Shown: positions 1-49,798 of the stretch, piece by piece
Layout of the letters: each line of letters starts with the position of its first letter
How positions within the stretch are numbered: the first letter of the stretch is position 1
DNA from: a virus
Lineage: Duplodnaviria; Heunggongvirae; Uroviricota; Caudoviricetes
IMG/VR virus record: IMGVR_UViG_2568526473_000003
DNA: 49,798 nt
Direction: 5' to 3' (one strand)
Program-made: the position numbers and the translations under genes
Notes under the pieces: generated by a model
What the model saw: only the letters and a program-made list of their open reading frames with translations
Database searches by the model: none
Told to the model about the DNA's origin: nothing

Positions 1-1284
1 TTACTTCTTCGCCTCTGCAACCACTTTGCTACCCACGCCGCGGTTATTGTATTCCCACATGCGGTTGTAGTTAGTGTCATTCAGATTGCGCTGTATTTCG
101 TCGCTATCGTCAACGCTGCCGGTGTTACCCGCAAACGGACGATTAGAGATCACCGCATCGCCCCACGGTTTAGCCGTGTTAAAACCTTCGTTGATGGCGC
201 TATCACGGATCACCACCTGACCGTTGGTATTGGCATCAACATCCAGCGAGCGGCCCAGTTGTGCCACGCCATCACCGGAAGCATTGAAACGGCTGTTTAC
301 GGCGAGGAAACCGTAGTAAATGTTGGACAGCGTAGCCGGTGCAAACACATACGCTTCTTGCTGAGTACGTGAGTTCACCACGCGGAATTCGGTGTTATCG
401 AACACCACTGCGCCGCGACCAGAAACGATATCCACATCCCCTTCAATGTAGCTGTTGGTCACCAGCGTACGCGGCTGACGATTCGTTTCCAGACGGTTCT
501 GCACACCGCTGTTGGTGACAAAGAAGGTGTTCTGACGACCGAGAATGTTAACGTTGTTAATCTGTACCTGGTCACCGTCAGTACGCAGTGCCACCGCCGG
601 ATGGTTACCCGCATCTACGCTATCACCCAGCGTGTTTTCGATGGTCAGGTTTTGCAGTTGCAGGCCATTGTTTTGTGACCAGAAGACCGCAGAACACAGA
701 ACACCGATACTGTCGCTGCGTTTGCTCTGGCAGCTATCGTACATATACCACGCTGGTTTACCTGGCATATATTTGCCGCGCGGGTTGACGTCGTGACGCC
801 AGTCGGCAGGACTCATGCCCCCATCAAGGGAAAGCCCAATCTTCACATCAATCGGTTTTTCACCTGTACCGTACAGAGTAATTCCACCTGGAGCAGCAGG
901 GACATACACCGTTCCCTGATACTCACCAGGCATCACGGCAATATACTGGCGCTTGTTGGTGCGCTTGATAATTGCCGCATCTACCGCCGCCTGAATCGTG
1001 GTATGCGTTACACCTTGAGTACCCGCCGGGCCGACAACAAAGTCAGGTTGCGCAGGCAGGGTTATCGGGGACGGATTCCACGCTGCAGCACCTGGTGTCA
1101 GGGATGCAAAATAGTGTTGAGCATCGAAATTCTGCGCTTCTTTTGCCGACAGAATCGGGCGAGAAGAGGTACCAGGCGCAGTTTGATCAGAAGGACGTTG
1201 ATCGGGTGGTGTTGAGCTACAGGCGGTCAGCGTCACGCCAAAAGCCAATGCCAGCGCCAGACGGGAAACTGAAAATGTGTTCAC
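1..1284 (-). CDS. ybhC: Host outer-membrane lipoprotein YbhC (pectinesterase-like), complete 427 aa
   Basis: 427-aa ORF with lipoprotein signal (LTACSS) matching recalled E. coli YbhC, the gene flanking attB-lambda. Confidence 0.8.
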   Translation of the reverse strand: MNTFSVSRLALALAFGVTLTACSSTPPDQRPSDQTAPGTSSRPILSAKEAQNFDAQHYFASLTPGAAAWNPSPITLPAQPDFVVGPAGTQGVTHTTIQAAVDAAIIKRTNKRQYIAVMPGEYQGTVYVPAAPGGITLYGTGEKPIDVKIGLSLDGGMSPADWRHDVNPRGKYMPGKPAWYMYDSCQSKRSDSIGVLCSAVFWSQNNGLQLQNLTIENTLGDSVDAGNHPAVALRTDGDQVQINNVNILGRQNTFFVTNSGVQNRLETNRQPRTLVTNSYIEGDVDIVSGRGAVVFDNTEFRVVNSRTQQEAYVFAPATLSNIYYGFLAVNSRFNASGDGVAQLGRSLDVDANTNGQVVIRDSAINEGFNTAKPWGDAVISNRPFAGNTGSVDDSDEIQRNLNDTNYNRMWEYNNRGVGSKVVAEAKK

Positions 1285-1320
1285 AGGTTGCTCCGGGCTA
1301 TGAAATAGAAAAATGAATCC

Positions 1321-1418
1321 GTTGAAGCCTGCTTTTTTATACTAAGTTGGCATTATAAAAAAGCATTGCTTATCAATTTGTTGCAACGAACAGGTCACTA
1401 TCAGTCAAAATAAAATCA
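1321..1418. other. attL: attL (B-O-P'): lambda att core GCTTTTTTATACTAA at 1331-1345 followed by the P' arm
   Basis: Exact 15-bp lambda core; downstream sequence (CAGGTCACTATCAGTCAAAATAAAATCATT) matches the recalled P' arm Int binding region; int lies immediately adjacent. Confidence 0.85.
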
Positions 1419-2489
1419 TTATTTGATTTCAATTTTGTCCCACTCCCTGCCTCTGTCATCACGATACTGTGATGCCATGGTGTCCGACTTATGCCCGAGA
1501 AGATGTTGAGCAAACTTATCGCTTATCTGCTTCTCATAGAGTCTTGCAGACAAACTGCGCAACTCGTGAAAGGTAGGCGGATCCCCTTCGAAGGAAAGAC
1601 CTGATGCTTTTCGTGCGCGCATAAAATACCTTGATACTGTGCCGGATGAAAGCGGTTCACGACGAGTAGATGCAATTATGGTTTCTCCGCCAAGAATCTC
1701 TTTGCATTTATCAAGTGTTTCCTTCATTGATATCCCGAGAGCATCAACATGCAATGTTGTAGGGATGGCAATTTTTACGCCTGTTTTGCTTTGTTCGACA
1801 TAAAGATATCCATCTACGATATCAGACCACTTCATTTCGCATAAATCACCAACTCGCTGCCCGGTAACAACAGCCAGTTCCATTGCAAGTCTGAGCCAAC
1901 ATGGTGATGATTCTGCTGCTTGATAAATTTTCAGGTATTCGTCAGCCGTAAGTCTTGATCTCCTTACCTCTGATTTTGCTGCGCGAGTGGCAGCGACCGG
2001 GTTTGTTGTTATATGGCCTTCAGCTATTGCCTCTCGGAATGCATCGCTCAGTGTTGATCTGATTAACTTGGCTGACGCCGCCTTGCCCTCGTCTATGTAT
2101 CCATTGAGCATTGCCGCAATTTCTTTTGTGGTGATGTCTTCAAGTGGAGCATCAGGCAGCCCCCTCCTTATTGCTTTAATTTTGCTCATGTAATTTATGA
2201 GTGTCTTCTGCTTGATTCCTCTGCTGGCGAGGATTTTTTCGTAGCGATCAAGCCATGAATGTAACGTAACAGAATTATCACTGTTGATTCTCGCTGTCAG
2301 AGGCTTGTGTTTGTGTCCTGAAAATAACTCAATATTGGCCTGTATTGCTTCAGTGATTGCTATCCTCCTGTCTCGGCCTAAACCAAACTCTTTACCCGTC
2401 CTTGGGTCCCTGTAGCAGTAATATCCATTGTTTCTTATATAAAGGTTAGGGGGTAAATCCCGGCGCTCATGACTTCGCCTTCTTCCCAT
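1419..2489 (-). CDS. int: Lambda-type integrase (tyrosine recombinase), 356 aa
   Basis: Translation MGRRRSHERRDLPPNLYIRNNGYYCYRDPRTGKEFGLG... matches lambda Int; position next to attL. Confidence 0.95.
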   Translation of the reverse strand: MGRRRSHERRDLPPNLYIRNNGYYCYRDPRTGKEFGLGRDRRIAITEAIQANIELFSGHKHKPLTARINSDNSVTLHSWLDRYEKILASRGIKQKTLINYMSKIKAIRRGLPDAPLEDITTKEIAAMLNGYIDEGKAASAKLIRSTLSDAFREAIAEGHITTNPVAATRAAKSEVRRSRLTADEYLKIYQAAESSPCWLRLAMELAVVTGQRVGDLCEMKWSDIVDGYLYVEQSKTGVKIAIPTTLHVDALGISMKETLDKCKEILGGETIIASTRREPLSSGTVSRYFMRARKASGLSFEGDPPTFHELRSLSARLYEKQISDKFAQHLLGHKSDTMASQYRDDRGREWDKIEIK

Positions 2490-2685
2490 TTCTGATCCTC
2501 TTCAAAAGGCTACCTGTTACTGGTCGATTTAAGTCAACCTTTACCGCTGATTCGTGGAACAGATACTCTCTTCCATCCTTAACCGGAGGAGGGAATATCC
2601 TGCATTCGCGCACCCATCGACGAACTGTTTCAAGGCTTCTTGGGCGTCGCTGGCGTGCGTTCCACTCCTGAAGTGTCAAGTACAT
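2467..2685 (-). CDS. xis: Excisionase, 72 aa
   Basis: Translation MYLTLQEWNARQRRPRSLETVRRWVRECRIFPPP... matches lambda Xis; overlaps the int start as in lambda. Confidence 0.9.
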   Translation of the reverse strand: MYLTLQEWNARQRRPRSLETVRRWVRECRIFPPPVKDGREYLFHESAVKVDLNRPVTGSLLKRIRNGKKAKS

Positions 2686-3134
2686 CGCAAAGTCTCCGCA
2701 ATTACACGCAAGAAAAAGCCGCCATCAGGCGGCTTGGTGTTCTTTCAGTTCTTCAATTCGAATATTGGTTATGTCTGCATGTGCTATCTGCGCCCATATC
2801 ATCCAGTGGTCATAGCAGTCATTGATGTTCTCTGCTTCGATAACTCTGTTGAATGGTTCTCCATTCCATTCACCTGTGACTCGGAAGTGCATTTATCATC
2901 TCCATAAAACAAAACCCGCCGTAGCGAGTTCAGATAAAAGAAATCCTCGTCAGTGCGAGGATGCTGTTCATTGCTGCTATACACTTTTTTGCTCTCAACG
3001 TAAGCGGTAGCTCATTCTGTTGGGTTGGTGCAGTTGCTTTTAGGAAATGCTATTTACCCCTTAAACGTCGGCTGAAAGAGCTAAAATCCATGCAAAAAAT
3101 TTACGCAATTTTGTGTATTATTGTGCAGTAAGTA

Positions 3135-3737
3135 ATGAGCTATTTTCTGCGCAAAAAATGGATGGTAAATTTGTCCGGGGCAGGAAAAATTTTATGGGCG
3201 CTAAACATGAAAAAAGATTCGTATCCTTATTTGATTTGCATGACAGTTTCAGGCCTGATCTTTATTTTCCTTTTCTTCTGGTGGCGGGCAGATATTTACA
3301 GGGTCACGTTTCTTAATCAGAGTATATCCCACTATTACATTCTGTTTAGCATGGGAATAGCTTTTCTGTTATCTCTGTTTTGGGTTAAGAAGGGGATAGT
3401 AAAACAAAGCGGCTGGAAGAGTCTGTCAGCATACCTTAAGGTTTATGCAGGGATGTGCATATTTGCTGGATTTTTTCTGATTATACCCCTTACAACACTA
3501 ACTTATTTTTTGCCTGGAGAGACATCGTCTTATGTTGCACCGTATCGGTATACTTCCGGTAGTTCAAAAAGTTGTTCTGGAGCTGAGGTGGATGACCCCG
3601 ATCTACATGAGAATATTCGCATTTGCTATCCGTATGGCAATTATGAGTACGATAATATTATCTATGTTGAAAAGAAAATTAATACATTAGGTGCGGTAGT
3701 AACATATGCACAGACCGCGCGTGATGATACTGAATGA
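3135..3737 (+). CDS. Hypothetical membrane protein (about 3 TM helices plus Cys-containing C-terminal domain); AT-rich moron antisense to the pL operon; start uncertain (3135, 3162 or 3204)
   Basis: 200-aa ORF with hydrophobic segments (LICMTVSGLIFIFLFFWW, YYILFSMGIAFLLSLFWV, VYAGMCIFAGFFLIIPLTTL); low GC; occupies the slot of lambda ea8.5/ea22 but on the opposite strand. Confidence 0.5.
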   Translation: MSYFLRKKWMVNLSGAGKILWALNMKKDSYPYLICMTVSGLIFIFLFFWWRADIYRVTFLNQSISHYYILFSMGIAFLLSLFWVKKGIVKQSGWKSLSAYLKVYAGMCIFAGFFLIIPLTTLTYFLPGETSSYVAPYRYTSGSSKSCSGAEVDDPDLHENIRICYPYGNYEYDNIIYVEKKINTLGAVVTYAQTARDDTE

Positions 3738-3772
3738 GATAGTATATAGCGGGCAAGTTTTAGTTAATTTAT

Positions 3773-3794
3773 CGAGGTAATATAATTTACCTCG
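3773..3794 (+). terminator. Perfect hairpin (cgaggtaa-tataat-ttacctcg) downstream of the plus-strand membrane-protein gene
   Basis: 8-bp perfect inverted repeat with 6-nt loop 36 nt after the stop at 3737, followed by a T-rich run. Confidence 0.4.
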
Positions 3795-3947
3795 ACTCGT
3801 TTATTCTGGTATTAATATTTCGCTTTACGATCGATTTTTATCTGATGATATCATTCGGTTTTCATATACTGACTTACTGTCTTTTCTCCGTTAGCGATTT
3901 TCTCCTGCTCAGCGATGATTTTATCTTTGGCTTCTAGTTAATTTCGC

Positions 3948-4169
3948 TCACTTCGAACCTCTCTGTTTACTGATAAGTTCCAGATCCTCCTGGCAACTTG
4001 CACAAGTCCGACAACCCTGAACGGCCAGGCGTCTTCGCTCATCTATGGGATCGCCACACTCACAACAATGAGTGGCAGATATAGCCTGGTGGTTCAGGCG
4101 GCGCATTTTTATTGCTGTGTTGCGCTGTAATTCTTCAATTTCTGATGCTGAATCAATGATGTCTGCCAT
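3948..4169 (-). CDS. TraR/DksA-family C4 zinc-finger protein, 73 aa
   Basis: Paired CxxC motifs (CCEC ... CRTCASC) in a small acidic protein; typical phage TraR-like fold. Confidence 0.65.
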   Translation of the reverse strand: MADIIDSASEIEELQRNTAIKMRRLNHQAISATHCCECGDPIDERRRLAVQGCRTCASCQEDLELISKQRGSK

Positions 4170-4267
4170 CTTCCATTAATCCCTGAATTGTTGGTTAATA
4201 CGCTTGAGGGTGAATGCGAACAATAAAAAAGGAGCCTGTAGCTCCCTGATGATTTTGCTTTTCATGC

Positions 4268-4549
4268 TCACCGTTCCTTAAAGACGCCGTTTAACATGCC
4301 GATCGCCAGGCTTAAATGAGTCGGTGTGAATCCCATCAGCGTTACCGTTTCGCGGTGCTTCTTCAGTACGCTACGGCAAATGTCATCGACGTTTTTATCC
4401 GGAAACTGCTGTCTGGCTTTTTTGATTTCAGAATTAGCCTGACGGGCAATACTGCGAAGGGCGTTTTCTTGCTGAGGTGTCATTGAACAAGTCCCATGTC
4501 GGCAAGCATAAGCACACAGAATATGAAGCCCGCTGCCAGAAAAATGCAT
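4268..4549 (-). CDS. Hypothetical early-left protein, 93 aa (non-lambda)
   Basis: ORF starts 11 nt after the orf63 stop (translational coupling geometry) and is co-oriented with the pL operon; no recognised homolog. Confidence 0.5.
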   Translation of the reverse strand: MHFSGSGLHILCAYACRHGTCSMTPQQENALRSIARQANSEIKKARQQFPDKNVDDICRSVLKKHRETVTLMGFTPTHLSLAIGMLNGVFKER

Positions 4550-4559
4550 TCAGTGGTTG

Positions 4560-4751
4560 TCATACCAGGTCTCTCTCATCTGCTTCTGCTTTCGCCACCA
4601 TCATTTCCAGCTTTTGCGAAAGGGATGTGGCTAACGTATGAAATTCTTCGTCTGTTTCTACTGGTATTGGCACAAACCTGACTCCAATTTGAGCAAGGCT
4701 ATGTGCCATCTCAATACTCGTTCTTAACTCAACAGGAGATGCTTTGTGCAT
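4560..4751 (-). CDS. Lambda orf63-like early protein, 63 aa
   Basis: 192-nt ORF with the same length and 28-nt overlap with the next gene as recalled for lambda orf63; assignment by synteny and size. Confidence 0.55.
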   Translation of the reverse strand: MHKASPVELRTSIEMAHSLAQIGVRFVPIPVETDEEFHTLATSLSQKLEMMVAKAEADERDLV

Positions 4752-4906
4752 ATCGCCTCCCGTTTATTATTTATCTCCTCAGCCAGCCGCTGGGCTTTCA
4801 GTGGATTTTGGATAACAGAAAGGCCGGGAAATACCCAGCCTCGCTTTGTAACGGAGTAGACGAAAGTGATCGCACCTACCCGGATATTATCGTGAGGATG
4901 CGTCAT
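4724..4906 (-). CDS. Lambda orf60a-like early protein, 60 aa
   Basis: 183-nt ORF with 4-nt ATGA overlap with the exo stop, as in lambda; assignment by synteny and size. Confidence 0.5.
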
Positions 4907-5583
4907 CGCCATTGCTCCCCAAATACAAAACCAATTTCAGCCAGTGCCTCGTCCATTTTTTCGATGAACTCCGGCACCATCTCGTCAAAACTCGCCATGT
5001 AATTTTCATCCCGCTCAACCACGACATAATGCAGGCCTTCACGCTTCATTCGTGGGTCATAGTTGGCAAAGTACCAGGCATCTTTTCGCGTCACCCATAT
5101 GCTGTACTGCACCTGGGCCATGTAAGCCGACTTTATGGCCTCGAAACCACCGAGCCGGAATTTCATGAAATCCCGGGAGGTAAACGGGCATTTCAGTTCA
5201 AGGCCGTTGCCGTCACTGCATAAACCATCGGGAGAGCAGGCGGTGCGCATACTTTCGTCGCGATAGATGATCGGGGATTCAGTAACATTCACGCCGGAAG
5301 TGAATTCAAACAGGGTTCTGGCGTCGTTCTCGTACTGTTTTCCCCAGGCCAGCGCCTTAGCATTAACTTCCGGAGCCACACCGGTGCAAACCTCAGCCAG
5401 CAGGGTGTGGAAGTAGGACATTTTCATGTCAGGCCACTTCTTTCCTGAGCGGAGCTTTGCTATCACGTTGTGAACTTCTGAAGCGGTGATGACGCCGAGC
5501 CGTAATTTGTGCCATGCATCATCCCCCTGTTCGACAGCTCTCACGTCGATCCCGGTACGCTGCAGGATAATGTCCGGTGTCAT
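4903..5583 (-). CDS. exo: Lambda exonuclease (Red-alpha), 226 aa
   Basis: Translation [43 protein letters not shown]... matches lambda Exo. Confidence 0.97.
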
Positions 5584-6365
5584 GCTGCCACCTTCTGCTC
5601 AGTGGCTTTCTGTTTCAGGAATCCAAGAGCTTTCACTGCTTCGGCCTGTGTCAGTTCTGACGATGCGCGAATGTCGCGGCGAAATATCTGGGAACAGAGC
5701 GGCAATAAGTCGTCATCCCATGTTTTATCCAGGGCGATTAGCAGAGTGTTAATCTCCTGCATGGTTTCATCGTTAACCGGAGTGATGTCGCGTTCCGGCT
5801 GGCGTTCTGCAGTGTATGCAGTATTTTCGACAATGCGCTCGGCTTCATCCTTGTCATAGATACCAGCAAATCCGAAGGCCAGACGGGCACACTGAATCAT
5901 AGCTTTATGCCGTAACATCCGTTTGGGATGCGACTGCCACGGCCCCGTGATTTCTCTGCCTTCGCGGGTTTTGAATGGTTCGCGGCGGCATTCATCCATC
6001 CATTCGGTAACGCAGATCGGATGATTACGGTCCTTGCGGTAAATCCGGCATGTACAGGATTCATTGTCCTGCTCAAAGTCCATGCCATCAAACTGCTGGT
6101 TTTCATTGATGATGCGGGACCAGCCATCAACGCCCACCACCGGAACGATGCCGTTCTGCTTATCAGGGAAGGCGTAAATTTCTTTCGTCCACGGATTAAG
6201 GCCGTACTGGTTGGCGACGATCAACAATGCGATGAACTGCGCATCGCTGGCATCGCCTTTAAATGCCGTCTGGCGAAGAGTGGTGATCAGTTCCTGTGGG
6301 TCGACAGAATCCATGCCGACACGTTCAGCCAGCTTCCCTGCCAGCGTTGCGAGTGCTGTACTCAT
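5580..6365 (-). CDS. bet: Recombination protein Bet (Red-beta), 261 aa
   Basis: Translation [59 protein letters not shown]... matches lambda Beta. Confidence 0.97.
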
Positions 6366-6370
6366 CCGTT

Positions 6371-6667
6371 TTATACCTCTGAATCAATATCAACCTGATG
6401 GTGAGCAATGGTTTCAACCATGTACCGGATGTGTTCTGCCATGCGCTCCTGAAACTCAACATCGTCATCAAACGCACGGGTAATGGCTTTTTTGCTGGCC
6501 CCGTGGCGTTGCAAATGACCGATGCATAGCGATTCAAACAGGTGCTGGGGCAGGCCTTTTTCCATGTCGTCTGCCAGTTCTGCCTCTTTCTCTTCACGGG
6601 CAATCTGCTGGTAGTGACGCGCCCAGCTCTGAGCCTCAAGACGATCCTGAATGTAATAAGCGTTCAT
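6371..6667 (-). CDS. gam: Gam, RecBCD inhibitor (98-aa GamS form; the upstream ATG at 6788 is out of frame)
   Basis: Translation [48 protein letters not shown]... matches lambda GamS; the [13 protein letters not shown] start is present but in a different frame. Confidence 0.9.
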
Positions 6668-6742
6668 GGCTGAACTCCTGAAAATGGCTGTGAAAATATC
6701 GCCCGCGAAATGCCGGGCTGATTAGGAAAACAGGGAAGGGGG

Positions 6743-6886
6743 TTAGTGAATGCTTTTGCTTGATCTCAGTTTCAGTATTAATATCCATTTTTTATAAGCG
6801 TCGACGGCCTCACGAAACATCTTTTCATCGCCAATAAAAGTGGCGATAGTGAATTTAGTCTGGATAGCCATAAGTGTTTGATCCAT
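6743..6886 (-). CDS. kil: Kil (FtsZ inhibitor), 47 aa
   Basis: Translation [47 protein letters not shown] matches lambda Kil. Confidence 0.9.
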
Positions 6887-7019
6887 TTTTTGGGACTCCT
6901 GGCTGATTAAGTATGTCGATAAGGCGTTTCCATCCGTCACGTAATTTACGGGTGATTCGTTCAAGTAAAGATTCGGAAGGGCAGCCAGCAACAGGCCACC
7001 CTGCAATGGCATATTGCAT
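6855..7019 (-). CDS. cIII: CIII (FtsH/HflB inhibitor), 54 aa
   Basis: Manual translation of the minus strand gives [54 protein letters not shown]; overlaps kil by 32 nt as in lambda. Confidence 0.9.
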   Translation of the reverse strand: MQYAIAGWPVAGCPSESLLERITRKLRDGWKRLIDILNQPGVPKNGSNTYGYPD

Positions 7020-7091
7020 GGTGTGCTCCTTATTTATACATAACGAAAAACGCCTCGAGTGAAGCGTTATTGGTATGCGGTAACGCAGCGC

Positions 7092-7460
7092 TCAGGCGGC
7101 TTTGATAGTCATATCATCTGAATCAAATATTCCTGATGTATCGATATCGGTAATTCTTATTCCTTCGCTACCATCCATTGGAGGCCATCCTTCCTGACCA
7201 TTTCCATCATTCCAGTCGAACTCACACACAACACCATATGCATTTAAGTCGCTTGAAATTGCTATAAGCAGAGCATGTTGCGCCAGCATGATTAATACAG
7301 CATTTAATACAGAGCCGTGTTTATTGAGTCGGTATTCAGAGTCTGACCAGAAATTATTAATCTGGTGAAGTTTTTCCTCTGTCATTACGTCATGGTCGAT
7401 TTCAATTTCTATTGATGCTTTCCAGTCGTAATCAATGATGTATTTTTTGATGTTTGACAT
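7092..7460 (-). CDS. ea10: Ea10 (lambda early protein), 122 aa
   Basis: Translation MSNIKKYIIDYDWKASIEIEIDHDVMTEEKLHQINNFWSDSEYRL... matches lambda Ea10 in sequence and position. Confidence 0.85.
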   Translation of the reverse strand: MSNIKKYIIDYDWKASIEIEIDHDVMTEEKLHQINNFWSDSEYRLNKHGSVLNAVLIMLAQHALLIAISSDLNAYGVVCEFDWNDGNGQEGWPPMDGSEGIRITDIDTSGIFDSDDMTIKAA

Positions 7461-7610
7461 CTATTCATATCCTCATAGATAAAAAATCGCCCTCACATTA
7501 GAGGGCAAAGAAGATTTCCAATAATCAGAACAAGTCGGCTCCTGTTTAGTTACGAGCGACATTGCTCCGTGTATTCACCCGTTGGAATGAATACACAGTG
7601 CTTATTCGTA

Positions 7611-8081
7611 CTAATAAAACACCCAATTTTCTGTTTCTTGGTTGTGTCCAAAGTTATATTCAATATCTGGTATTGATGTATCAATATTCTTCATCCCATC
7701 AACAAGAGTTGATACAACAGCCAAATCTTGTTTGATTCTCATTAAATGGTACTTCTTCCGGCGCAATAAACTTTCAATGGCAAGTTTCTTCGTCGGGAAT
7801 GCAAAAGATCTTTCGGCATTTTTTGCTACTTTCTTAATTGCATATCTATTTCTCCTTTGTTTCCATTCCTGTAACCACTGATTTGGTGCTGGTTTAAAAT
7901 TAACAATCCAATGCGCAGGAACCAACCATGCATAATGATCTGTCTGATGAAAAGCTATATATTGAAGTGCGAATATTTTGATTCCATCTTCTTCAACTGT
8001 CGCTTGGAATCTCCAGAAAACAGGCATTCCATCATGTTCAGTTTCTGATTCAGGAAAAGGTACGCTCCATGATTTTGTCAT
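7611..8081 (-). CDS. Hypothetical 156-aa protein inserted between ral and ea10 (pL-operon moron, AT-rich)
   Basis: Intact ORF co-oriented with the pL operon; no lambda counterpart at this position as I recall it; AT-rich relative to flanking lambda genes. Confidence 0.6.
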   Translation of the reverse strand: MTKSWSVPFPESETEHDGMPVFWRFQATVEEDGIKIFALQYIAFHQTDHYAWLVPAHWIVNFKPAPNQWLQEWKQRRNRYAIKKVAKNAERSFAFPTKKLAIESLLRRKKYHLMRIKQDLAVVSTLVDGMKNIDTSIPDIEYNFGHNQETENWVFY

Positions 8082-8146
8082 ATCTCACCTCAAATAATTC
8101 AGTGCTGTGTTTATTCTGTTGTTTATGCCAAAAATAAAGGCCACCG

Positions 8147-8347
8147 TCAGGCAGCCTTGTTATTCTGTTTACCAAGTTCTCTGGCAATCATTTCCGTCGT
8201 TCGAATTGCCCATTTATCGACATATTTCCCATCTTCCATCACAGGAAACATTTCTTCAGGCTTAACCATGCATTCCGATTGCAGCTTGCATCCATTGCAT
8301 CGTTTGAATTGTCCACACCATTGATTTTTATCAATAGTCGTAGTCAT
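8147..8347 (-). CDS. ral: Ral (restriction alleviation), 66 aa
   Basis: Translation MTTTIDKNQWCGQFKRCNGCKLQSECMVKPEEMFPVMEDGKYVDKWAIRTTEMIARELGKQNNKAA matches lambda Ral. Confidence 0.9.
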   Translation of the reverse strand: MTTTIDKNQWCGQFKRCNGCKLQSECMVKPEEMFPVMEDGKYVDKWAIRTTEMIARELGKQNNKAA

Positions 8348-8425
8348 ACGGATAGTCCTGGTATTGTTCCATCACATCCTGCGGATGCTCTTCGAACTCT
8401 TCAAATTCTTCTTCCATATCTCACC

Positions 8426-8752
8426 TCAAATAAGTGGTTTGCTGCCTAATTTCATTTTCTGTCGACCAACACAAGTCACACCCATTTCACTGCGTGGCTT
8501 GCTGTACCATGTGCGCTGATTCTTGCGCTCAATACGCTGCAGGTTGCTTTCAATCTGTTCGTGGTATTCAGCCAGCACCGTAAGGTCTATCGGATTCAGT
8601 GCGCTTTCTACTCGTGATTTCGGTTTGCGATTCAGCGAGAGAATAGGGCGGTTAACTGGCTTTGCGCTTACCCCAACCAACAGGGGATTTGCTGCTTTCC
8701 ATTGAGCCTGTTTCTCTGCGCGACGTTCGCGGCGGCGTGTTTGTGCATCCAT
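8426..8752 (-). CDS. N: Antiterminator N, 108 aa from the MDAQTRRRERR start
   Basis: Translation MDAQTRRRERRAEKQAQWKAANPLLVGVSAKPVNRPILSLNRKPKSRVESALNPIDLTVLAEYHEQIESNLQRIERKNQRTWYSKP... matches lambda N (divergent extreme C-terminus). Confidence 0.9.
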   Translation of the reverse strand: MDAQTRRRERRAEKQAQWKAANPLLVGVSAKPVNRPILSLNRKPKSRVESALNPIDLTVLAEYHEQIESNLQRIERKNQRTWYSKPRSEMGVTCVGRQKMKLGSKPLI

Positions 8753-8910
8753 CTGGATTCTCCTGTCAGTTAGCTTTGGTTGTGTGTGGGAGTCGTAGTC
8801 CTGAACGAAAACACCCCCGCAATGGCACATTGGCAGCTAATCCGGATTCGCACTTCCGGCCAATGCTTCGTTTCGTATCACACACACCAAAGCTTTCTGC
8901 TTTGAATGCT

Positions 8911-8941
8911 GCCCTTCTTCAGGGCTTAATTTTTAAGAGCA
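8911..8941 (-). promoter_or_regulatory. nutL: nutL (boxB GCCCTGAAGAAGGGC at 8911-8925; boxA-like TGCTCTTAAAAA at 8930-8941)
   Basis: Minus-strand reading reproduces the lambda nutL boxB hairpin exactly; boxA first base is T where lambda has C, by recollection. Confidence 0.8.
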
Positions 8942-8980
8942 TCACCTTCATGGTGGTCAGTGCGTCCTGCTGATGTGCTT

Positions 8981-9043
8981 AGTATCACCGCCAGTGGTAT
9001 TTATGTCAACACCGCCAGAGATAATTTATCACCGCAGATGGTT
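8981..9043 (-). promoter_or_regulatory. pL promoter with operators OL1 (8983-8999), OL2 (9007-9023) and OL3 (9027-9043)
   Basis: Minus strand reads TTGACATAAATACCACTGGCGGTGATACT; the three 17-bp operators match lambda OL1-3. Confidence 0.9.
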
Positions 9044-9194
9044 ATCTGTATGTTTTTTATATAGATTTATTTTTTGCAGGGTTGTGTGGATTGGGAAGGT
9101 GATCGAGAGATATGAATTGCGATGTTTAGCGAGTTGTATCTATTAATTTTAAAATAAATACAATTGGTTATGTGTTTTTTGGGGCGTTAGGCAA

Positions 9195-9218
9195 AGAAAA
9201 CCCGGCGCAGATGCCGGG
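9195..9218 (-). terminator. Rho-independent terminator after the cI-orf301 transcription unit
   Basis: Hairpin cccggc-gcagat-gccggg followed on the minus strand by a T-run; same position as the terminator after rexB in lambda. Confidence 0.6.
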
Positions 9219-9230
9219 CTGTGGTGGAGA

Positions 9231-10136
9231 TCAATGCTTATTTGGGAGTGCTGGTTTTTTTATCGACTCTAATAGCTCGGAGGCGTTACTAATCTTTTTG
9301 TTCCCAAGGTAATTTGGCAGTTTTTCCATTGCGTAATTATCGTGTAGCCATTTTCTGAACACGCCAAGTGCCTCAATAGGATAAATCCAAGCTGTTATAT
9401 GCTTATTTGCAGCTGACTGCCTGTAATTTTCGGGGAATAGATGTGGGTACTGCACCCTTTCCCCGAATTTCTCAGATAGCCCATTAGCTGTCCAATACTT
9501 TCCCCAGTGAATTCCAACACTTCCATCCAAAGATGTGGTGTCATCCATTGGGAATCCTCCTCCGATCAGGTTCATGGCAATGTCAGCTATCTCTCTGAAT
9601 ACTGCAAAATGAGTTGTCGGTATCTGATCGTTTAGCTTAATCCTTGCTCTATAGTTCTCGAATGAGATATCTATTGAAGCATTTGGGTTGTAATTTGACT
9701 TTTCATAAATCATTCGCTTAAGCGTGTACTCAGCCAAGCGAACAAAATTACCTATTGCGACTGACCTATCAAAATTGGTGGCATCTAGAGCGTAGTAACG
9801 GAGGATAGCCATGCAAACATAGTCAGGATAAGCATGAGTTTCCACGTTTGAGCTATTTAAAACGCGAGTGTATAGCTTTTCGACGTTATGAAACCCTTTC
9901 TCAGCTAAATACGCAGCTACTTTTTGACCTCTGGGTTTGTTTTTCTCTGTGTTCCAGTTTGATGTGAACACCCTCAGTGGCGTGTCATCAATGCCGCATA
10001 ACTTTGCGAGACCGTAGAGAGTTAGGTAAGGAGTTCCATCATTGAGAACGCCCATAGGAATATCATCAGAAACAACCTCTACTACAGGGAAAAGCTGCAT
10101 TTGATGCAGGGATTCGCTATTGCTGTTAATCGACAT
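9231..10136 (-). CDS. Hypothetical 301-aa protein occupying the rexAB slot downstream of cI (candidate lysogen-expressed exclusion/abortive-infection protein)
   Basis: Intact ORF 86 nt downstream of the cI stop, co-oriented with cI; AT-rich; does not resemble RexA or RexB; no recognised domain. Confidence 0.6.
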   Translation of the reverse strand: MSINSNSESLHQMQLFPVVEVVSDDIPMGVLNDGTPYLTLYGLAKLCGIDDTPLRVFTSNWNTEKNKPRGQKVAAYLAEKGFHNVEKLYTRVLNSSNVETHAYPDYVCMAILRYYALDATNFDRSVAIGNFVRLAEYTLKRMIYEKSNYNPNASIDISFENYRARIKLNDQIPTTHFAVFREIADIAMNLIGGGFPMDDTTSLDGSVGIHWGKYWTANGLSEKFGERVQYPHLFPENYRQSAANKHITAWIYPIEALGVFRKWLHDNYAMEKLPNYLGNKKISNASELLESIKKPALPNKH

Positions 10137-10222
10137 ATCTTAATGATTTCCTTATTTTTATTGTAGGGATCTGCTTTTTTATTTCCTACATCTAGATGCG
10201 TATAAAGTCTCTTGCTGCGGAC

Positions 10223-10939
<717 letters not shown>

Positions 10940-10946
10940 TTAAATC

Positions 10947-11012
10947 TATCACCGCAAGGGATAAATATCTAACACCGTGCGTGTTGGCTATTTTACCTCT
11001 AGCGGTGATAAT
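10947..11012. promoter_or_regulatory. Right operator: OR3 (10947-10963), OR2 (10970-10986), OR1 (10994-11010) with pRM and pR (-35 TTGGCT 10984-10989, -10 GATAAT 11007-11012)
   Basis: Three 17-bp lambda operator sites between divergent cI and cro; OR1 reads TACCTCTAGCGGTGATA. Confidence 0.85.
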
Positions 11013-11027
11013 AGTTGCATGTACTAA

Positions 11028-11237
<210 letters not shown>

Positions 11238-11244
11238 ATAACCC

Positions 11245-11276
11245 CGCTCTTACACATCCCAGCCCTGAAAAAGGGC
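11245..11276 (+). promoter_or_regulatory. nutR: nutR (boxA CGCTCTTAC 11245-11253; boxB GCCCTGAAAAAGGGC 11262-11276)
   Basis: Exact lambda nutR boxA and boxB motifs between cro and cII. Confidence 0.85.
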
Positions 11277-11355
11277 ATCAAATTAAACCACACCTATGGT
11301 GTATGCATTTATTTGCATACATTCAATCAATTGTTATCTAAGGAAATACTTACAT

Positions 11356-11649
11356 ATGGTTCGTGCAAACAAACGCAACGAGGCTCTACGAATCGAGAGT
11401 GCGTTGCTTAACAAAATCGCAATGCTTGGAACTGAGAAGACAGCGGAAGCTGTGGGAGTTGATAAGTCGCAGATCAGCAGGTGGAAGAGGGACTGGATTC
11501 CAAAGTTCTCAATGCTGCTTGCTGTTCTTGAATGGGGCGTCGTTGACGACGACATGGCTCGATTGGCACGACAAGTTGCTTCGATTCTCACCAATAAAAA
11601 ACGCCCGGCGGCAACCGAGCGTTCTGAACAAATCCAGATGGAATTCTGA
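11356..11649 (+). CDS. cII: CII transcriptional activator, 97 aa
   Basis: Translation MVRANKRNEALRIESALLNKIAMLGTEKTAEAVGVDKSQISRWKRDWIPKFSMLLAVLEWGVVDDDMARLARQVASILTNKKRPAATERSEQIQMEF matches lambda CII. Confidence 0.95.
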   Translation: MVRANKRNEALRIESALLNKIAMLGTEKTAEAVGVDKSQISRWKRDWIPKFSMLLAVLEWGVVDDDMARLARQVASILTNKKRPAATERSEQIQMEF

Positions 11650-11681
11650 GGTAATTACTGGATCTATCAACAGGAGTCATT

Positions 11682-11828
11682 ATGACAAAACAACTCAGTC
11701 CTTACCAGGACAAAATTCACAAACACATACTACGTGATCGCTTCCTGTCCAGCTTCAAGCAGCCTGGTCGATTCCGGGCTGAGTTGGAAAAGGTGAAGCT
11801 GATGCAGAAGGAGAAAGGTCATGAGTAA
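11682..11828 (+). CDS. Small hypothetical protein (48 aa) between cII and the replication gene
   Basis: [51 protein letters not shown] preceded by a CAGGAG ribosome-binding site 6 nt upstream; not in the ORF track because under 60 aa. Confidence 0.4.
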
Positions 11829-12720
11829 CATATCTAATCTAGCCGAAGCCAGAGAGGCCAGAAGGCTACAACAACCGCATCAAAGCAGCGGTAAGGGGTA
11901 TGCCTTGCTGCACCGTAAAATTATGGATGTGCCGTTTTACAAGGACGCAGAAGCAGCACATCTGTGGGTTCACTTAATCCTCAAAGCAAAGCATACGCCT
12001 GAGTATGTAATGACTGACGCAGGAGAAATTCTGGTAGGCAGAGGTAAGCTACTTGGCGGTAGAAACTCTCTGGCGTTTGAAACAGGACTCAAACCAGATC
12101 GCGTTCAGTACCTGCTTAGAAAGTTCAAAAAACTCGGCATGATTGACTGGGTTTCACACGGTAAATTCTCAGTTTTCTCGGTAGAGAAATATGACGATTA
12201 TCAGTCAAATTTTGTACCAGCAGATTACCAGCAAATTACCACCTCAAAGCCAGCAATACCAATGCCTGTAAGCAATACTGTACCAGCAGATTACCAGCAA
12301 ATTACCACAGATAAAGAATATAATAATATTATCTCTAATACTGACGTATTAGAGAGTGCCACAGCAGACAAAAAGTCTGACAAGAAAAAACCTTCCGTTA
12401 GCTGTCAGGATGTTGTCGATGCTTACCACGAAATCCTTCCTGAAGCGCCAAGAATCCGCGCACTGAATGACAAGCGTAAAAACCAGATCCGAACGTTCTG
12501 GCGCAAAGCCGGAGTGATAACCCGCCAGCTTGACGGGCATGGGTTCTCGATGCAGGACTGGAGAAATTATTTGAGCTACGTAGGCGAAAATTGCCGATGG
12601 ATGTTCGAAGAACGCCCAAACCATCAACGCGGAACCGTCTGGCACAAAAAGGGATTTGATTTCCTGCTTAACGACAATACCTACCTGAAAGTTCGTGAGG
12701 GTGAACACGATGACCGATAA
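11821..12720 (+). CDS. Replication initiator (O-like, non-lambda allele) containing origin iterons, 299 aa
   Basis: Position after cII; internal direct DNA repeats encode duplicated [10 protein letters not shown] peptide segments, the hallmark of ori-within-O genes. Confidence 0.7.
12214..12308. repeat. Origin iterons: two 29-bp direct repeats (gtaccagcagattaccagcaaattaccac) at 12214-12242 and 12280-12308, each with ATTACC sub-repeats
   Basis: Exact 29-bp direct repeat read from the sequence, inside the initiator gene. Confidence 0.7.
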
Positions 12721-14146
12721 TTTTTATGCGCCGCCCCATAGCATCGAGGCAGAGCAGGCGGTGATTGGTGGATTGCTTCTGGATGATGACAGCAGTGAGC
12801 GCGTCCAGAAAGTTCTGGCGATGCTGAAGCCTGATTCATTTTACGGCCGACCACACAAAATCCTTTTCGAAGAAATAACCAGAATGCACCGGGAGCAAAA
12901 GCCAGTAGATGGCCTGACGCTTTTCGATGAACTGGAGCGTAAATCGTTAACGGCGTCTGTTGGCGGTTTTGCTTATATCGCTGAGATCGCAAAGAACACG
13001 CCAAGCGCAGCAAACATCGTTGCCTATGCAATGCAGGTTCGTGAAACCGCAATGGAACGCTACGCCATCAACCGCATGACTGAAGCGACGGAATTGCTCT
13101 ATTCCCGCAACGGAATGACTGCAACGCAGAAGTACGAAGCTATTCAGGCGATTTTCACGCAACTGACAGACCATGCAAAAACCGGATCGCGTCGCGGCCT
13201 TCGCTCATTTGGTGAGGTCATGGAAAACTGGGTTAGCGACCTTGAGAAGCGATTTGACCCGTCAGGAGAACAACGAGGAATGAGCACAGGGATCCCATCG
13301 CTGGACAGGATGCTGTCACCGAAAGGTCTGGTGAAAGGCTCTCTGTTTGTCATTGGCGCTCGCCCTAAGATGGGGAAAACGACGCTATACAGCCAGATGG
13401 CAATCAACTGCGCAGTTCATGAGAAAAAGCCTGCTCTGATGTTCAGCCTTGAAATGCCAGGTGACCAGATACTGGAAAAACTGGTGGGACAGAAGTCAGG
13501 TGTTAACCCGAATATTTTTTACCTTCCGGCGACAAATGACGCTGATGACGGCTATCAGGGTGATTACGATGGTGACTTCAACAGGGCGATCGAAACAGCT
13601 AATCGTTTGAGTGAAATCGACCTGCTTTACATCGACGACACGCCGGGATTATCTCTGGCTCAAATCGTCAGCGAAAGCCGTCGAATCAAGCGAGAAAAAG
13701 GATGCGTTGGCATGATTCTGGTCGATTACCTGACACTAATGACTGCTGAGAAGGCCGATCGCAACGACCTTGCTTACGGCATGATCACCAAAGGACTGAA
13801 GAACCTTGCCAAAGAGCTTGATTGCGTTGTTGTGCTTCTGACACAGCTTAACCGCGCATTGGAAAGCCGAACCAATAAACGCCCATTACCAAGTGACTCG
13901 CGAGATACAGGGCAGATTGAACAGGATTGCGATTATTGGGTCGGGATCCATCGTGAAGGCGCTTTTGATGACAGTGTTCCACCTGGTGAAACTGAACTAA
14001 TCCTTCGTCTCAATCGTCATGGCAATACCGGCACGGTGTATTGCATTCAGGCAAATGGCGCTATTTATGACACAGACCAACAGTCTGCTGAAATGCGCCG
14101 CCGTGAGCGCGAGGAACCGCAATCCAAGAAGAAAGGAGGATTCTGA
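12710..14146 (+). CDS. Replicative DNA helicase (DnaB family), about 478 aa
   Basis: N-terminal DnaB motifs (PPHSIEAEQAVIGGLLLDD) and Walker A (GARPKMGKTT); replaces lambda P. Confidence 0.85.
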   Translation: MTDNFYAPPHSIEAEQAVIGGLLLDDDSSERVQKVLAMLKPDSFYGRPHKILFEEITRMHREQKPVDGLTLFDELERKSLTASVGGFAYIAEIAKNTPSAANIVAYAMQVRETAMERYAINRMTEATELLYSRNGMTATQKYEAIQAIFTQLTDHAKTGSRRGLRSFGEVMENWVSDLEKRFDPSGEQRGMSTGIPSLDRMLSPKGLVKGSLFVIGARPKMGKTTLYSQMAINCAVHEKKPALMFSLEMPGDQILEKLVGQKSGVNPNIFYLPATNDADDGYQGDYDGDFNRAIETANRLSEIDLLYIDDTPGLSLAQIVSESRRIKREKGCVGMILVDYLTLMTAEKADRNDLAYGMITKGLKNLAKELDCVVVLLTQLNRALESRTNKRPLPSDSRDTGQIEQDCDYWVGIHREGAFDDSVPPGETELILRLNRHGNTGTVYCIQANGAIYDTDQQSAEMRRREREEPQSKKKGGF

Positions 14147-14219
14147 TGACCATCTACATCACTGAGCTTGTAACAGGTCTGCTGGTAATCGCAGGCCTTT
14201 TTATTTGGGGGAGAGGGAA

Positions 14220-14492
14220 ATGAACGATAGCTACCGACAATTCGAAGAGTGGTGGTCAAAATACAAAAGCCCGTTCACGGAAGACGACGGGTTAAAAGAG
14301 TTTGCCTGGGTGATATGGCAGGCATCAAGGGCAGCTATTGAACTGGATATCGACTGGCCCGAATCGAATGACAACTTTTGGAAAGGTGGCGAAGAAGGCG
14401 CTTATGCGATGGGGCATGAGGATGGGAAGGACAAAACGGTAATTGCAGTGATGAAAGCCATCATAGCCGCTGAAGTCAAAGTGAAGGAGTAA
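14220..14492 (+). CDS. Hypothetical nin-region protein, about 90 aa
   Basis: ORF with GAGGGAA ribosome-binding site before the ATG at 14220; acidic small protein; no recognised homolog. Confidence 0.45.
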   Translation: MNDSYRQFEEWWSKYKSPFTEDDGLKEFAWVIWQASRAAIELDIDWPESNDNFWKGGEEGAYAMGHEDGKDKTVIAVMKAIIAAEVKVKE

Positions 14493-14494
14493 CG

Positions 14495-14905
14495 ATGAAG
14501 CAAACAATCTTCCTCCGAACTAAGCAACAACAGCAAGCCGCAATCAACGCCATCCTCTCAGCTCCTCTCGATAAAGACAAGCCAGTCACCATCCGCATTA
14601 CTGACTACAAGCGCAACCTTGACCAGAACGCAAAATTTCACGCGATGCTGGCGGATATCGCACGTCAGGTTCAATGGTGCGATAAATGGTTAAAACCAGA
14701 ACAATGGAAGGTTTTGTTGATCAGCGGTCATGCAGTGGCAACAAAACAGGAAGCTGATGTTTTGCTAGGCCTTGAAGGAGAATACGTCAACATTCGCGAA
14801 AGTAGCGCACAGATGAGCGTGAAGCGCATGGCAAGCCTGATTGAGTACACGACAGCCTGGGCTATTGGTCAGGGTGTCAGATTTACCGACAGGAGGTACG
14901 AATGA
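14495..14905 (+). CDS. ninB: NinB (Orf) family recombination protein, 136 aa
   Basis: Position and conserved [17 protein letters not shown] / W-K motif pattern resembling lambda NinB. Confidence 0.7.
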
Positions 14906-15084
14906 GACGACAGCGACGAAGTATCACCGACATAATCTGCGAAAACTGCAAATACCTTCCAACGAAACGCTCCAGAAATAAATCCAAGCCAATCCCAAAA
15001 GAATCTGACGTAAAAACCTTCAACTACACGGCTCACCTGTGGGATATCCGGTGGCTTAGAGAACGTGCGAGGAAAACAAGGTGA
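14902..15084 (+). CDS. ninE: NinE, 60 aa
   Basis: Translation [60 protein letters not shown] matches lambda NinE. Confidence 0.85.
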
Positions 15085-15251
15085 TTGACCAAAATCGAAG
15101 TTACGAACAAGGAAGTGTCGAGCGAGCTTTAACGTGCGCTAACTGCGGTCAGAAGCTGCATGTGCTGGAAGTTCACGTGTGTGAGCACTGCTGCGCAGAA
15201 TTGATGAGCGATCCGAATAGCTCGATGCACGAGGAAGAAGACGATGGCTAA
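15081..15251 (+). CDS. ninF: NinF, 56 aa (GTG start)
   Basis: Manual translation [56 protein letters not shown] matches lambda NinF; missed by the ATG-only ORF track. Confidence 0.7.
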
Positions 15252-15855
15252 ACCAGCGCGAAGACGATGTAAAAACGATGAATGTCGGGAATGGTTTCAC
15301 CCTGCATTCGCCAATCAGTGGTGGTGCTCTCCAGAGTGTGGAACCAAGATAGCACTCGAACGACGAAGCAAAGAACGCGAAAAAGCGGAAAAGGCAGCAG
15401 AGAAGAAACGACGACGAGAGGAGCAGAAACAGAAAGATAAACTTAAGATTCGAAAACTCGCCTTAAAGCCCCTCAGTTACTGGATTAAACAAGCCCAACA
15501 AGCCATAAACGCCTTCATCAGAGAAAGAGACCGCGACTTACCATGTATCTCGTGCGGAACGCTCACGTCTGCTCAGTGGGATGCCGGGCATTACCGGACA
15601 ACTGCTGCGGCGCCTCAACTCCGATTTGATGAACGCAATATTCACAAGCAATGCGTGGTGTGCAACCAGCACAAAAGCGGAAATCTCGTTCCGTATCGCG
15701 TCGAACTGATTAGCCGCATCGGGCAGGAAGCAGTAGAGGAAATCGAATCAAACCATAACCGCTATCGCTGGACTGTCGAAGAGTGCAGGGCCATCAAGGC
15801 GGAGTATCAACAGAAACTTAAAAAACTGCGAAACAGCAGAAGTGAGGTTGCATGA
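15244..15855 (+). CDS. ninG: NinG (Rap) recombination-promoting nuclease, 203 aa
   Basis: Translation [41 protein letters not shown]... matches lambda NinG. Confidence 0.9.
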
Positions 15856-16517
15856 ATATCTACGAAAGAATTGATGGCAGCAAATACCGAAATATTTGGG
15901 TAGTTGGCGATCTGCACGGATGCTACACGAACCTGATGAAAAAACTGGAGACGATAGGATTCGACACCAAAAAAGACCTGCTTATCTCGGTGGGCGATTT
16001 GGTTGATCGCGGTACAGAGAACGTAGAATGCCTGGAATTAATCACATTCCCCTGGTTCAGAGCTGTACGTGGAAACCATGAGCAAATGATGATTGATGGC
16101 TTATCAGAGCGTGGAAACGTCAATCACTGGCTGCTTAATGGCGGTGGCTGGTTCTTTAATCTCGATTACGACAAAGAAATTCTGGCTAAAGCTCTTGCCC
16201 ATAAAGCAGATGAACTTCCGTTAATCATCGAACTGGTGAGTAAAGGAAAAAAATATGTCATCTGCCACGCCGATTATCCTTGTGATAAATACGAGTTTGG
16301 AAAGCCAGTTGATCATCAGCAGGTAATCTGGAACCGCGAACGAATCAGCAACTCACAAGACGGGATCGTGAAAGAAATCAAAGGCGCGGACACGTTCATC
16401 TTTGGTCATACGCCAGCAGTGAAACCACTCAAATTTGCCAACCAGATGTATATCGATACTGGCGCAGTGTTCTGCGGAAACCTCACATTGATTCAGGTAC
16501 AGGGAGAAGGCGCATGA
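15852..16517 (+). CDS. ninI: Ser/Thr protein phosphatase (lambda PPase, NinI), 221 aa
   Basis: Calcineurin-like phosphoesterase motifs (GDLHG, GDLVDRG, GNHE) matching lambda phosphatase. Confidence 0.9.
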
Positions 16518-17137
16518 GACTCGAAAGCATAGCTAAATTTCATTCGCCAAAAAGCCCGATGATGAGCGACTCACCACGGGCCACGGCTTCTGACTCTCTT
16601 TCCGGTACTGATGTGATGGCTGCTATGGGGATGGCGCAATCACAAGCCGGATTCGGAATGGCTGTATTCTGTGGTAAGCACGAACTCAGCCAGAACGACA
16701 AACAAAAGGCTATCAACTATCTGATGCAATTTGCACACAAGGTATCGGGGAAATACCGTGGCGTGGCAAAGCTTGAAGGAAATACTAAGGCAAAGGTACT
16801 GCAAGTGCTCGCAACATTCGCTTATGCGGATTATTGCCGTAGTGCCGCTACGCCGGGCGCAAGATGCCGAGATTGCCACGGTACAGGCCGTGCGGTTGAT
16901 ATAGCCAAAACAGAGCAGTGGGGGATAGTTGCTGAGAAAGAGTGCGGAAGATGTAAAGGCGTCGGTTATTCAAGAATGCCAGCAAGCGCCGCATATCGCG
17001 CTGTGACGATGCTAATCCCAAACCTTACCCAACCCACCTGGTCACGCACTGTTAAGCCGCTGTATGACGCTCTGGTTGTGCAATGCCACAAGGAAGAGTC
17101 AATCGCAGACAACATTTTGAATGCGATCACACGTTAG
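16514..17137 (+). CDS. Q: Late antiterminator Q (lambda type), 207 aa
   Basis: Translation [50 protein letters not shown]... matches lambda Q. Confidence 0.93.
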
Positions 17138-17177
17138 CGCCATGATTGCCACGGATGGCAACATATTAACGGCATAA

Positions 17178-17230
17178 TATTGACTTTTTGAATAACTTTG
17201 GGGAAACTTGACACCAATAATGGGCGTTTT
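17178..17230 (+). promoter_or_regulatory. Putative late promoter pR' with Q-utilisation region (TTGACT -35 at 17180-17185)
   Basis: Sequence ttgactttttgaataactttggggaaacttgacaccaataatggg parallels the lambda pR'/qut layout immediately downstream of Q. Confidence 0.5.
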
Positions 17231-17416
17231 TTACATGTCATTGATGAGTCTCAATAACCTGCCGCCGAGTAGTTTTTATGCTCTGAATTGTATTTGTGTA
17301 GTAAACATGCTGACTGCAATGTAATAGAGTTTTTTTAGCCTGTAACCTCTTGACGGCATTGAATTGCTTTTGTTATGAGTTGTAAGCCAATGTTATCATC
17401 TTGTATTGGGGTGGTT

Positions 17417-18133
17417 ATGAAGGATGGTGCACTGCTCAGGAGTTCTTCACTTTTTATTGCCTACATGGGATGCCTTGGATGGGGGAGTGCTTATTTCTAT
17501 GGATGGGGTACTTCTTTTTACTACGGCTTCCCATGGTGGATTGTAGGTGCAGGTGTTGATGATGTTGCCAGAAGTTTATTTTTTGCAGTTATCGTCATTG
17601 CTATATTTCTTATCGGTTGGGGTATTGGTGTTGTATTCTTTTTCGCAGTGAAAAGAAAACATTCTATGCAAGAGCTAAATGTATTTCGCCTTTATTTTGC
17701 TGTGGAATTATTGTTTGTGCCGGCAATTATTGAGTTTTCTATATTGAGACAGAAGATTCAGGTACCTCTTTTGCTACTGTCAGCAGCGATTGCGCTGGCG
17801 GTTACAATTTCGATAAGATCTTATGGGCGATTTTTATCGGTATCATGCTTCTATGATAAGCCATTTATAAAAAAACATTTTTTTGAGATTGTGATGATTG
17901 CTTTTGTGGCATATTTCTGGCTTTTTTCATTTCTGACAGGATATTACAAACCGCAGTTTAAGAAAGAATATGAAATGATTAATTATAATGATGGTTGGTA
18001 TTATGTTCTTGCTCGTTATGATAATTGTCTGGTTTTGTCTACTTCTTTTAATGCAGGTAGTAAAAGGTTTGTCATTTATCAATCAGCACAAGATAAGAAT
18101 CTTCAGGTTGATATTGTAAGGACCAGAATTTAA
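17417..18133 (+). CDS. Hypothetical multi-pass membrane protein (late-operon moron between Q and the lysis genes); alternative start 17375
   Basis: AT-rich ORF with about 5 hydrophobic helices plus a C-terminal soluble region, at the site where Stx phages carry stx. Confidence 0.55.
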   Translation: MKDGALLRSSSLFIAYMGCLGWGSAYFYGWGTSFYYGFPWWIVGAGVDDVARSLFFAVIVIAIFLIGWGIGVVFFFAVKRKHSMQELNVFRLYFAVELLFVPAIIEFSILRQKIQVPLLLLSAAIALAVTISIRSYGRFLSVSCFYDKPFIKKHFFEIVMIAFVAYFWLFSFLTGYYKPQFKKEYEMINYNDGWYYVLARYDNCLVLSTSFNAGSKRFVIYQSAQDKNLQVDIVRTRI

Positions 18134-18675
18134 TTGGCTGCATAAATAATATTTTAAGTTGCAAGTTGGCTATTCGTAGGAATAGAACCTTAGGCATGCT
18201 GAATGCGTTTTCTGAACATTGTTTTATAAACTGTGTCTGCTTGCTGTTGTGATCCTGCTTTTAGTGATGGTGATGATGGATTTCACCAGCAGGATAATGT
18301 TGGTACTGACTGATGGCGCTCTGGTCTGCGGCATTGTGGTATTGCTGTGGCCGATGATGAAAGAACAGAATGAATAATTCTTGACTTTTTTGTTTACTGT
18401 TTATTAAAAAACCAACCGCATGGTGAATCCTCCTTGGAGGGGCTAAATGATCGAGTTTTAAGGGCACGTAGCGAGTTCTGTTTGATCATTGCAGAACTTA
18501 GCGGGAGGCGCCATGCGTACATCACTAGTGTTATTCCTTCTATCATTTTCCTTGTGAGTTCTGGCTGCGCATGGCGCGGCCTTTTTTTTATGACCTGCCA
18601 CTGGCAGACGGTCATCCTGTGATTTGATTCCGGTTCCGGCTTTTTAACTCTGCTCCTCTACACGGGAGAAATTCG

Positions 18676-18846
18676 ATGTTGATTAAACATTATGATGTTG
18701 TCAGGGCGGCATCGCCGTCAGATCTTGCGGAAAAGCTGACACACAAACTGAAAGAGGGCTGGCAGCCGTTTGGTAGTCCGGTGGCCGTAACCCCTTATAC
18801 CCTGATGCAGGCGATTGCAGCAGAAGGTGATGTGGTGGTCAAGTAA
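18676..18846 (+). CDS. Small hypothetical protein (56 aa) upstream of the lysis cassette
   Basis: ORF MLIKHYDVVRAASPSDLAEKLTHKLKEGWQPFGSPVAVTPYTLMQAIAAEGDVVVK preceded by a GGGAGAA ribosome-binding site. Confidence 0.45.
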   Translation: MLIKHYDVVRAASPSDLAEKLTHKLKEGWQPFGSPVAVTPYTLMQAIAAEGDVVVK

Positions 18847-19314
18847 TACTGGCCACAGTGACCCCGAAACTGAATGGAGTGGCAGGTTCGGCACTCCAGG
18901 TCATAAAAGACAGTCTGACACTGAGGCTGAATGTGCTGATGCTGACGGATGTTACAAAAAATGCAGCGTATGGCGTTGAGATAGAAAGTCTGGTGCTGGA
19001 GATAAATGCACCGGCAGCATAATAAAAAAAGCCAGCGCCACTCTGAAGGACGCTGGCTAAAACGGGTAGATGTACTTCACATGATACTTATACTTGGCAG
19101 TACATTTTCTGACAGACAGTGACGGATGTTGTCAAGATATTGTGTCATTTATAACCTGAATCAGGGGGGGCCGGAATGTTATCTGCCATTTTTAGCAGAG
19201 CCTGAATGCCATAATCACGGCTCCCGGCGTTGGCCGTCAGTGGGTGACACTGGCGGCTTTTTTGTTTTTCTTTACTTTTCATTTTCTGTCGGCGGTGACG
19301 GAGACATACATCAG

Positions 19315-19521
19315 ATGGAAAAAATCACAACAGGTGTGTCATACACCACGTCAGCGGTGGGGACGGGATACTGGTTACTGCAGCTGCTGGACAAAGTCTC
19401 TCCGTCCCAGTGGGTGGCAATAGGTGTGCTGGGGAGTCTGCTGTTTGGCCTGCTGACGTATCTGACAAACCTTTATTTCAAGATTAAAGAAGATAAGCGT
19501 AAGGCTGCGAGAGGTGAATAA
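19315..19521 (+). CDS. S: Holin (phage 21 S21-type pinholin), 68 aa
   Basis: Translation [68 protein letters not shown] resembles S21. Confidence 0.85.
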
Positions 19522-20018
19522 TGTCGCCATCATTACGCAAGGCTGTTGCTGCTGCTATTGGTGGTGGGGCTGTTGCCATAGCGTCTGTGCTCATCACTGG
19601 TCCGAGTGGTGACGATGGCCTGGAAGGTGTCAGCTACATACCATACGAAGATATCGTTGGCGTATGGACTGTATGTCACGGACACACCGGAAAAGACATC
19701 ATTCCCGGTAAAACGTATACCGAAGCAGAATGCAAAGCCCTCCTGAATAAAGACCTTGCCATGGTCGCCAGACAAATTAACCCGTACATCAAAGTCGATA
19801 TACCGGAAACAACGCGCGGCGCTCTTTACTCGTTTGTTTACAACGTGGGCGCTGGTAATTTCAGAACATCGACGCTTCTTCGCAAAATAAACCAGGGTGA
19901 TATCAAAGGCGCATGTGACCAGCTACGTCGCTGGACATACGCTGGCGGTAAGCAATGGAAAGGCCTGATGACTCGTCGTGAGATTGAGCGTGAAGTCTGT
20001 TTGTGGGGGCAGCAATGA
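19521..20018 (+). CDS. R: SAR endolysin (lysozyme with N-terminal signal-anchor-release domain), 165 aa
   Basis: N-terminal Gly/Ala-rich weakly hydrophobic segment followed by a lysozyme-like domain; follows the pinholin as in phage 21. Confidence 0.85.
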
Positions 20019-20482
20019 GCAGAGTAACCGCGATTATCTCCGCTCTGATTATCTGCATCATCGTCTGCCTGTCATGGGCTGTTAATCATTACCGTGATAA
20101 CGCTATCGCCTACAAAGAGCAGCGCGACAAAAACGCCAGAGAGCTGAAGCAGGCGACCGCCACCATTACTGACATGCAGCAGCGCCAGCGTGCTGCTGAT
20201 GTACTCGATGCTAAATACACGAAGGAGTTAGCCAATGCGAAAGCTGAAAATGATGCTCTTCGGCGTAAGCTTGATAATGGTGGTCGGGTGCTCGTCAAAG
20301 GAAAATGCCCTGTGTCAGCCTCAGCCAAAACCTCCAGCTCCTCCGGCATGGGCAATGAGGCCACCGTCGAACTCTCTTCAGTTGCTGGACGAAACGTTCT
20401 CGGTATCCGGGACGGAATTATCCGTGACCAAACAGCACTGAGAACGCTTCAGGAGTACATCAGGACGCAATGCCTGAAATAA
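20015..20482 (+). CDS. Rz: Rz inner-membrane spanin (i-spanin), about 155 aa
   Basis: N-terminal TM segment ([16 protein letters not shown]) plus coiled-coil region; ATGA overlap with the endolysin stop. Confidence 0.85.
20235..20441 (+). CDS. Rz1: Rz1 outer-membrane lipoprotein spanin (o-spanin), embedded in Rz in the +1 frame
   Basis: Signal peptide with lipobox (VVGC) and proline-rich mature region, fully nested within Rz. Confidence 0.8.
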
Positions 20483-20645
20483 ATTTTTTTGCAAATCACA
20501 AAGTCAATTTAATGAGCCTCGCGATGCGGGGCTTTTTTATGTCCGCAGTAAACGCGCATCTCACGCGCATATTAACGAGAGCCTTTCAGTAAGCGAGCCT
20601 GAGAAATGCCGTTATAGGTGGCGACCTCTCTCGGGCGGCTTTTCT

Positions 20646-21206
20646 GTGAGACAGGCTCACTTTCTAAAAGGTAAAGACGCTATGAATAATCATTCAGTTA
20701 TTCCAGCCTTCGACTTCCGAGAAATGGTGCAAGCCAAAAACGGAGAGGTCGTTACCACATCCAGAAAAATTGCCAAGTACTTCGGCAAGCGACACGGTGA
20801 TGTTCTCAGGAAAATCGAGCAGGTTAAGGCTGATTGCTCGCGTGAGTTTAGCCAACGCAATTTTGCGTCGGCTGATTATATCGATGAGCAGGGCAAGGTT
20901 CGCCCGATGTACAGCCTGACGAAAGATGGCTGGATCATGGTTGTGATGGGGTTCACCGGGAAAGCTGCTGCGGCAATCAAGGAGAGCTATATCGCAGCAT
21001 TCAACTGGATGGCAGAGCAACTGAGCCGCCGCATGGCAATTGGCGAAGAAATGCAGCACCGCTACGCCATCAAAGAAACACGCTCAAAGCTGAAAGGTAC
21101 GATCGGCAGTCGGTTAATGAACGAACGGAAGAGAGAGAAGCGTGTCCTGGCTGTCGAGCATGAATACATTTTGCAGGTGACACAGCCTGAACTGCTGATT
21201 AATTGA
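20646..21206 (+). CDS. Rha-family phage regulatory protein (start possibly 20682)
   Basis: Motif TSRKIAKYFGKRHGDVLRKIE typical of Rha-domain proteins. Confidence 0.6.
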   Translation: MRQAHFLKGKDAMNNHSVIPAFDFREMVQAKNGEVVTTSRKIAKYFGKRHGDVLRKIEQVKADCSREFSQRNFASADYIDEQGKVRPMYSLTKDGWIMVVMGFTGKAAAAIKESYIAAFNWMAEQLSRRMAIGEEMQHRYAIKETRSKLKGTIGSRLMNERKREKRVLAVEHEYILQVTQPELLIN

Positions 21207-21500
21207 AGATGTCATTACAAAGCCTATCTACGGGTGGGCTTGATAATGGCTTATACCCTGCACGGGATAACTTAACTGATATCCCTTTTAACGGATAAAG
21301 GTATTCAGGCCAGACACATCATGCGCTGTATCGTCGCCGTATTCCCGCATTAACCATGACCGTAGCCCGACGGGGAACTCCTCTGCGTGAGTGTGCGGGA
21401 ATAATCAAAAACGATGCACACCGGGTTTTACTGTGCTGACAGACGCAGGGTTACCCTCATAGTCGCTTTTCCGGTGCGATGGTGGAAGAAACCGGGATGT

Positions 21501-21695
21501 TCATCCATCATCACTTTGGATTGATGTATATGCTCTCTTTTCTGACGTTAGTCTCCGACGGCAGGCTTCAATGACCCAGGCTGAGAAATTCCCGGACCCT
21601 TTTTGCTCAAGAGCGATGTTAATTTGTTCAATCATTTGGTTAGGAAAGCGGATGTTGCGGGTTGTTGTTCTGCGGGTTCTGTTCTTCGTTGACAT
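21501..21695 (-). CDS. Small DUF3950-like prophage protein (YlcI-like), 64 aa
   Basis: Translation MSTKNRTRRTTTRNIRFPNQMIEQINIALEQKGSGNFSAWVIEACRRRL... resembles E. coli DLP12 YlcI by recollection. Confidence 0.5.
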   Translation of the reverse strand: MSTKNRTRRTTTRNIRFPNQMIEQINIALEQKGSGNFSAWVIEACRRRLTSEKRAYTSIQSDDG

Positions 21696-21892
21696 GAGGT
21701 TGCCCCGTATTCAGTGTCGCTGATTTGTATTGTCTGAAGTTGTTTTTACGTTAAGTTGATGCAGATCAATTAATACGATACCTGCGTCATAATTGATTAT
21801 TTGACGTGGTTTGATGGCGTAGATGCACGTTGTGACATGTAGATGATAATTATTATCATTTTGCGGGTCCTTTCCGGCGATCCGACAGGTTA

Positions 21893-21904
21893 CGGGGCGG
21901 CGAC
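21893..21904 (+). other. cos: cosN cohesive-end site (GGGCGGCGACCT); cosB follows before Nu1
   Basis: Exact lambda 12-nt cohesive end followed by CGCGGGTTTTCGCTATTTATGAAAATTTTCCGG, about 190 nt upstream of the Nu1 start. Confidence 0.9.
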
Positions 21905-22089
21905 CTCGCGGGTTTTCGCTATTTATGAAAATTTTCCGGGAACCATGTCCGGTTTCTCTTCAAGTTAACTATATGAAAAATATAAAAACAGGTCTTCTGT
22001 GAACCGGACATGCACAAAAAATAGATATGTAAACCGGACATGACCGGTTTTGTTGTGATTGTGAGGTGAGAGTTTTTGCGAGGTGAGGA

Positions 22090-22599
22090 GTGGCTACGCA
22101 GACTGAAGTTGCCAGGCATTTAAGTCTGACCGATCGCCAGCTTCGCAGATTGCAGAAATTGCCGGGTGCCCCGATATCAAATAAGCGAGGGCAACTGGAT
22201 CTGGATGCCTGGCGCGATTTTTACATATCGTATCTGAGGAGAAGTAAAAACGATGTGCCTGATGGCGATAGCGAAGACGACTATGAGGAAAAATTGCTTA
22301 TTGCCAGATGGGAACTGACAGCAGAACAGGCTGTTACACAGCAGTTAAAAAATGAGGTGTCAAAAGGAAAACTTATTGACACCGGGTTCTGTATTTTTGC
22401 CCTCAGTAAGCTGGCAATGGCGTTATCCAGTACGCTTGATTCCATCCCTTTATCCATGCAACGACAGTTTCCTGATTTAACACCGCGCCATCTTGACCAT
22501 CTGAAAACCCTTATTGCGAAGGGGGCAAATCAGTGTGCGCGGGCGGGGGATAAATTACCGGATTTACTCGATGAATATATCAGAGCAACAACTGAATAA
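22090..22599 (+). CDS. nu1: Terminase small subunit (Nu1-like), GTG start
   Basis: Position after cos; N-terminal helix-turn-helix region; overlaps the terminase large subunit start as in lambda. Confidence 0.8.
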   Translation: MATQTEVARHLSLTDRQLRRLQKLPGAPISNKRGQLDLDAWRDFYISYLRRSKNDVPDGDSEDDYEEKLLIARWELTAEQAVTQQLKNEVSKGKLIDTGFCIFALSKLAMALSSTLDSIPLSMQRQFPDLTPRHLDHLKTLIAKGANQCARAGDKLPDLLDEYIRATTE

Positions 22600-24499
22600 T
22601 ATGATGAGTGCTGTCACAACAGCATTACAGCCCCTGATAAGGGCATTGCCGGTGACGCCAGTTGAATGGGCTGATCAAAATTATTATCTGCCTAAAGAAT
22701 CTTCATATGGTGAGGGAGAATGGAAAACGCTGCCATTCCAGATCGCCATTATGAACTGTATGGGTAACGACCAGGTTCGCACGGTTAACCTGATTAAATC
22801 TGCCCGTGTTGGCTATACAAAGATGTTGCTGGGGGTGATCGGGTATTTTATTGAGCATAAATCCCGAAACAGTCTGCTTTTTCAGCCCACGGATTCTGCC
22901 GCTGAAGATTTTATGAAGTCTCACGTGGAGGCGACGATTAGGGACGTGCCATGCCTGAAAGACCTTTCCCCATGGCTGGGTCGTAAACATCGTGACAATA
23001 CTCTCACGCTGAAACGCTTTTCATCGGGTGTGGGCTTCTGGTGCCTGGGCGGCGCTGCCGCCAAAAACTACCGTGAAAAATCCGTGGACGTGGTCTGCTA
23101 TGACGAGCTTTCCTCGTTCGAGCCGGATGTCGAAAAAGAGGGCTCGCCAACCCTGCTGGGGGATAAGCGTATTGAGGGCTCTGTATGGCCAAAATCCATT
23201 CGCGGCTCGACGCCTAAAATCAAAGGCACCTGTCAGATCGAAAAAGCGGCTAACGAGTCGGCGCATTTCATGCGTTTTTATGTGCCCTGCCCGCACTGTG
23301 GGGAGGCGCAGTATCTGAAATTTGGCGATGAGTCCACGCCTTTTGGGCTTAAATGGGAGAAGGACAGTCCCGAAAGCGTTTTCTACCTCTGTGAACATCA
23401 TGGCTGCGTGATCCATCAGTCTGAACTGGACCAGAGCAACGGGCGGTGGATCTGTGAAAACACGGGCATGTGGACCCGTGACGGTCTGACGTTTTTCAGC
23501 GCTGCGGGTAATGAAATTCCGCCGCCGCGCTCCATCACGTTCCATATCTGGACGGCGTACAGTCCGTTCACCACCTGGGTACAGATAGTCTATGACTGGC
23601 TGGATGCACTGAAAGATCCCAACGGCCTGAAAACCTTTGTGAACACCACGCTGGGCGAGACCTGGGAAGAGGCTGTGGGCGAAAAACTCGATCACCAGGT
23701 TCTGATGGATAAGGTCGTGCATTACACGGCGGCGGTACCTGCCCGGGTGGTTTATCTGACGGCGGGCATTGACTCGCAGCGAAACCGTTTTGAGATGTAT
23801 GTCTGGGGATGGGCTCCGGGAGAGGAAGCCTTTCTGGTGGATAAAATCATCATTATGGGGCGTCCTGATGAGGAAGAGACGCTGTTACGTGTGGATGCGG
23901 TGATCAACAAAAAATACCACCATGCGGATGGTACCGAAATGACCATTTCCCGTGTCTGCTGGGATACCGGGGGGATCGATGGCGAAATCGTTTATCAGAG
24001 GTCAAAAAAACACGGTGTTTTCCGGGTGCTGCCGGTAAAAGGCGCATCTGTCTATGGCAAGCCGGTGATCACCATGCCAAAAACCCGCAATCAGCGGGGC
24101 GTGTATCTGTGTGAAGTGGGGACAGATACCGCAAAAGAAATTCTCTATGCCCGTATGAAAGCCGATCCCGCGCCTGCGGATGAATCCACGTCGTATGCCA
24201 TCCGTTTTCCTGATGATCCGGAGATTTTTTCGCAGACAGAGGCGCAGCAACTGGTCGCGGAAGAGCTGGTGGAGAAGTGGGAAAAAGGAAAGATGCGTCT
24301 GCTGTGGGATAACAAAAAGCGGCGTAACGAAGCGCTGGACTGCCTGGTGTATGCCTACGCGGCATTACGTGTGTCCGTGCAACGCTGGCAGCTTGATCTG
24401 GCTGTACTGGCAAAATCCCGGGAAGAAGAGACGACCCGGCCAACCCTGAAAGAACTGGCAGCGAAGCTGTCCGGAGGAGTGAATGGTTACCGTCGCTGA
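22571..24499 (+). CDS. A: Terminase large subunit (gpA-like), about 642 aa
   Basis: Clear similarity to lambda gpA throughout (for example KSARVGYTKMLLGV, FWCLGGAAAKNYREKSVDV, ICWDTGGID) but with many substitutions. Confidence 0.93.
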   Translation: MNISEQQLNNMMSAVTTALQPLIRALPVTPVEWADQNYYLPKESSYGEGEWKTLPFQIAIMNCMGNDQVRTVNLIKSARVGYTKMLLGVIGYFIEHKSRNSLLFQPTDSAAEDFMKSHVEATIRDVPCLKDLSPWLGRKHRDNTLTLKRFSSGVGFWCLGGAAAKNYREKSVDVVCYDELSSFEPDVEKEGSPTLLGDKRIEGSVWPKSIRGSTPKIKGTCQIEKAANESAHFMRFYVPCPHCGEAQYLKFGDESTPFGLKWEKDSPESVFYLCEHHGCVIHQSELDQSNGRWICENTGMWTRDGLTFFSAAGNEIPPPRSITFHIWTAYSPFTTWVQIVYDWLDALKDPNGLKTFVNTTLGETWEEAVGEKLDHQVLMDKVVHYTAAVPARVVYLTAGIDSQRNRFEMYVWGWAPGEEAFLVDKIIIMGRPDEEETLLRVDAVINKKYHHADGTEMTISRVCWDTGGIDGEIVYQRSKKHGVFRVLPVKGASVYGKPVITMPKTRNQRGVYLCEVGTDTAKEILYARMKADPAPADESTSYAIRFPDDPEIFSQTEAQQLVAEELVEKWEKGKMRLLWDNKKRRNEALDCLVYAYAALRVSVQRWQLDLAVLAKSREEETTRPTLKELAAKLSGGVNGYRR

Positions 24500-24689
24500 A
24501 CTGCAGGCGCTGCGTCAGGCGCGCCTTGATTTATTAACCGGTAAACGGGTGGTGTCTGTCCAGAAAGATGGACGAAGAATTGAATATACGGCGGCCTCTC
24601 TGGATGATCTTAACCGGGCGATCAATGATGCGGAGTCAGTGCTGGGGACAACAAGCCGCCGCCGTCGTCCGCTGGGAGTGAGGTTATGA
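24483..24689 (+). CDS. W: Head-tail joining protein W, 68 aa
   Basis: Size and motifs (LTGKRVVSVQKDGRRIEYTAASL) match lambda gpW. Confidence 0.85.
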   Translation: MVTVAELQALRQARLDLLTGKRVVSVQKDGRRIEYTAASLDDLNRAINDAESVLGTTSRRRRPLGVRL

Positions 24690-26278
24690 AACGAACGCCT
24701 GTCCTGATTGATGTGAACGGTGTTCCGCTTCGGGAGAGCCTCAGCTACAACGGGGGCGGTGCAGGATTTGGCGGGCAAATGGCGGAGTGGTTGCCACCGG
24801 CGCAGAGTGCCGATGCGGCCCTGTTGCCCGCGTTGCGTCTGGGCAATGCCCGTGCAGATGATCTGGTGCGCAATAACGGGATAGCGGCCAATGCGGTGGC
24901 ACTGCATAAGGATCATATTGTCGGGCATATGTTTCTGATCAGCTACCGTCCGAACTGGCGCTGGCTGGGGATGCGGGAGACTGCAGCAAAAAGTTTTGTC
25001 GATGAGGTGGAGGCGGCCTGGTCGGAATACGCCGAAGGGATGTCTGGCGAGATCGACGTGGAAGGGAAACGCACGTTTACGGAATTTATCCGTGAAGGTG
25101 TGGGCGTTCATGCGTTTAACGGCGAAATCTTTGTGCAGCCGGTCTGGGATACGGAGAGCACGCAACTGTTTCGTACGCGTTTTAAAGCCGTGAGTCCGAA
25201 ACGGGTGGACACGCCAGGACACGGTATGGGGAACCGTTTTCTGCGGGCCGGGGTGGAGGTCGATCGATATGGCCGTGCCGTTGCGTACCATATCTGTGAG
25301 GATGATTTTCCGTTCTCTGGTAGTGGACGATGGGAACGGATCCCGCGTGAACTACCCACCGGGCGTCCGGCCATGCTGCATATTTTCGAGCCGGTGGAGG
25401 ACGGGCAGACCCGCGGGGCTAATCAGTTTTACAGCGTCATGGAACGGCTGAAGATGCTGGATTCCCTGCAGGCAACACAGCTTCAGTCGGCCATTGTGAA
25501 AGCCATGTATGCAGCGACGATTGAAAGTGAACTTGATACCGAAAAGGCCTTTGAATATATCGCCGGTGCGCCGCAGGGGCAGAAGGATAATCCGCTTATT
25601 AATATTCTGGAGAAGTTCTCCAGCTGGTATGACACGAATAACGTGACGCTGGGCGGTGTCAAAATTCCGCACCTTTTCCCCGGTGATGATCTGAAACTGC
25701 AGACTGCGCAGGATTCAGACAATGGATTTTCGGCGCTTGAACAGGCGCTGCTGCGGTATATCGCCGCCGGTCTTGGCGTTTCCTACGAACAGTTGTCCCG
25801 GGATTACTCGAAGGTCAGTTATTCAAGTGCCCGCGCCTCCGCCAATGAGTCGTGGCGCTATTTTATGGGACGACGAAAATTTATTGCGTCCCGGCTGGCC
25901 ACGCAGATGTTTTCCTGCTGGCTGGAAGAGGCACTTCTTCGGGGGATTATTCGTCCGCCACGGGCGCGTTTTGATTTTTATCAGGCGCGATCAGCCTGGT
26001 CACGGGCTGAGTGGATTGGAGCCGGAAGAATGGCCATTGACGGGCTCAAGGAAGTCCAGGAATCAGTGATGCGCATTGAGGCCGGACTGAGCACGTATGA
26101 GAAAGAGCTGGCGCTGATGGGCGAGGATTATCAGGACATTTTCCGCCAGCAGGTCAGGGAATCTGCTGAGCGACAAAAAGCCGGACTCTCACGTCCGGTG
26201 TGGATAGCGCAGGCGTATGAGCAGCAGATAGCGGAGAGTCGCAGGCCGGAAGAGGAGACAACACCACGTGAGACGTAA
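24686..26278 (+). CDS. B: Portal protein (gpB-like), 530 aa
   Basis: Size and synteny with lambda gpB. Confidence 0.88.
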   Translation: MKRTPVLIDVNGVPLRESLSYNGGGAGFGGQMAEWLPPAQSADAALLPALRLGNARADDLVRNNGIAANAVALHKDHIVGHMFLISYRPNWRWLGMRETAAKSFVDEVEAAWSEYAEGMSGEIDVEGKRTFTEFIREGVGVHAFNGEIFVQPVWDTESTQLFRTRFKAVSPKRVDTPGHGMGNRFLRAGVEVDRYGRAVAYHICEDDFPFSGSGRWERIPRELPTGRPAMLHIFEPVEDGQTRGANQFYSVMERLKMLDSLQATQLQSAIVKAMYAATIESELDTEKAFEYIAGAPQGQKDNPLINILEKFSSWYDTNNVTLGGVKIPHLFPGDDLKLQTAQDSDNGFSALEQALLRYIAAGLGVSYEQLSRDYSKVSYSSARASANESWRYFMGRRKFIASRLATQMFSCWLEEALLRGIIRPPRARFDFYQARSAWSRAEWIGAGRMAIDGLKEVQESVMRIEAGLSTYEKELALMGEDYQDIFRQQVRESAERQKAGLSRPVWIAQAYEQQIAESRRPEEETTPRET

Positions 26279-27773
26279 TCTTTCACACATTATTGCCGCA
26301 GCATTCAATGAACCGCTGCTTCTGGAGCCCGCCTATGCGCGGGTTTTCTTTTGCGCGCTCGGGCGCGAGATGGGGGCATCAAGTCTTTCGGTACCACAAC
26401 AGCAGGTACAGTTTGATGCTCCCGGAATGCTGGCTGAAACGGACGAGTACATGGCCGGAGGTAAACGACCGGCCCGTGTTTACAGGGTGGTGAACGGTAT
26501 TGCTGTACTGCCGGTGACCGGCACGCTGGTGCACCGGCTGGGTGGTATGCGGCCATTTTCCGGAATGACAGGCTATGACTGTATTGTCGCCTGTCTTCAG
26601 CAGGCAATGGCGGATAGCCAGGTGCGGGGCGTACTGCTGGACATTGACAGTCCGGGCGGGCAGGCCGCCGGCGCGTTTGACTGCGCTGACATGATTTACC
26701 GCCTCCGTCAGCAGAAGCCGGTCTGGGCACTGTGCAATGACACGGCCTGCTCTGCAGCCATGCTGCTGGCGTCGGCCTGCTCCCGACGGCTGGTTACCCA
26801 GACATCCCGTATCGGCTCCATTGGCGTGATGATGAGCCATGTCAGCTATGCCGGTCATCTGGCGCAGGCCGGTGTTGATATCACGCTGATTTACTCAGGG
26901 GCGCACAAGGTGGATGGCAATCAGTTTGAAGCGTTGCCGGCAGAGGTTCGCCAGGACATGCAACAGCGCATTGATGCGGCGCGCCGGATGTTTGCTGAAA
27001 AAGTGGCGATGTATACCGGTCTGTCTGTTGATGCTGTCACGGGAACAGAGGCCGCCGTTTTTGAAGGTCAGTCCGGCATTGAGGCCGGGCTGGCGGATGA
27101 ATTAATCAATGCGTCGGATGCCATCAGTGTGATGGCCACGGCGCTGAACAGTAATGTCAGAGGAGGCACTATGCCGCAATTAACTGCAACGGAAGCCGCC
27201 GCGCAGGAGAACCAGCGAGTGATGGGGATCCTGACATGCCAGGAAGCGAAAGGACGTGAACAGCTTGCCACGATGCTGGCAGGACAACAGGGCATGAGCG
27301 TTGAACAGGCCCGGGCGATTCTGGCCGCGGCGGCACCACAGCAGCCGGTGGCATCCGCGCAGAGTGAAGCCGATCGCATTATGGCGTGTGAAGAAGCGAA
27401 AGGTCGTGAACAACTGGCGGCAACGCTGGCGGCGATGCCGGAGATGACGGTGGAAAAAGCCCGCCCGATCCTGGCTGCTTCACCGCAGGCGGATGCCGGA
27501 CCCTCACTCCGTGATCAGATCATGGCACTGGATGAGGCAAAAGGGGCTGAGGCGCAGGCTCAACAGCTGGCTGCCTGCCCGGGAATGACTGTGGAGAGCG
27601 CCCGGGCTGTGCTGGCTGCGGGATCAGGTAAGGCAGAACCGGTCTCTGCATCCACAACCGCCATGTTTGAACGCATCATGGCGAACCATTCACCGGCAGC
27701 GGTACAGGGTGGCGTGCCACAGACGTCAGCAGACGGTGATGCGGACGTGAAAATGCTCATGGCCATGCCATGA
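26268..27773 (+). CDS. C: Head maturation protease with nested scaffold (gpC/Nu3-like), 501 aa; C-terminal region has three or more tandem repeats of about 45 aa
   Basis: ClpP/S49-like protease core (GVLLDIDSPGG, VTQTSRIGSIGVMM) similar to lambda gpC; repeated EAKGREQLA...M(S/T)VE.AR.ILAA segments. Confidence 0.88.
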   Translation: MRRNLSHIIAAAFNEPLLLEPAYARVFFCALGREMGASSLSVPQQQVQFDAPGMLAETDEYMAGGKRPARVYRVVNGIAVLPVTGTLVHRLGGMRPFSGMTGYDCIVACLQQAMADSQVRGVLLDIDSPGGQAAGAFDCADMIYRLRQQKPVWALCNDTACSAAMLLASACSRRLVTQTSRIGSIGVMMSHVSYAGHLAQAGVDITLIYSGAHKVDGNQFEALPAEVRQDMQQRIDAARRMFAEKVAMYTGLSVDAVTGTEAAVFEGQSGIEAGLADELINASDAISVMATALNSNVRGGTMPQLTATEAAAQENQRVMGILTCQEAKGREQLATMLAGQQGMSVEQARAILAAAAPQQPVASAQSEADRIMACEEAKGREQLAATLAAMPEMTVEKARPILAASPQADAGPSLRDQIMALDEAKGAEAQAQQLAACPGMTVESARAVLAAGSGKAEPVSASTTAMFERIMANHSPAAVQGGVPQTSADGDADVKMLMAMP

Positions 27774-27809
27774 AGCCAGTGCTGACCATCAACAGGAGGT
27801 TTTTACAAT

Positions 27810-28157
27810 ATGGTGACGAAAACTATCACTGAACAGCGTGCGGAAGTACGTATTTTTGCCGGTAATGATCCGGCTCATACCGCCACAGGCAGCAGCGGGA
27901 TTTCCTCGGCAACACCGGCACTGACGCCCCTGATGCTGGATGAGGCCACCGGGAAACTGGTGGTCTGGGACGGACAAAAAGCCGGTAGTGCGGTTGGCAT
28001 ACTGGTACTGCCGCTTGAAGGCACAGAGACGGTGCTGACCTATTACAAGTCGGGGACCTTTGCGACGGAGGCAATCCGCTGGCCTGAAAGTGTGGATGAA
28101 CACAAAAAGGCCAACGCCTTTGCCGGCAGTGCCCTGAGTCACGCGGCGCTGCCGTAA
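27810..28157 (+). CDS. D: Head decoration protein (gpD-like), 115 aa
   Basis: Motifs NDPAHTAT, TPLMLD, WDG, TYYKSGTF, FAG shared with lambda gpD. Confidence 0.88.
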   Translation: MVTKTITEQRAEVRIFAGNDPAHTATGSSGISSATPALTPLMLDEATGKLVVWDGQKAGSAVGILVLPLEGTETVLTYYKSGTFATEAIRWPESVDEHKKANAFAGSALSHAALP

Positions 28158-28214
28158 CACGTTATCAGGCCACCGCGGTGGCCTGACTGATTTCTGAATG
28201 AAAGGAACTGATTT

Positions 28215-29243
28215 ATGGGATTGTTTACGACCCGCCAGTTACTCGGTTATACCGAACAAAAAGTGAAATTTCGTGCGCTGTTTCTGGAGCTGTTTTTCCG
28301 CCGTACGGTGAATTTCCATACCGAAGAGGTGATGCTGGACAAAATTACCGGAAAAACGCCGGTGGCGGCCTATGTTTCCCCGGTTGTTGAAGGAAAAGTG
28401 CTGCGTCATCGTGGTGGTGAAACCCGCGTGTTACGTCCGGGCTACGTCAAGCCGAAACACGAATTTAATTACCAGCAGGCGGTTGAGCGTCTTCCCGGTG
28501 AAGATCCGGCTCAGCTGAACGACCCGGCCTACCGTCGTCTGCGTATCATCACTGATAACCTCAAACAGGAAGAGCACGCCATTGTCCAGGTGGAAGAAAT
28601 GCAGGCGGTGAATGCCGTGCTGTATGGCAAATACACGATGGAAGGAGACCAGTTCGAGAAAATTGAGGTCGATTTTGGCAGGTCGACGAAGAATAACATC
28701 ACTCAGGGTAGTGGTAAGGAGTGGTCAAAACAGGATCGTGACACGTTCGATCCTACACATGATCTTGACCTCTACTGCGACCAGGCCAGCGGTCTTGTGA
28801 ATATTGCCATTATGGACGGTACCGTCTGGCGTCTGCTGAATGGCTTTAAATTGTTCCGCGAAAAACTGGATACCCGTCGCGGCTCTAATTCGCAACTCGA
28901 AACAGCGGTGAAAGACCTGGGCGCGGTGGTGTCCTTCAAAGGGTATTACGGCGATCTGGCCATTGTGGTGGCAAAAACGTCTTATGTGGCAGAGGACGGT
29001 ACCGAAAAACGTTATCTGCCTGAGGGCTCGCTGGTCCTGGGGAATACGGCAGCAGAGGGCATTCGTTGCTATGGTGCCATTCAGGATGCGCAGGCGTTGT
29101 CCGAAGGTGTGGTGGCCTCTTCCCGTTATCCGAAACACTGGCTGACGGTAGGGGATCCCGCCCGTGAATTTACCATGACGCAGTCCGCGCCGCTGATGGT
29201 GTTGCCGGACCCGGATGAGTTTGTGGTGGTACAGGTGAAATAA
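28215..29243 (+). CDS. E: Major capsid protein (gpE-like), 342 aa
   Basis: Extensive similarity to lambda gpE (for example KLDTRRGSNSQLETAVKDLG, DPAREFTMTQSAPLM). Confidence 0.93.
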   Translation: MGLFTTRQLLGYTEQKVKFRALFLELFFRRTVNFHTEEVMLDKITGKTPVAAYVSPVVEGKVLRHRGGETRVLRPGYVKPKHEFNYQQAVERLPGEDPAQLNDPAYRRLRIITDNLKQEEHAIVQVEEMQAVNAVLYGKYTMEGDQFEKIEVDFGRSTKNNITQGSGKEWSKQDRDTFDPTHDLDLYCDQASGLVNIAIMDGTVWRLLNGFKLFREKLDTRRGSNSQLETAVKDLGAVVSFKGYYGDLAIVVAKTSYVAEDGTEKRYLPEGSLVLGNTAAEGIRCYGAIQDAQALSEGVVASSRYPKHWLTVGDPAREFTMTQSAPLMVLPDPDEFVVVQVK

Positions 29244-29294
29244 TCCGTGAGCGGGGGCGAAATTCCCCCGTGTCTTTTTTCACAGGGGGATGAT

Positions 29295-29669
29295 ATGGCA
29301 ACGAAAGAGCAAAATCTGAAACGGCTTGATGAACTGGCCCTGATTCTGGGGCGTGAGCCGGATATATCCGGGAGTGCCGCAGAGATAGCGCAGCGGGTGG
29401 CAGAATGGGAAGAGGAAATGCAGTCATCCGGCGATGATGTACAGGTTATGAATATGGATATCCGGGAGAGGGAAAACGCGGCTCATGATGTTCGTGAGGA
29501 AACATCCGGCGCGTTAACGCGCATCAGAGTTCTGACCTGCCTCCATCTCTGTGGCGTTGATGGTGAAACGGGGGAATCCGTTGAGCTTGCGGATGTTGGT
29601 CGGGTGATTCTGATTATGTCCTCAGATGCAAAAACACACGTTGATGGTGGAATGGCTGTTTATGCGTGA
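29295..29669 (+). CDS. FI: DNA packaging protein FI-like
   Basis: Position between E and FII; acidic protein of lambda FI size. Confidence 0.65.
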   Translation: MATKEQNLKRLDELALILGREPDISGSAAEIAQRVAEWEEEMQSSGDDVQVMNMDIRERENAAHDVREETSGALTRIRVLTCLHLCGVDGETGESVELADVGRVILIMSSDAKTHVDGGMAVYA

Positions 29670-30015
29670 TTTTCAGAATGCCTTTGATGCCGCCCTTGCC
29701 GGGGTGGACAGTACGATTGTTGAAGTGATGGGCATCAGTGCGCAGTTCACCTCCGGTGCACAGCGTGGCGGCGAAGTTCAGGGGGTTTTTGACGATCCGG
29801 AGTCGCTGGGTTTTGCCAGTAGTGGGATCCGTATTGAAGGAAGCAGCCCGTCATTATTTGTGCGGACGGATACGGTTCGTGCCGTGCGGCGTGGTGACAC
29901 GTTGACCATTAATGGTGAGACGTTCTGGGTGGATCGTGTTTCTCCGGATGACGGGGGCAGTTGTTATCTCTGGCTGAACCGTGGGCAACCACCCGCAGTT
30001 AACCGGCGACGATAA
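29662..30015 (+). CDS. FII: Head-tail connector FII-like, 117 aa
   Basis: C-terminal sequence VDRVSPDDGGSCYLWLNRGQPPAVNRRR matches lambda gpFII. Confidence 0.88.
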   Translation: MRDFQNAFDAALAGVDSTIVEVMGISAQFTSGAQRGGEVQGVFDDPESLGFASSGIRIEGSSPSLFVRTDTVRAVRRGDTLTINGETFWVDRVSPDDGGSCYLWLNRGQPPAVNRRR

Positions 30016-30029
30016 ACGCAGGGTGAATT

Positions 30030-30605
30030 ATGGCGATAAAAGGGCTTGATCAGGCGATTGAAAATCTGAGCCGGGTTCGTAAAAACGCTATTCCGTCGGC
30101 TTCAGCAATGGCTATTAACCGCGTGGCTACAACGGCGATTAATCAGTCTTCATCACAGGTTGCCCGGGAGACCAGGGTGAGCCGGAAACTGGTAAAGGAA
30201 CGGTCCAGACTGAAACGGGCGACGGTCAGAAATCCGAATGCCAAAATTATCGTTAACCGCGGTGATCTCCCTGCTATTAAGCTGGGGATCAGGATGCTTG
30301 GTCATCGTCCGAACAGCATACTTAAAGCCGGTCAGCATCGTTATCAGCGGGCATTCATCCAGCGATTAAATAATGGGCGCTGGCATGTTATGCAACGTTT
30401 GCCAGAAGCCCGGTATGCGAAGGGCAATGACGATAAAGGAAGGAAAAAGCGTAATCGTCTTCCCATTCAGGTGGTTAAAATTCCGATGGCGGCCCCACTG
30501 AAGCAGGCTTTTGATGAGAACGTTAACCGTATCCGGCGAGAACGTCTGCCAAAAGAACTGGGCTATGCGTTGAAACAACAACTAAGGATTGTGATAAAGC
30601 GATGA
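30030..30605 (+). CDS. Z: Tail completion protein Z-like, 191 aa
   Basis: Size and synteny with lambda gpZ. Confidence 0.8.
   Translation: MAIKGLDQAIENLSRVRKNAIPSASAMAINRVATTAINQSSSQVARETRVSRKLVKERSRLKRATVRNPNAKIIVNRGDLPAIKLGIRMLGHRPNSILKAGQHRYQRAFIQRLNNGRWHVMQRLPEARYAKGNDDKGRKKRNRLPIQVVKIPMAAPLKQAFDENVNRIRRERLPKELGYALKQQLRIVIKR

Positions 30606-49798: not shown

Follow-up and report, generated by a model that had tools for sequence, protein, structure and literature searches.

A mobile cassette common to lambdoid and P2-like prophages carries a conserved gene for a predicted inner-membrane protein, antisense to the early-left operon

Lambdoid morons, for example lambda bor and lom or HK97 gp15, are promoter-gene-terminator units. 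The sieA gene of P22-like phages lies between genes 16 and 9, is oriented opposite to its neighbours in the prophage and has its own promoter; its product of 162 to 164 aa has three predicted transmembrane (TM) helices and a conserved C-terminal motif, FxRYPxEAxxFNK, which is predicted to be cytoplasmic (PMC10883804). A further point of reference is the old/tin hotspot of P2-like prophages, i.e., the interval between the portal gene gpQ and the replication gene gpA, where anti-phage systems have been demonstrated by experiment and which also holds cargo unrelated to defence, for instance partition systems and cytolethal distending toxin (PMC9122126). Table S5B of the same study (Rousset et al. 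2022) lists system 4 of this hotspot as '3 TM', with 470 occurrences and with neither a name nor a domain (PMC9122126). Here we analysed a gene of this type at a different location, in a 49,798-nucleotide stretch of Caudoviricetes DNA (IMG/VR record IMGVR_UViG_2568526473_000003), referred to below as the window.

The gene lies in a plus-strand open reading frame (ORF) at 3135-3737 (200 aa), between xis and ORF55 on one side and a TraR-like gene, exo, and bet on the other. As an earlier note on this DNA had claimed, it runs opposite to all its neighbours, every one of which is on the minus strand: int (1419-2489), xis (2467-2685), ORF55 (2725-2892), the TraR-like gene (3948-4169), homologues of orf63 and orf60a that come in order before exo, then exo itself (4903-5583), bet (5580-6365), and a lambda-N-like gene (8426-8830). 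The claims that it is set against the pL operon and that it occupies the place of lambda ea8.5/ea22 also held: the N-like gene and gam/bet/exo all read towards it, and the interval corresponds to ea8.5/ea22/orf61 of lambda because the orf63, orf60a, and exo homologues come next. The gene is likewise AT-rich, with a GC content of 38.8% versus 49.8% for the window, and it deviates in base composition from the flanking phage genes (45 to 52% GC: int, 45%; xis, 49%; exo and bet, 52%).

Comparison with P2-like prophages revealed the extent of the unit to which the gene belongs. In blastn searches, window positions 3070-3844 matched the E. coli P2-like prophage L018 with 76% identity (E = 2e-160), with a further match at 3039-3074, and positions 3074-3705 matched the Salmonella P2-like prophage L012 with 70.6% identity. 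Flanks of about 170 bp before and about 110 bp after the coding sequence are thus conserved together with it in the E. coli P2-like prophage, defining a mobile cassette of ∼800 bp (3039-3844, plus strand) that comprises an upstream block, the coding sequence, and a hairpin. The left edge of the variable interval is formed by tL4, the terminator of the pL transcript (2943-2962, minus strand), which is annotated as t-L4 in M60848, was terminator-like in our scan, and closely follows the cassette when the DNA is read in the direction of pL transcription; homology with Stx and P22-like phages stops at about 2989. On the right, 3845-3947 is probably what remains of the 3' end of a gene that neighboured the cassette on the minus strand and was transferred with it. 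No intact minus-strand ORF was found in this segment, and positions 3894-3937 match L018 positions 5713-5756 with 77% identity, inside a minus-strand ORF of that prophage. A 56-aa ORF at 2961-3131, annotated as a 'putative membrane protein' in phage 434 (CPT_434_35), is probably not a gene; it overlaps both the tL4 terminator and the repeat/promoter block and is split by a large insertion in L018. The window lacks ORF114 of phage 434.

We asked whether the gene itself could be spurious, a frame open only by chance in an AT-rich intergenic region, as the lack of a Pfam or NCBIfam family and the different frame given in the earlier entry M60848 ('ORF-22+') might suggest. The probability of this is negligible, and the idea is refuted by conservation and codon-level selection: dN/dS is about 0.1 (0.08 to 0.14 against the P2-borne copies), the AlphaFold2 (AF2) model is confident, and the homologues span at least six genera of enterobacteria. 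About 74 related clusters were found, with identity down to 42% and invariant motifs, and a search of 1.8 billion proteins returned 61 representative clusters. The gene, which the earlier note had taken to be genuinely protein coding, is real, strongly conserved, and uncharacterised.

Its start had to be revised. The 200-aa ORF named in the earlier note exists, but its start is 24 codons too early, and the true protein has 176 aa, beginning at ATG 3207 (coding sequence with stop, 3207-3737). In an alignment of 18 sequences, all relatives start at the residue aligned with M25 (ATG 3207), except for two that carry unrelated N-terminal extensions. In L018, the closest P2-borne copy, the frame of the extension is ended by a stop codon. 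The 5' extension of the ORF (3135-3206) is noncoding and outside the protein; it contains the conserved promoter-like block and would serve as promoter and leader. We place the start at ATG 3207 on the strength of conservation, which extends to this codon itself, to a Shine-Dalgarno-like motif, and to the promoter predicted below. Existing annotations differ, using TTG at window position 3171 (phage 434), ATG 3135 (RefSeq), or, in a few records, ATG 3207; the gene appears under the names CPT_434_36 (phage 434, OL657226), ECs_0804 (O157:H7 Sakai), and WP_000120056 (RefSeq).

The earlier note had expected the gene to have its own promoter, and a promoter-like block conserved in the phage-borne copies does indeed lie upstream. 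We predict from this conservation a sigma-70 promoter at 3143-3171 (plus strand), with a weak -35 element, TTTTCT (3143-3148), a 17-nt spacer that includes the TG of an extended -10 element (3163-3164), the -10 element TAAATT (3166-3171), and a start near 3178. The pattern TTTTC...AAAA...TG(G/A)TAA(A/T)TT is kept in the 434-type copy, the P2-borne copies of E. coli and Salmonella, and the Citrobacter copy. The -35 element is poor, and a simple two-hexamer consensus scan did not report this block. Further downstream, a Shine-Dalgarno-like GGGCG (3196-3200) precedes ATG 3207 by 6 nt, and GGGCG, GGGGC, or GGAGT is conserved at this site in the aligned upstream regions.

Upstream of the predicted promoter, at about -50 to -78 relative to the predicted transcription start, lie three direct repeats phased by 10 bp (3100-3129, plus strand), TTTACGCAAT, TTTGTGTATT, and ATTGTGCAGT, which are degenerate copies of ATTGTGCA. 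The repeats are perfect, triple, and spaced by 10 bp in the Salmonella prophage L012 (4894-4926), and the E. coli prophage L018 also has them. Within the window array, TTGT-N6-TTGT at 3111-3124, with AGCTAT 13 nt downstream, is labelled in the phage 434 annotation as a CII box (TTGY-N6-TTGY). CII-dependent promoters (lambda pRE, pI, and paQ) have TTGC-N6-TTGC across the -35 region and a weak -10 element about 13 nt downstream. CII is nevertheless disfavoured as the cognate factor, because the repeats form a triple array that is best conserved in P2-like prophages, and we know of no CII-type activator encoded by such prophages. To our knowledge, none of the sites for CII, OmpR, PhoB, PhoP, CpxR, TorR, DnaA, PurR, MlrA, P2 Cox, or lambda Xis, nor the 434 operator, fits ATTGTGCA in both sequence and geometry.

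The annotated box bears on the idea that the cassette matters chiefly as a regulatory transcript, a CII-activated (paQ-like) or constitutive antisense RNA directed against pL read-through into xis and int, with the protein being secondary. Transcription from the cassette would indeed converge on pL transcription. Nonetheless, we consider this very improbable, given that the boxes read TTGT rather than TTGC, that by a rough estimate about six matches to such a box are expected by chance in 2 × 48 kb, that the repeats are best preserved outside the lambdoid context, in P2-like prophages, and that the protein is under strong purifying selection. Moreover, the cassette is kept in the Sp3 prophage, whose annotation lists no immunity-region genes over the part that was examined.

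After the coding sequence, a hairpin is present as the earlier note had described, but with a stem of 9 rather than 8 bp and a span of 3772-3795 rather than 3773-3794 (plus strand; 6-nt loop). This terminator-like structure has a predicted folding energy of -12.9 kcal/mol (z = -3.0 relative to shuffled sequences, 3 of 200 of which fold equally well) and is followed by a weak U-tract, CUCGUUUAUU. In the alignment, L018 keeps this hairpin, altered by a single compensatory change of an A-T to a G-C pair, one G-U pair, and one mismatch. A search of positions 2600-4300 against Rfam returned no RNA family. By its sequence, the block common to the window and L018 includes a predicted downstream terminator of the kind expected of a moron.

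The product agrees with the earlier description of about three TM helices and a Cys-containing soluble tail: both the AF2 model and a hydropathy analysis give three hydrophobic segments free of charged residues, and the soluble domain at the C terminus contains two Cys residues. The AF2 model (pLDDT of 86.3 over its whole length, and of 90 when the C-terminal domain is taken alone) contains helices at residues 5-29, 38-61, and 70-101 and five strands within 105-171, so that the C-terminal domain is predicted to be a five-stranded beta-barrel of ∼70 residues. Net charges of +3.6 for the TM2-TM3 loop, +1.3 for the N-terminal tail, and -1.4 for the C-terminal domain, with uncharged TM segments, suggest an N-in/C-out topology. 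We thus predict an inner-membrane protein with a cytoplasmic N terminus and lysine-rich TM2-TM3 loop and with the TM1-TM2 loop and the beta-barrel in the periplasm. The Cys pair, Cys123/Cys140 in the 176-aa protein (C147/C164 in the 200-aa numbering), is invariant in 21 of 21 full-length relatives and probably forms a disulfide. The family alignment further shows the conserved C-terminal motifs CSGA and I(R/K)ICYPxGxY.

Searches for known relatives of the protein yielded little beyond PHROG 1416, a family of unknown function (E = 2.1e-50; residues 113-200 of the 200-aa translation against positions 1-88 of the 90-position profile), whose profile spans the C-terminal half only. Pfam gave DUF6057 at an E value of only 0.25 and NCBIfam no match; none of the defence families of PADLOC-DB v2 was hit at E values up to 1; a search of PDB sequences with the family profile gave nothing below an E value of 0.2; and Foldseek found no significant match among the viral models of BFVD. 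We also considered a short NfeD-like protein, with TM helices and a C-terminal OB barrel (PF01957), and rejected it, as there was neither a Pfam NfeD match nor a structural match to the NfeD C-terminal domain. P22 SieA resembles the window protein in size (162 to 164 versus 176 aa), in its three predicted TM helices, and in being encoded opposite to its prophage neighbours from its own promoter, which in the window is a predicted one; the two differ in predicted topology, the C-terminal motif of SieA being assigned to the cytoplasm (PMC10883804) and the C-terminal domain of the window protein to the periplasm. When the family profile was compared with P22 SieA by hhalign, homology was rejected (probability, 0.1%; E = 0.49), and FxRYPxEAxxFNK is absent from the alignment of the window family.

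Homologues with 52 to 78% identity were found in P2-like prophages of E. coli, Salmonella (two alleles), Klebsiella, and Enterobacter (loci L011-L018, L022-L024, and L027). They lie between gpQ and gpA and in each case converge with the gpA operon; the Klebsiella copy adjoins a gene for a 790-aa AAA_16 NTPase. The system 4 protein of Table S5B belongs to the same family, with 52% identity over 168 aa in BLASTP (E = 3e-57) and with the 3-TM part and the Cys-pair C-terminal domain in both. Closer alleles (58 to 78% identity) occupy the same P2 slot, in contrast to the window copy, which resides in the xis-exo interval of a lambdoid prophage. Rousset et al. 2022 do not have the system 4 sequence among the systems in their table of those evaluated. 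Compared with P2 old and tin, the homologues share the locus, but the window protein is a membrane protein without a nuclease or ATPase domain, and neither the Pfam nor the PADLOC scan indicated a relation to old or tin. Because its homologues sit in the old/tin hotspot, it is reasonable to regard the window gene as an accessory gene, possibly one for exclusion.

Residence in a defence hotspot, the membrane proteins of whose systems are often suicide effectors (PMC9122126), might also point to abortive infection by a single gene, with the 3-TM part disrupting the membrane once infection is sensed and the cell dying before phage release. We regard this as improbable. The protein has no cytoplasmic sensor, its sole soluble domain being predicted to be periplasmic and to carry the conserved Cys pair, and the gene stands alone in several contexts with no conserved partner.

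Among lambdoid phages, the protein is 100% identical over 176 aa in phages 434 and 2B8 and 99.4% identical in mEp332. Of the 214 phage records that matched, all but 5, which cover the interval 2900-3950, share only ∼89 nt at its left edge. The interval is thus present or absent among relatives, since most lambdoid phages share only about its first 89 nt. This presence/absence pattern, the deviant base composition, the promoter-like and terminator-like flanks, and the position between operon genes are features of lambdoid morons; the cassette differs from these in being antisense within the early-left operon, not in the late region, and in being common also to the unrelated P2-like phage family. 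A promoter-like block, a gene, and a terminator-like hairpin that move together between phage types are the layout of a classic moron. In complete E. coli genomes, any match to 2900-3950 was found in 2,214, of which 905 (about one in six of the 5,426 genomes) carry at least 80% of the interval. Carriers include O157:H7 (ECs_0804) and O104:H4 strains. ECs_0804, likened to the window gene by annotation and position, encodes 200 aa on the plus strand and has equivalent surroundings. It is intact in Sp3, a defective prophage of O157:H7 Sakai whose int and bet are pseudogenes and whose annotation shows no immunity or replication genes from bet to the nin-region genes. Literature on OL657226, mEp332, WP_000120056, ECs0804, and follow-ups of the P2 hotspot yielded no functional data, and the phage 434 genome announcement is silent on function.

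Copies were also found outside any recognisable prophage, and these lead to an alternative that we regard as possible, if rather unlikely: that the protein is a host-physiology or lysogenic-conversion factor, an envelope component of chromosomal enterobacterial origin kept for its benefit to the lysogen and not for blocking phages. Such a component might, for instance, modulate envelope stress, signalling, or some process in the periplasm or membrane. Four Enterobacter species have the gene at one conserved chromosomal locus beside a GGDEF gene, and the Klebsiella sp. R390 copy is flanked by a PTS gene on one side and a LysR gene on the other. The Cedecea copy is near a two-component system, MipA, and an AraC-type regulator, and the Citrobacter copy is immediately upstream of rstB. 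The Enterobacter and Klebsiella copies have a host-like GC content (53 to 55%), and these and the Cedecea copy lack the phage-type promoter block. Since chromosomal, non-prophage orthologues with host-like GC content exist, the family does not serve an exclusively phage function, and an ancestral cellular role is suggested. The persistence of an intact gene in the decayed Sp3 prophage and the non-defence cargo of the P2 hotspot would fit the same alternative. On the other side, the phage-borne alleles share the old/tin slot and the orientation in five P2-like lineages, the chromosomal loci show no operon partner or conserved neighbour, and the protein matched no characterised family of envelope proteins in the Pfam, NCBIfam, and PDB searches.

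As the best explanation of the whole, we tentatively propose a self-contained moron that is expressed in the prophage state and excludes superinfecting phages by acting at the envelope. A moron of ∼0.8 kb, made up of three 10-bp-phased repeats, an extended -10 promoter, a 176-aa coding sequence, and a hairpin, would have been inserted into a lambdoid prophage, opposite in direction to its pL early-left operon. With pL silenced by the prophage repressor, the cassette promoter would be free to fire; upon induction or infection, N-antiterminated pL transcription would cross the cassette in antisense and damp its expression. The periplasm-exposed domain would then act at the envelope, most likely against genome entry of superinfecting phages, in a mode that may be likened to those of P22 SieA, T4 Imm, and HK97 gp15, to which the window protein is unrelated in sequence. 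We infer promoter use, expression in the prophage state, and an anti-phage role; action at the cell envelope is probable, and phage exclusion is perhaps its purpose. Possible silencing of AT-rich cargo by H-NS (10.64898/2026.09.05.749240) counts against this proposal, as do the poor -35 element of the predicted promoter, the lack of a match in PADLOC, Pfam, and NCBIfam, the non-defence cargo of the P2 hotspot, and the copies outside prophages.

A more far-reaching version, which we hold to be doubtful, is that the homologues constitute a new family of envelope-acting exclusion proteins, each a disulfide-stabilised periplasmic beta-barrel on a 3-TM anchor. Lambdoid and P2-like prophages would swap the promoter-gene-terminator unit, with a host factor binding the three copies of ATTGTGCA; the cassette would be convergent to the early operons and therefore on in the prophage and off after induction.

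The gene is common, occurring even in the classic phage 434, and a homologue is the fourth most frequent cargo of the P2 defence hotspot (PMC9122126), yet it has had neither a name nor a domain. The cassette clearly illustrates how two unrelated families of temperate phages exchange cargo and, as a single small gene with its own predicted control elements, is amenable to simple cloning. If the protein does act in exclusion, it would add a new protein family to the few exclusion mechanisms at the level of the envelope and would help to explain phage-host range in pathogenic E. coli and Salmonella. If it does not, the gene would be a pointer to a lysogenic-conversion role in envelope physiology.

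The plus-strand ORF at 3135-3737 exists, as the earlier note had it, but its true coding sequence is shorter than the 200 aa proposed there. In an 18-sequence alignment, M25 of the 200-aa ORF marks the position where the relatives begin, apart from two that carry unrelated N-terminal extensions; in the closest P2-borne copy, from an E. coli P2-like prophage (L018), a stop closes the frame upstream of the aligned ATG; and a Shine-Dalgarno motif of the GGGCG/GGAG type is conserved 6-8 nt upstream of ATG 3207. We thus assign the CDS to 3207-3737 (176 aa); public annotations place the start at ATG 3135, TTG 3171 or ATG 3207. When paired with the E. coli and Salmonella P2-borne alleles, the gene gives Nei-Gojobori dN/dS values of 0.08-0.14, which rules out a spurious ORF. 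Among 5.8 billion clustered proteins, 74 related clusters were identified at 42-99% identity; their genera are Escherichia, Shigella, Salmonella, Enterobacter, Klebsiella and Cedecea, to which a scan of loci adds Citrobacter. The family is nonetheless narrow, since an exhaustive profile search gave only 61 representative clusters. As claimed, the gene is AT-rich (38.8% GC versus 49.8% in the window). The old phage 434 entry M60848 annotates a partial plus-strand 'ORF-22+' (L002:2550-2616; window 3194-3260) in a frame that differs from that of the conserved gene; this could stem from single-base errors of older fragment sequences, which the 2022 434 resequencing paper says were corrected.

The window opens within ybhC (1-1284, minus strand) and then runs into the lambdoid prophage. 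int (1419-2489), xis (2467-2685), ORF55 (2725-2892), a TraR-like zinc-finger gene (3948-4169), exo (4903-5583), bet (5580-6365) and a lambda-N-like gene (8426-8830) are all on the minus strand, as are gam and the orf63/orf60a homologues among the early-left genes. ORF 3135-3737 is the sole plus-strand gene in this neighborhood, so its opposite orientation was read correctly, and the proposed antisense passage of pL transcription, which would cross the gene leftwards, agrees with the gene order and with established lambda biology. Between xis and ORF55, a GC-rich bidirectional hairpin (2716-2735) apparently matches the t'I terminator region, and ORF114, which phage 434 carries there, is missing from the window as it is from mEp332 (window 2686-2724 versus L001:2347-2825).

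Phages 434 and 2B8 match the interval 2900-3950 at 99.8-99.9% identity, and mEp332 matches it at 98.8%; elsewhere the window shows mosaic relationships to other lambdoid phages. Most lambdoid phage records, including Stx phages and P22-likes, share only ∼89 nt at its left edge, to roughly 2989, which indicates a present-or-absent module whose left boundary lies at the tL4 terminator (∼2943-2962, minus strand, from M60848), immediately left of the gene. The counterpart in 434, CPT_434_36, is annotated as 'putative membrane protein'. A second such annotation, CPT_434_35, corresponds to a 56-aa ORF at 2961-3131 (plus strand); it overlaps tL4 and the repeat/promoter block, a large insertion breaks it in L018, and it is unlikely to be a gene.

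By blastn, window 3039-3844 (together with 3894-3937) matches L018 at 76% identity, reaching beyond the CDS by ∼170 bp on its 5' side and by at least 110 bp on its 3' side; in the Salmonella P2-like copies the match spans 3074-3705. Three direct repeats in a 10-bp register lie in the shared upstream block (window 3100-3129; L012:4894-4926 in a Salmonella P2-like prophage; L018:4891-4923), followed by a conserved TTTTCTGCGCAAAAAA and, 3' of it, an extended -10 element, TG-g-TAAATT (3163-3171, plus strand). The predicted transcription start, near 3178, falls within the stretch by which the 200-aa ORF is spuriously extended at its 5' end. A simple two-hexamer promoter scan did not report this promoter, so conservation is what supports the prediction. 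The repeats are best kept in the Salmonella P2-like copies; they are perfect in L012 (ATTGTGCA, three times) and degenerate in the window. We know of no regulator site that fits them in both sequence and geometry. The 434 annotators labeled part of the array a CII box, and a primarily antisense-RNA or CII-dependent role could be imagined; this is less likely, as the repeats also persist in P2-like prophages, for which no CII-type activator is known, and as selection acts on the protein.

The hairpin reported downstream of the ORF is present, but with a 9-bp rather than an 8-bp stem and spanning 3772-3795 rather than 3773-3794 (6-nt loop; ΔG, -12.9 kcal/mol; z = -3.0). It is followed by a weak U-tract and is kept in L018 with one compensatory pair. 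To its right, window 3845-3947 (minus strand) resembles the 3' part of a minus-strand ORF adjoining the cassette in L018 (L018:5622-6004); it holds no intact minus-strand ORF and looks like a relic brought along at cassette transfer between phage types. Sequence evidence supports a moron-like reading of this anatomy: base composition deviates, the unit brings its own promoter-like and terminator-like elements, and relatives either carry it or lack it.

About three TM helices and a Cys-containing soluble tail had been proposed, and both recur in the predictions here. An AlphaFold2 model from a 24-sequence alignment (mean pLDDT, 86.3) has three long helices (5-29, 38-61 and 70-101) and a five-stranded beta domain (105-171; pLDDT 90 when modeled alone). 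None of 21 full-length members has K, R, D or E in the three hydrophobic segments, and net charge across them is +3.6 in the TM2-TM3 loop, +1.3 in the N-tail, +1.1 in the TM1-TM2 loop and -1.4 in the C-domain. By the positive-inside rule, this distribution predicts a cytoplasmic N-terminus and loop 2, with loop 1 and the C-terminal barrel periplasmic. Two Cys, C123 and C140 in 176-aa numbering (C147 and C164 in the 200-aa ORF), do not vary and would fit a periplasmic disulfide; the remaining two Cys are not conserved. The family alignment further shows conserved CSGA and I(R/K)ICYPxGxY motifs. The protein has no enzymatic signature, and its sole soluble part is predicted to be periplasmic; an abortive-infection effector is less likely, given the lack of a cytoplasmic sensor. 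P22 SieA (PMC10883804) is similar in size, in number of TM helices and in the way the gene is laid out, but homology was rejected: hhalign probability was 0.1%, the SieA motif is absent from the family, and the C-termini are predicted on opposite sides of the membrane.

In P2-like prophages, homologues from E. coli (78% identity), Salmonella (70% and 58%), Klebsiella michiganensis (55%) and Enterobacter hormaechei (58%) all lie between portal gene Q and replication gene A, convergent with the gpA operon every time. This slot is the old/tin locus, which Rousset et al. (PMC9122126) showed to be a hotspot of anti-phage systems, with partition systems and cytolethal distending toxin among its other cargo. 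System number 4 in Table S5B of that study (no domain, '3 TM', 470 occurrences) shares 52% identity with the window protein (E = 3e-57), and its sequence was not found in the study's table of evaluated systems. In the K. michiganensis hotspot (L022-L024:2281-5623), the homologue is accompanied by a 790-aa AAA_16 NTPase gene and an opposite-strand 279-aa gene, which may form a separate, adjoining defense system.

On this evidence an exclusion or conversion function is plausible. Hotspot residence, together with the absence of an enzymatic signature and the predicted periplasmic soluble part, leads us to favor, tentatively, envelope-level exclusion of incoming phages. The main rival, a function in host envelope physiology or conversion, seems somewhat less likely to us and draws on chromosomal orthologues: four Enterobacter species carry one at a single locus adjoining a GGDEF gene, and copies outside recognizable prophages also occur in Klebsiella sp. 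R390, Cedecea neteri and Citrobacter portucalensis. The Enterobacter and Klebsiella chromosomal copies have 53-55% GC and no phage-type upstream block. In C. portucalensis A60 (L005:5836-8051), the cassette lies directly upstream of rstB, in the expected place of rstA, with no rstA-sized ORF within the 6.5 kb examined; its upstream block is partial, retaining the extended -10 without the ATTGTGCA repeats.

At least 80% of 2900-3950 is present in 905 of 5,426 complete E. coli genomes, O157:H7 and O104:H4 strains among them; in a 50,697-record collection, the only isolated phages with the gene were 434, 2B8 and mEp332. In O157:H7 Sakai it is ECs_0804 of prophage Sp3 (L020, 891124-929709), where int and bet have become pseudogenes and the annotation shows neither immunity nor replication genes from bet to the nin-region genes. 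ECs_0804 is nevertheless intact there, as is lpxR, which encodes a lipid A deacylase; this pattern suggests retention of host-beneficial cargo. A 99%-identical copy on a 3.5-kb Saccharibacteria-assigned 'Candidatus Nanosynbacter' MAG contig (L004, JARKOR010000073.1) is almost certainly a binning contaminant.

In the literature searched, OL657226 was named in the 434 genome announcement only, whose sole relevant remark is that the morons differ from lambda's (PMC9119081); WP_000120056 and ECs0804 were not named, and mEp332 came up in one paper, on quantifying lambdoid phages by qPCR. The family is uncharacterized, yet annotated and cataloged before: prophage cargo encoding a membrane protein, and a real accessory gene that the earlier note spotted correctly. 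In both temperate phage families, which are unrelated to each other, the cassette sits antisense at the distal end of an early operon, and this placement suggests that it would be expressed while the early promoters are repressed and would meet interference after induction. H-NS silencing of AT-rich immunity loci, the topic of a 2026 preprint (10.64898/2026.09.05.749240), would be a caveat to presumed constitutive expression. We consider the finding of moderate interest, mainly since the gene is widespread and readily testable and occurs in pathogens as well as in a classic phage.

Follow-up and report, generated by a model that had tools for sequence, protein, structure and literature searches.

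What is the 156-aa open reading frame (ORF) that lies between ral and ea10 in the leftward early operon of this prophage, and what could its product do? From the sequence alone, it had been read as an AT-rich moron inserted into the pL early operon, in a neighborhood where anti-defense or host-takeover genes are often kept. Our analysis of the window, by which we mean the whole 49,798-nucleotide stretch of DNA, leads to a different placement. The ORF is an already annotated hypothetical gene (gp45 of HK97, L0079 of 933W) and hence no discovery, and a gene-plus-terminator cassette within a modular accessory region describes it better than the term moron. As a sequence feature it is ordinary and represents textbook lambdoid mosaicism.

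The window represents a complete, integrated prophage of the lambdoid type and of mosaic composition, with an integrase gene near 1331, lambda/434-like early regions (about 97% identity) and head and tail genes, from about 25000 on, that are closest to those of phage 21 (about 92% identity). Its cI immunity is of the lambda type (99.3% identity over 10223-11496). A 1004-bp segment (9219-10222) holds bstA where lambda has rexA-rexB; the 301-aa ORF concerned (9231-10136, minus strand, between pL/N and cI) encodes the BstA abortive-infection protein (PADLOC PDLC02356, E 1e-105). A BstA_C gene occupies the same place in an unrelated lambdoid contig (L020).

The ORF is intact, starts with ATG and is preceded by a good Shine-Dalgarno sequence (GAGGTGAGATATG). 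It appears in the ORF list exactly where the sequence-only reading had placed it, and the surrounding interval is organized as follows, with the basis of each assignment in parentheses.

6974-7032, minus strand: cIII thermoregulator, Rfam Lambda_thermo RF01804, located at the start of cIII, as expected (88.5 bits; the sole Rfam match in the window)
7049-7068, minus strand: terminator-like hairpin after ea10 (terminator scan)
7092..7460, minus strand: ea10, 122 aa, downstream neighbor of the ORF; the cassette is absent from HK97 (ORF list, lambda annotation)
7487..7508, minus strand: intrinsic-terminator-like hairpin with a T-run at the end of the ORF cassette (fold -14.2 kcal/mol, z -5.2)
7564..7601, minus strand: stable 14-bp hairpin that starts 10 nt past the ORF stop codon and is also found in lambda (RNA fold -22.9 kcal/mol, z -5.35)
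7596..8099 (equivalently 7602-8105), no strand: 504-bp indel relative to lambda (blastn and sequence reading)
7611..8081, minus strand: 156-aa coding sequence of the HK97 gp45 / 933W L0079 / PHROG 1636 family (ORF list, amino acid identity, phrog_1636, dN/dS)
8079..8097, minus strand: first copy of TTATTTGAGGTGAGATATG, comprising the Shine-Dalgarno sequence and ATG of the 156-aa ORF; 933W/HK97 homology ends at 8097 (repeat search, blastn)
8137..8158, minus strand: terminator-like hairpin upstream of the ORF, extending over the stop codon of ral (fold -13.5 kcal/mol, z -2.6)
8147..8347, minus strand: ral, 66 aa, upstream neighbor of the ORF (ORF list, lambda comparison)
8331..8417, minus strand: orf28, 28 aa, MEEEFEEFEEHPQDVMEQYQDYPYDYDY, as in lambda (read from the sequence; lambda orf28 annotation)
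8415..8433, minus strand: second copy of TTATTTGAGGTGAGATATG, over the N stop codon and the orf28 ribosome-binding site (RBS) and ATG (repeat search, blastn)
8830..8426, minus strand: N, upstream of orf28

The predicted product of the ORF (18.6 kDa, basic, pI 9.1) shares 98.7% amino acid identity with 933W L0079 (AAD25424) and 98.1% with HK97 gp45 (NP_037731), both annotated since 1999-2000; the sequence-only reading had seen the ORF but missed this family identity. Residues 1-156 match positions 1-156 of the profile phrog_1636 (‘unknown function’; E 1e-111), and the RefSeq label for E. coli copies of the gene is invariably ‘hypothetical protein’. A total of 326 phage records match the 686-nt interval between ral and ea10 at 90-99% identity, and the same gene is present in H-19B, BP-4795, Min27, phi24B, many Stx1/Stx2 phages and several BASEL temperate phages. 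In line with the earlier remark that the protein carries no recognized motif, neither the single protein nor a 65-member alignment yielded a match in Pfam, NCBIfam, PADLOC or PDB sequences, and the PADLOC defense-protein models returned 0 families at E <= 0.01. A literature search for the gene and its family by name, accession, PHROG number and anti-defense terms retrieved no paper and no experiment on function.

The gap between ral and ea10 measures 686 nt here versus 182 nt in lambda (NC_001416, 33905-34086; ea10 ends at 33904 and ral at 34087), which bears out the approximate values of 690 and 180 nt given in the sequence-only reading. Alignment with lambda, a check proposed in that reading, defined a clean 504-bp indel. 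The blastn matches cover 4555-7601 (97.6% identity) and 8100-8442 (95.6%) of the window with a 6-nt overlap, that is, six lambda bases are used twice, and the 504 extra bases agree with the difference between 686 and 182. The indel is flanked by a direct repeat, AGCACTG, at 7596-7602 and 8100-8106, where lambda has a single TGCACTG. A repeat of 6-7 bp would fit a microhomology-mediated insertion into a lambda-like genome and a slippage deletion in the lambda lineage equally well, so that loss by lambda and gain by this phage are equally compatible with the data. The term ‘inserted’, as used earlier, is therefore not supported over a deletion.

Starting from the arrangement in the window, one deletion between the AGCACTG copies would give the lambda ral-ea10 junction, and one deletion between the 19-mers would give the 933W order. 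Deriving both lambda and 933W in this way is parsimonious, although it proves nothing. The stretch 7479-7601 belongs unambiguously to neither cassette, as it goes with the ORF in HK97 and with ea10 in lambda. We considered and dropped the argument that lambda must be a deletion derivative since it keeps the 3′ flank of the ORF; the segment could equally be the upstream region of ea10.

Comparison across phages showed that the N-cIII interval is built from three interchangeable gene-plus-terminator cassettes (orf28-ral, the ORF at 7611..8081, and ea10), which occur in variable combinations and are joined at very short repeats. Lambda carries the ral and ea10 cassettes, 933W the ORF and ea10, and HK97 the ORF cassette only, without ral and ea10. 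E. coli O111 prophages and the phages phi367 and phi296 combine ral with the ORF and lack ea10, while all three cassettes are present in this window. Co-occurrence of ral and the ORF was found in only 16 complete E. coli genomes, one of which (K56-43-un) has ea10 as well.

Two repeats mark the joints, a 19-nt RBS/ATG sequence and the 6-7 nt AGCACTG. The former, TTATTTGAGGTGAGATATG, is an exact direct repeat with two copies in the window versus 0.01 expected. The 336-bp unit between its copies comprises orf28 and ral, the latter matching an E. coli gene named ‘antirestriction Ral family protein’ in RefSeq, and is missing in 933W, HK97 and locus L006. Accordingly placed are the homology breakpoints: 933W homology runs unbroken from 4501 to 8097 and is back at 8415, and HK97 homology covers 7479-8097 and then jumps to 7039-7078.

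The lambda indel junction coincides with the 5′ foot of the hairpin at 7564..7601. This hairpin has no T-run, and lambda retains it in its own ral-ea10 gap; it may be a site of RNA processing, protect a 3′ end or belong to a terminator. The element at 7487..7508, which follows gp45 in HK97 as well, is annotated there as a putative terminator. The N-cIII region is the site of lambda’s tL2 terminators, a cluster that Luk and Szybalski (1983) reportedly placed ‘between bet and ral’.

Further differences from lambda were seen on the N side of the interval. There, orf28 begins 8 nt after N, and about 53 bp (window 8443-8495) replace a segment of ~720 bp in lambda (34382-35103, including sieB) between orf28 and the end of N. 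N itself is lambda-like except for its last ~23 codons, which, like the spacer, resemble those of 933W/HK97.

The gene is carried by 598 of 5426 complete E. coli genomes (11%), in up to four copies each. Judged from codon comparisons, it is under purifying selection, with a dN/dS of about 0.06: synonymous and nonsynonymous changes number 8:2 relative to 933W (dN/dS 0.057) and 9:3 relative to HK97 (dN/dS 0.075). Full-length homologs with 55-63% identity were found among other Enterobacterales, in Pectobacterium, Brenneria and Rosenbergiella, and an exhaustive HMM search of 1.84 billion representative proteins yielded 83 clusters at E < 1e-3, mostly of 130-160 aa. All 65 aligned family members match phrog_1636 and none matches Pfam. 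Together, the full-length homologs down to 55% identity, the 83 clusters and the dN/dS rule out a chance ORF. The sequence-only reading had staked itself on two points, absence of the ORF from lambda and its conservation among relatives, and both held: the gene is absent from lambda and is kept in related phages and prophages.

At every locus examined, the homolog resides in an early operon of small uncharacterized genes. In lambdoid prophages, a 43%-identical homolog is found between N and KilR, Gam-RecT or Erf, and in Brenneria alni and a metagenomic prophage the homolog directly precedes an AlpA/Xis-like gene and the integrase. Homologs in phages and prophages of Pseudomonas, Vibrio and Marinobacterium are located near RecE, RdgC and ParA/ParB-like genes, and at three loci a distant homolog follows a C5 DNA methylase by 2-4 genes. 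No conserved partner gene adjoins the family members at the loci examined, and no informative domain fusion was found among the distant matches, the long ones being repeat artifacts or spurious extensions.

Structure prediction, likewise proposed in the sequence-only reading, gave a confident AlphaFold model (pLDDT 91.5, pTM 0.78) with a 65-sequence alignment and a poor one (pLDDT 53.6) with 19 close homologs, so that the confidence depends on the distant relatives contained in the larger alignment. The model comprises an antiparallel three-stranded sheet (strands 19-30, 33-46 and 50-55), two short helices (56-62 and 66-74), a further strand (83-86), a long helix of 33 residues (98-130) and an ordered C-terminal tail. 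The fold has no counterpart among solved structures. Foldseek against BFVD returned 13 matches at E < 1e-3, all of them uncharacterized phage proteins, from phages of Erwinia (phiEa2809), Achromobacter (phiAxp-3), Delftia (RG-2014), Rhizobium, Sinorhizobium, Tenacibaculum and Cellulophaga. We take several of these phages to be virulent (Vi1-like or N4-like). The distant relatives thus belong to phages of several phyla, including Proteobacteria and Bacteroidota, and the predicted fold is apparently phage-specific, widespread and not tied to lysogeny.

Charge is distributed unevenly along the protein. Residues 66-120 carry a net charge of +12 and both ends are acidic; across the family, the central segment has a median charge of +9 (>= +5 in 98% of members) and the C-terminal tail a median of -4. 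The near-invariant residues G33, E46, T47, K87 and A101 are no recognizable catalytic set. The enterobacterial subfamily shares a conserved N-terminal peptide, SWxVPFPE, within a stretch of lower model confidence (pLDDT 67 for the first ten residues), which we speculate might be a short docking motif.

The position and orientation of the gene bear on when it is expressed. It lies between N and cIII/kil in the leftward early operon and, as described earlier, is co-oriented with the pL operon and adjoins ral. A consensus scan of 8082-8146, upstream of the ORF, detected no sigma-70-like promoter, although a weak or atypical one could escape such a scan, and the sole promoter-like site on the minus strand of 7000-9300 was pL itself (9009-8981). 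We infer that the ORF is transcribed from pL, without a promoter of its own. In the window, the terminator-like hairpin after ral would make this expression dependent on N-mediated read-through. In HK97 and 933W, the gene is directly 3′ of N behind a 58-nt spacer in which a simple consensus scan found no terminator-like site, the first terminators coming after the gene; in these two phages, N and the gene should share a transcript from the onset of infection, which would make the gene immediate-early.

These features weigh on the moron question. A classical moron or lysogenic-conversion gene would have its own transcript in the prophage and protect the lysogen, e.g., by superinfection exclusion. 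Consistent with this, some phages have the gene between conserved flanks and others lack it there (the 504-bp indel, and the differing orders in 933W, HK97 and O111 prophages), and the gene is AT-rich and has its own terminator downstream (7508-7487; the putative terminator in HK97). The sequence-only reading had called the GC content of the ORF markedly lower; at 0.361 it is below that of the window (0.498) but close to that of its neighbors (ea10, 0.385; ral, 0.408). Low GC is a property of the whole ral-ea10 block, because ea10 and ral are nearly as AT-rich. A base composition distinct from the adjacent genes is thus missing, as is a promoter-like site upstream of the ORF in the scanned region. 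Moreover, the gene lies within the repressed pL operon, in the same orientation, and needs read-through from pL, its product has no PADLOC match, homologs occur in phages that we take to be virulent (N4-like, Vi1-like), and the defense gene of this prophage, bstA, is located elsewhere, adjoining cI. ‘Moron’ is a poor fit, and we regard a lysogen-protecting role of this kind as very improbable.

The anti-defense or host-takeover idea draws only on neighborhood, and to that extent it is plausible. A dedicated counter-defense protein would act early and neutralize restriction, abortive infection or other immunity of the host or its resident prophages. The variable region holds ral here and gene 17 in P22, the gene comes immediately 3′ of N in 933W and HK97, it is dispensable and has a patchy distribution, and distant homologs lie 2-4 genes from C5 DNA methylases at the three loci mentioned above. 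Silas et al. (bioRxiv 10.1101/2023.04.06.535777) also ranked Ral accessory regions with the most variable ones of enterobacteriophages. Yet the protein shows no similarity to the anti-defense proteins compared (Ral, P22 gp17 and orf184), differs from the DNA mimics Ocr and ArdA in being basic, and is absent from the screen of 200 accessory genes by Silas et al. Its spread over phages of Proteobacteria and Bacteroidota would suit a very conserved target rather than a lineage-specific defense. On balance, we consider a dedicated counter-defense function rather unlikely. The same holds more strongly for a regulator of the phage’s own early program (transcription, antitermination, recombination or excision) that would bind DNA or RNA on phage sequences, which appears distinctly improbable. 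Its basic central region followed by a long helix and its adjacency to N (HK97, 933W) or to xis/AlpA and int (Brenneria, metagenomic prophage) would suit such a role, but lambda and many lambdoids that lack the gene have N, nut, cIII and recombination genes in common with those that carry it, the gene is variably placed with respect to N, xis and the recombination genes, and the protein has no helix-turn-helix or other known DNA-binding motif.

Taken as a whole, the reading that we favor, if only slightly, is that the ORF, shown to be a conserved accessory-cassette gene of the pL operon (HK97 gp45/L0079), encodes a dispensable early factor that acts by binding. Lambda grows without a homolog of the gene, which is why we call it dispensable. 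The product would bind rather than catalyze, its likeliest target being nucleic acid or a conserved acidic host protein in view of the conserved basic face, and it may aid takeover of the cell or counter host interference, a role suggested by the early timing and patchy distribution. An early-expressed accessory protein that binds nucleic acid or a host factor is our best guess, made with low confidence: nucleic-acid binding is suggested by charge alone, and an acidic protein or membrane lipids would be equally good partners for the basic patch. More tentatively, gp45/L0079 might represent a new class of immediate-early effectors with an unseen fold, present in temperate and virulent phages of several phyla, that binds a universal target, either nucleic acid or a core host protein, and blunts host interference in the first minutes after infection; we view this as possible, if doubtful. 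If so, the effector would also act during induction of Shiga-toxin prophages, because the gene directly follows N in Stx phages.

Irrespective of mechanism, the gp45/L0079 family is widespread (in 11% of complete E. coli genomes and in most Stx phages), conserved and probably expressed very early, with a predicted fold that has no solved counterpart. The remaining interest of the locus is that a gene so frequent in Stx and HK97-like phages, with a probable immediate-early role and an unseen fold, lacks an assigned function. As deletions in HK97 and additions to lambda are easy to make, it is a reasonable candidate for a functional screen.

Several known systems invite comparison. Morons were reportedly defined by Juhala et al. 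(2000) from the comparison of HK97 and HK022. Like the HK97/HK022 morons, the ORF is an extra AT-rich gene between conserved neighbors with a terminator on its 3′ side; unlike them, it has no detected promoter of its own, resembles its neighbors in composition and is situated inside a repressed early operon and not in a unit that the prophage expresses. As DNA mimics, Ocr and ArdA are strongly acidic, in contrast to the ORF protein with its pI of 9.1 and net charge of +12 in residues 66-120. Closer in position is orf184 (AFM76385, 106 aa; Silas et al., bioRxiv 10.1101/2023.04.06.535777), an accessory gene of the Ral region and the trigger of the abortive system gop-beta-cII. Both are accessory genes of the same ral-bearing variable region with unknown biochemical function, but the ORF is not orf184, whose 106-aa sequence is unrelated, and no motif of the ORF family was found in the 200-gene list of Silas et al. 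The alignment of orf184 with Ea10, which RefSeq assigns to the DUF2528 family, was weak and fell short of significance (23% identity over 80 residues, E 0.21).

P22 gene 17 occupies the same early-left slot, downstream of ral and upstream of cIII/c3, and is then followed by a terminator. It differs in length (103 aa versus 156 aa) and is annotated as ‘allows growth on phage Fels2 lysogen’; as a candidate homolog it was rejected (BLASTP E 4.3, hhalign probability 2%). The closest counterparts are HK97 gp45 and 933W L0079 themselves, with 98% identity over the full length and the same RBS, 3′ flank, terminator and operon. They differ from the gene in this prophage in their immediate surroundings: there, the gene comes directly after N, whereas here orf28-ral and a terminator-like hairpin stand between the two.

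What the first reader, a model, noticed from the sequence alone, without database searches (positions are those of the whole stretch)
9231..10136. Uncharacterised 301-aa gene replaces rexAB directly downstream of cI
In lambda the slot between cI and the terminator before pL holds the rexA-rexB exclusion system, co-transcribed with cI in lysogens. Here the slot holds one AT-rich 301-aa ORF with no resemblance to RexA or RexB, co-oriented with cI (86-nt gap) and followed by a terminator hairpin at 9195-9218. The flanking oL/pL and cI sequences are lambda-like, so this is a cassette swap at a defence-gene hotspot. A single lysogen-expressed gene here is most plausibly a superinfection-exclusion or abortive-infection determinant; BstA-type proteins of similar size are reported at this position, but I cannot confirm homology from the sequence.
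Basis: partly seen in the sequence, partly recalled or inferred. Interest (0 to 1): 0.82.

Follow-up and report, generated by a model that had tools for sequence, protein, structure and literature searches.

The report
Known BstA phage-defence gene after cI
The 301-aa gene that replaces rexAB behind the lambda-type repressor is a BstA abortive-infection defence gene.

Summary
A 301-aa ORF (9231-10136, minus strand) lies 86 nt downstream of a cI that is 235/237 identical to lambda cI, and a terminator hairpin follows it. Homology to lambda stops exactly at the cI stop codon and resumes at that terminator, so a ~1 kb cassette replaces rexAB.

The gene is not uncharacterised. It matches the BstA profiles over its full length (PADLOC E 1.3e-105; PHROG 6287 E 6e-133). 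It is 100% identical to a phage CL707 ORF deposited in 2007 and 42.5% identical to BstA of Salmonella phage BTP1. Its locus carries the published cloning and sequencing primers for bstA-Ec (E. coli NCTC10963), which Owen et al. 2021 showed to confer phage defence with a cognate self-immunity element (aba). A 99.8%-identical locus is in that paper's own homolog table.

One added detail may be new. Across 64 distinct bstA start regions (28 clusters), a short direct repeat straddles the start codon at 56-57 bp spacing, and its sequence differs between clades. This is the architecture of the mapped 63-bp BTP1 aba. In the window the copies are ATCCCTACA (10170-10162) and ATCCCTGCA (10113-10105).

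Verdict: already known; low interest apart from the aba architecture.

The parts
9231..10136 (-). bstA coding sequence (301 aa): BstA-family abortive-infection protein, bstA-Ec type
   Evidence: ORF. PADLOC BstA E 1.3e-105 covering 8-286, and PHROG 6287 E 6e-133 covering 5-301. 100% identical to CL707 CL70704 and 42.5% to BstA-BTP1. It keeps all 45 invariant columns of a 23-sequence family alignment. PGAP and UniRef name it 'BstA C-terminal domain-containing protein'.
10100..10178 (-). Candidate aba (anti-BstA self-immunity DNA element): two 22-nt direct-repeat copies, 10178-10157 and 10121-10100, 57 bp apart, straddling the bstA start codon (10136)
   Evidence: the repeat finder family D1: 16/22 identical, spacing 57. 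The position and spacing match the family-wide repeat and the mapped BTP1 aba with its essential terminal CCCGCC repeats. Function here is inferred, not shown.
10162..10170 (-). Repeat core, upstream copy ATCCCTACA (-34..-26 relative to the ATG), non-coding; contains a GATC site
10105..10113 (-). Repeat core, downstream copy ATCCCTGCA (nt 24-32 of the coding sequence; codons for E-S-L-H of the disordered N-terminal tail)
   Evidence: residues 1-12 have pLDDT below 50
10137..10222 (-). 86-nt cI-bstA spacer with a conserved ribosome-binding stretch TAAGGAAATCA (10154-10144); no sigma-70-like promoter on this strand
   Evidence: Published bstA-Ec forward primer NW_761 equals 10222-10199 exactly.
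9189..9220 (-). Rho-independent terminator (equivalent to lambda Timm) that ends the cI-bstA unit; left boundary of the swapped cassette
   Evidence: Stem 9220-9199 plus T-rich tail. Annotated as Timm in the CL707 record. Homology to lambda resumes here.
10223..10936 (-). cI repressor, lambda immunity type (235/237 aa identical to lambda cI); its stop codon is the right boundary of the cassette
8981..9071 (-). pL promoter (TTGACA-17-GATACT, 9009-8981) with the oL1-oL3 operators, matching lambda with a single mismatch downstream of the -10

Best explanation
The gene is bstA, the prophage-encoded abortive-infection defence gene described by Owen et al. 2021. This copy is the E. coli (bstA-Ec) allele, sitting in the rexAB slot of a lambda-immunity prophage.

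Inferred from position: it is transcribed with cI from pRM in the lysogen and terminated at the shared Timm hairpin.

Taken from the published work on BstA-BTP1, -Ec and -Kp: the protein has an N-terminal DNA-binding KilA-N-like domain and a BstA-specific C-terminal domain. It colocalises with the replicating DNA of a superinfecting phage and blocks that replication. The infected cell still lyses but releases no progeny, which protects the population.

Inferred for this locus: when the prophage itself is induced, it escapes its own BstA through aba, a short DNA element at the 5' end of the locus. My comparison maps the likely aba to about 79 bp (10178-10100), built from two direct-repeat copies (core ATCCCTnCA) 57 bp apart on either side of the start codon. 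The repeat sequence differs between bstA clades, and this could be what makes self-immunity cognate.
For: Family membership:
- Full-length profile hits to BstA: PADLOC E 1.3e-105 and PHROG 6287 'BstA abortive infection system, replication inhibitor' E 6e-133.
- 42.5% identity over 299 aa to BstA-BTP1.
- All invariant family residues are kept.
- All 115 full-length or near-full-length homologs found, of 116 hits, carry PF26567.

Identity with the tested allele:
- Two published NCTC10963 primers match the window exactly, at 10222-10199 and 10017-10040.
- Locus L005 carries the third primer, encodes the identical protein and differs from the window at 6 of ~1060 aligned positions (5 substitutions and a 1-nt indel). 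One substitution falls inside the 22-nt upstream repeat copy (C>A at window 10173), outside the 9-nt core, and the two 9-nt repeat cores are identical.
- E. coli 2012C-4431, listed in the paper's Table S1, is 99.8% identical over window 9150-10250.

Published function: BstA-Ec confers defence against Salmonella phages and, more weakly, against coliphages. P22 carrying the bstA-Ec locus becomes immune only to BstA-Ec.

Anatomy: the gene is directly downstream of and co-oriented with the repressor. There is no promoter-like site in the gap, and a terminator follows.

aba architecture:
- In 64 distinct bstA start contexts, self-similarity between -38..-23 and the coding 5' end peaks sharply at a spacing of 57 (7.44/16 matches) and 56 (5.17). 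Other spacings give 3.3-5.0.
- At the level of 28 clusters, own-locus pairs score 8.18 and cross-locus pairs 5.33; 0 of 20000 permutations reach the observed value.
- The three types tested in the paper carry three different repeats at the same place: BTP1 CCCGCC (experimentally essential), the Ec type ATCCCTnCA, and a Kp-like locus TGGTCAyCA.
Against: - No experiment was done on this copy. Expression in the lysogen and the defence phenotype are carried over from a near-identical allele.
- I could not retrieve the NCTC10963 sequence itself.
- aba has been mapped only in BTP1. For bstA-Ec the paper shows only that it lies somewhere between the cI stop and the terminator.
- The window repeat is short (8/9 core, 16/22 extended), and the downstream copy is also constrained by coding.
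- In some loci (L013, L014, L024) the two copies share little beyond GATC.
- The CP53-type allele has a 94%-identical gene body but different repeats. This argues against a simple model in which the globular KilA-N-like domain alone reads the repeat.
Confidence: 0.9

Rival explanations
1. The gene is a BstA defence gene as above, but the direct repeats I mapped are not the aba determinant. Self-immunity would lie in another part of the locus, and the repeats would serve another role, such as translational or transcriptional control of bstA, or autoregulation.
For: - aba-Ec has only been localised to the whole locus.
- Several loci have poorly matching copies.
- The CP53-type allele changes the repeats without changing the DNA-binding domain.
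Against: - In BTP1 single-base changes in either repeat abolish immunity.
- The repeat position and the 56-57 bp spacing are conserved family-wide, while the sequence co-varies within loci.
- The three non-cross-immune loci have three different repeats.
Confidence: 0.3
2. The protein's main role is not phage defence. It could be a host-phenotype (virulence or anti-virulence) factor, as reported for its Salmonella homolog st313-td, or a KilA-N-type regulator or antirepressor of the prophage.
For: The BTP1 homolog is annotated st313-td and has been linked to virulence phenotypes. The N-terminal domain resembles DNA-binding winged-helix/APSES-type folds.
Against: Defence was shown directly, with stop-codon controls, for three homologs only about 40-48% identical to one another, including the Ec allele. 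Homology covers both domains over the full length, not only the DNA-binding part.
Confidence: 0.05
3. The gene is an inactive remnant carried along with the immunity cassette.
For: [quoted passage not shown]
Against: The ORF is intact and full length with all invariant residues. The identical protein occurs on 645 contigs. Close relatives differ mostly at synonymous or conservative sites.
Confidence: 0.03

Closest known systems
BstA-Ec, the bstA locus of E. coli NCTC10963 (Owen et al. 2021, PMC8585504)
   Same: Three published primers for that locus match the window or a locus that differs from it at 6 of ~1060 aligned positions and encodes the identical protein. Its position directly after the prophage repressor is the same, as is its terminator. 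Its identity to BstA-BTP1 is about the same (41.7% published; 42.5% measured here).
   Different: I could not compare directly with the NCTC10963 record. The window differs from the primer-matching type by 1 nt upstream of repeat copy 1, one synonymous change and 3-4 changes in or after the terminator. The surrounding prophage backbone may differ, because the cassette occurs in several backbones.
BstA-BTP1 with its aba element (Salmonella phage BTP1; gene st313-td)
   Same: It has the same two-domain protein family, the same position after cI, a terminator, and a direct repeat straddling the start codon at 56-57 bp spacing.
   Different: Only 42.5% amino-acid identity. The repeat is CCCGCC at -28/+29 rather than ATCCCTnCA at -34/+24. 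The published data show no cross-immunity between the two types.
Phage CL707 ORF CL70704 (EF120459.1, wild lambda-immunity phage, deposited 2007)
   Same: 100% identical protein and 99.5% identical DNA. The cI, oL/oR, pL and Timm layout is the same.
   Different: It is annotated only as 'hypothetical protein', and the record is a 5-kb immunity-region fragment.
Lambda RexA/RexB
   Same: It occupies the same slot between cI and Timm, is presumably co-transcribed with cI, and is also an abortive-infection type of prophage defence.
   Different: There is no sequence relationship. RexAB is two proteins acting through membrane depolarisation. BstA is one DNA-associated protein that blocks phage DNA replication.

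Membership tests
BstA abortive-infection family | Full-length sequence homology to BstA profiles and to BstA-BTP1 | tested here: met
   PADLOC BstA E 1.3e-105 (residues 8-286 of 301); PHROG 6287 E 6e-133 (5-301); 42.5% identity to BstA-BTP1 over 299 aa; all 45 invariant alignment columns kept.
BstA abortive-infection family | BstA-specific C-terminal domain (PF26567) | tested here: met
   115 of the 116 homologs carry precomputed PF26567; the exception is a 174-aa fragment. The exact protein is named 'BstA(-like) C-terminal domain-containing protein' by UniRef and PGAP. The local Pfam copy gave no hit, apparently because it lacks this model.
BstA abortive-infection family | N-terminal KilA-N(-like) DNA-binding domain | tested here: inconclusive
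BstA abortive-infection family | Located directly downstream of, and co-oriented with, the prophage repressor, and followed by a Rho-independent terminator | tested here: met
   86 nt after cI on the same strand; terminator at 9220-9199; no promoter-like site in the gap.
BstA abortive-infection family | Cognate aba DNA element at the 5' end of the locus, with terminal direct repeats | tested here: met
   At the sequence level only. A 22-nt direct repeat (16/22 identical), 57 bp apart, straddles the ATG. The same architecture is seen family-wide and in the mapped BTP1 aba. Its function was not tested.
BstA abortive-infection family | Confers abortive-infection phage resistance; inhibits phage DNA replication | not testable with these tools
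   Published for BstA-Ec, -BTP1 and -Kp. The window locus matches the bstA-Ec primers.
RexAB exclusion system | Homology to RexA and RexB | tested here: not met
   No Rex model matched in PADLOC, and none in PHROGs. DNA homology to lambda is lost across the whole rexAB interval.

The most novel reading that the evidence does not exclude
The aba self-immunity element may not be peculiar to BTP1. It may be a family-wide bipartite DNA site: two copies of a clade-specific 8-16 nt motif, a fixed 56-57 bp apart, one in the non-coding leader and one in the codons for BstA's disordered N-terminal tail.

Because the site overlaps those codons, the DNA target and the tail are inherited as one roughly 100-bp module. 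That module is exchanged by recombination independently of the gene body: in the CP53-type allele the body is 94% identical but the module only 60%. This would generate new cognate specificities, and it predicts that the N-terminal tail, not the globular domain, reads the repeat. On this reading the window's aba would be 10178-10100, with ATCCCTnCA cores.
Probability: 0.45. Interest if true: 0.5.

Novelty: already known. Interest (0 to 1): 0.25.

Why it matters
As a gene call it matters little. It adds one more copy of a defence gene published in 2021, in a slot that paper already discussed, and defence-finder tools detect it.

Two points have some value. First, the wild lambda-immunity phage ORF deposited as 'hypothetical' in 2007 can now be named. 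Lambda-immunity prophages carrying it should abort infection by BstA-sensitive phages instead of showing the Rex phenotype.

Second, the comparison of 80 loci gives a concrete, testable map of the self-immunity element for the E. coli allele. It also suggests how cognate specificity is encoded and diversified, which the original paper left open.

Tried and rejected
- Pfam-A and NCBIfam scans gave no hit. This reflects the local library, not the protein, since its homologs carry PF26567.
- An ungapped search for the reverse bstA-Ec primer failed in the window because of a 1-nt indel. The primer was found in L005.
- The BstA-Kp forward primer has no exact match in the fetched loci. L004 matches its last 22 nt.
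- Degnan et al. 2007 is not in the held library.
- No later mechanistic BstA paper was found.
- I checked whether extra ATCCCTnCA sites mark other targets in the phage. There are 4 against 1.7 expected, and the two outside bstA are most likely chance.
- I considered a bstA-specific promoter in the gap; none is seen on the minus strand.
- The scripting machine was lost. The lambda comparison was therefore done with pairwise alignments, and exact G+C values were not computed.

Full report
**1. Observation**

The window holds an ATG-initiated 301-aa ORF at 9231-10136 on the minus strand. The cI gene lies at 10223-10936 on the same strand, leaving an 86-nt gap. A terminator-like hairpin follows the ORF: an 8-pair stem with 6 G-C pairs at 9220-9199, then a T-rich tail. 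The ORF has 39-45% G+C in 300-nt windows.

The window's cI is 235/237 identical to lambda cI. pL and oL1-oL3 match lambda with a single mismatch, just downstream of the pL -10 hexamer. DNA homology to lambda stops exactly at the cI stop codon and resumes at the terminator hairpin, lambda's Timm. A cassette of about 1.0 kb (about 9221-10222) therefore replaces the rexA-rexB interval.

**2. What the gene is**

- Pfam-A and NCBIfam gave no hit.
- The defence and phage libraries are unambiguous. PADLOC BstA scores E 1.3e-105 over residues 8-286. PHROG 6287, 'BstA abortive infection system, replication inhibitor', scores E 6e-133 over residues 5-301.
- tblastn against phage genomes gives 100% identity to ORF CL70704 of phage CL707. 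This is a wild lambda-immunity phage whose immunity region was deposited in 2007, with the ORF called 'hypothetical'.
- Identity to BstA (st313-td) of Salmonella phage BTP1, the founding member of the family, is 42.5% over 299 residues.
- 116 homologs were found. The 115 full-length or near-full-length ones carry the precomputed domain PF26567; a 174-aa fragment does not.
- The exact protein occurs on 645 contigs. UniRef and PGAP name it 'BstA(-like) C-terminal domain-containing protein'. The Pfam miss therefore reflects the local library.
- In a 23-sequence alignment spanning gamma-, beta- and alpha-proteobacterial homologs, the window protein keeps all 45 invariant positions.

**3. Relation to the published work**

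Owen et al. 2021 (PMC8585504) described BstA as a prophage-encoded abortive-infection protein. It is usually encoded directly downstream of the prophage repressor. It colocalises with infecting phage DNA and prevents its replication. They note that the site corresponds to lambda's rexAB and cite the 2007 study of wild lambda-immunity phages.

They tested three homologs: BTP1, K. pneumoniae Kp52.145 and E. coli NCTC10963 (BstA-Ec). The evidence that the window carries the bstA-Ec allele is:

- Forward primer NW_761/764 matches window 10222-10199 exactly, starting at the first base after the cI stop.
- Sequencing primer NW_790 matches window 10017-10040 exactly.
- The reverse primer differs from the window by one substitution and a 1-nt indel. 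It is present exactly in locus L005.
- L005 encodes the identical protein and differs from the window at 6 of about 1060 aligned positions: 5 substitutions and a 1-nt indel.
- The paper's Table S1 lists E. coli O178:H19 2012C-4431, CP024289 382841-383737. That locus is 99.8% identical to window 9150-10250 (hit H27).

The window gene is therefore, for practical purposes, the published bstA-Ec allele. I could not fetch the NCTC10963 record to show this directly.

**4. How it most likely works**

Shown in the literature for near-identical or homologous alleles:
- BstA-Ec expressed alone confers resistance to Salmonella phages and, more weakly, to coliphages.
- BstA acts by abortive infection and blocks phage DNA replication.
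- The bstA-encoding phage is immune to its own BstA through aba, a DNA element.
- Each locus has a cognate aba. P22 carrying the bstA-Ec locus is immune only to BstA-Ec.

Inferred here:
- The gene is co-transcribed with cI from pRM. It is on the same strand, 86 nt downstream, with no sigma-70-like site in the gap and a shared terminator.

**5. Added analysis: the aba architecture**

In BTP1, aba is a 63-bp segment made of 29 bp upstream plus the first 34 bp of bstA. Its terminal CCCGCC direct repeats are each essential. The main text of the paper does not map aba in the other homologs.

I fetched 80 bstA loci from viral contigs and put them in register on the start codon, which lies 27 or 29 codons before the conserved MGVLNDG motif. 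This gave 64 distinct start contexts. The results were:

- Similarity between positions -38..-23 and the sequence d bases downstream peaks sharply at d = 57 (7.44 of 16 matches) and d = 56 (5.17). Every other spacing from 40 to 75 gives 3.3-5.0.
- After collapsing to 28 clusters, own-locus pairs score 8.18 and cross-locus pairs 5.33. None of 20000 permutations reaches the observed value. Other spacings on the same loci score 4.4-5.6.
- The motif changes from clade to clade. Examples are CCCGCCA (BTP1 type), TGGTCAyCA (a Klebsiella locus), GGTGaACAGCT, GCAGCACCC, GGGCAnCA, GATCnCAG and ATCCCTnCA. The Klebsiella locus is 48% identical to BstA-BTP1, and its leader matches 22 nt of the BstA-Kp primer.

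In the window the copies are ATCCCTACA (10170-10162) and ATCCCTGCA (10113-10105). The repeat finder independently extends them to 22 nt, 16/22 identical, with spacing 57. The three locus types that the paper showed to be non-cross-immune thus carry three different repeats at the same position. This fits the idea that the repeats encode cognate specificity.

**6. Caveats on the aba reading**

- The repeat in any single locus is short, and the downstream copy is also under coding constraint.
- Some loci (L013, L014, L024) share little beyond GATC between their two copies.
- The CP53-type allele, present in many E. coli genomes, is 94% identical to the window over the gene body but only 60% over the -45..+55 module, and it has different repeats. 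If the globular N-terminal domain read the repeat, such a swap should break recognition.
- Either the disordered N-terminal tail contributes to recognition, or the repeats are not the whole story. The tail is encoded by the same module and changes with it. This cannot be settled computationally.

**7. Comparison and novelty**

What it works like and what it is coincide: a BstA-family member of the bstA-Ec type. Every sequence-level defining feature I could test was met. The exception is the KilA-N-like fold, which is only weakly supported. The phenotype cannot be tested here. The gene is unrelated to RexAB apart from the slot it occupies and the abortive-infection outcome.

The family-wide repeat architecture and the modular exchange of the 5' module are, as far as the held literature shows, not described. 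They are the only part with some novelty.

**8. Context noticed**

- The window is a lambdoid prophage or phage sharing about 97% identity with lambda, 434 and 2B8 over about half of its left 24 kb.
- It has an O-like initiator plus a DnaB-type helicase instead of lambda O/P.
- It has no sieB between ral and N.
- An extra 156-aa ORF of unknown function lies at 7611-8081.
- The same cI-bstA cassette also occurs in a different, ERF/P22-like backbone in E. coli CH4794. It therefore moves as an immunity-plus-defence unit.

Noticed in passing
L002 (E. coli CP53, NZ_CP033096.1) 3083-4140, versus window 9231-10225: A second E. coli bstA allele, present in many complete genomes, is 94% identical to the window over the 3' ~850 nt. 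It diverges abruptly from about codon 18 upstream, at window ~10083. The first ~50 nt of the coding sequence and the leader are only ~60% identical and carry a different repeat (GATCnCAG). The 5' module looks like a recombination unit of its own.
   Followed up: partly
window 10171-10168; loci L009-L036 at about -35 and +22 from the bstA ATG: In most enterobacterial bstA loci both repeat copies contain GATC, a Dam methylation site (GATCCCTACA, GATCGCAGGG, GATCCCAGGG). In the window only the upstream copy has it (AGATCC versus GAATCC). I do not know whether Dam methylation matters for aba.
   Followed up: no
L013, L014, L024 (IMG/VR contigs), -38..-23 versus +19..+34: In these loci the upstream copy (GATCGGGGTC) and the downstream copy (GATCCCTACA) match only in GATC. 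They may be hybrid modules, may tolerate a gapped match, or may count against the repeat model.
   Followed up: no
window 10095-10109 (-): A small hairpin, CTGCATCAAATGCAG followed by CTTTTCC, overlaps the downstream repeat copy inside the bstA coding region. The terminator scan flagged it. Related loci do not conserve it, so it is probably chance.
   Followed up: partly
window 7611-8081 (-), and 8347-8426: A 156-aa ORF (phrog_1636, unknown function, no PADLOC hit) sits between the Ea10/DUF2528-like gene and ral. Lambda's sieB, between ral and N, is absent. This is another variable accessory slot in the pL operon.
   Followed up: partly
window 11821-14146 (+): The replication module is an O-like initiator plus a DnaB-type replicative helicase, not lambda O/P. 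This may be relevant because BstA targets phage DNA replication and the prophage must escape it.
   Followed up: no
window 47290-48195 (-): An ORF matches transposase families (phrog_157, E 1e-93) near the right end of the window. It suggests an IS element in or next to the prophage.
   Followed up: no
L085 (E. coli CH4794, NZ_CM166349.1) 12081-13786: The same cI-bstA cassette (99.9% identical) sits in a different prophage backbone (ERF recombinase, anti-RecBCD, P22-like nin region) whose replication gene is split by an IS4-like element. The immunity-plus-defence cassette is mosaic and mobile between lambdoid backbones.
   Followed up: no
The local Pfam-A scan returned nothing for this protein, while 115 of its 116 homologs carry a precomputed PF26567 hit. 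A negative from the local Pfam copy should not be read as 'no Pfam family'.
   Followed up: yes
window 1758-1766 and 3446-3454 (-): Two further exact ATCCCTnCA sites lie outside the bstA locus (4 in the window against 1.7 expected; 9 of 100 shuffles reach 4). They are probably chance.
   Followed up: partly

Follow-up and report, generated by a model that had tools for sequence, protein, structure and literature searches.

In phage lambda, the replication genes O and P follow cII and are expressed from pR, and the origin, ori-lambda, lies within the initiator gene, between the segments encoding its origin-binding N-domain and its partner-binding C-domain. Four 18-bp dyad-symmetric iterons are followed there by an AT-rich tract, and P acts as a loader that hijacks the DnaB of the host. 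The orf48-18-12 module of P22 also has its origin inside the initiator gene, followed by a gene for a DnaB-type helicase and then ninA/tR2. The N-domain of its initiator, gp18, belongs to the lambda O type (PF04492), and its iterons are dyad-like sequences of ~20 bp (GGTAAA...TTTACC). For the P22 helicase, gp12, 5'-3' hexameric helicase activity and an interaction with DnaG are known from Wickner 1984, as cited in PMC8022706. In the laboratory hybrid lambda hy106, imm-lambda is combined with P22 orf48-18-12; this phage is viable, and a dnaB-grpD55 host supports its growth (PMC3349717). The origins of Sf6, HK620, and phage L contain three plus three 11-bp repeats, and in a study of phage L the proposed origin is a set of six 11-bp repeats (PMC8022706). 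In the Bacillus phage SPP1, the replisome organiser gp38 binds direct repeats as well as an AT-rich DNA-unwinding element within gene 38 (oriL), and gp40 is a DnaB-family helicase (PMC6316719).

We analyzed the replication region of an integrated prophage contained in a DNA stretch of 49,798 nucleotides, hereafter the window. The left end of the prophage, at 1331, is lambda att/int-like and is preceded by non-phage sequence (1-1330). We are highly confident that positions 11657-14223 constitute an HK022-type lambdoid replication cassette, composed of orf48, an initiator, a DnaB-type helicase, and ninA/tR2 (Table 1), within a prophage otherwise characterized by lambda immunity; this reading includes the mechanism and the route of acquisition proposed below. 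HK022 (whose genes 53/54/55 correspond to orf48, O, and P), HK630, VT2-Sakai, and Stx1-converting phages have the same gene order, iterons, and right boundary. HK022, HK620, and the Stx phages carry their own immunity regions, whereas the module in the window is flanked by a cI-cro-cII region that is 99% identical to that of lambda. The replacement of lambda O/P by an HK022-type cassette is already described and represents ordinary lambdoid module swapping. The HK022 O/P cassette is not exotic but common among lambdoid phages and prophages, and complete E. coli genomes that pair the same immunity with the same replication genes number at least 18.

Table 1 Features of the replication cassette and its edges (positions in the window; a dot marks features given without a strand).
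Feature	Position	Strand	Evidence or remark
tO, lambda-type oop terminator	11625-11598	-	Terminator scan; zone of shared lambda/HK022 homology
pO promoter-like site	11670-11643	-	Promoter scan; zone of shared lambda/HK022 homology
Conserved 33-bp lambdoid boundary sequence ACTGGATCTATCAACAGGAGTCATTATGACAAA	11657..11689	+	Alignment of window, lambda, HK022, P22, Sf6, 933W
orf48 (48 aa, DUF2740)	11682..11828	+	Pfam DUF2740 8.9e-29; 3' end overlaps initiator start
Replication initiator, 299 aa, HK022 gene O protein	11821..12720	+	99% protein identity
Iteron cluster 1, three tandem 11-bp units TACCAGCAGAT / TACCAGCAAAT / TACCACCTCAA	12214..12247	.	Repeat searches, TRF
Iteron cluster 2, TACCAGCAGAT / TACCAGCAAAT / TACCACAGATA	12280..12313	.	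Begins exactly 66 bp after cluster 1
AT-rich stretch, candidate DNA-unwinding element	12309..12331	.	23 bp, 9% GC
Inverted repeat TCTCTAATAC-tgac-GTATTAGAGA, 10-bp stem	12332..12355	.	Stem-loop in terminator scan; right of AT-rich stretch
DnaB-family replicative helicase, 478 aa, HK022 gene P protein	12710..14146	+	99% identity, Pfam, TIGR03600
ninA (25 aa), right boundary sequence	14146..14223	+	Alignment with HK022, P22, Sf6, HK630
tR2-like terminator within ninA	14175-14198 plus T run	+	Terminator scan

The edges of the cassette were examined by blastn against lambda. Homology over 10223-11689 (99.0% identity) ends abruptly 40 bp past the cII stop codon and returns at 14909; further breaks lie at ~2962/3936, 7601/8100, 8442/8496, and 9218/10223. 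This bears out the proposal of the earlier note that the lambda-type block ends after cII, with a junction within 11650-11820. A second junction, proposed near 4550, was absent in the comparison with lambda, as identity is uniform (96-100%) across 3936-7601. That segment, at 97.7% identity to lambda overall, holds the recombination genes that had been described as lambda-like, and the structural genes, described as diverged, are indeed 66-88% identical to those of lambda. The replication module itself had been delimited at 11821-14146: both replication ORFs stand, and the start does not, since orf48 puts the beginning of the swapped segment at 11682.

The left crossover falls in the conserved 33-bp boundary sequence, which is also quoted in PMC3349717, with lambda-type polymorphisms extending to ~11678 and HK022/P22-type sequence from 11690. 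The blastn segments for lambda and for HK022 share 11588-11689, a zone that contains oop/pO elements described previously (PMC3349717), and a search of 10000-15000 against Rfam (E<=0.1) returned no match at all, so that oop RNA is not detected there as a family. In lambda hy106, the junction between immunity and replication genes likewise lies in the pO region (PMC3349717). At the right edge, HK022, P22, Sf6, and HK630 agree with the window to ~14219, beyond which all diverge. Both module edges coincide with elements labeled in the Sf6 annotation, 'bsq5; boundary sequence' on the left and 'bsq6; boundary sequence' and 'tR2' on the right. Homologous recombination at the pair of short conserved boundary sequences flanking lambdoid replication modules most likely brought in the cassette, and the case illustrates how lambdoid phages exchange whole replication cassettes at such sites.

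Between these edges, the cassette is nearly identical to those of described phages. A single blastn segment (11588-14177) matches HK022 at 97.5% identity, HK630 matches at 98.4% over 11657-14215, and VT2-Sakai and Stx1 phages are 97.6% identical to the cassette at the DNA level. The initiator aligns with HK022 gpO over 299/299 aa with three amino-acid differences (99% identity), and the helicase with HK022 gpP over 478/478 aa (99% identity). Since the window is an integrated prophage and many E. coli prophages are defective, the module could in principle be an inactive remnant of a cryptic prophage. We consider this very unlikely: every ORF of the module is intact, with 99% identity to its counterpart in HK022, a viable phage, HK630 and VT2-Sakai have the very same iterons, and the helicase motifs are preserved (ARPKMGKT in the translation; MILVDY, TQLNR, and RDTGQIEQD by regular expression). 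These represent the ATPase and DNA-binding motifs conserved in the DnaB family (P-loop, Walker B, QLNR, and RDSGxIEQD).

We next consider the origin. The two 29-bp direct repeats reported previously proved to be exact copies of GTACCAGCAGATTACCAGCAAATTACCAC at 12214-12242 and 12280-12308, and at 94% identity the two copies can be followed over 35 nt. Across 11600-14300, exact direct repeats reach 30 nt at most, against a longest repeat in 200 shuffles that averaged 10.7 nt and never exceeded 17. Within these repeats, a 14-mer, ACCAGCARATTACC, occurs in four exact copies, all in 12216-12306 and none elsewhere in the window, and TRF reported a period of 11 with 2.5 and 3.0 copies. The region resolves into two clusters, each of about three tandem 11-bp iterons with the core TACCAGC. 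The 60-nt interval with the lowest GC content in the module (12290-12349, 25% GC) includes the adjacent AT-rich stretch. The inverted repeat that follows is also carried by Sf6, and the stretch common to Sf6 and the window starts there. In all, at least four direct repeats, exceeding chance expectation, adjoin an AT-rich element, as in iteron-type origins of the lambda, P22, and SPP1 oriL style. The iterons occupy nt 394-493 of the 900-nt initiator gene. Together with the AT-rich DNA (nt 12214-12355), they correspond to aa 132-179, which fall inside a linker predicted to be disordered: the AF2 model of the initiator places a disordered linker (aa 130-185) between two folded domains, aa 28-128 and aa 190-299. 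Both this anatomy and the comparison with relatives support the claim that the origin lies inside the initiator gene. In the literature searched, we found no experimental study of this particular origin.

Being in frame, the 66-bp unit translates into a recurring peptide, and its copy number differs between alleles, with initiators of 299, 321, and 343 aa containing 2, 3, and 4 copies of the 22-aa unit. Variation of this kind is seen in many protein linker repeats, and one could argue that the repeats are a mere duplication of a 22-aa linker peptide without origin function, the origin being located elsewhere. However, from one 11-mer to the next the codon phase shifts (1, 0, 2), so that an 11-bp repeat could not be maintained by selection on the protein, and these out-of-frame sub-repeats are features of the DNA. 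Relatives with other linker peptides retain the layout of three 11-bp units at 66-bp spacing, the 9%-GC tract and the inverted repeat directly adjoin the iterons, as in the lambda and P22 origins, and the iteron type changes along with the N-domain at the Sf6 breakpoint. Moreover, no second repeat cluster was found in the module. A linker duplication devoid of origin function is, in our view, highly improbable, and we retain the repeats as candidate origin iterons.

Comparison with relatives further supports an origin function. HK630 and VT2-Sakai have the identical pair of 29-mers, 66 bp apart, and in HK022 one 29-mer is exact and the other (cluster 2) has a 1-nt variant, suggesting that exact identity of the repeats is not strictly required. 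All four 14-mers are present in 76 of the 80 IMG/VR relatives. In Sf6 and two other relatives (L091 and L092), two clusters of about three 11-bp repeats lie at the same position in the gene with the same 66-bp spacing, but with different sequences: TGTCCAACGG in Sf6, TGCCAACAGAT in L091, and GTGCCAACAGA in L092, versus TACCAGCARAT in the window. The N-domains of these three initiators are ~45-58% identical to that of the window, and hence the repeat sequence covaries with the DNA-binding domain of the initiator while the layout is shared. In Sf6, the N-domain is divergent from residue 1 to ~165 of the alignment, and ~98% DNA identity to the window, covering the C-domain and the helicase, begins exactly after the iterons (~12311). 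The same C-domain and helicase, ~98% identical in DNA past the iterons, are shared by Sf6 (genes 43/44), HK620, and phage L (genes 18/12), whose repeats lead into the AT-rich and inverted-repeat segment also seen in the window. Judged from these alignments, the Sf6 breakpoint is a domain-plus-iteron swap at the origin, and the case points to initiator DNA-binding domains being exchanged along with their iterons. The Sf6-type phages also differ in the small upstream gene, which is a homolog of HK97 gp53, whereas the window has orf48.

We then asked how the two replication proteins relate to those of lambda and P22. BLASTP detected no similarity between the initiator and lambda O (E=4.8), and hhalign with a 61-sequence profile gave a probability of 0.2%. 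The lambda O-type domain PF04492 (Phage_rep_O) was absent at E<=1 from both the full initiator and aa 1-130, although it matched the controls, lambda O (5.7e-36) and P22 gp18 (6.9e-38). The N-domain (about aa 28-128) adopts a generic winged-helix fold in the model and belongs to a different family from that of P22 gp18. Its match to PF09681, the phage replisome organiser N-terminal domain, stays below threshold (E 0.097; 13.1 bits against a cutoff of 23.3), and 13 of 61 diverse relatives match this family (best E 7.4e-08). To P22 gp18, hhalign gave a faint hint at the level of the helix-turn-helix (E 0.017, probability 2.7%), and the C-domains of the two proteins show weak similarity (25% identity, E 1e-4). 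No PDB sequence matched the initiator at E<=1, and NCBIfam lacks a model for it. By sequence, then, the initiator is not a lambda O homolog. We set aside phrog_345 as proof of N-domain homology, as this is a mosaic family that mixes P22 gp18-type and HK022-type proteins.

The second gene clearly encodes a DnaB-family helicase, with matches to Pfam DnaB (PF00772, 1.2e-30, 106 bits against a cutoff of 23), DnaB_C (PF03796, 3e-60, 204 bits against 27), and NCBIfam TIGR03600 phage_DnaB (582.5 bits against 498.65). It is 31% identical to P22 gp12 (E 2e-58), and BLASTP against lambda P detected no similarity (E=1.3); PF06992, the lambda P domain, matches lambda P at 6.4e-62 and has no match in the helicase of the window. 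We placed its start at ATG 12710 (478 aa), used in the HK022, HK630, and Sf6 annotations; GTG 12695 would give 483 aa. This start overlaps the stop of the initiator gene, which suggests that the two genes are translationally coupled. These family matches, with the lack of similarity to lambda O and P, confirm that the module is of the initiator-plus-own-helicase type. The earlier note had named as its refutation an alignment showing both proteins to be divergent lambda O and P homologs, and the BLASTP, hhalign, and Pfam comparisons left its reading standing. The chance that the two genes are diverged lambda O and P, with no module replacement, is practically negligible: a lambda-like gene order (cII, an initiator with internal repeats, a second replication gene, the nin region), an initiator of the same length as lambda O (299 aa), the label 'replication initiation O-like' of phrog_345, which the N-terminal part of lambda O matches at 5.2e-17, and the faint hint to P22 gp18 are outweighed by the failed comparisons with O and P, the different fold and function of the second protein, and the abrupt loss of DNA homology to lambda over 11689-14909.

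The module shares with lambda its position after cII, pR-driven expression, and an AT-rich tract after iterons placed between the two initiator domains, but its proteins have no detectable sequence homology to lambda O and P, and it has six 11-bp direct repeats rather than dyad-symmetric iterons of the lambda (18-bp) or P22 (~20-bp) kind. By analogy with lambda O, P22 gp18/gp12, and SPP1 gp38/gp40, we infer the following course of origin firing. Transcription from pR would express orf48, the initiator, and the helicase. The N-terminal winged helix of the initiator would bind the six 11-bp iterons inside its own coding sequence, arranged as two clusters of three, one iteron per helical turn, with the clusters six turns apart. 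The resulting nucleoprotein complex could melt the adjacent 23-bp, 9%-GC stretch, and the C-terminal domain of the initiator would recruit the phage's own DnaB-type helicase, after which host primase and polymerase would act. With a phage-encoded helicase recruited in this way, the hijacking of host DnaB by a protein of the lambda P type would not be needed, making the prophage probably independent of host DnaB. We thus predict that the prophage replicates using its own helicase and, consequently, that host or plasmid functions directed against lambda O, lambda P, or ori-lambda would not affect it.

A bolder and rather doubtful extension is that the HK022-type origin represents a mechanistically distinct class, with six helically phased 11-bp repeats, a winged-helix reader unlike lambda O, and a ring helicase lacking a recognizable loader. 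The copy number of the 66-bp unit (2-4) could then tune firing or incompatibility, and the ever-present orf48 could be a cofactor. If true, this would constitute new biochemistry of a known module rather than a new element. For the cassette reading itself, the practical consequence is that the prophage annotation should gain a rep_origin at ~12214-12355; beyond annotation, the result matters little.

Unlike SPP1, which has a dedicated loader (gp39), the module contains no recognizable one: in the flanks searched, orf48 and the ORF at 14205-14492 had no informative matches. The small gene orf48 matches no NCBIfam model and accompanies modules of this type. Its position and its homologs, P22 orf48 (88% identical DNA) and HK022 gene 53, lead us to reject the PHROGs label 'tail protein' (phrog_1913) as a mis-annotation. 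The trio of DUF2740 protein, initiator, and DnaB is kept even in the distant relatives L092 and L093.

As the earlier note had proposed, a foreign initiator and DnaB-type helicase module lies beside lambda immunity genes; this observation was confirmed and its interpretation is supported. The initiator and helicase are 99% identical to the HK022 gene O and gene P proteins, respectively. We considered whether the pair might simply be lambda O and P homologues that have diverged. BLASTP detected no similarity between lambda O and the initiator (E 4.8), and PF04492 (Phage_rep_O), which lambda O and P22 gp18 match at 1e-36 to 1e-38, was not found in the initiator even at E≤1. An initiator profile built from 61 diverse relatives aligned to lambda O with an hhalign probability of 0.2%. 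P22 gp18 showed weak C-terminal similarity alone (25% identity, E 1e-4) and, against the profile, a faint helix-turn-helix-level hint (hhalign E 0.017). Lambda P, a PF06992 member, has no similarity to the helicase. Simple divergence from lambda O and P is therefore not borne out.

The helicase matches Pfam DnaB (1.2e-30) and DnaB_C (3e-60), scores 582.5 bits against NCBIfam TIGR03600, “phage replicative helicase, DnaB family” (cutoff 498.65), and retains intact P-loop, Walker B, QLNR, and RDTGQIEQD motifs. It shares 31% identity with P22 gp12 (E 2e-58). GAGGGTG precedes the ATG start, which is the one used in the HK022, HK630, and Sf6 records.

Features in and around the replication module (window coordinates)
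Feature	Position	Strand	Details
BstA gene	9231-10136	-	301 aa; PADLOC BstA, E 1.3e-105
Lambda-type cI	10223-10936	-	upstream of initiator
oop terminator	11625-11598	-	detected by scan
pO-like promoter	11670-11643	-	detected by scan
orf48	11682-11828		48 aa; DUF2740, 8.9e-29
Initiator gene	11821-12720	+	299 aa
AT-rich tract	12309-12331		23 bp, 9% GC; directly downstream of iterons
Inverted repeat	12332-12355		10-bp stem; after AT-rich tract
Helicase gene	12695/12710-14146	+	483 aa from GTG; 478 aa from ATG 12710

In a blastn segment map, lambda homology spans 10223-11689 (99.0%) and resumes at 14909, while HK022 homology covers 11588-14177 (97.5%) and HK630 homology 11657-14215 (98.4%). In the alignment, lambda-type polymorphisms continue through ...GGAGTCATTATGACAAA and then switch to HK022/P22-type ACAACTCAGTC, which locates the left crossover to ~10 bp spanning the start codon at 11682. 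Hayes et al. (PMC3349717) pointed out a conserved pO/oop sequence of 33 bp, annotated in Sf6 as boundary sequence bsq5, and the crossover lies within it. On the right, ninA and a tR2-like terminator are common to the window, P22, Sf6, and HK630 until ~14219, where all diverge, an edge corresponding to Sf6 bsq6. Together, these edges delimit a swapped unit of 11682-14223, comprising orf48, initiator, helicase, and ninA. Upstream of the initiator lie lambda-type cI, cro, and cII, followed by orf48, which accompanies the module in P22, HK022, and distant relatives. The “tail protein” label that PHROGs v4 gives orf48 (phrog_1913), copied in the HK630 RefSeq record, is almost certainly a propagated mis-annotation, given the conserved position of this gene ahead of the initiator in P22, HK022, and relatives.

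The two 29-bp direct repeats reported within the initiator gene are exact copies of GTACCAGCAGATTACCAGCAAATTACCAC at 12214-12242 and 12280-12308, the positions given in the earlier note; at 94% identity, the repeated stretch grows to 35 nt. Exact direct repeats within 11600-14300 reach a length of 30 nt, compared with a mean of 10.7 and a maximum of 17 in 200 shuffles. The 14-mer ACCAGCARATTACC has four mismatch-free copies, all in 12216-12306 and none elsewhere in the 49.8-kb window, and Tandem Repeats Finder called an 11-nt period (2.5 and 3.0 copies). Each of the two clusters, whose starts lie 66 bp apart, thus holds about three units of 11 bp (TACCAGCAGAT, TACCAGCAAAT, and last a degenerate TACCAC...).

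Several lines of evidence support these repeats as a candidate origin. Consecutive 11-mers lie in different codon phases (1, 0, and 2), and the 11-bp periodicity must therefore be a DNA-level feature, as it could not be maintained through the protein. Across relatives, the iteron layout is kept and the iteron sequence changes: Sf6 gene 43 carries 3+3 copies of TGTCCAACGG, and the relatives L091 and L092 (N-domains 58% and 47% identical) carry 2.6+3.0 copies of TGCCAACAGAT and 2.7+2.5 copies of GTGCCAACAGA, respectively, with clusters 66 bp apart in each case. Homology between Sf6 DNA and the window (98%) starts at ~12311, exactly at the end of the annotated Sf6 rep_origin, and Sf6 gp43 is nearly identical to the initiator from residue 171 on but diverged before it; the DNA-binding domain has thus been exchanged together with its iterons, the break falling at the origin. 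In nature the initiator occurs as alleles of 299, 321, and 343 aa, set apart solely by having 2, 3, or 4 copies of a 22-aa (66-bp) unit. This copy-number polymorphism of the iteron cluster (alleles P0002-P0027 with 321 aa and P0001 with 343 aa) occurs in otherwise near-identical genes from E. coli, E. albertii, and Salmonella. Finally, the order of iterons, AT-rich tract, and inverted repeat mirrors that of the lambda and P22 origins.

An AlphaFold2 model of the initiator (61-sequence alignment, mean pLDDT 81) contains two confident domains, at approximately aa 28-128 and 190-299 (pLDDT >90), joined by a disordered linker (~aa 130-185, pLDDT 42-54). From the first iteron through the AT-rich tract to the end of the inverted repeat (nt 12214-12355, aa 132-179), the DNA lies within the part of the gene that encodes this linker. 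The N-domain belongs to a large family, with 4,834 cluster representatives recovered at E≤1e-3; of 61 members sampled, 13 matched PF09681 (phage replisome-organiser N-terminal domain), for which the initiator itself is sub-threshold (E 0.097).

By analogy with lambda O/P, P22 gp18/gp12 (Wickner 1984), and SPP1 gp38/gp39/gp40 (PMC6316719), we infer that pR transcription would yield orf48, initiator, and helicase, the overlapping stop and start codons of the latter two suggesting coupled translation. Initiator N-domains would bind along the phased 11-bp sites, one at each helical turn, the two clusters being spaced by six turns, and the resulting complex would destabilise the adjoining 9%-GC tract. 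The C-domain, which stays linked to the helicase in Sf6, HK620, and phage L, would recruit the phage’s own DnaB-type helicase, which could then engage host primase and polymerase. Helicase loading is the least certain step, since no loader gene is recognisable in the module.

This lambdoid replication cassette has been described before and is widespread, and its mosaic position is a textbook case of modular exchange. At the DNA level, the module matches 424 phage records, including HK022, HK630, VT2-Sakai, Stx1-converting phages, and the PA series; 59 cover at least 80% of it. Initiator relatives are encoded on 379 IMG/VR stretches (tblastn E≤1e-3). Among the best 80, initiator identity is 97-100%, and the upstream immunity region is in most cases a different one. 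Exact or near-exact initiator protein clusters are found on hundreds of contigs. The combination of lambda cI-cro-cII and module (10200-14300) was found in 18 of 5,426 complete E. coli genomes (~97-98.6% identity, at least 80% coverage). A long-used laboratory analogue, lambda hy106, joins imm-lambda to P22 orf48-18-12; at low multiplicity it grows on a dnaB-grpD55 host that does not support lambda (PMC3349717).

The surrounding mosaic largely followed the earlier note. Lambda homology bears out the lambda-like int/xis (1331-2962), recombination (3936-7601, 97.7%), and immunity genes, and the structural genes are indeed diverged, with just 66-88% identity to lambda; they are closest to phage 21-type genomes (~91.6%). 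The junction suggested near 4550 was not seen: lambda identity is uniform (96-100%) across 3936-7601, and a small ORF simply ends at 4549/4550. The match to lambda starts at 1331 (lambda 27724, attP core region), followed by int; the window therefore begins in flanking non-phage DNA (1-1330), where an ORF (1..1284, minus strand) runs off the left end. The element is an integrated prophage, ordered int...cI...rep...lysis...cos (~21894)...head/tail.

Further patches were observed. A non-lambda insert (2962-3936) separates the xis-side genes from the ea22/exo-side block and carries a 200-aa ORF (3135-3737, plus strand) with no Pfam or PADLOC match. The segment 7075-8097, 98% identical to phage 933W (record 8000-9022; ssb/Ea10-like and a neighbouring gene), is another mosaic patch and breaks up the lambda-like early-left region. 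An abortive-infection defence protein, BstA (profile positions 4-281 of 292; no Pfam match), is encoded in the place of lambda rexA/rexB, between the N/pL side, where homology ends at 9218, and cI, where it resumes at 10223, suggesting a defence-gene exchange at the rex locus beside the repressor. Right of the module (14145-14504), the ORF at 14205/14220-14492 (phrog_343) shares 88.6% identity with the 933W segment that follows ren (ST933Wp31); the nin region starts with yet another donor.

Follow-up and report, generated by a model that had tools for sequence, protein, structure and literature searches.

A TfpB/STM1630-family membrane protein gene in the cargo slot between Q and the lysis cassette of a lambdoid prophage

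Between the late antiterminator gene Q with its promoter pR' and the lysis genes of the virus record IMGVR_UViG_2568526473_000003 lies an AT-rich open reading frame for a protein with several hydrophobic helices. The question raised by this locus is what such a protein does there, and whether its gene obeys Q. The original prediction took it for a Q-dependent late membrane protein that could be an exclusion factor, a lysis modulator, or a virulence-associated factor. We analyzed the gene, its family, and its surroundings in the window (the whole stretch of 49,798 nucleotides); Q, pR', tfpB with its candidate promoter, DUF3927, the terminators, the nanS-p remnant, and the lysis genes, described below, all lie on the + strand.

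The reading frame at 17375-18133 is unbroken over 252 codons and is a real gene, since dN/dS values of 0.053 and 0.089 against the orthologues from E. albertii and Escherichia sp. (97% and 94% identical) indicate strong purifying selection and since the family counts 103 protein clusters. Its base composition is foreign, with a GC content of 0.361 in the gene itself and 0.32-0.41 across 17150-18350, compared to 0.47-0.53 in the flanks. Nearly all homologues in the 103 clusters are 236-238 amino acids long and start at the equivalent of M15 (ATG 17417), where the ETEC plasmid paralogue has a GTG start; ATG 17375, for its part, lies within a conserved TATGAG hexamer resembling a -10 box. For these reasons the true coding sequence is probably 17417-18133 (238 amino acids), and the first 14 codons of the frame are probably untranslated. 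The sequence GGGGTGG stands just 5' of ATG 17417. Thus, the AT-rich frame between Q/pR' and the lysis cassette was borne out and the expected length of about 240 amino acids fits, with the start moved from 17375 to, probably, 17417.

Similarity over the full length places the product, hereafter TfpB, in the TfpB/STM1630 family (Pfam PF27470), and a precomputed hit to PF27470 'TfpB' accompanies every homologue (103 clusters; E down to 1e-157). The protein is 100% identical over 238 amino acids to CPT_434_68 of phage 434, annotated as 'putative membrane protein' (UMO75332.1), and it shares 98% identity with a gene product of phage 2B8; among 50,697 phage records, these two are the only phages with the gene. 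The CDS of WP_001299184.1, 'STM1630 family protein', gave a 100% tblastn match to the window protein, and it is this name that the newer annotation (PGAP) assigns to the identical protein. In PHROGs it belongs to phrog_1521, category function unknown; the prediction of an unknown function agrees with these database entries. Local Pfam-A and NCBIfam scans of the window protein returned no match because the PF27470 model, newer than those copies, is missing from them, and a Pfam scan of all 32 members of a wide alignment with a copy lacking PF27470 returned noise only. In one NCBI record, a fragment bears the name 'protein tfpB', which we take to stand for 'toxin flanking protein', presumably from studies of the sequences around eltAB. 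Literature searches on TfpB, 'toxin flanking protein', DUF3927, and phage 434 with LpxR retrieved nothing relevant. Annotation of the gene and a catalogue entry for its family exist already, and tfpB in this window is an ordinary cargo gene; the modest lead lies in its recurrent association with toxins and effectors.

The family is small. An exhaustive profile search of 1.84 billion proteins yielded 72 representatives at E <= 0.001, and all named source organisms are enterobacteria except for one metagenome fragment labelled Acinetobacter. A near-identical cassette is present in 682 of 5,426 complete E. coli genomes (about one in eight), as counted with a 1.5-kb query spanning pR', tfpB, and its small neighbour that had to match over at least 80% of its length. 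In a metagenome-assembled genome labelled 'Veillonella sp.', a 3-kb contig (JAIITD010000172.1) carries NinI, Q, tfpB, and DUF3927 at 99-100% identity to E. coli prophage DNA; misbinning of an E. coli contig is the most likely reason.

Hydropathy analysis of the protein revealed four clear hydrophobic segments and one aromatic/glycine-rich segment. An AlphaFold model built from 30 close homologues was poor (pLDDT 58); once distant relatives had been added from among the 72 representatives of the exhaustive profile search, pLDDT rose to 81.7, with a pTM of 0.73. The improved model contains five helices (residues 10-36, 47-79, 88-111, 116-137, and 155-181), in keeping with the 'about five hydrophobic helices' that had been anticipated, followed by a C-terminal beta domain of five strands (184-235, ~55 amino acids). 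TfpB thereby has the architecture of its family: ~238 amino acids, an aromatic/Gly-rich motif in TM1, five transmembrane helices, and a C-terminal beta domain. Judging from the positive charges, the topology is probably N-in/C-out with the beta domain in the periplasm: the mean number of lysines and arginines is 1.2 at the N-terminus, 2.9 in loop 2, and 3.3 in loop 4, compared to 0 and 0.5 in loops 1 and 3, a pattern that is also seen in distant members. The best conserved stretch of the family, AY..GWGSAYFYGWG.S.YYGFPWW...DDVARSLF, comprises TM1, the loop YYGFPWW, and the start of TM2 (DDVARSLF); together with the C-terminal domain, it would face the periplasm.

In the wide alignment, the near-invariant positions are occupied by Gly, Ala, Tyr, and Phe only, and this lack of a conserved catalytic set argues against an enzyme. 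No match to the model was found among solved structures and viral folds; the C-terminal domain has a weak likeness to SH3/Tudor-like barrels (E about 1), and a profile search of PDB sequences returned nothing, even at E 10. The homology and fold searches that had been proposed as a check delivered a family (PF27470/STM1630) and an identical protein in phage 434, but no matching fold.

Upstream of tfpB lie the genes for NinG, the NinI phosphatase, and Q. The latter (16514-17137; PF03589, E 4e-58) is of the lambda type, with 201 of 207 residues (97%) shared with lambda Q. From there, the order is pR', tfpB, DUF3927, a terminator, a nanS-p remnant, a second terminator, and S-R-Rz. The DUF3927 ('TciB-like') gene encodes a small membrane protein of 52 amino acids (18219-18377; PF13064, E 3.4e-14; PHROG 1470); in nearly all IMG/VR loci that are long enough, it lies 802 nt downstream of the tfpB start. 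The remnant of nanS-p, a gene for a SASA-family sialate esterase, extends over 18676-19062 and includes a 56-amino-acid DUF1737 frame (18676-18846; Pfam E 3.8e-17); an internal deletion has removed ~1.5 kb, so that window positions 18813 to 18852 correspond to positions 4541 to 6084 of the 434 locus (L001). The lysis cassette (19315-20482), recognized from Pfam matches (PF04971, E 1.2e-32; PF00959, E 2.3e-45), its reading frames, and the homologous 434 annotation, consists of a P21-type pinholin gene S (19315-19521), a SAR endolysin gene (19521-20018), and Rz (20003-20482) with Rz1 embedded at 20235-20441.

The late region as a whole (16514-20482) is a mosaic that joins a lambda-type Q/pR' to a P21/933W-type lysis cassette rather than to lambda S/R. 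A reading frame for 62 amino acids at 18434-18622, annotated as 'putative membrane protein' in phage 434, overlaps the first of the two terminators, is split in two in many related loci, and probably does not represent a real gene.

The tfpB-DUF3927 pair thus fills the slot between pR' and nanS-p. The slot itself was observed as foreseen, and we take it to be the position of stx in Stx phages; in the Stx1a phage records, the match to the window begins only at the nanS-p remnant. Lambda carries nothing at the Q-to-lysis cargo site, and 434 and 2B8 carry tfpB there. This variable presence among related phages and the deviant GC content (0.36 versus ~0.50 in the flanks) are those of a moron, as the original prediction had it. 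In the 434 record, the whole tfpB region is marked as replaced in the variant 434B, which suggests that it is dispensable. Like the lambda morons lom and bor, and like stx and nanS-p as cargo of Stx phages, tfpB is an extra gene of foreign composition in a variable slot; a candidate promoter and a terminator may be its own. In contrast to Lom and Bor, outer-membrane proteins or lipoproteins whose phenotypes are known, and to the Stx toxin, TfpB is a polytopic protein of the inner membrane.

Is tfpB a Q-dependent late gene? By homology, pR' with the Q-binding region is located at 17180-17208 (-35 TTGACT, 17-nt spacer, and a weak -10, GAAACT). It can be aligned, base for base, with the lambda DNA that immediately follows Q (NC_001416), which we take to hold lambda pR', the feature table of that record marking no promoter. 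The homology to lambda stops ~10 nt after the pR' start region, and the 6S/tR' segment is absent from the window. At 17256-17277 there is a decayed remnant homologous to the terminator that precedes tfpB in phage 434 and in O157 prophages. The annotated terminator of 434 (L001, 2982-3007) has a folding energy of -13.3 kcal/mol (z -3.05); relative to it, the version in the window is short of four T's and of part of the stem, and its folding energy of -5.1 kcal/mol (z -0.31) is no better than that of shuffled sequence. A consensus scan of 17138-17417 found no terminator-like sites. The decayed form is the one found in the lambda-Q cassette (the window, phage 2B8, and strain 2013C-3264); given this decay, the two versions may differ in whether tfpB needs Q.

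Moreover, tfpB has a candidate promoter of its own at 17350-17379, with a -35 element TTGACG (17350-17355), an 18-nt spacer, and an extended -10 element, TGt plus TATGAG (17371-17379). Its elements CCTCTTGACG and TTTGTTATG are kept in the ETEC plasmid paralogue (59% amino acid identity), and the non-coding DNA around them is unalignable between the two, so that the candidate promoter stands out as an island of identity. A consensus promoter scan reported neither pR' nor this candidate. Downstream of pR' and tfpB, the first strong intrinsic terminator is located at 18563-18590 (8-bp GC stem, T8; -15.2 kcal/mol, z -2.63), and a second one, just upstream of the holin gene, at 19232-19268 (11-bp stem, T run; -21.6 kcal/mol, z -4.9).

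The terminator that would be expected between pR' and a Q-dependent late gene thus appears to be missing, and, with a candidate promoter of its own in addition, tfpB in this window is probably transcribed without Q. The absent 6S/tR', the decayed 434-type terminator, and this promoter make the description of its product as a Q-dependent late protein doubtful here, as far as can be read from the DNA. Silencing by H-NS or termination by Rho could still prevent its expression in lysogens.

The closest known arrangement is that of phage 434 and the O157 prophages, in which tfpB likewise follows Q and is followed by DUF3927, and the 434 protein is identical to that of the window. There, however, Q is of the Q82 type, an intact terminator separates pR' from tfpB, and an LpxR gene lies upstream, with a complete nanS-p in 434, whereas the window has a lambda Q, the decayed terminator, no LpxR, and the deleted nanS-p. 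The LpxR lipid A deacylase gene of phage 434 and the O157 prophages is located just upstream of ylcG-Q-tfpB; its coordinates in the loci of phage 434, of an O157 prophage, and of C. rodentium are L001 810-1769, L003 1331-2290, and L016 4863-5823, and the C. rodentium gene is split in two.

Across the family, members are single genes, all of them AT-rich (GC 0.30-0.41), and their surroundings differ. E. coli prophages have tfpB directly after a lambda-type or Q82-type Q: such a Q was visible upstream in 79 of 80 IMG/VR loci, the remaining one having too little upstream DNA, and DUF3927 follows tfpB in these 80 loci wherever enough downstream DNA is present. With Yersinia enterocolitica, where tfpB follows a third Q family (PF06530), the gene is the first after Q/pR' in many lambdoid prophages with three different Q types. 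Only in the E. coli prophage lineage does DUF3927 constantly accompany tfpB; it was considered as an obligate partner of the family and rejected because it is absent beside the plasmid and chromosomal paralogues.

On ETEC plasmids, the 59% identical tfpB shares the candidate promoter (TTGACG-18-TGtTATG) with the window, but it is plasmid-borne, starts with GTG, and is divergent from eltAB, near STb, with flanking IS elements. The Shigella virulence plasmid pINV carries a relative between spa40 and virA; the downstream ORF, compared with SteB, showed no resemblance. In Salmonella, a relative (P0075; 46% identity, E 1.3e-70) lies between sseJ, a Sif/GDSL-lipase gene, and a convergent 133-amino-acid ORF in the position of steB, and because these flanks match the published description, we identify it as the name-giving STM1630. 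The tfpB gene on the C. rodentium chromosome adjoins LpxR and has on one side adh, MCP, and LysR, as in the Salmonella islet; both islets may be prophage remnants. A Klebsiella island combines tfpB with a two-partner secretion system, AraC, DsbA, and STb. Distant members occupy variable chromosomal islets, one of them adjoining AAA_21/AAA_23 ATPase genes beside icd in what is apparently an inserted islet.

STM1630 (SL1344_1560) of Salmonella Typhimurium resembles the window gene in length, architecture, AT-richness, acquired nature, and single occurrence (46% identity, E 1e-70) but differs in being chromosomal, between the effector genes sseJ and steB, outside any prophage and without a DUF3927 partner. 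According to published data, it is bound by H-NS, co-regulated with virulence genes, and expressed in SPI-2-inducing medium and inside macrophages; ST313 strains carry an inactivated version of its promoter. Attenuation was seen with signature-tagged mutants in both calves and chicks; strain 4/74 replicated more in macrophages once the gene had been deleted, and deletion in ST313 had no effect. One screen found the mutant to be hypermotile, and a follow-up study suggested that some motility effects of that screen may be indirect. The gene was also reported to be without transposon insertions, which was attributed to H-NS binding. The phenotypes of this 46% identical homologue are mild and partly inconsistent.

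Taken together, we favour, with evenly balanced confidence, the explanation that tfpB is a lysogenic-conversion gene whose inner-membrane product acts on the envelope from the periplasmic side, independently of lysis. TfpB would be a non-enzymatic cargo protein of the prophage with five transmembrane helices, standing outside the lysis machinery. In the lysogen, tfpB and DUF3927 would be transcribed without Q, by read-through from pR' and/or from the extended -10 promoter, with these transcripts ending at 18563-18590; after induction, Q would boost this transcription further and would be required to pass both downstream terminators and reach the lysis genes. The protein might then bind an envelope or periplasmic component and so alter envelope or host-interaction traits of the host. 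The relatives on ETEC plasmids, Shigella pINV, the C. rodentium chromosome, and the Klebsiella island live autonomously from lysis genes. Their closeness to toxin genes may reflect no more than a clustering of AT-rich acquired DNA.

The strongest rival, which we nevertheless judge unlikely, is superinfection exclusion or anti-phage defence, in which TfpB would benefit the lysogen by blocking the DNA entry of incoming phages or by triggering abortive infection. Such a role would suit a cargo gene that occupies a recognized moron slot, is probably expressed in the lysogen, and encodes a polytopic inner-membrane protein whose conserved face is predicted to be periplasmic; the distant relative next to the ATPase genes would fit as well. 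Yet the protein matched no PADLOC model and showed no sequence or fold similarity to known exclusion proteins; many members reside in non-phage virulence loci, and expression of the Salmonella member in SPI-2 medium and macrophages is not what a defence role predicts.

We consider it still less probable that TfpB serves periplasmic toxins, effectors, or envelope remodelling as an accessory factor, promoting release, assembly, or activity of products of neighbouring genes such as LT, STb, Stx, or LpxR. The neighbourhoods do recur: eltAB and STb on ETEC plasmids; STb, DsbA, and a two-partner secretion system in Klebsiella; LpxR in phage 434, O157 prophages, and the C. rodentium chromosome; sseJ and steB in Salmonella; and the slot between pR' and nanS-p, presumably that of stx. 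The name tfpB in Pfam and in one NCBI record, presumably 'toxin flanking protein', fits as well. The window, however, has neither a toxin nor LpxR and yet carries the identical gene under selection, the neighbours are unlike one another (periplasmic toxins, cytoplasmic T3SS effectors, an outer-membrane enzyme), and no single partner is conserved.

A wider form of this idea, to which we give equally little credence, sees in the whole family periplasm-facing inner-membrane factors coupled functionally to acquired virulence cargo, through release or activity of periplasmic toxins (LT, STb, Stx), LpxR remodelling, or restraint of intracellular growth. Such coupling would explain why toxins and effectors accompany the gene in ETEC, Shigella, Salmonella, Citrobacter, and EHEC prophages and, if true, would make the family a new class of accessory proteins shared in virulence, with a fold absent from solved structures.

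Least credible is a lysis modulator (antiholin or timing factor) made late under Q control: TfpB is a membrane protein encoded in the late transcription unit upstream of the pinholin/SAR-endolysin cassette, but family members exist as single genes on plasmids and chromosomes where no lysis genes occur, searches with the 238-amino-acid protein gave no match to a holin or antiholin family, the gene is separated from S by 1.2 kb with two terminators (in relatives, by nanS-p too), and lambda and 434B lyse without it.

For the lysogenic-conversion reading and its rivals alike, the analysis narrows the options to a protein that is probably expressed in the lysogen, would face the periplasm, has no conserved catalytic set, and is independent of lysis genes. 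The gene is common and strongly conserved and adjoins major toxins or effectors, with members in E. coli, phage 434, pINV, ETEC plasmids, and Salmonella.

A further cargo-type gene lies between the lysis and packaging genes of the window: an ORF of 186 amino acids at 20646-21206 directly follows Rz, and at the equivalent position in strain 2013C-3264 a 'Rha family transcriptional regulator' is annotated.
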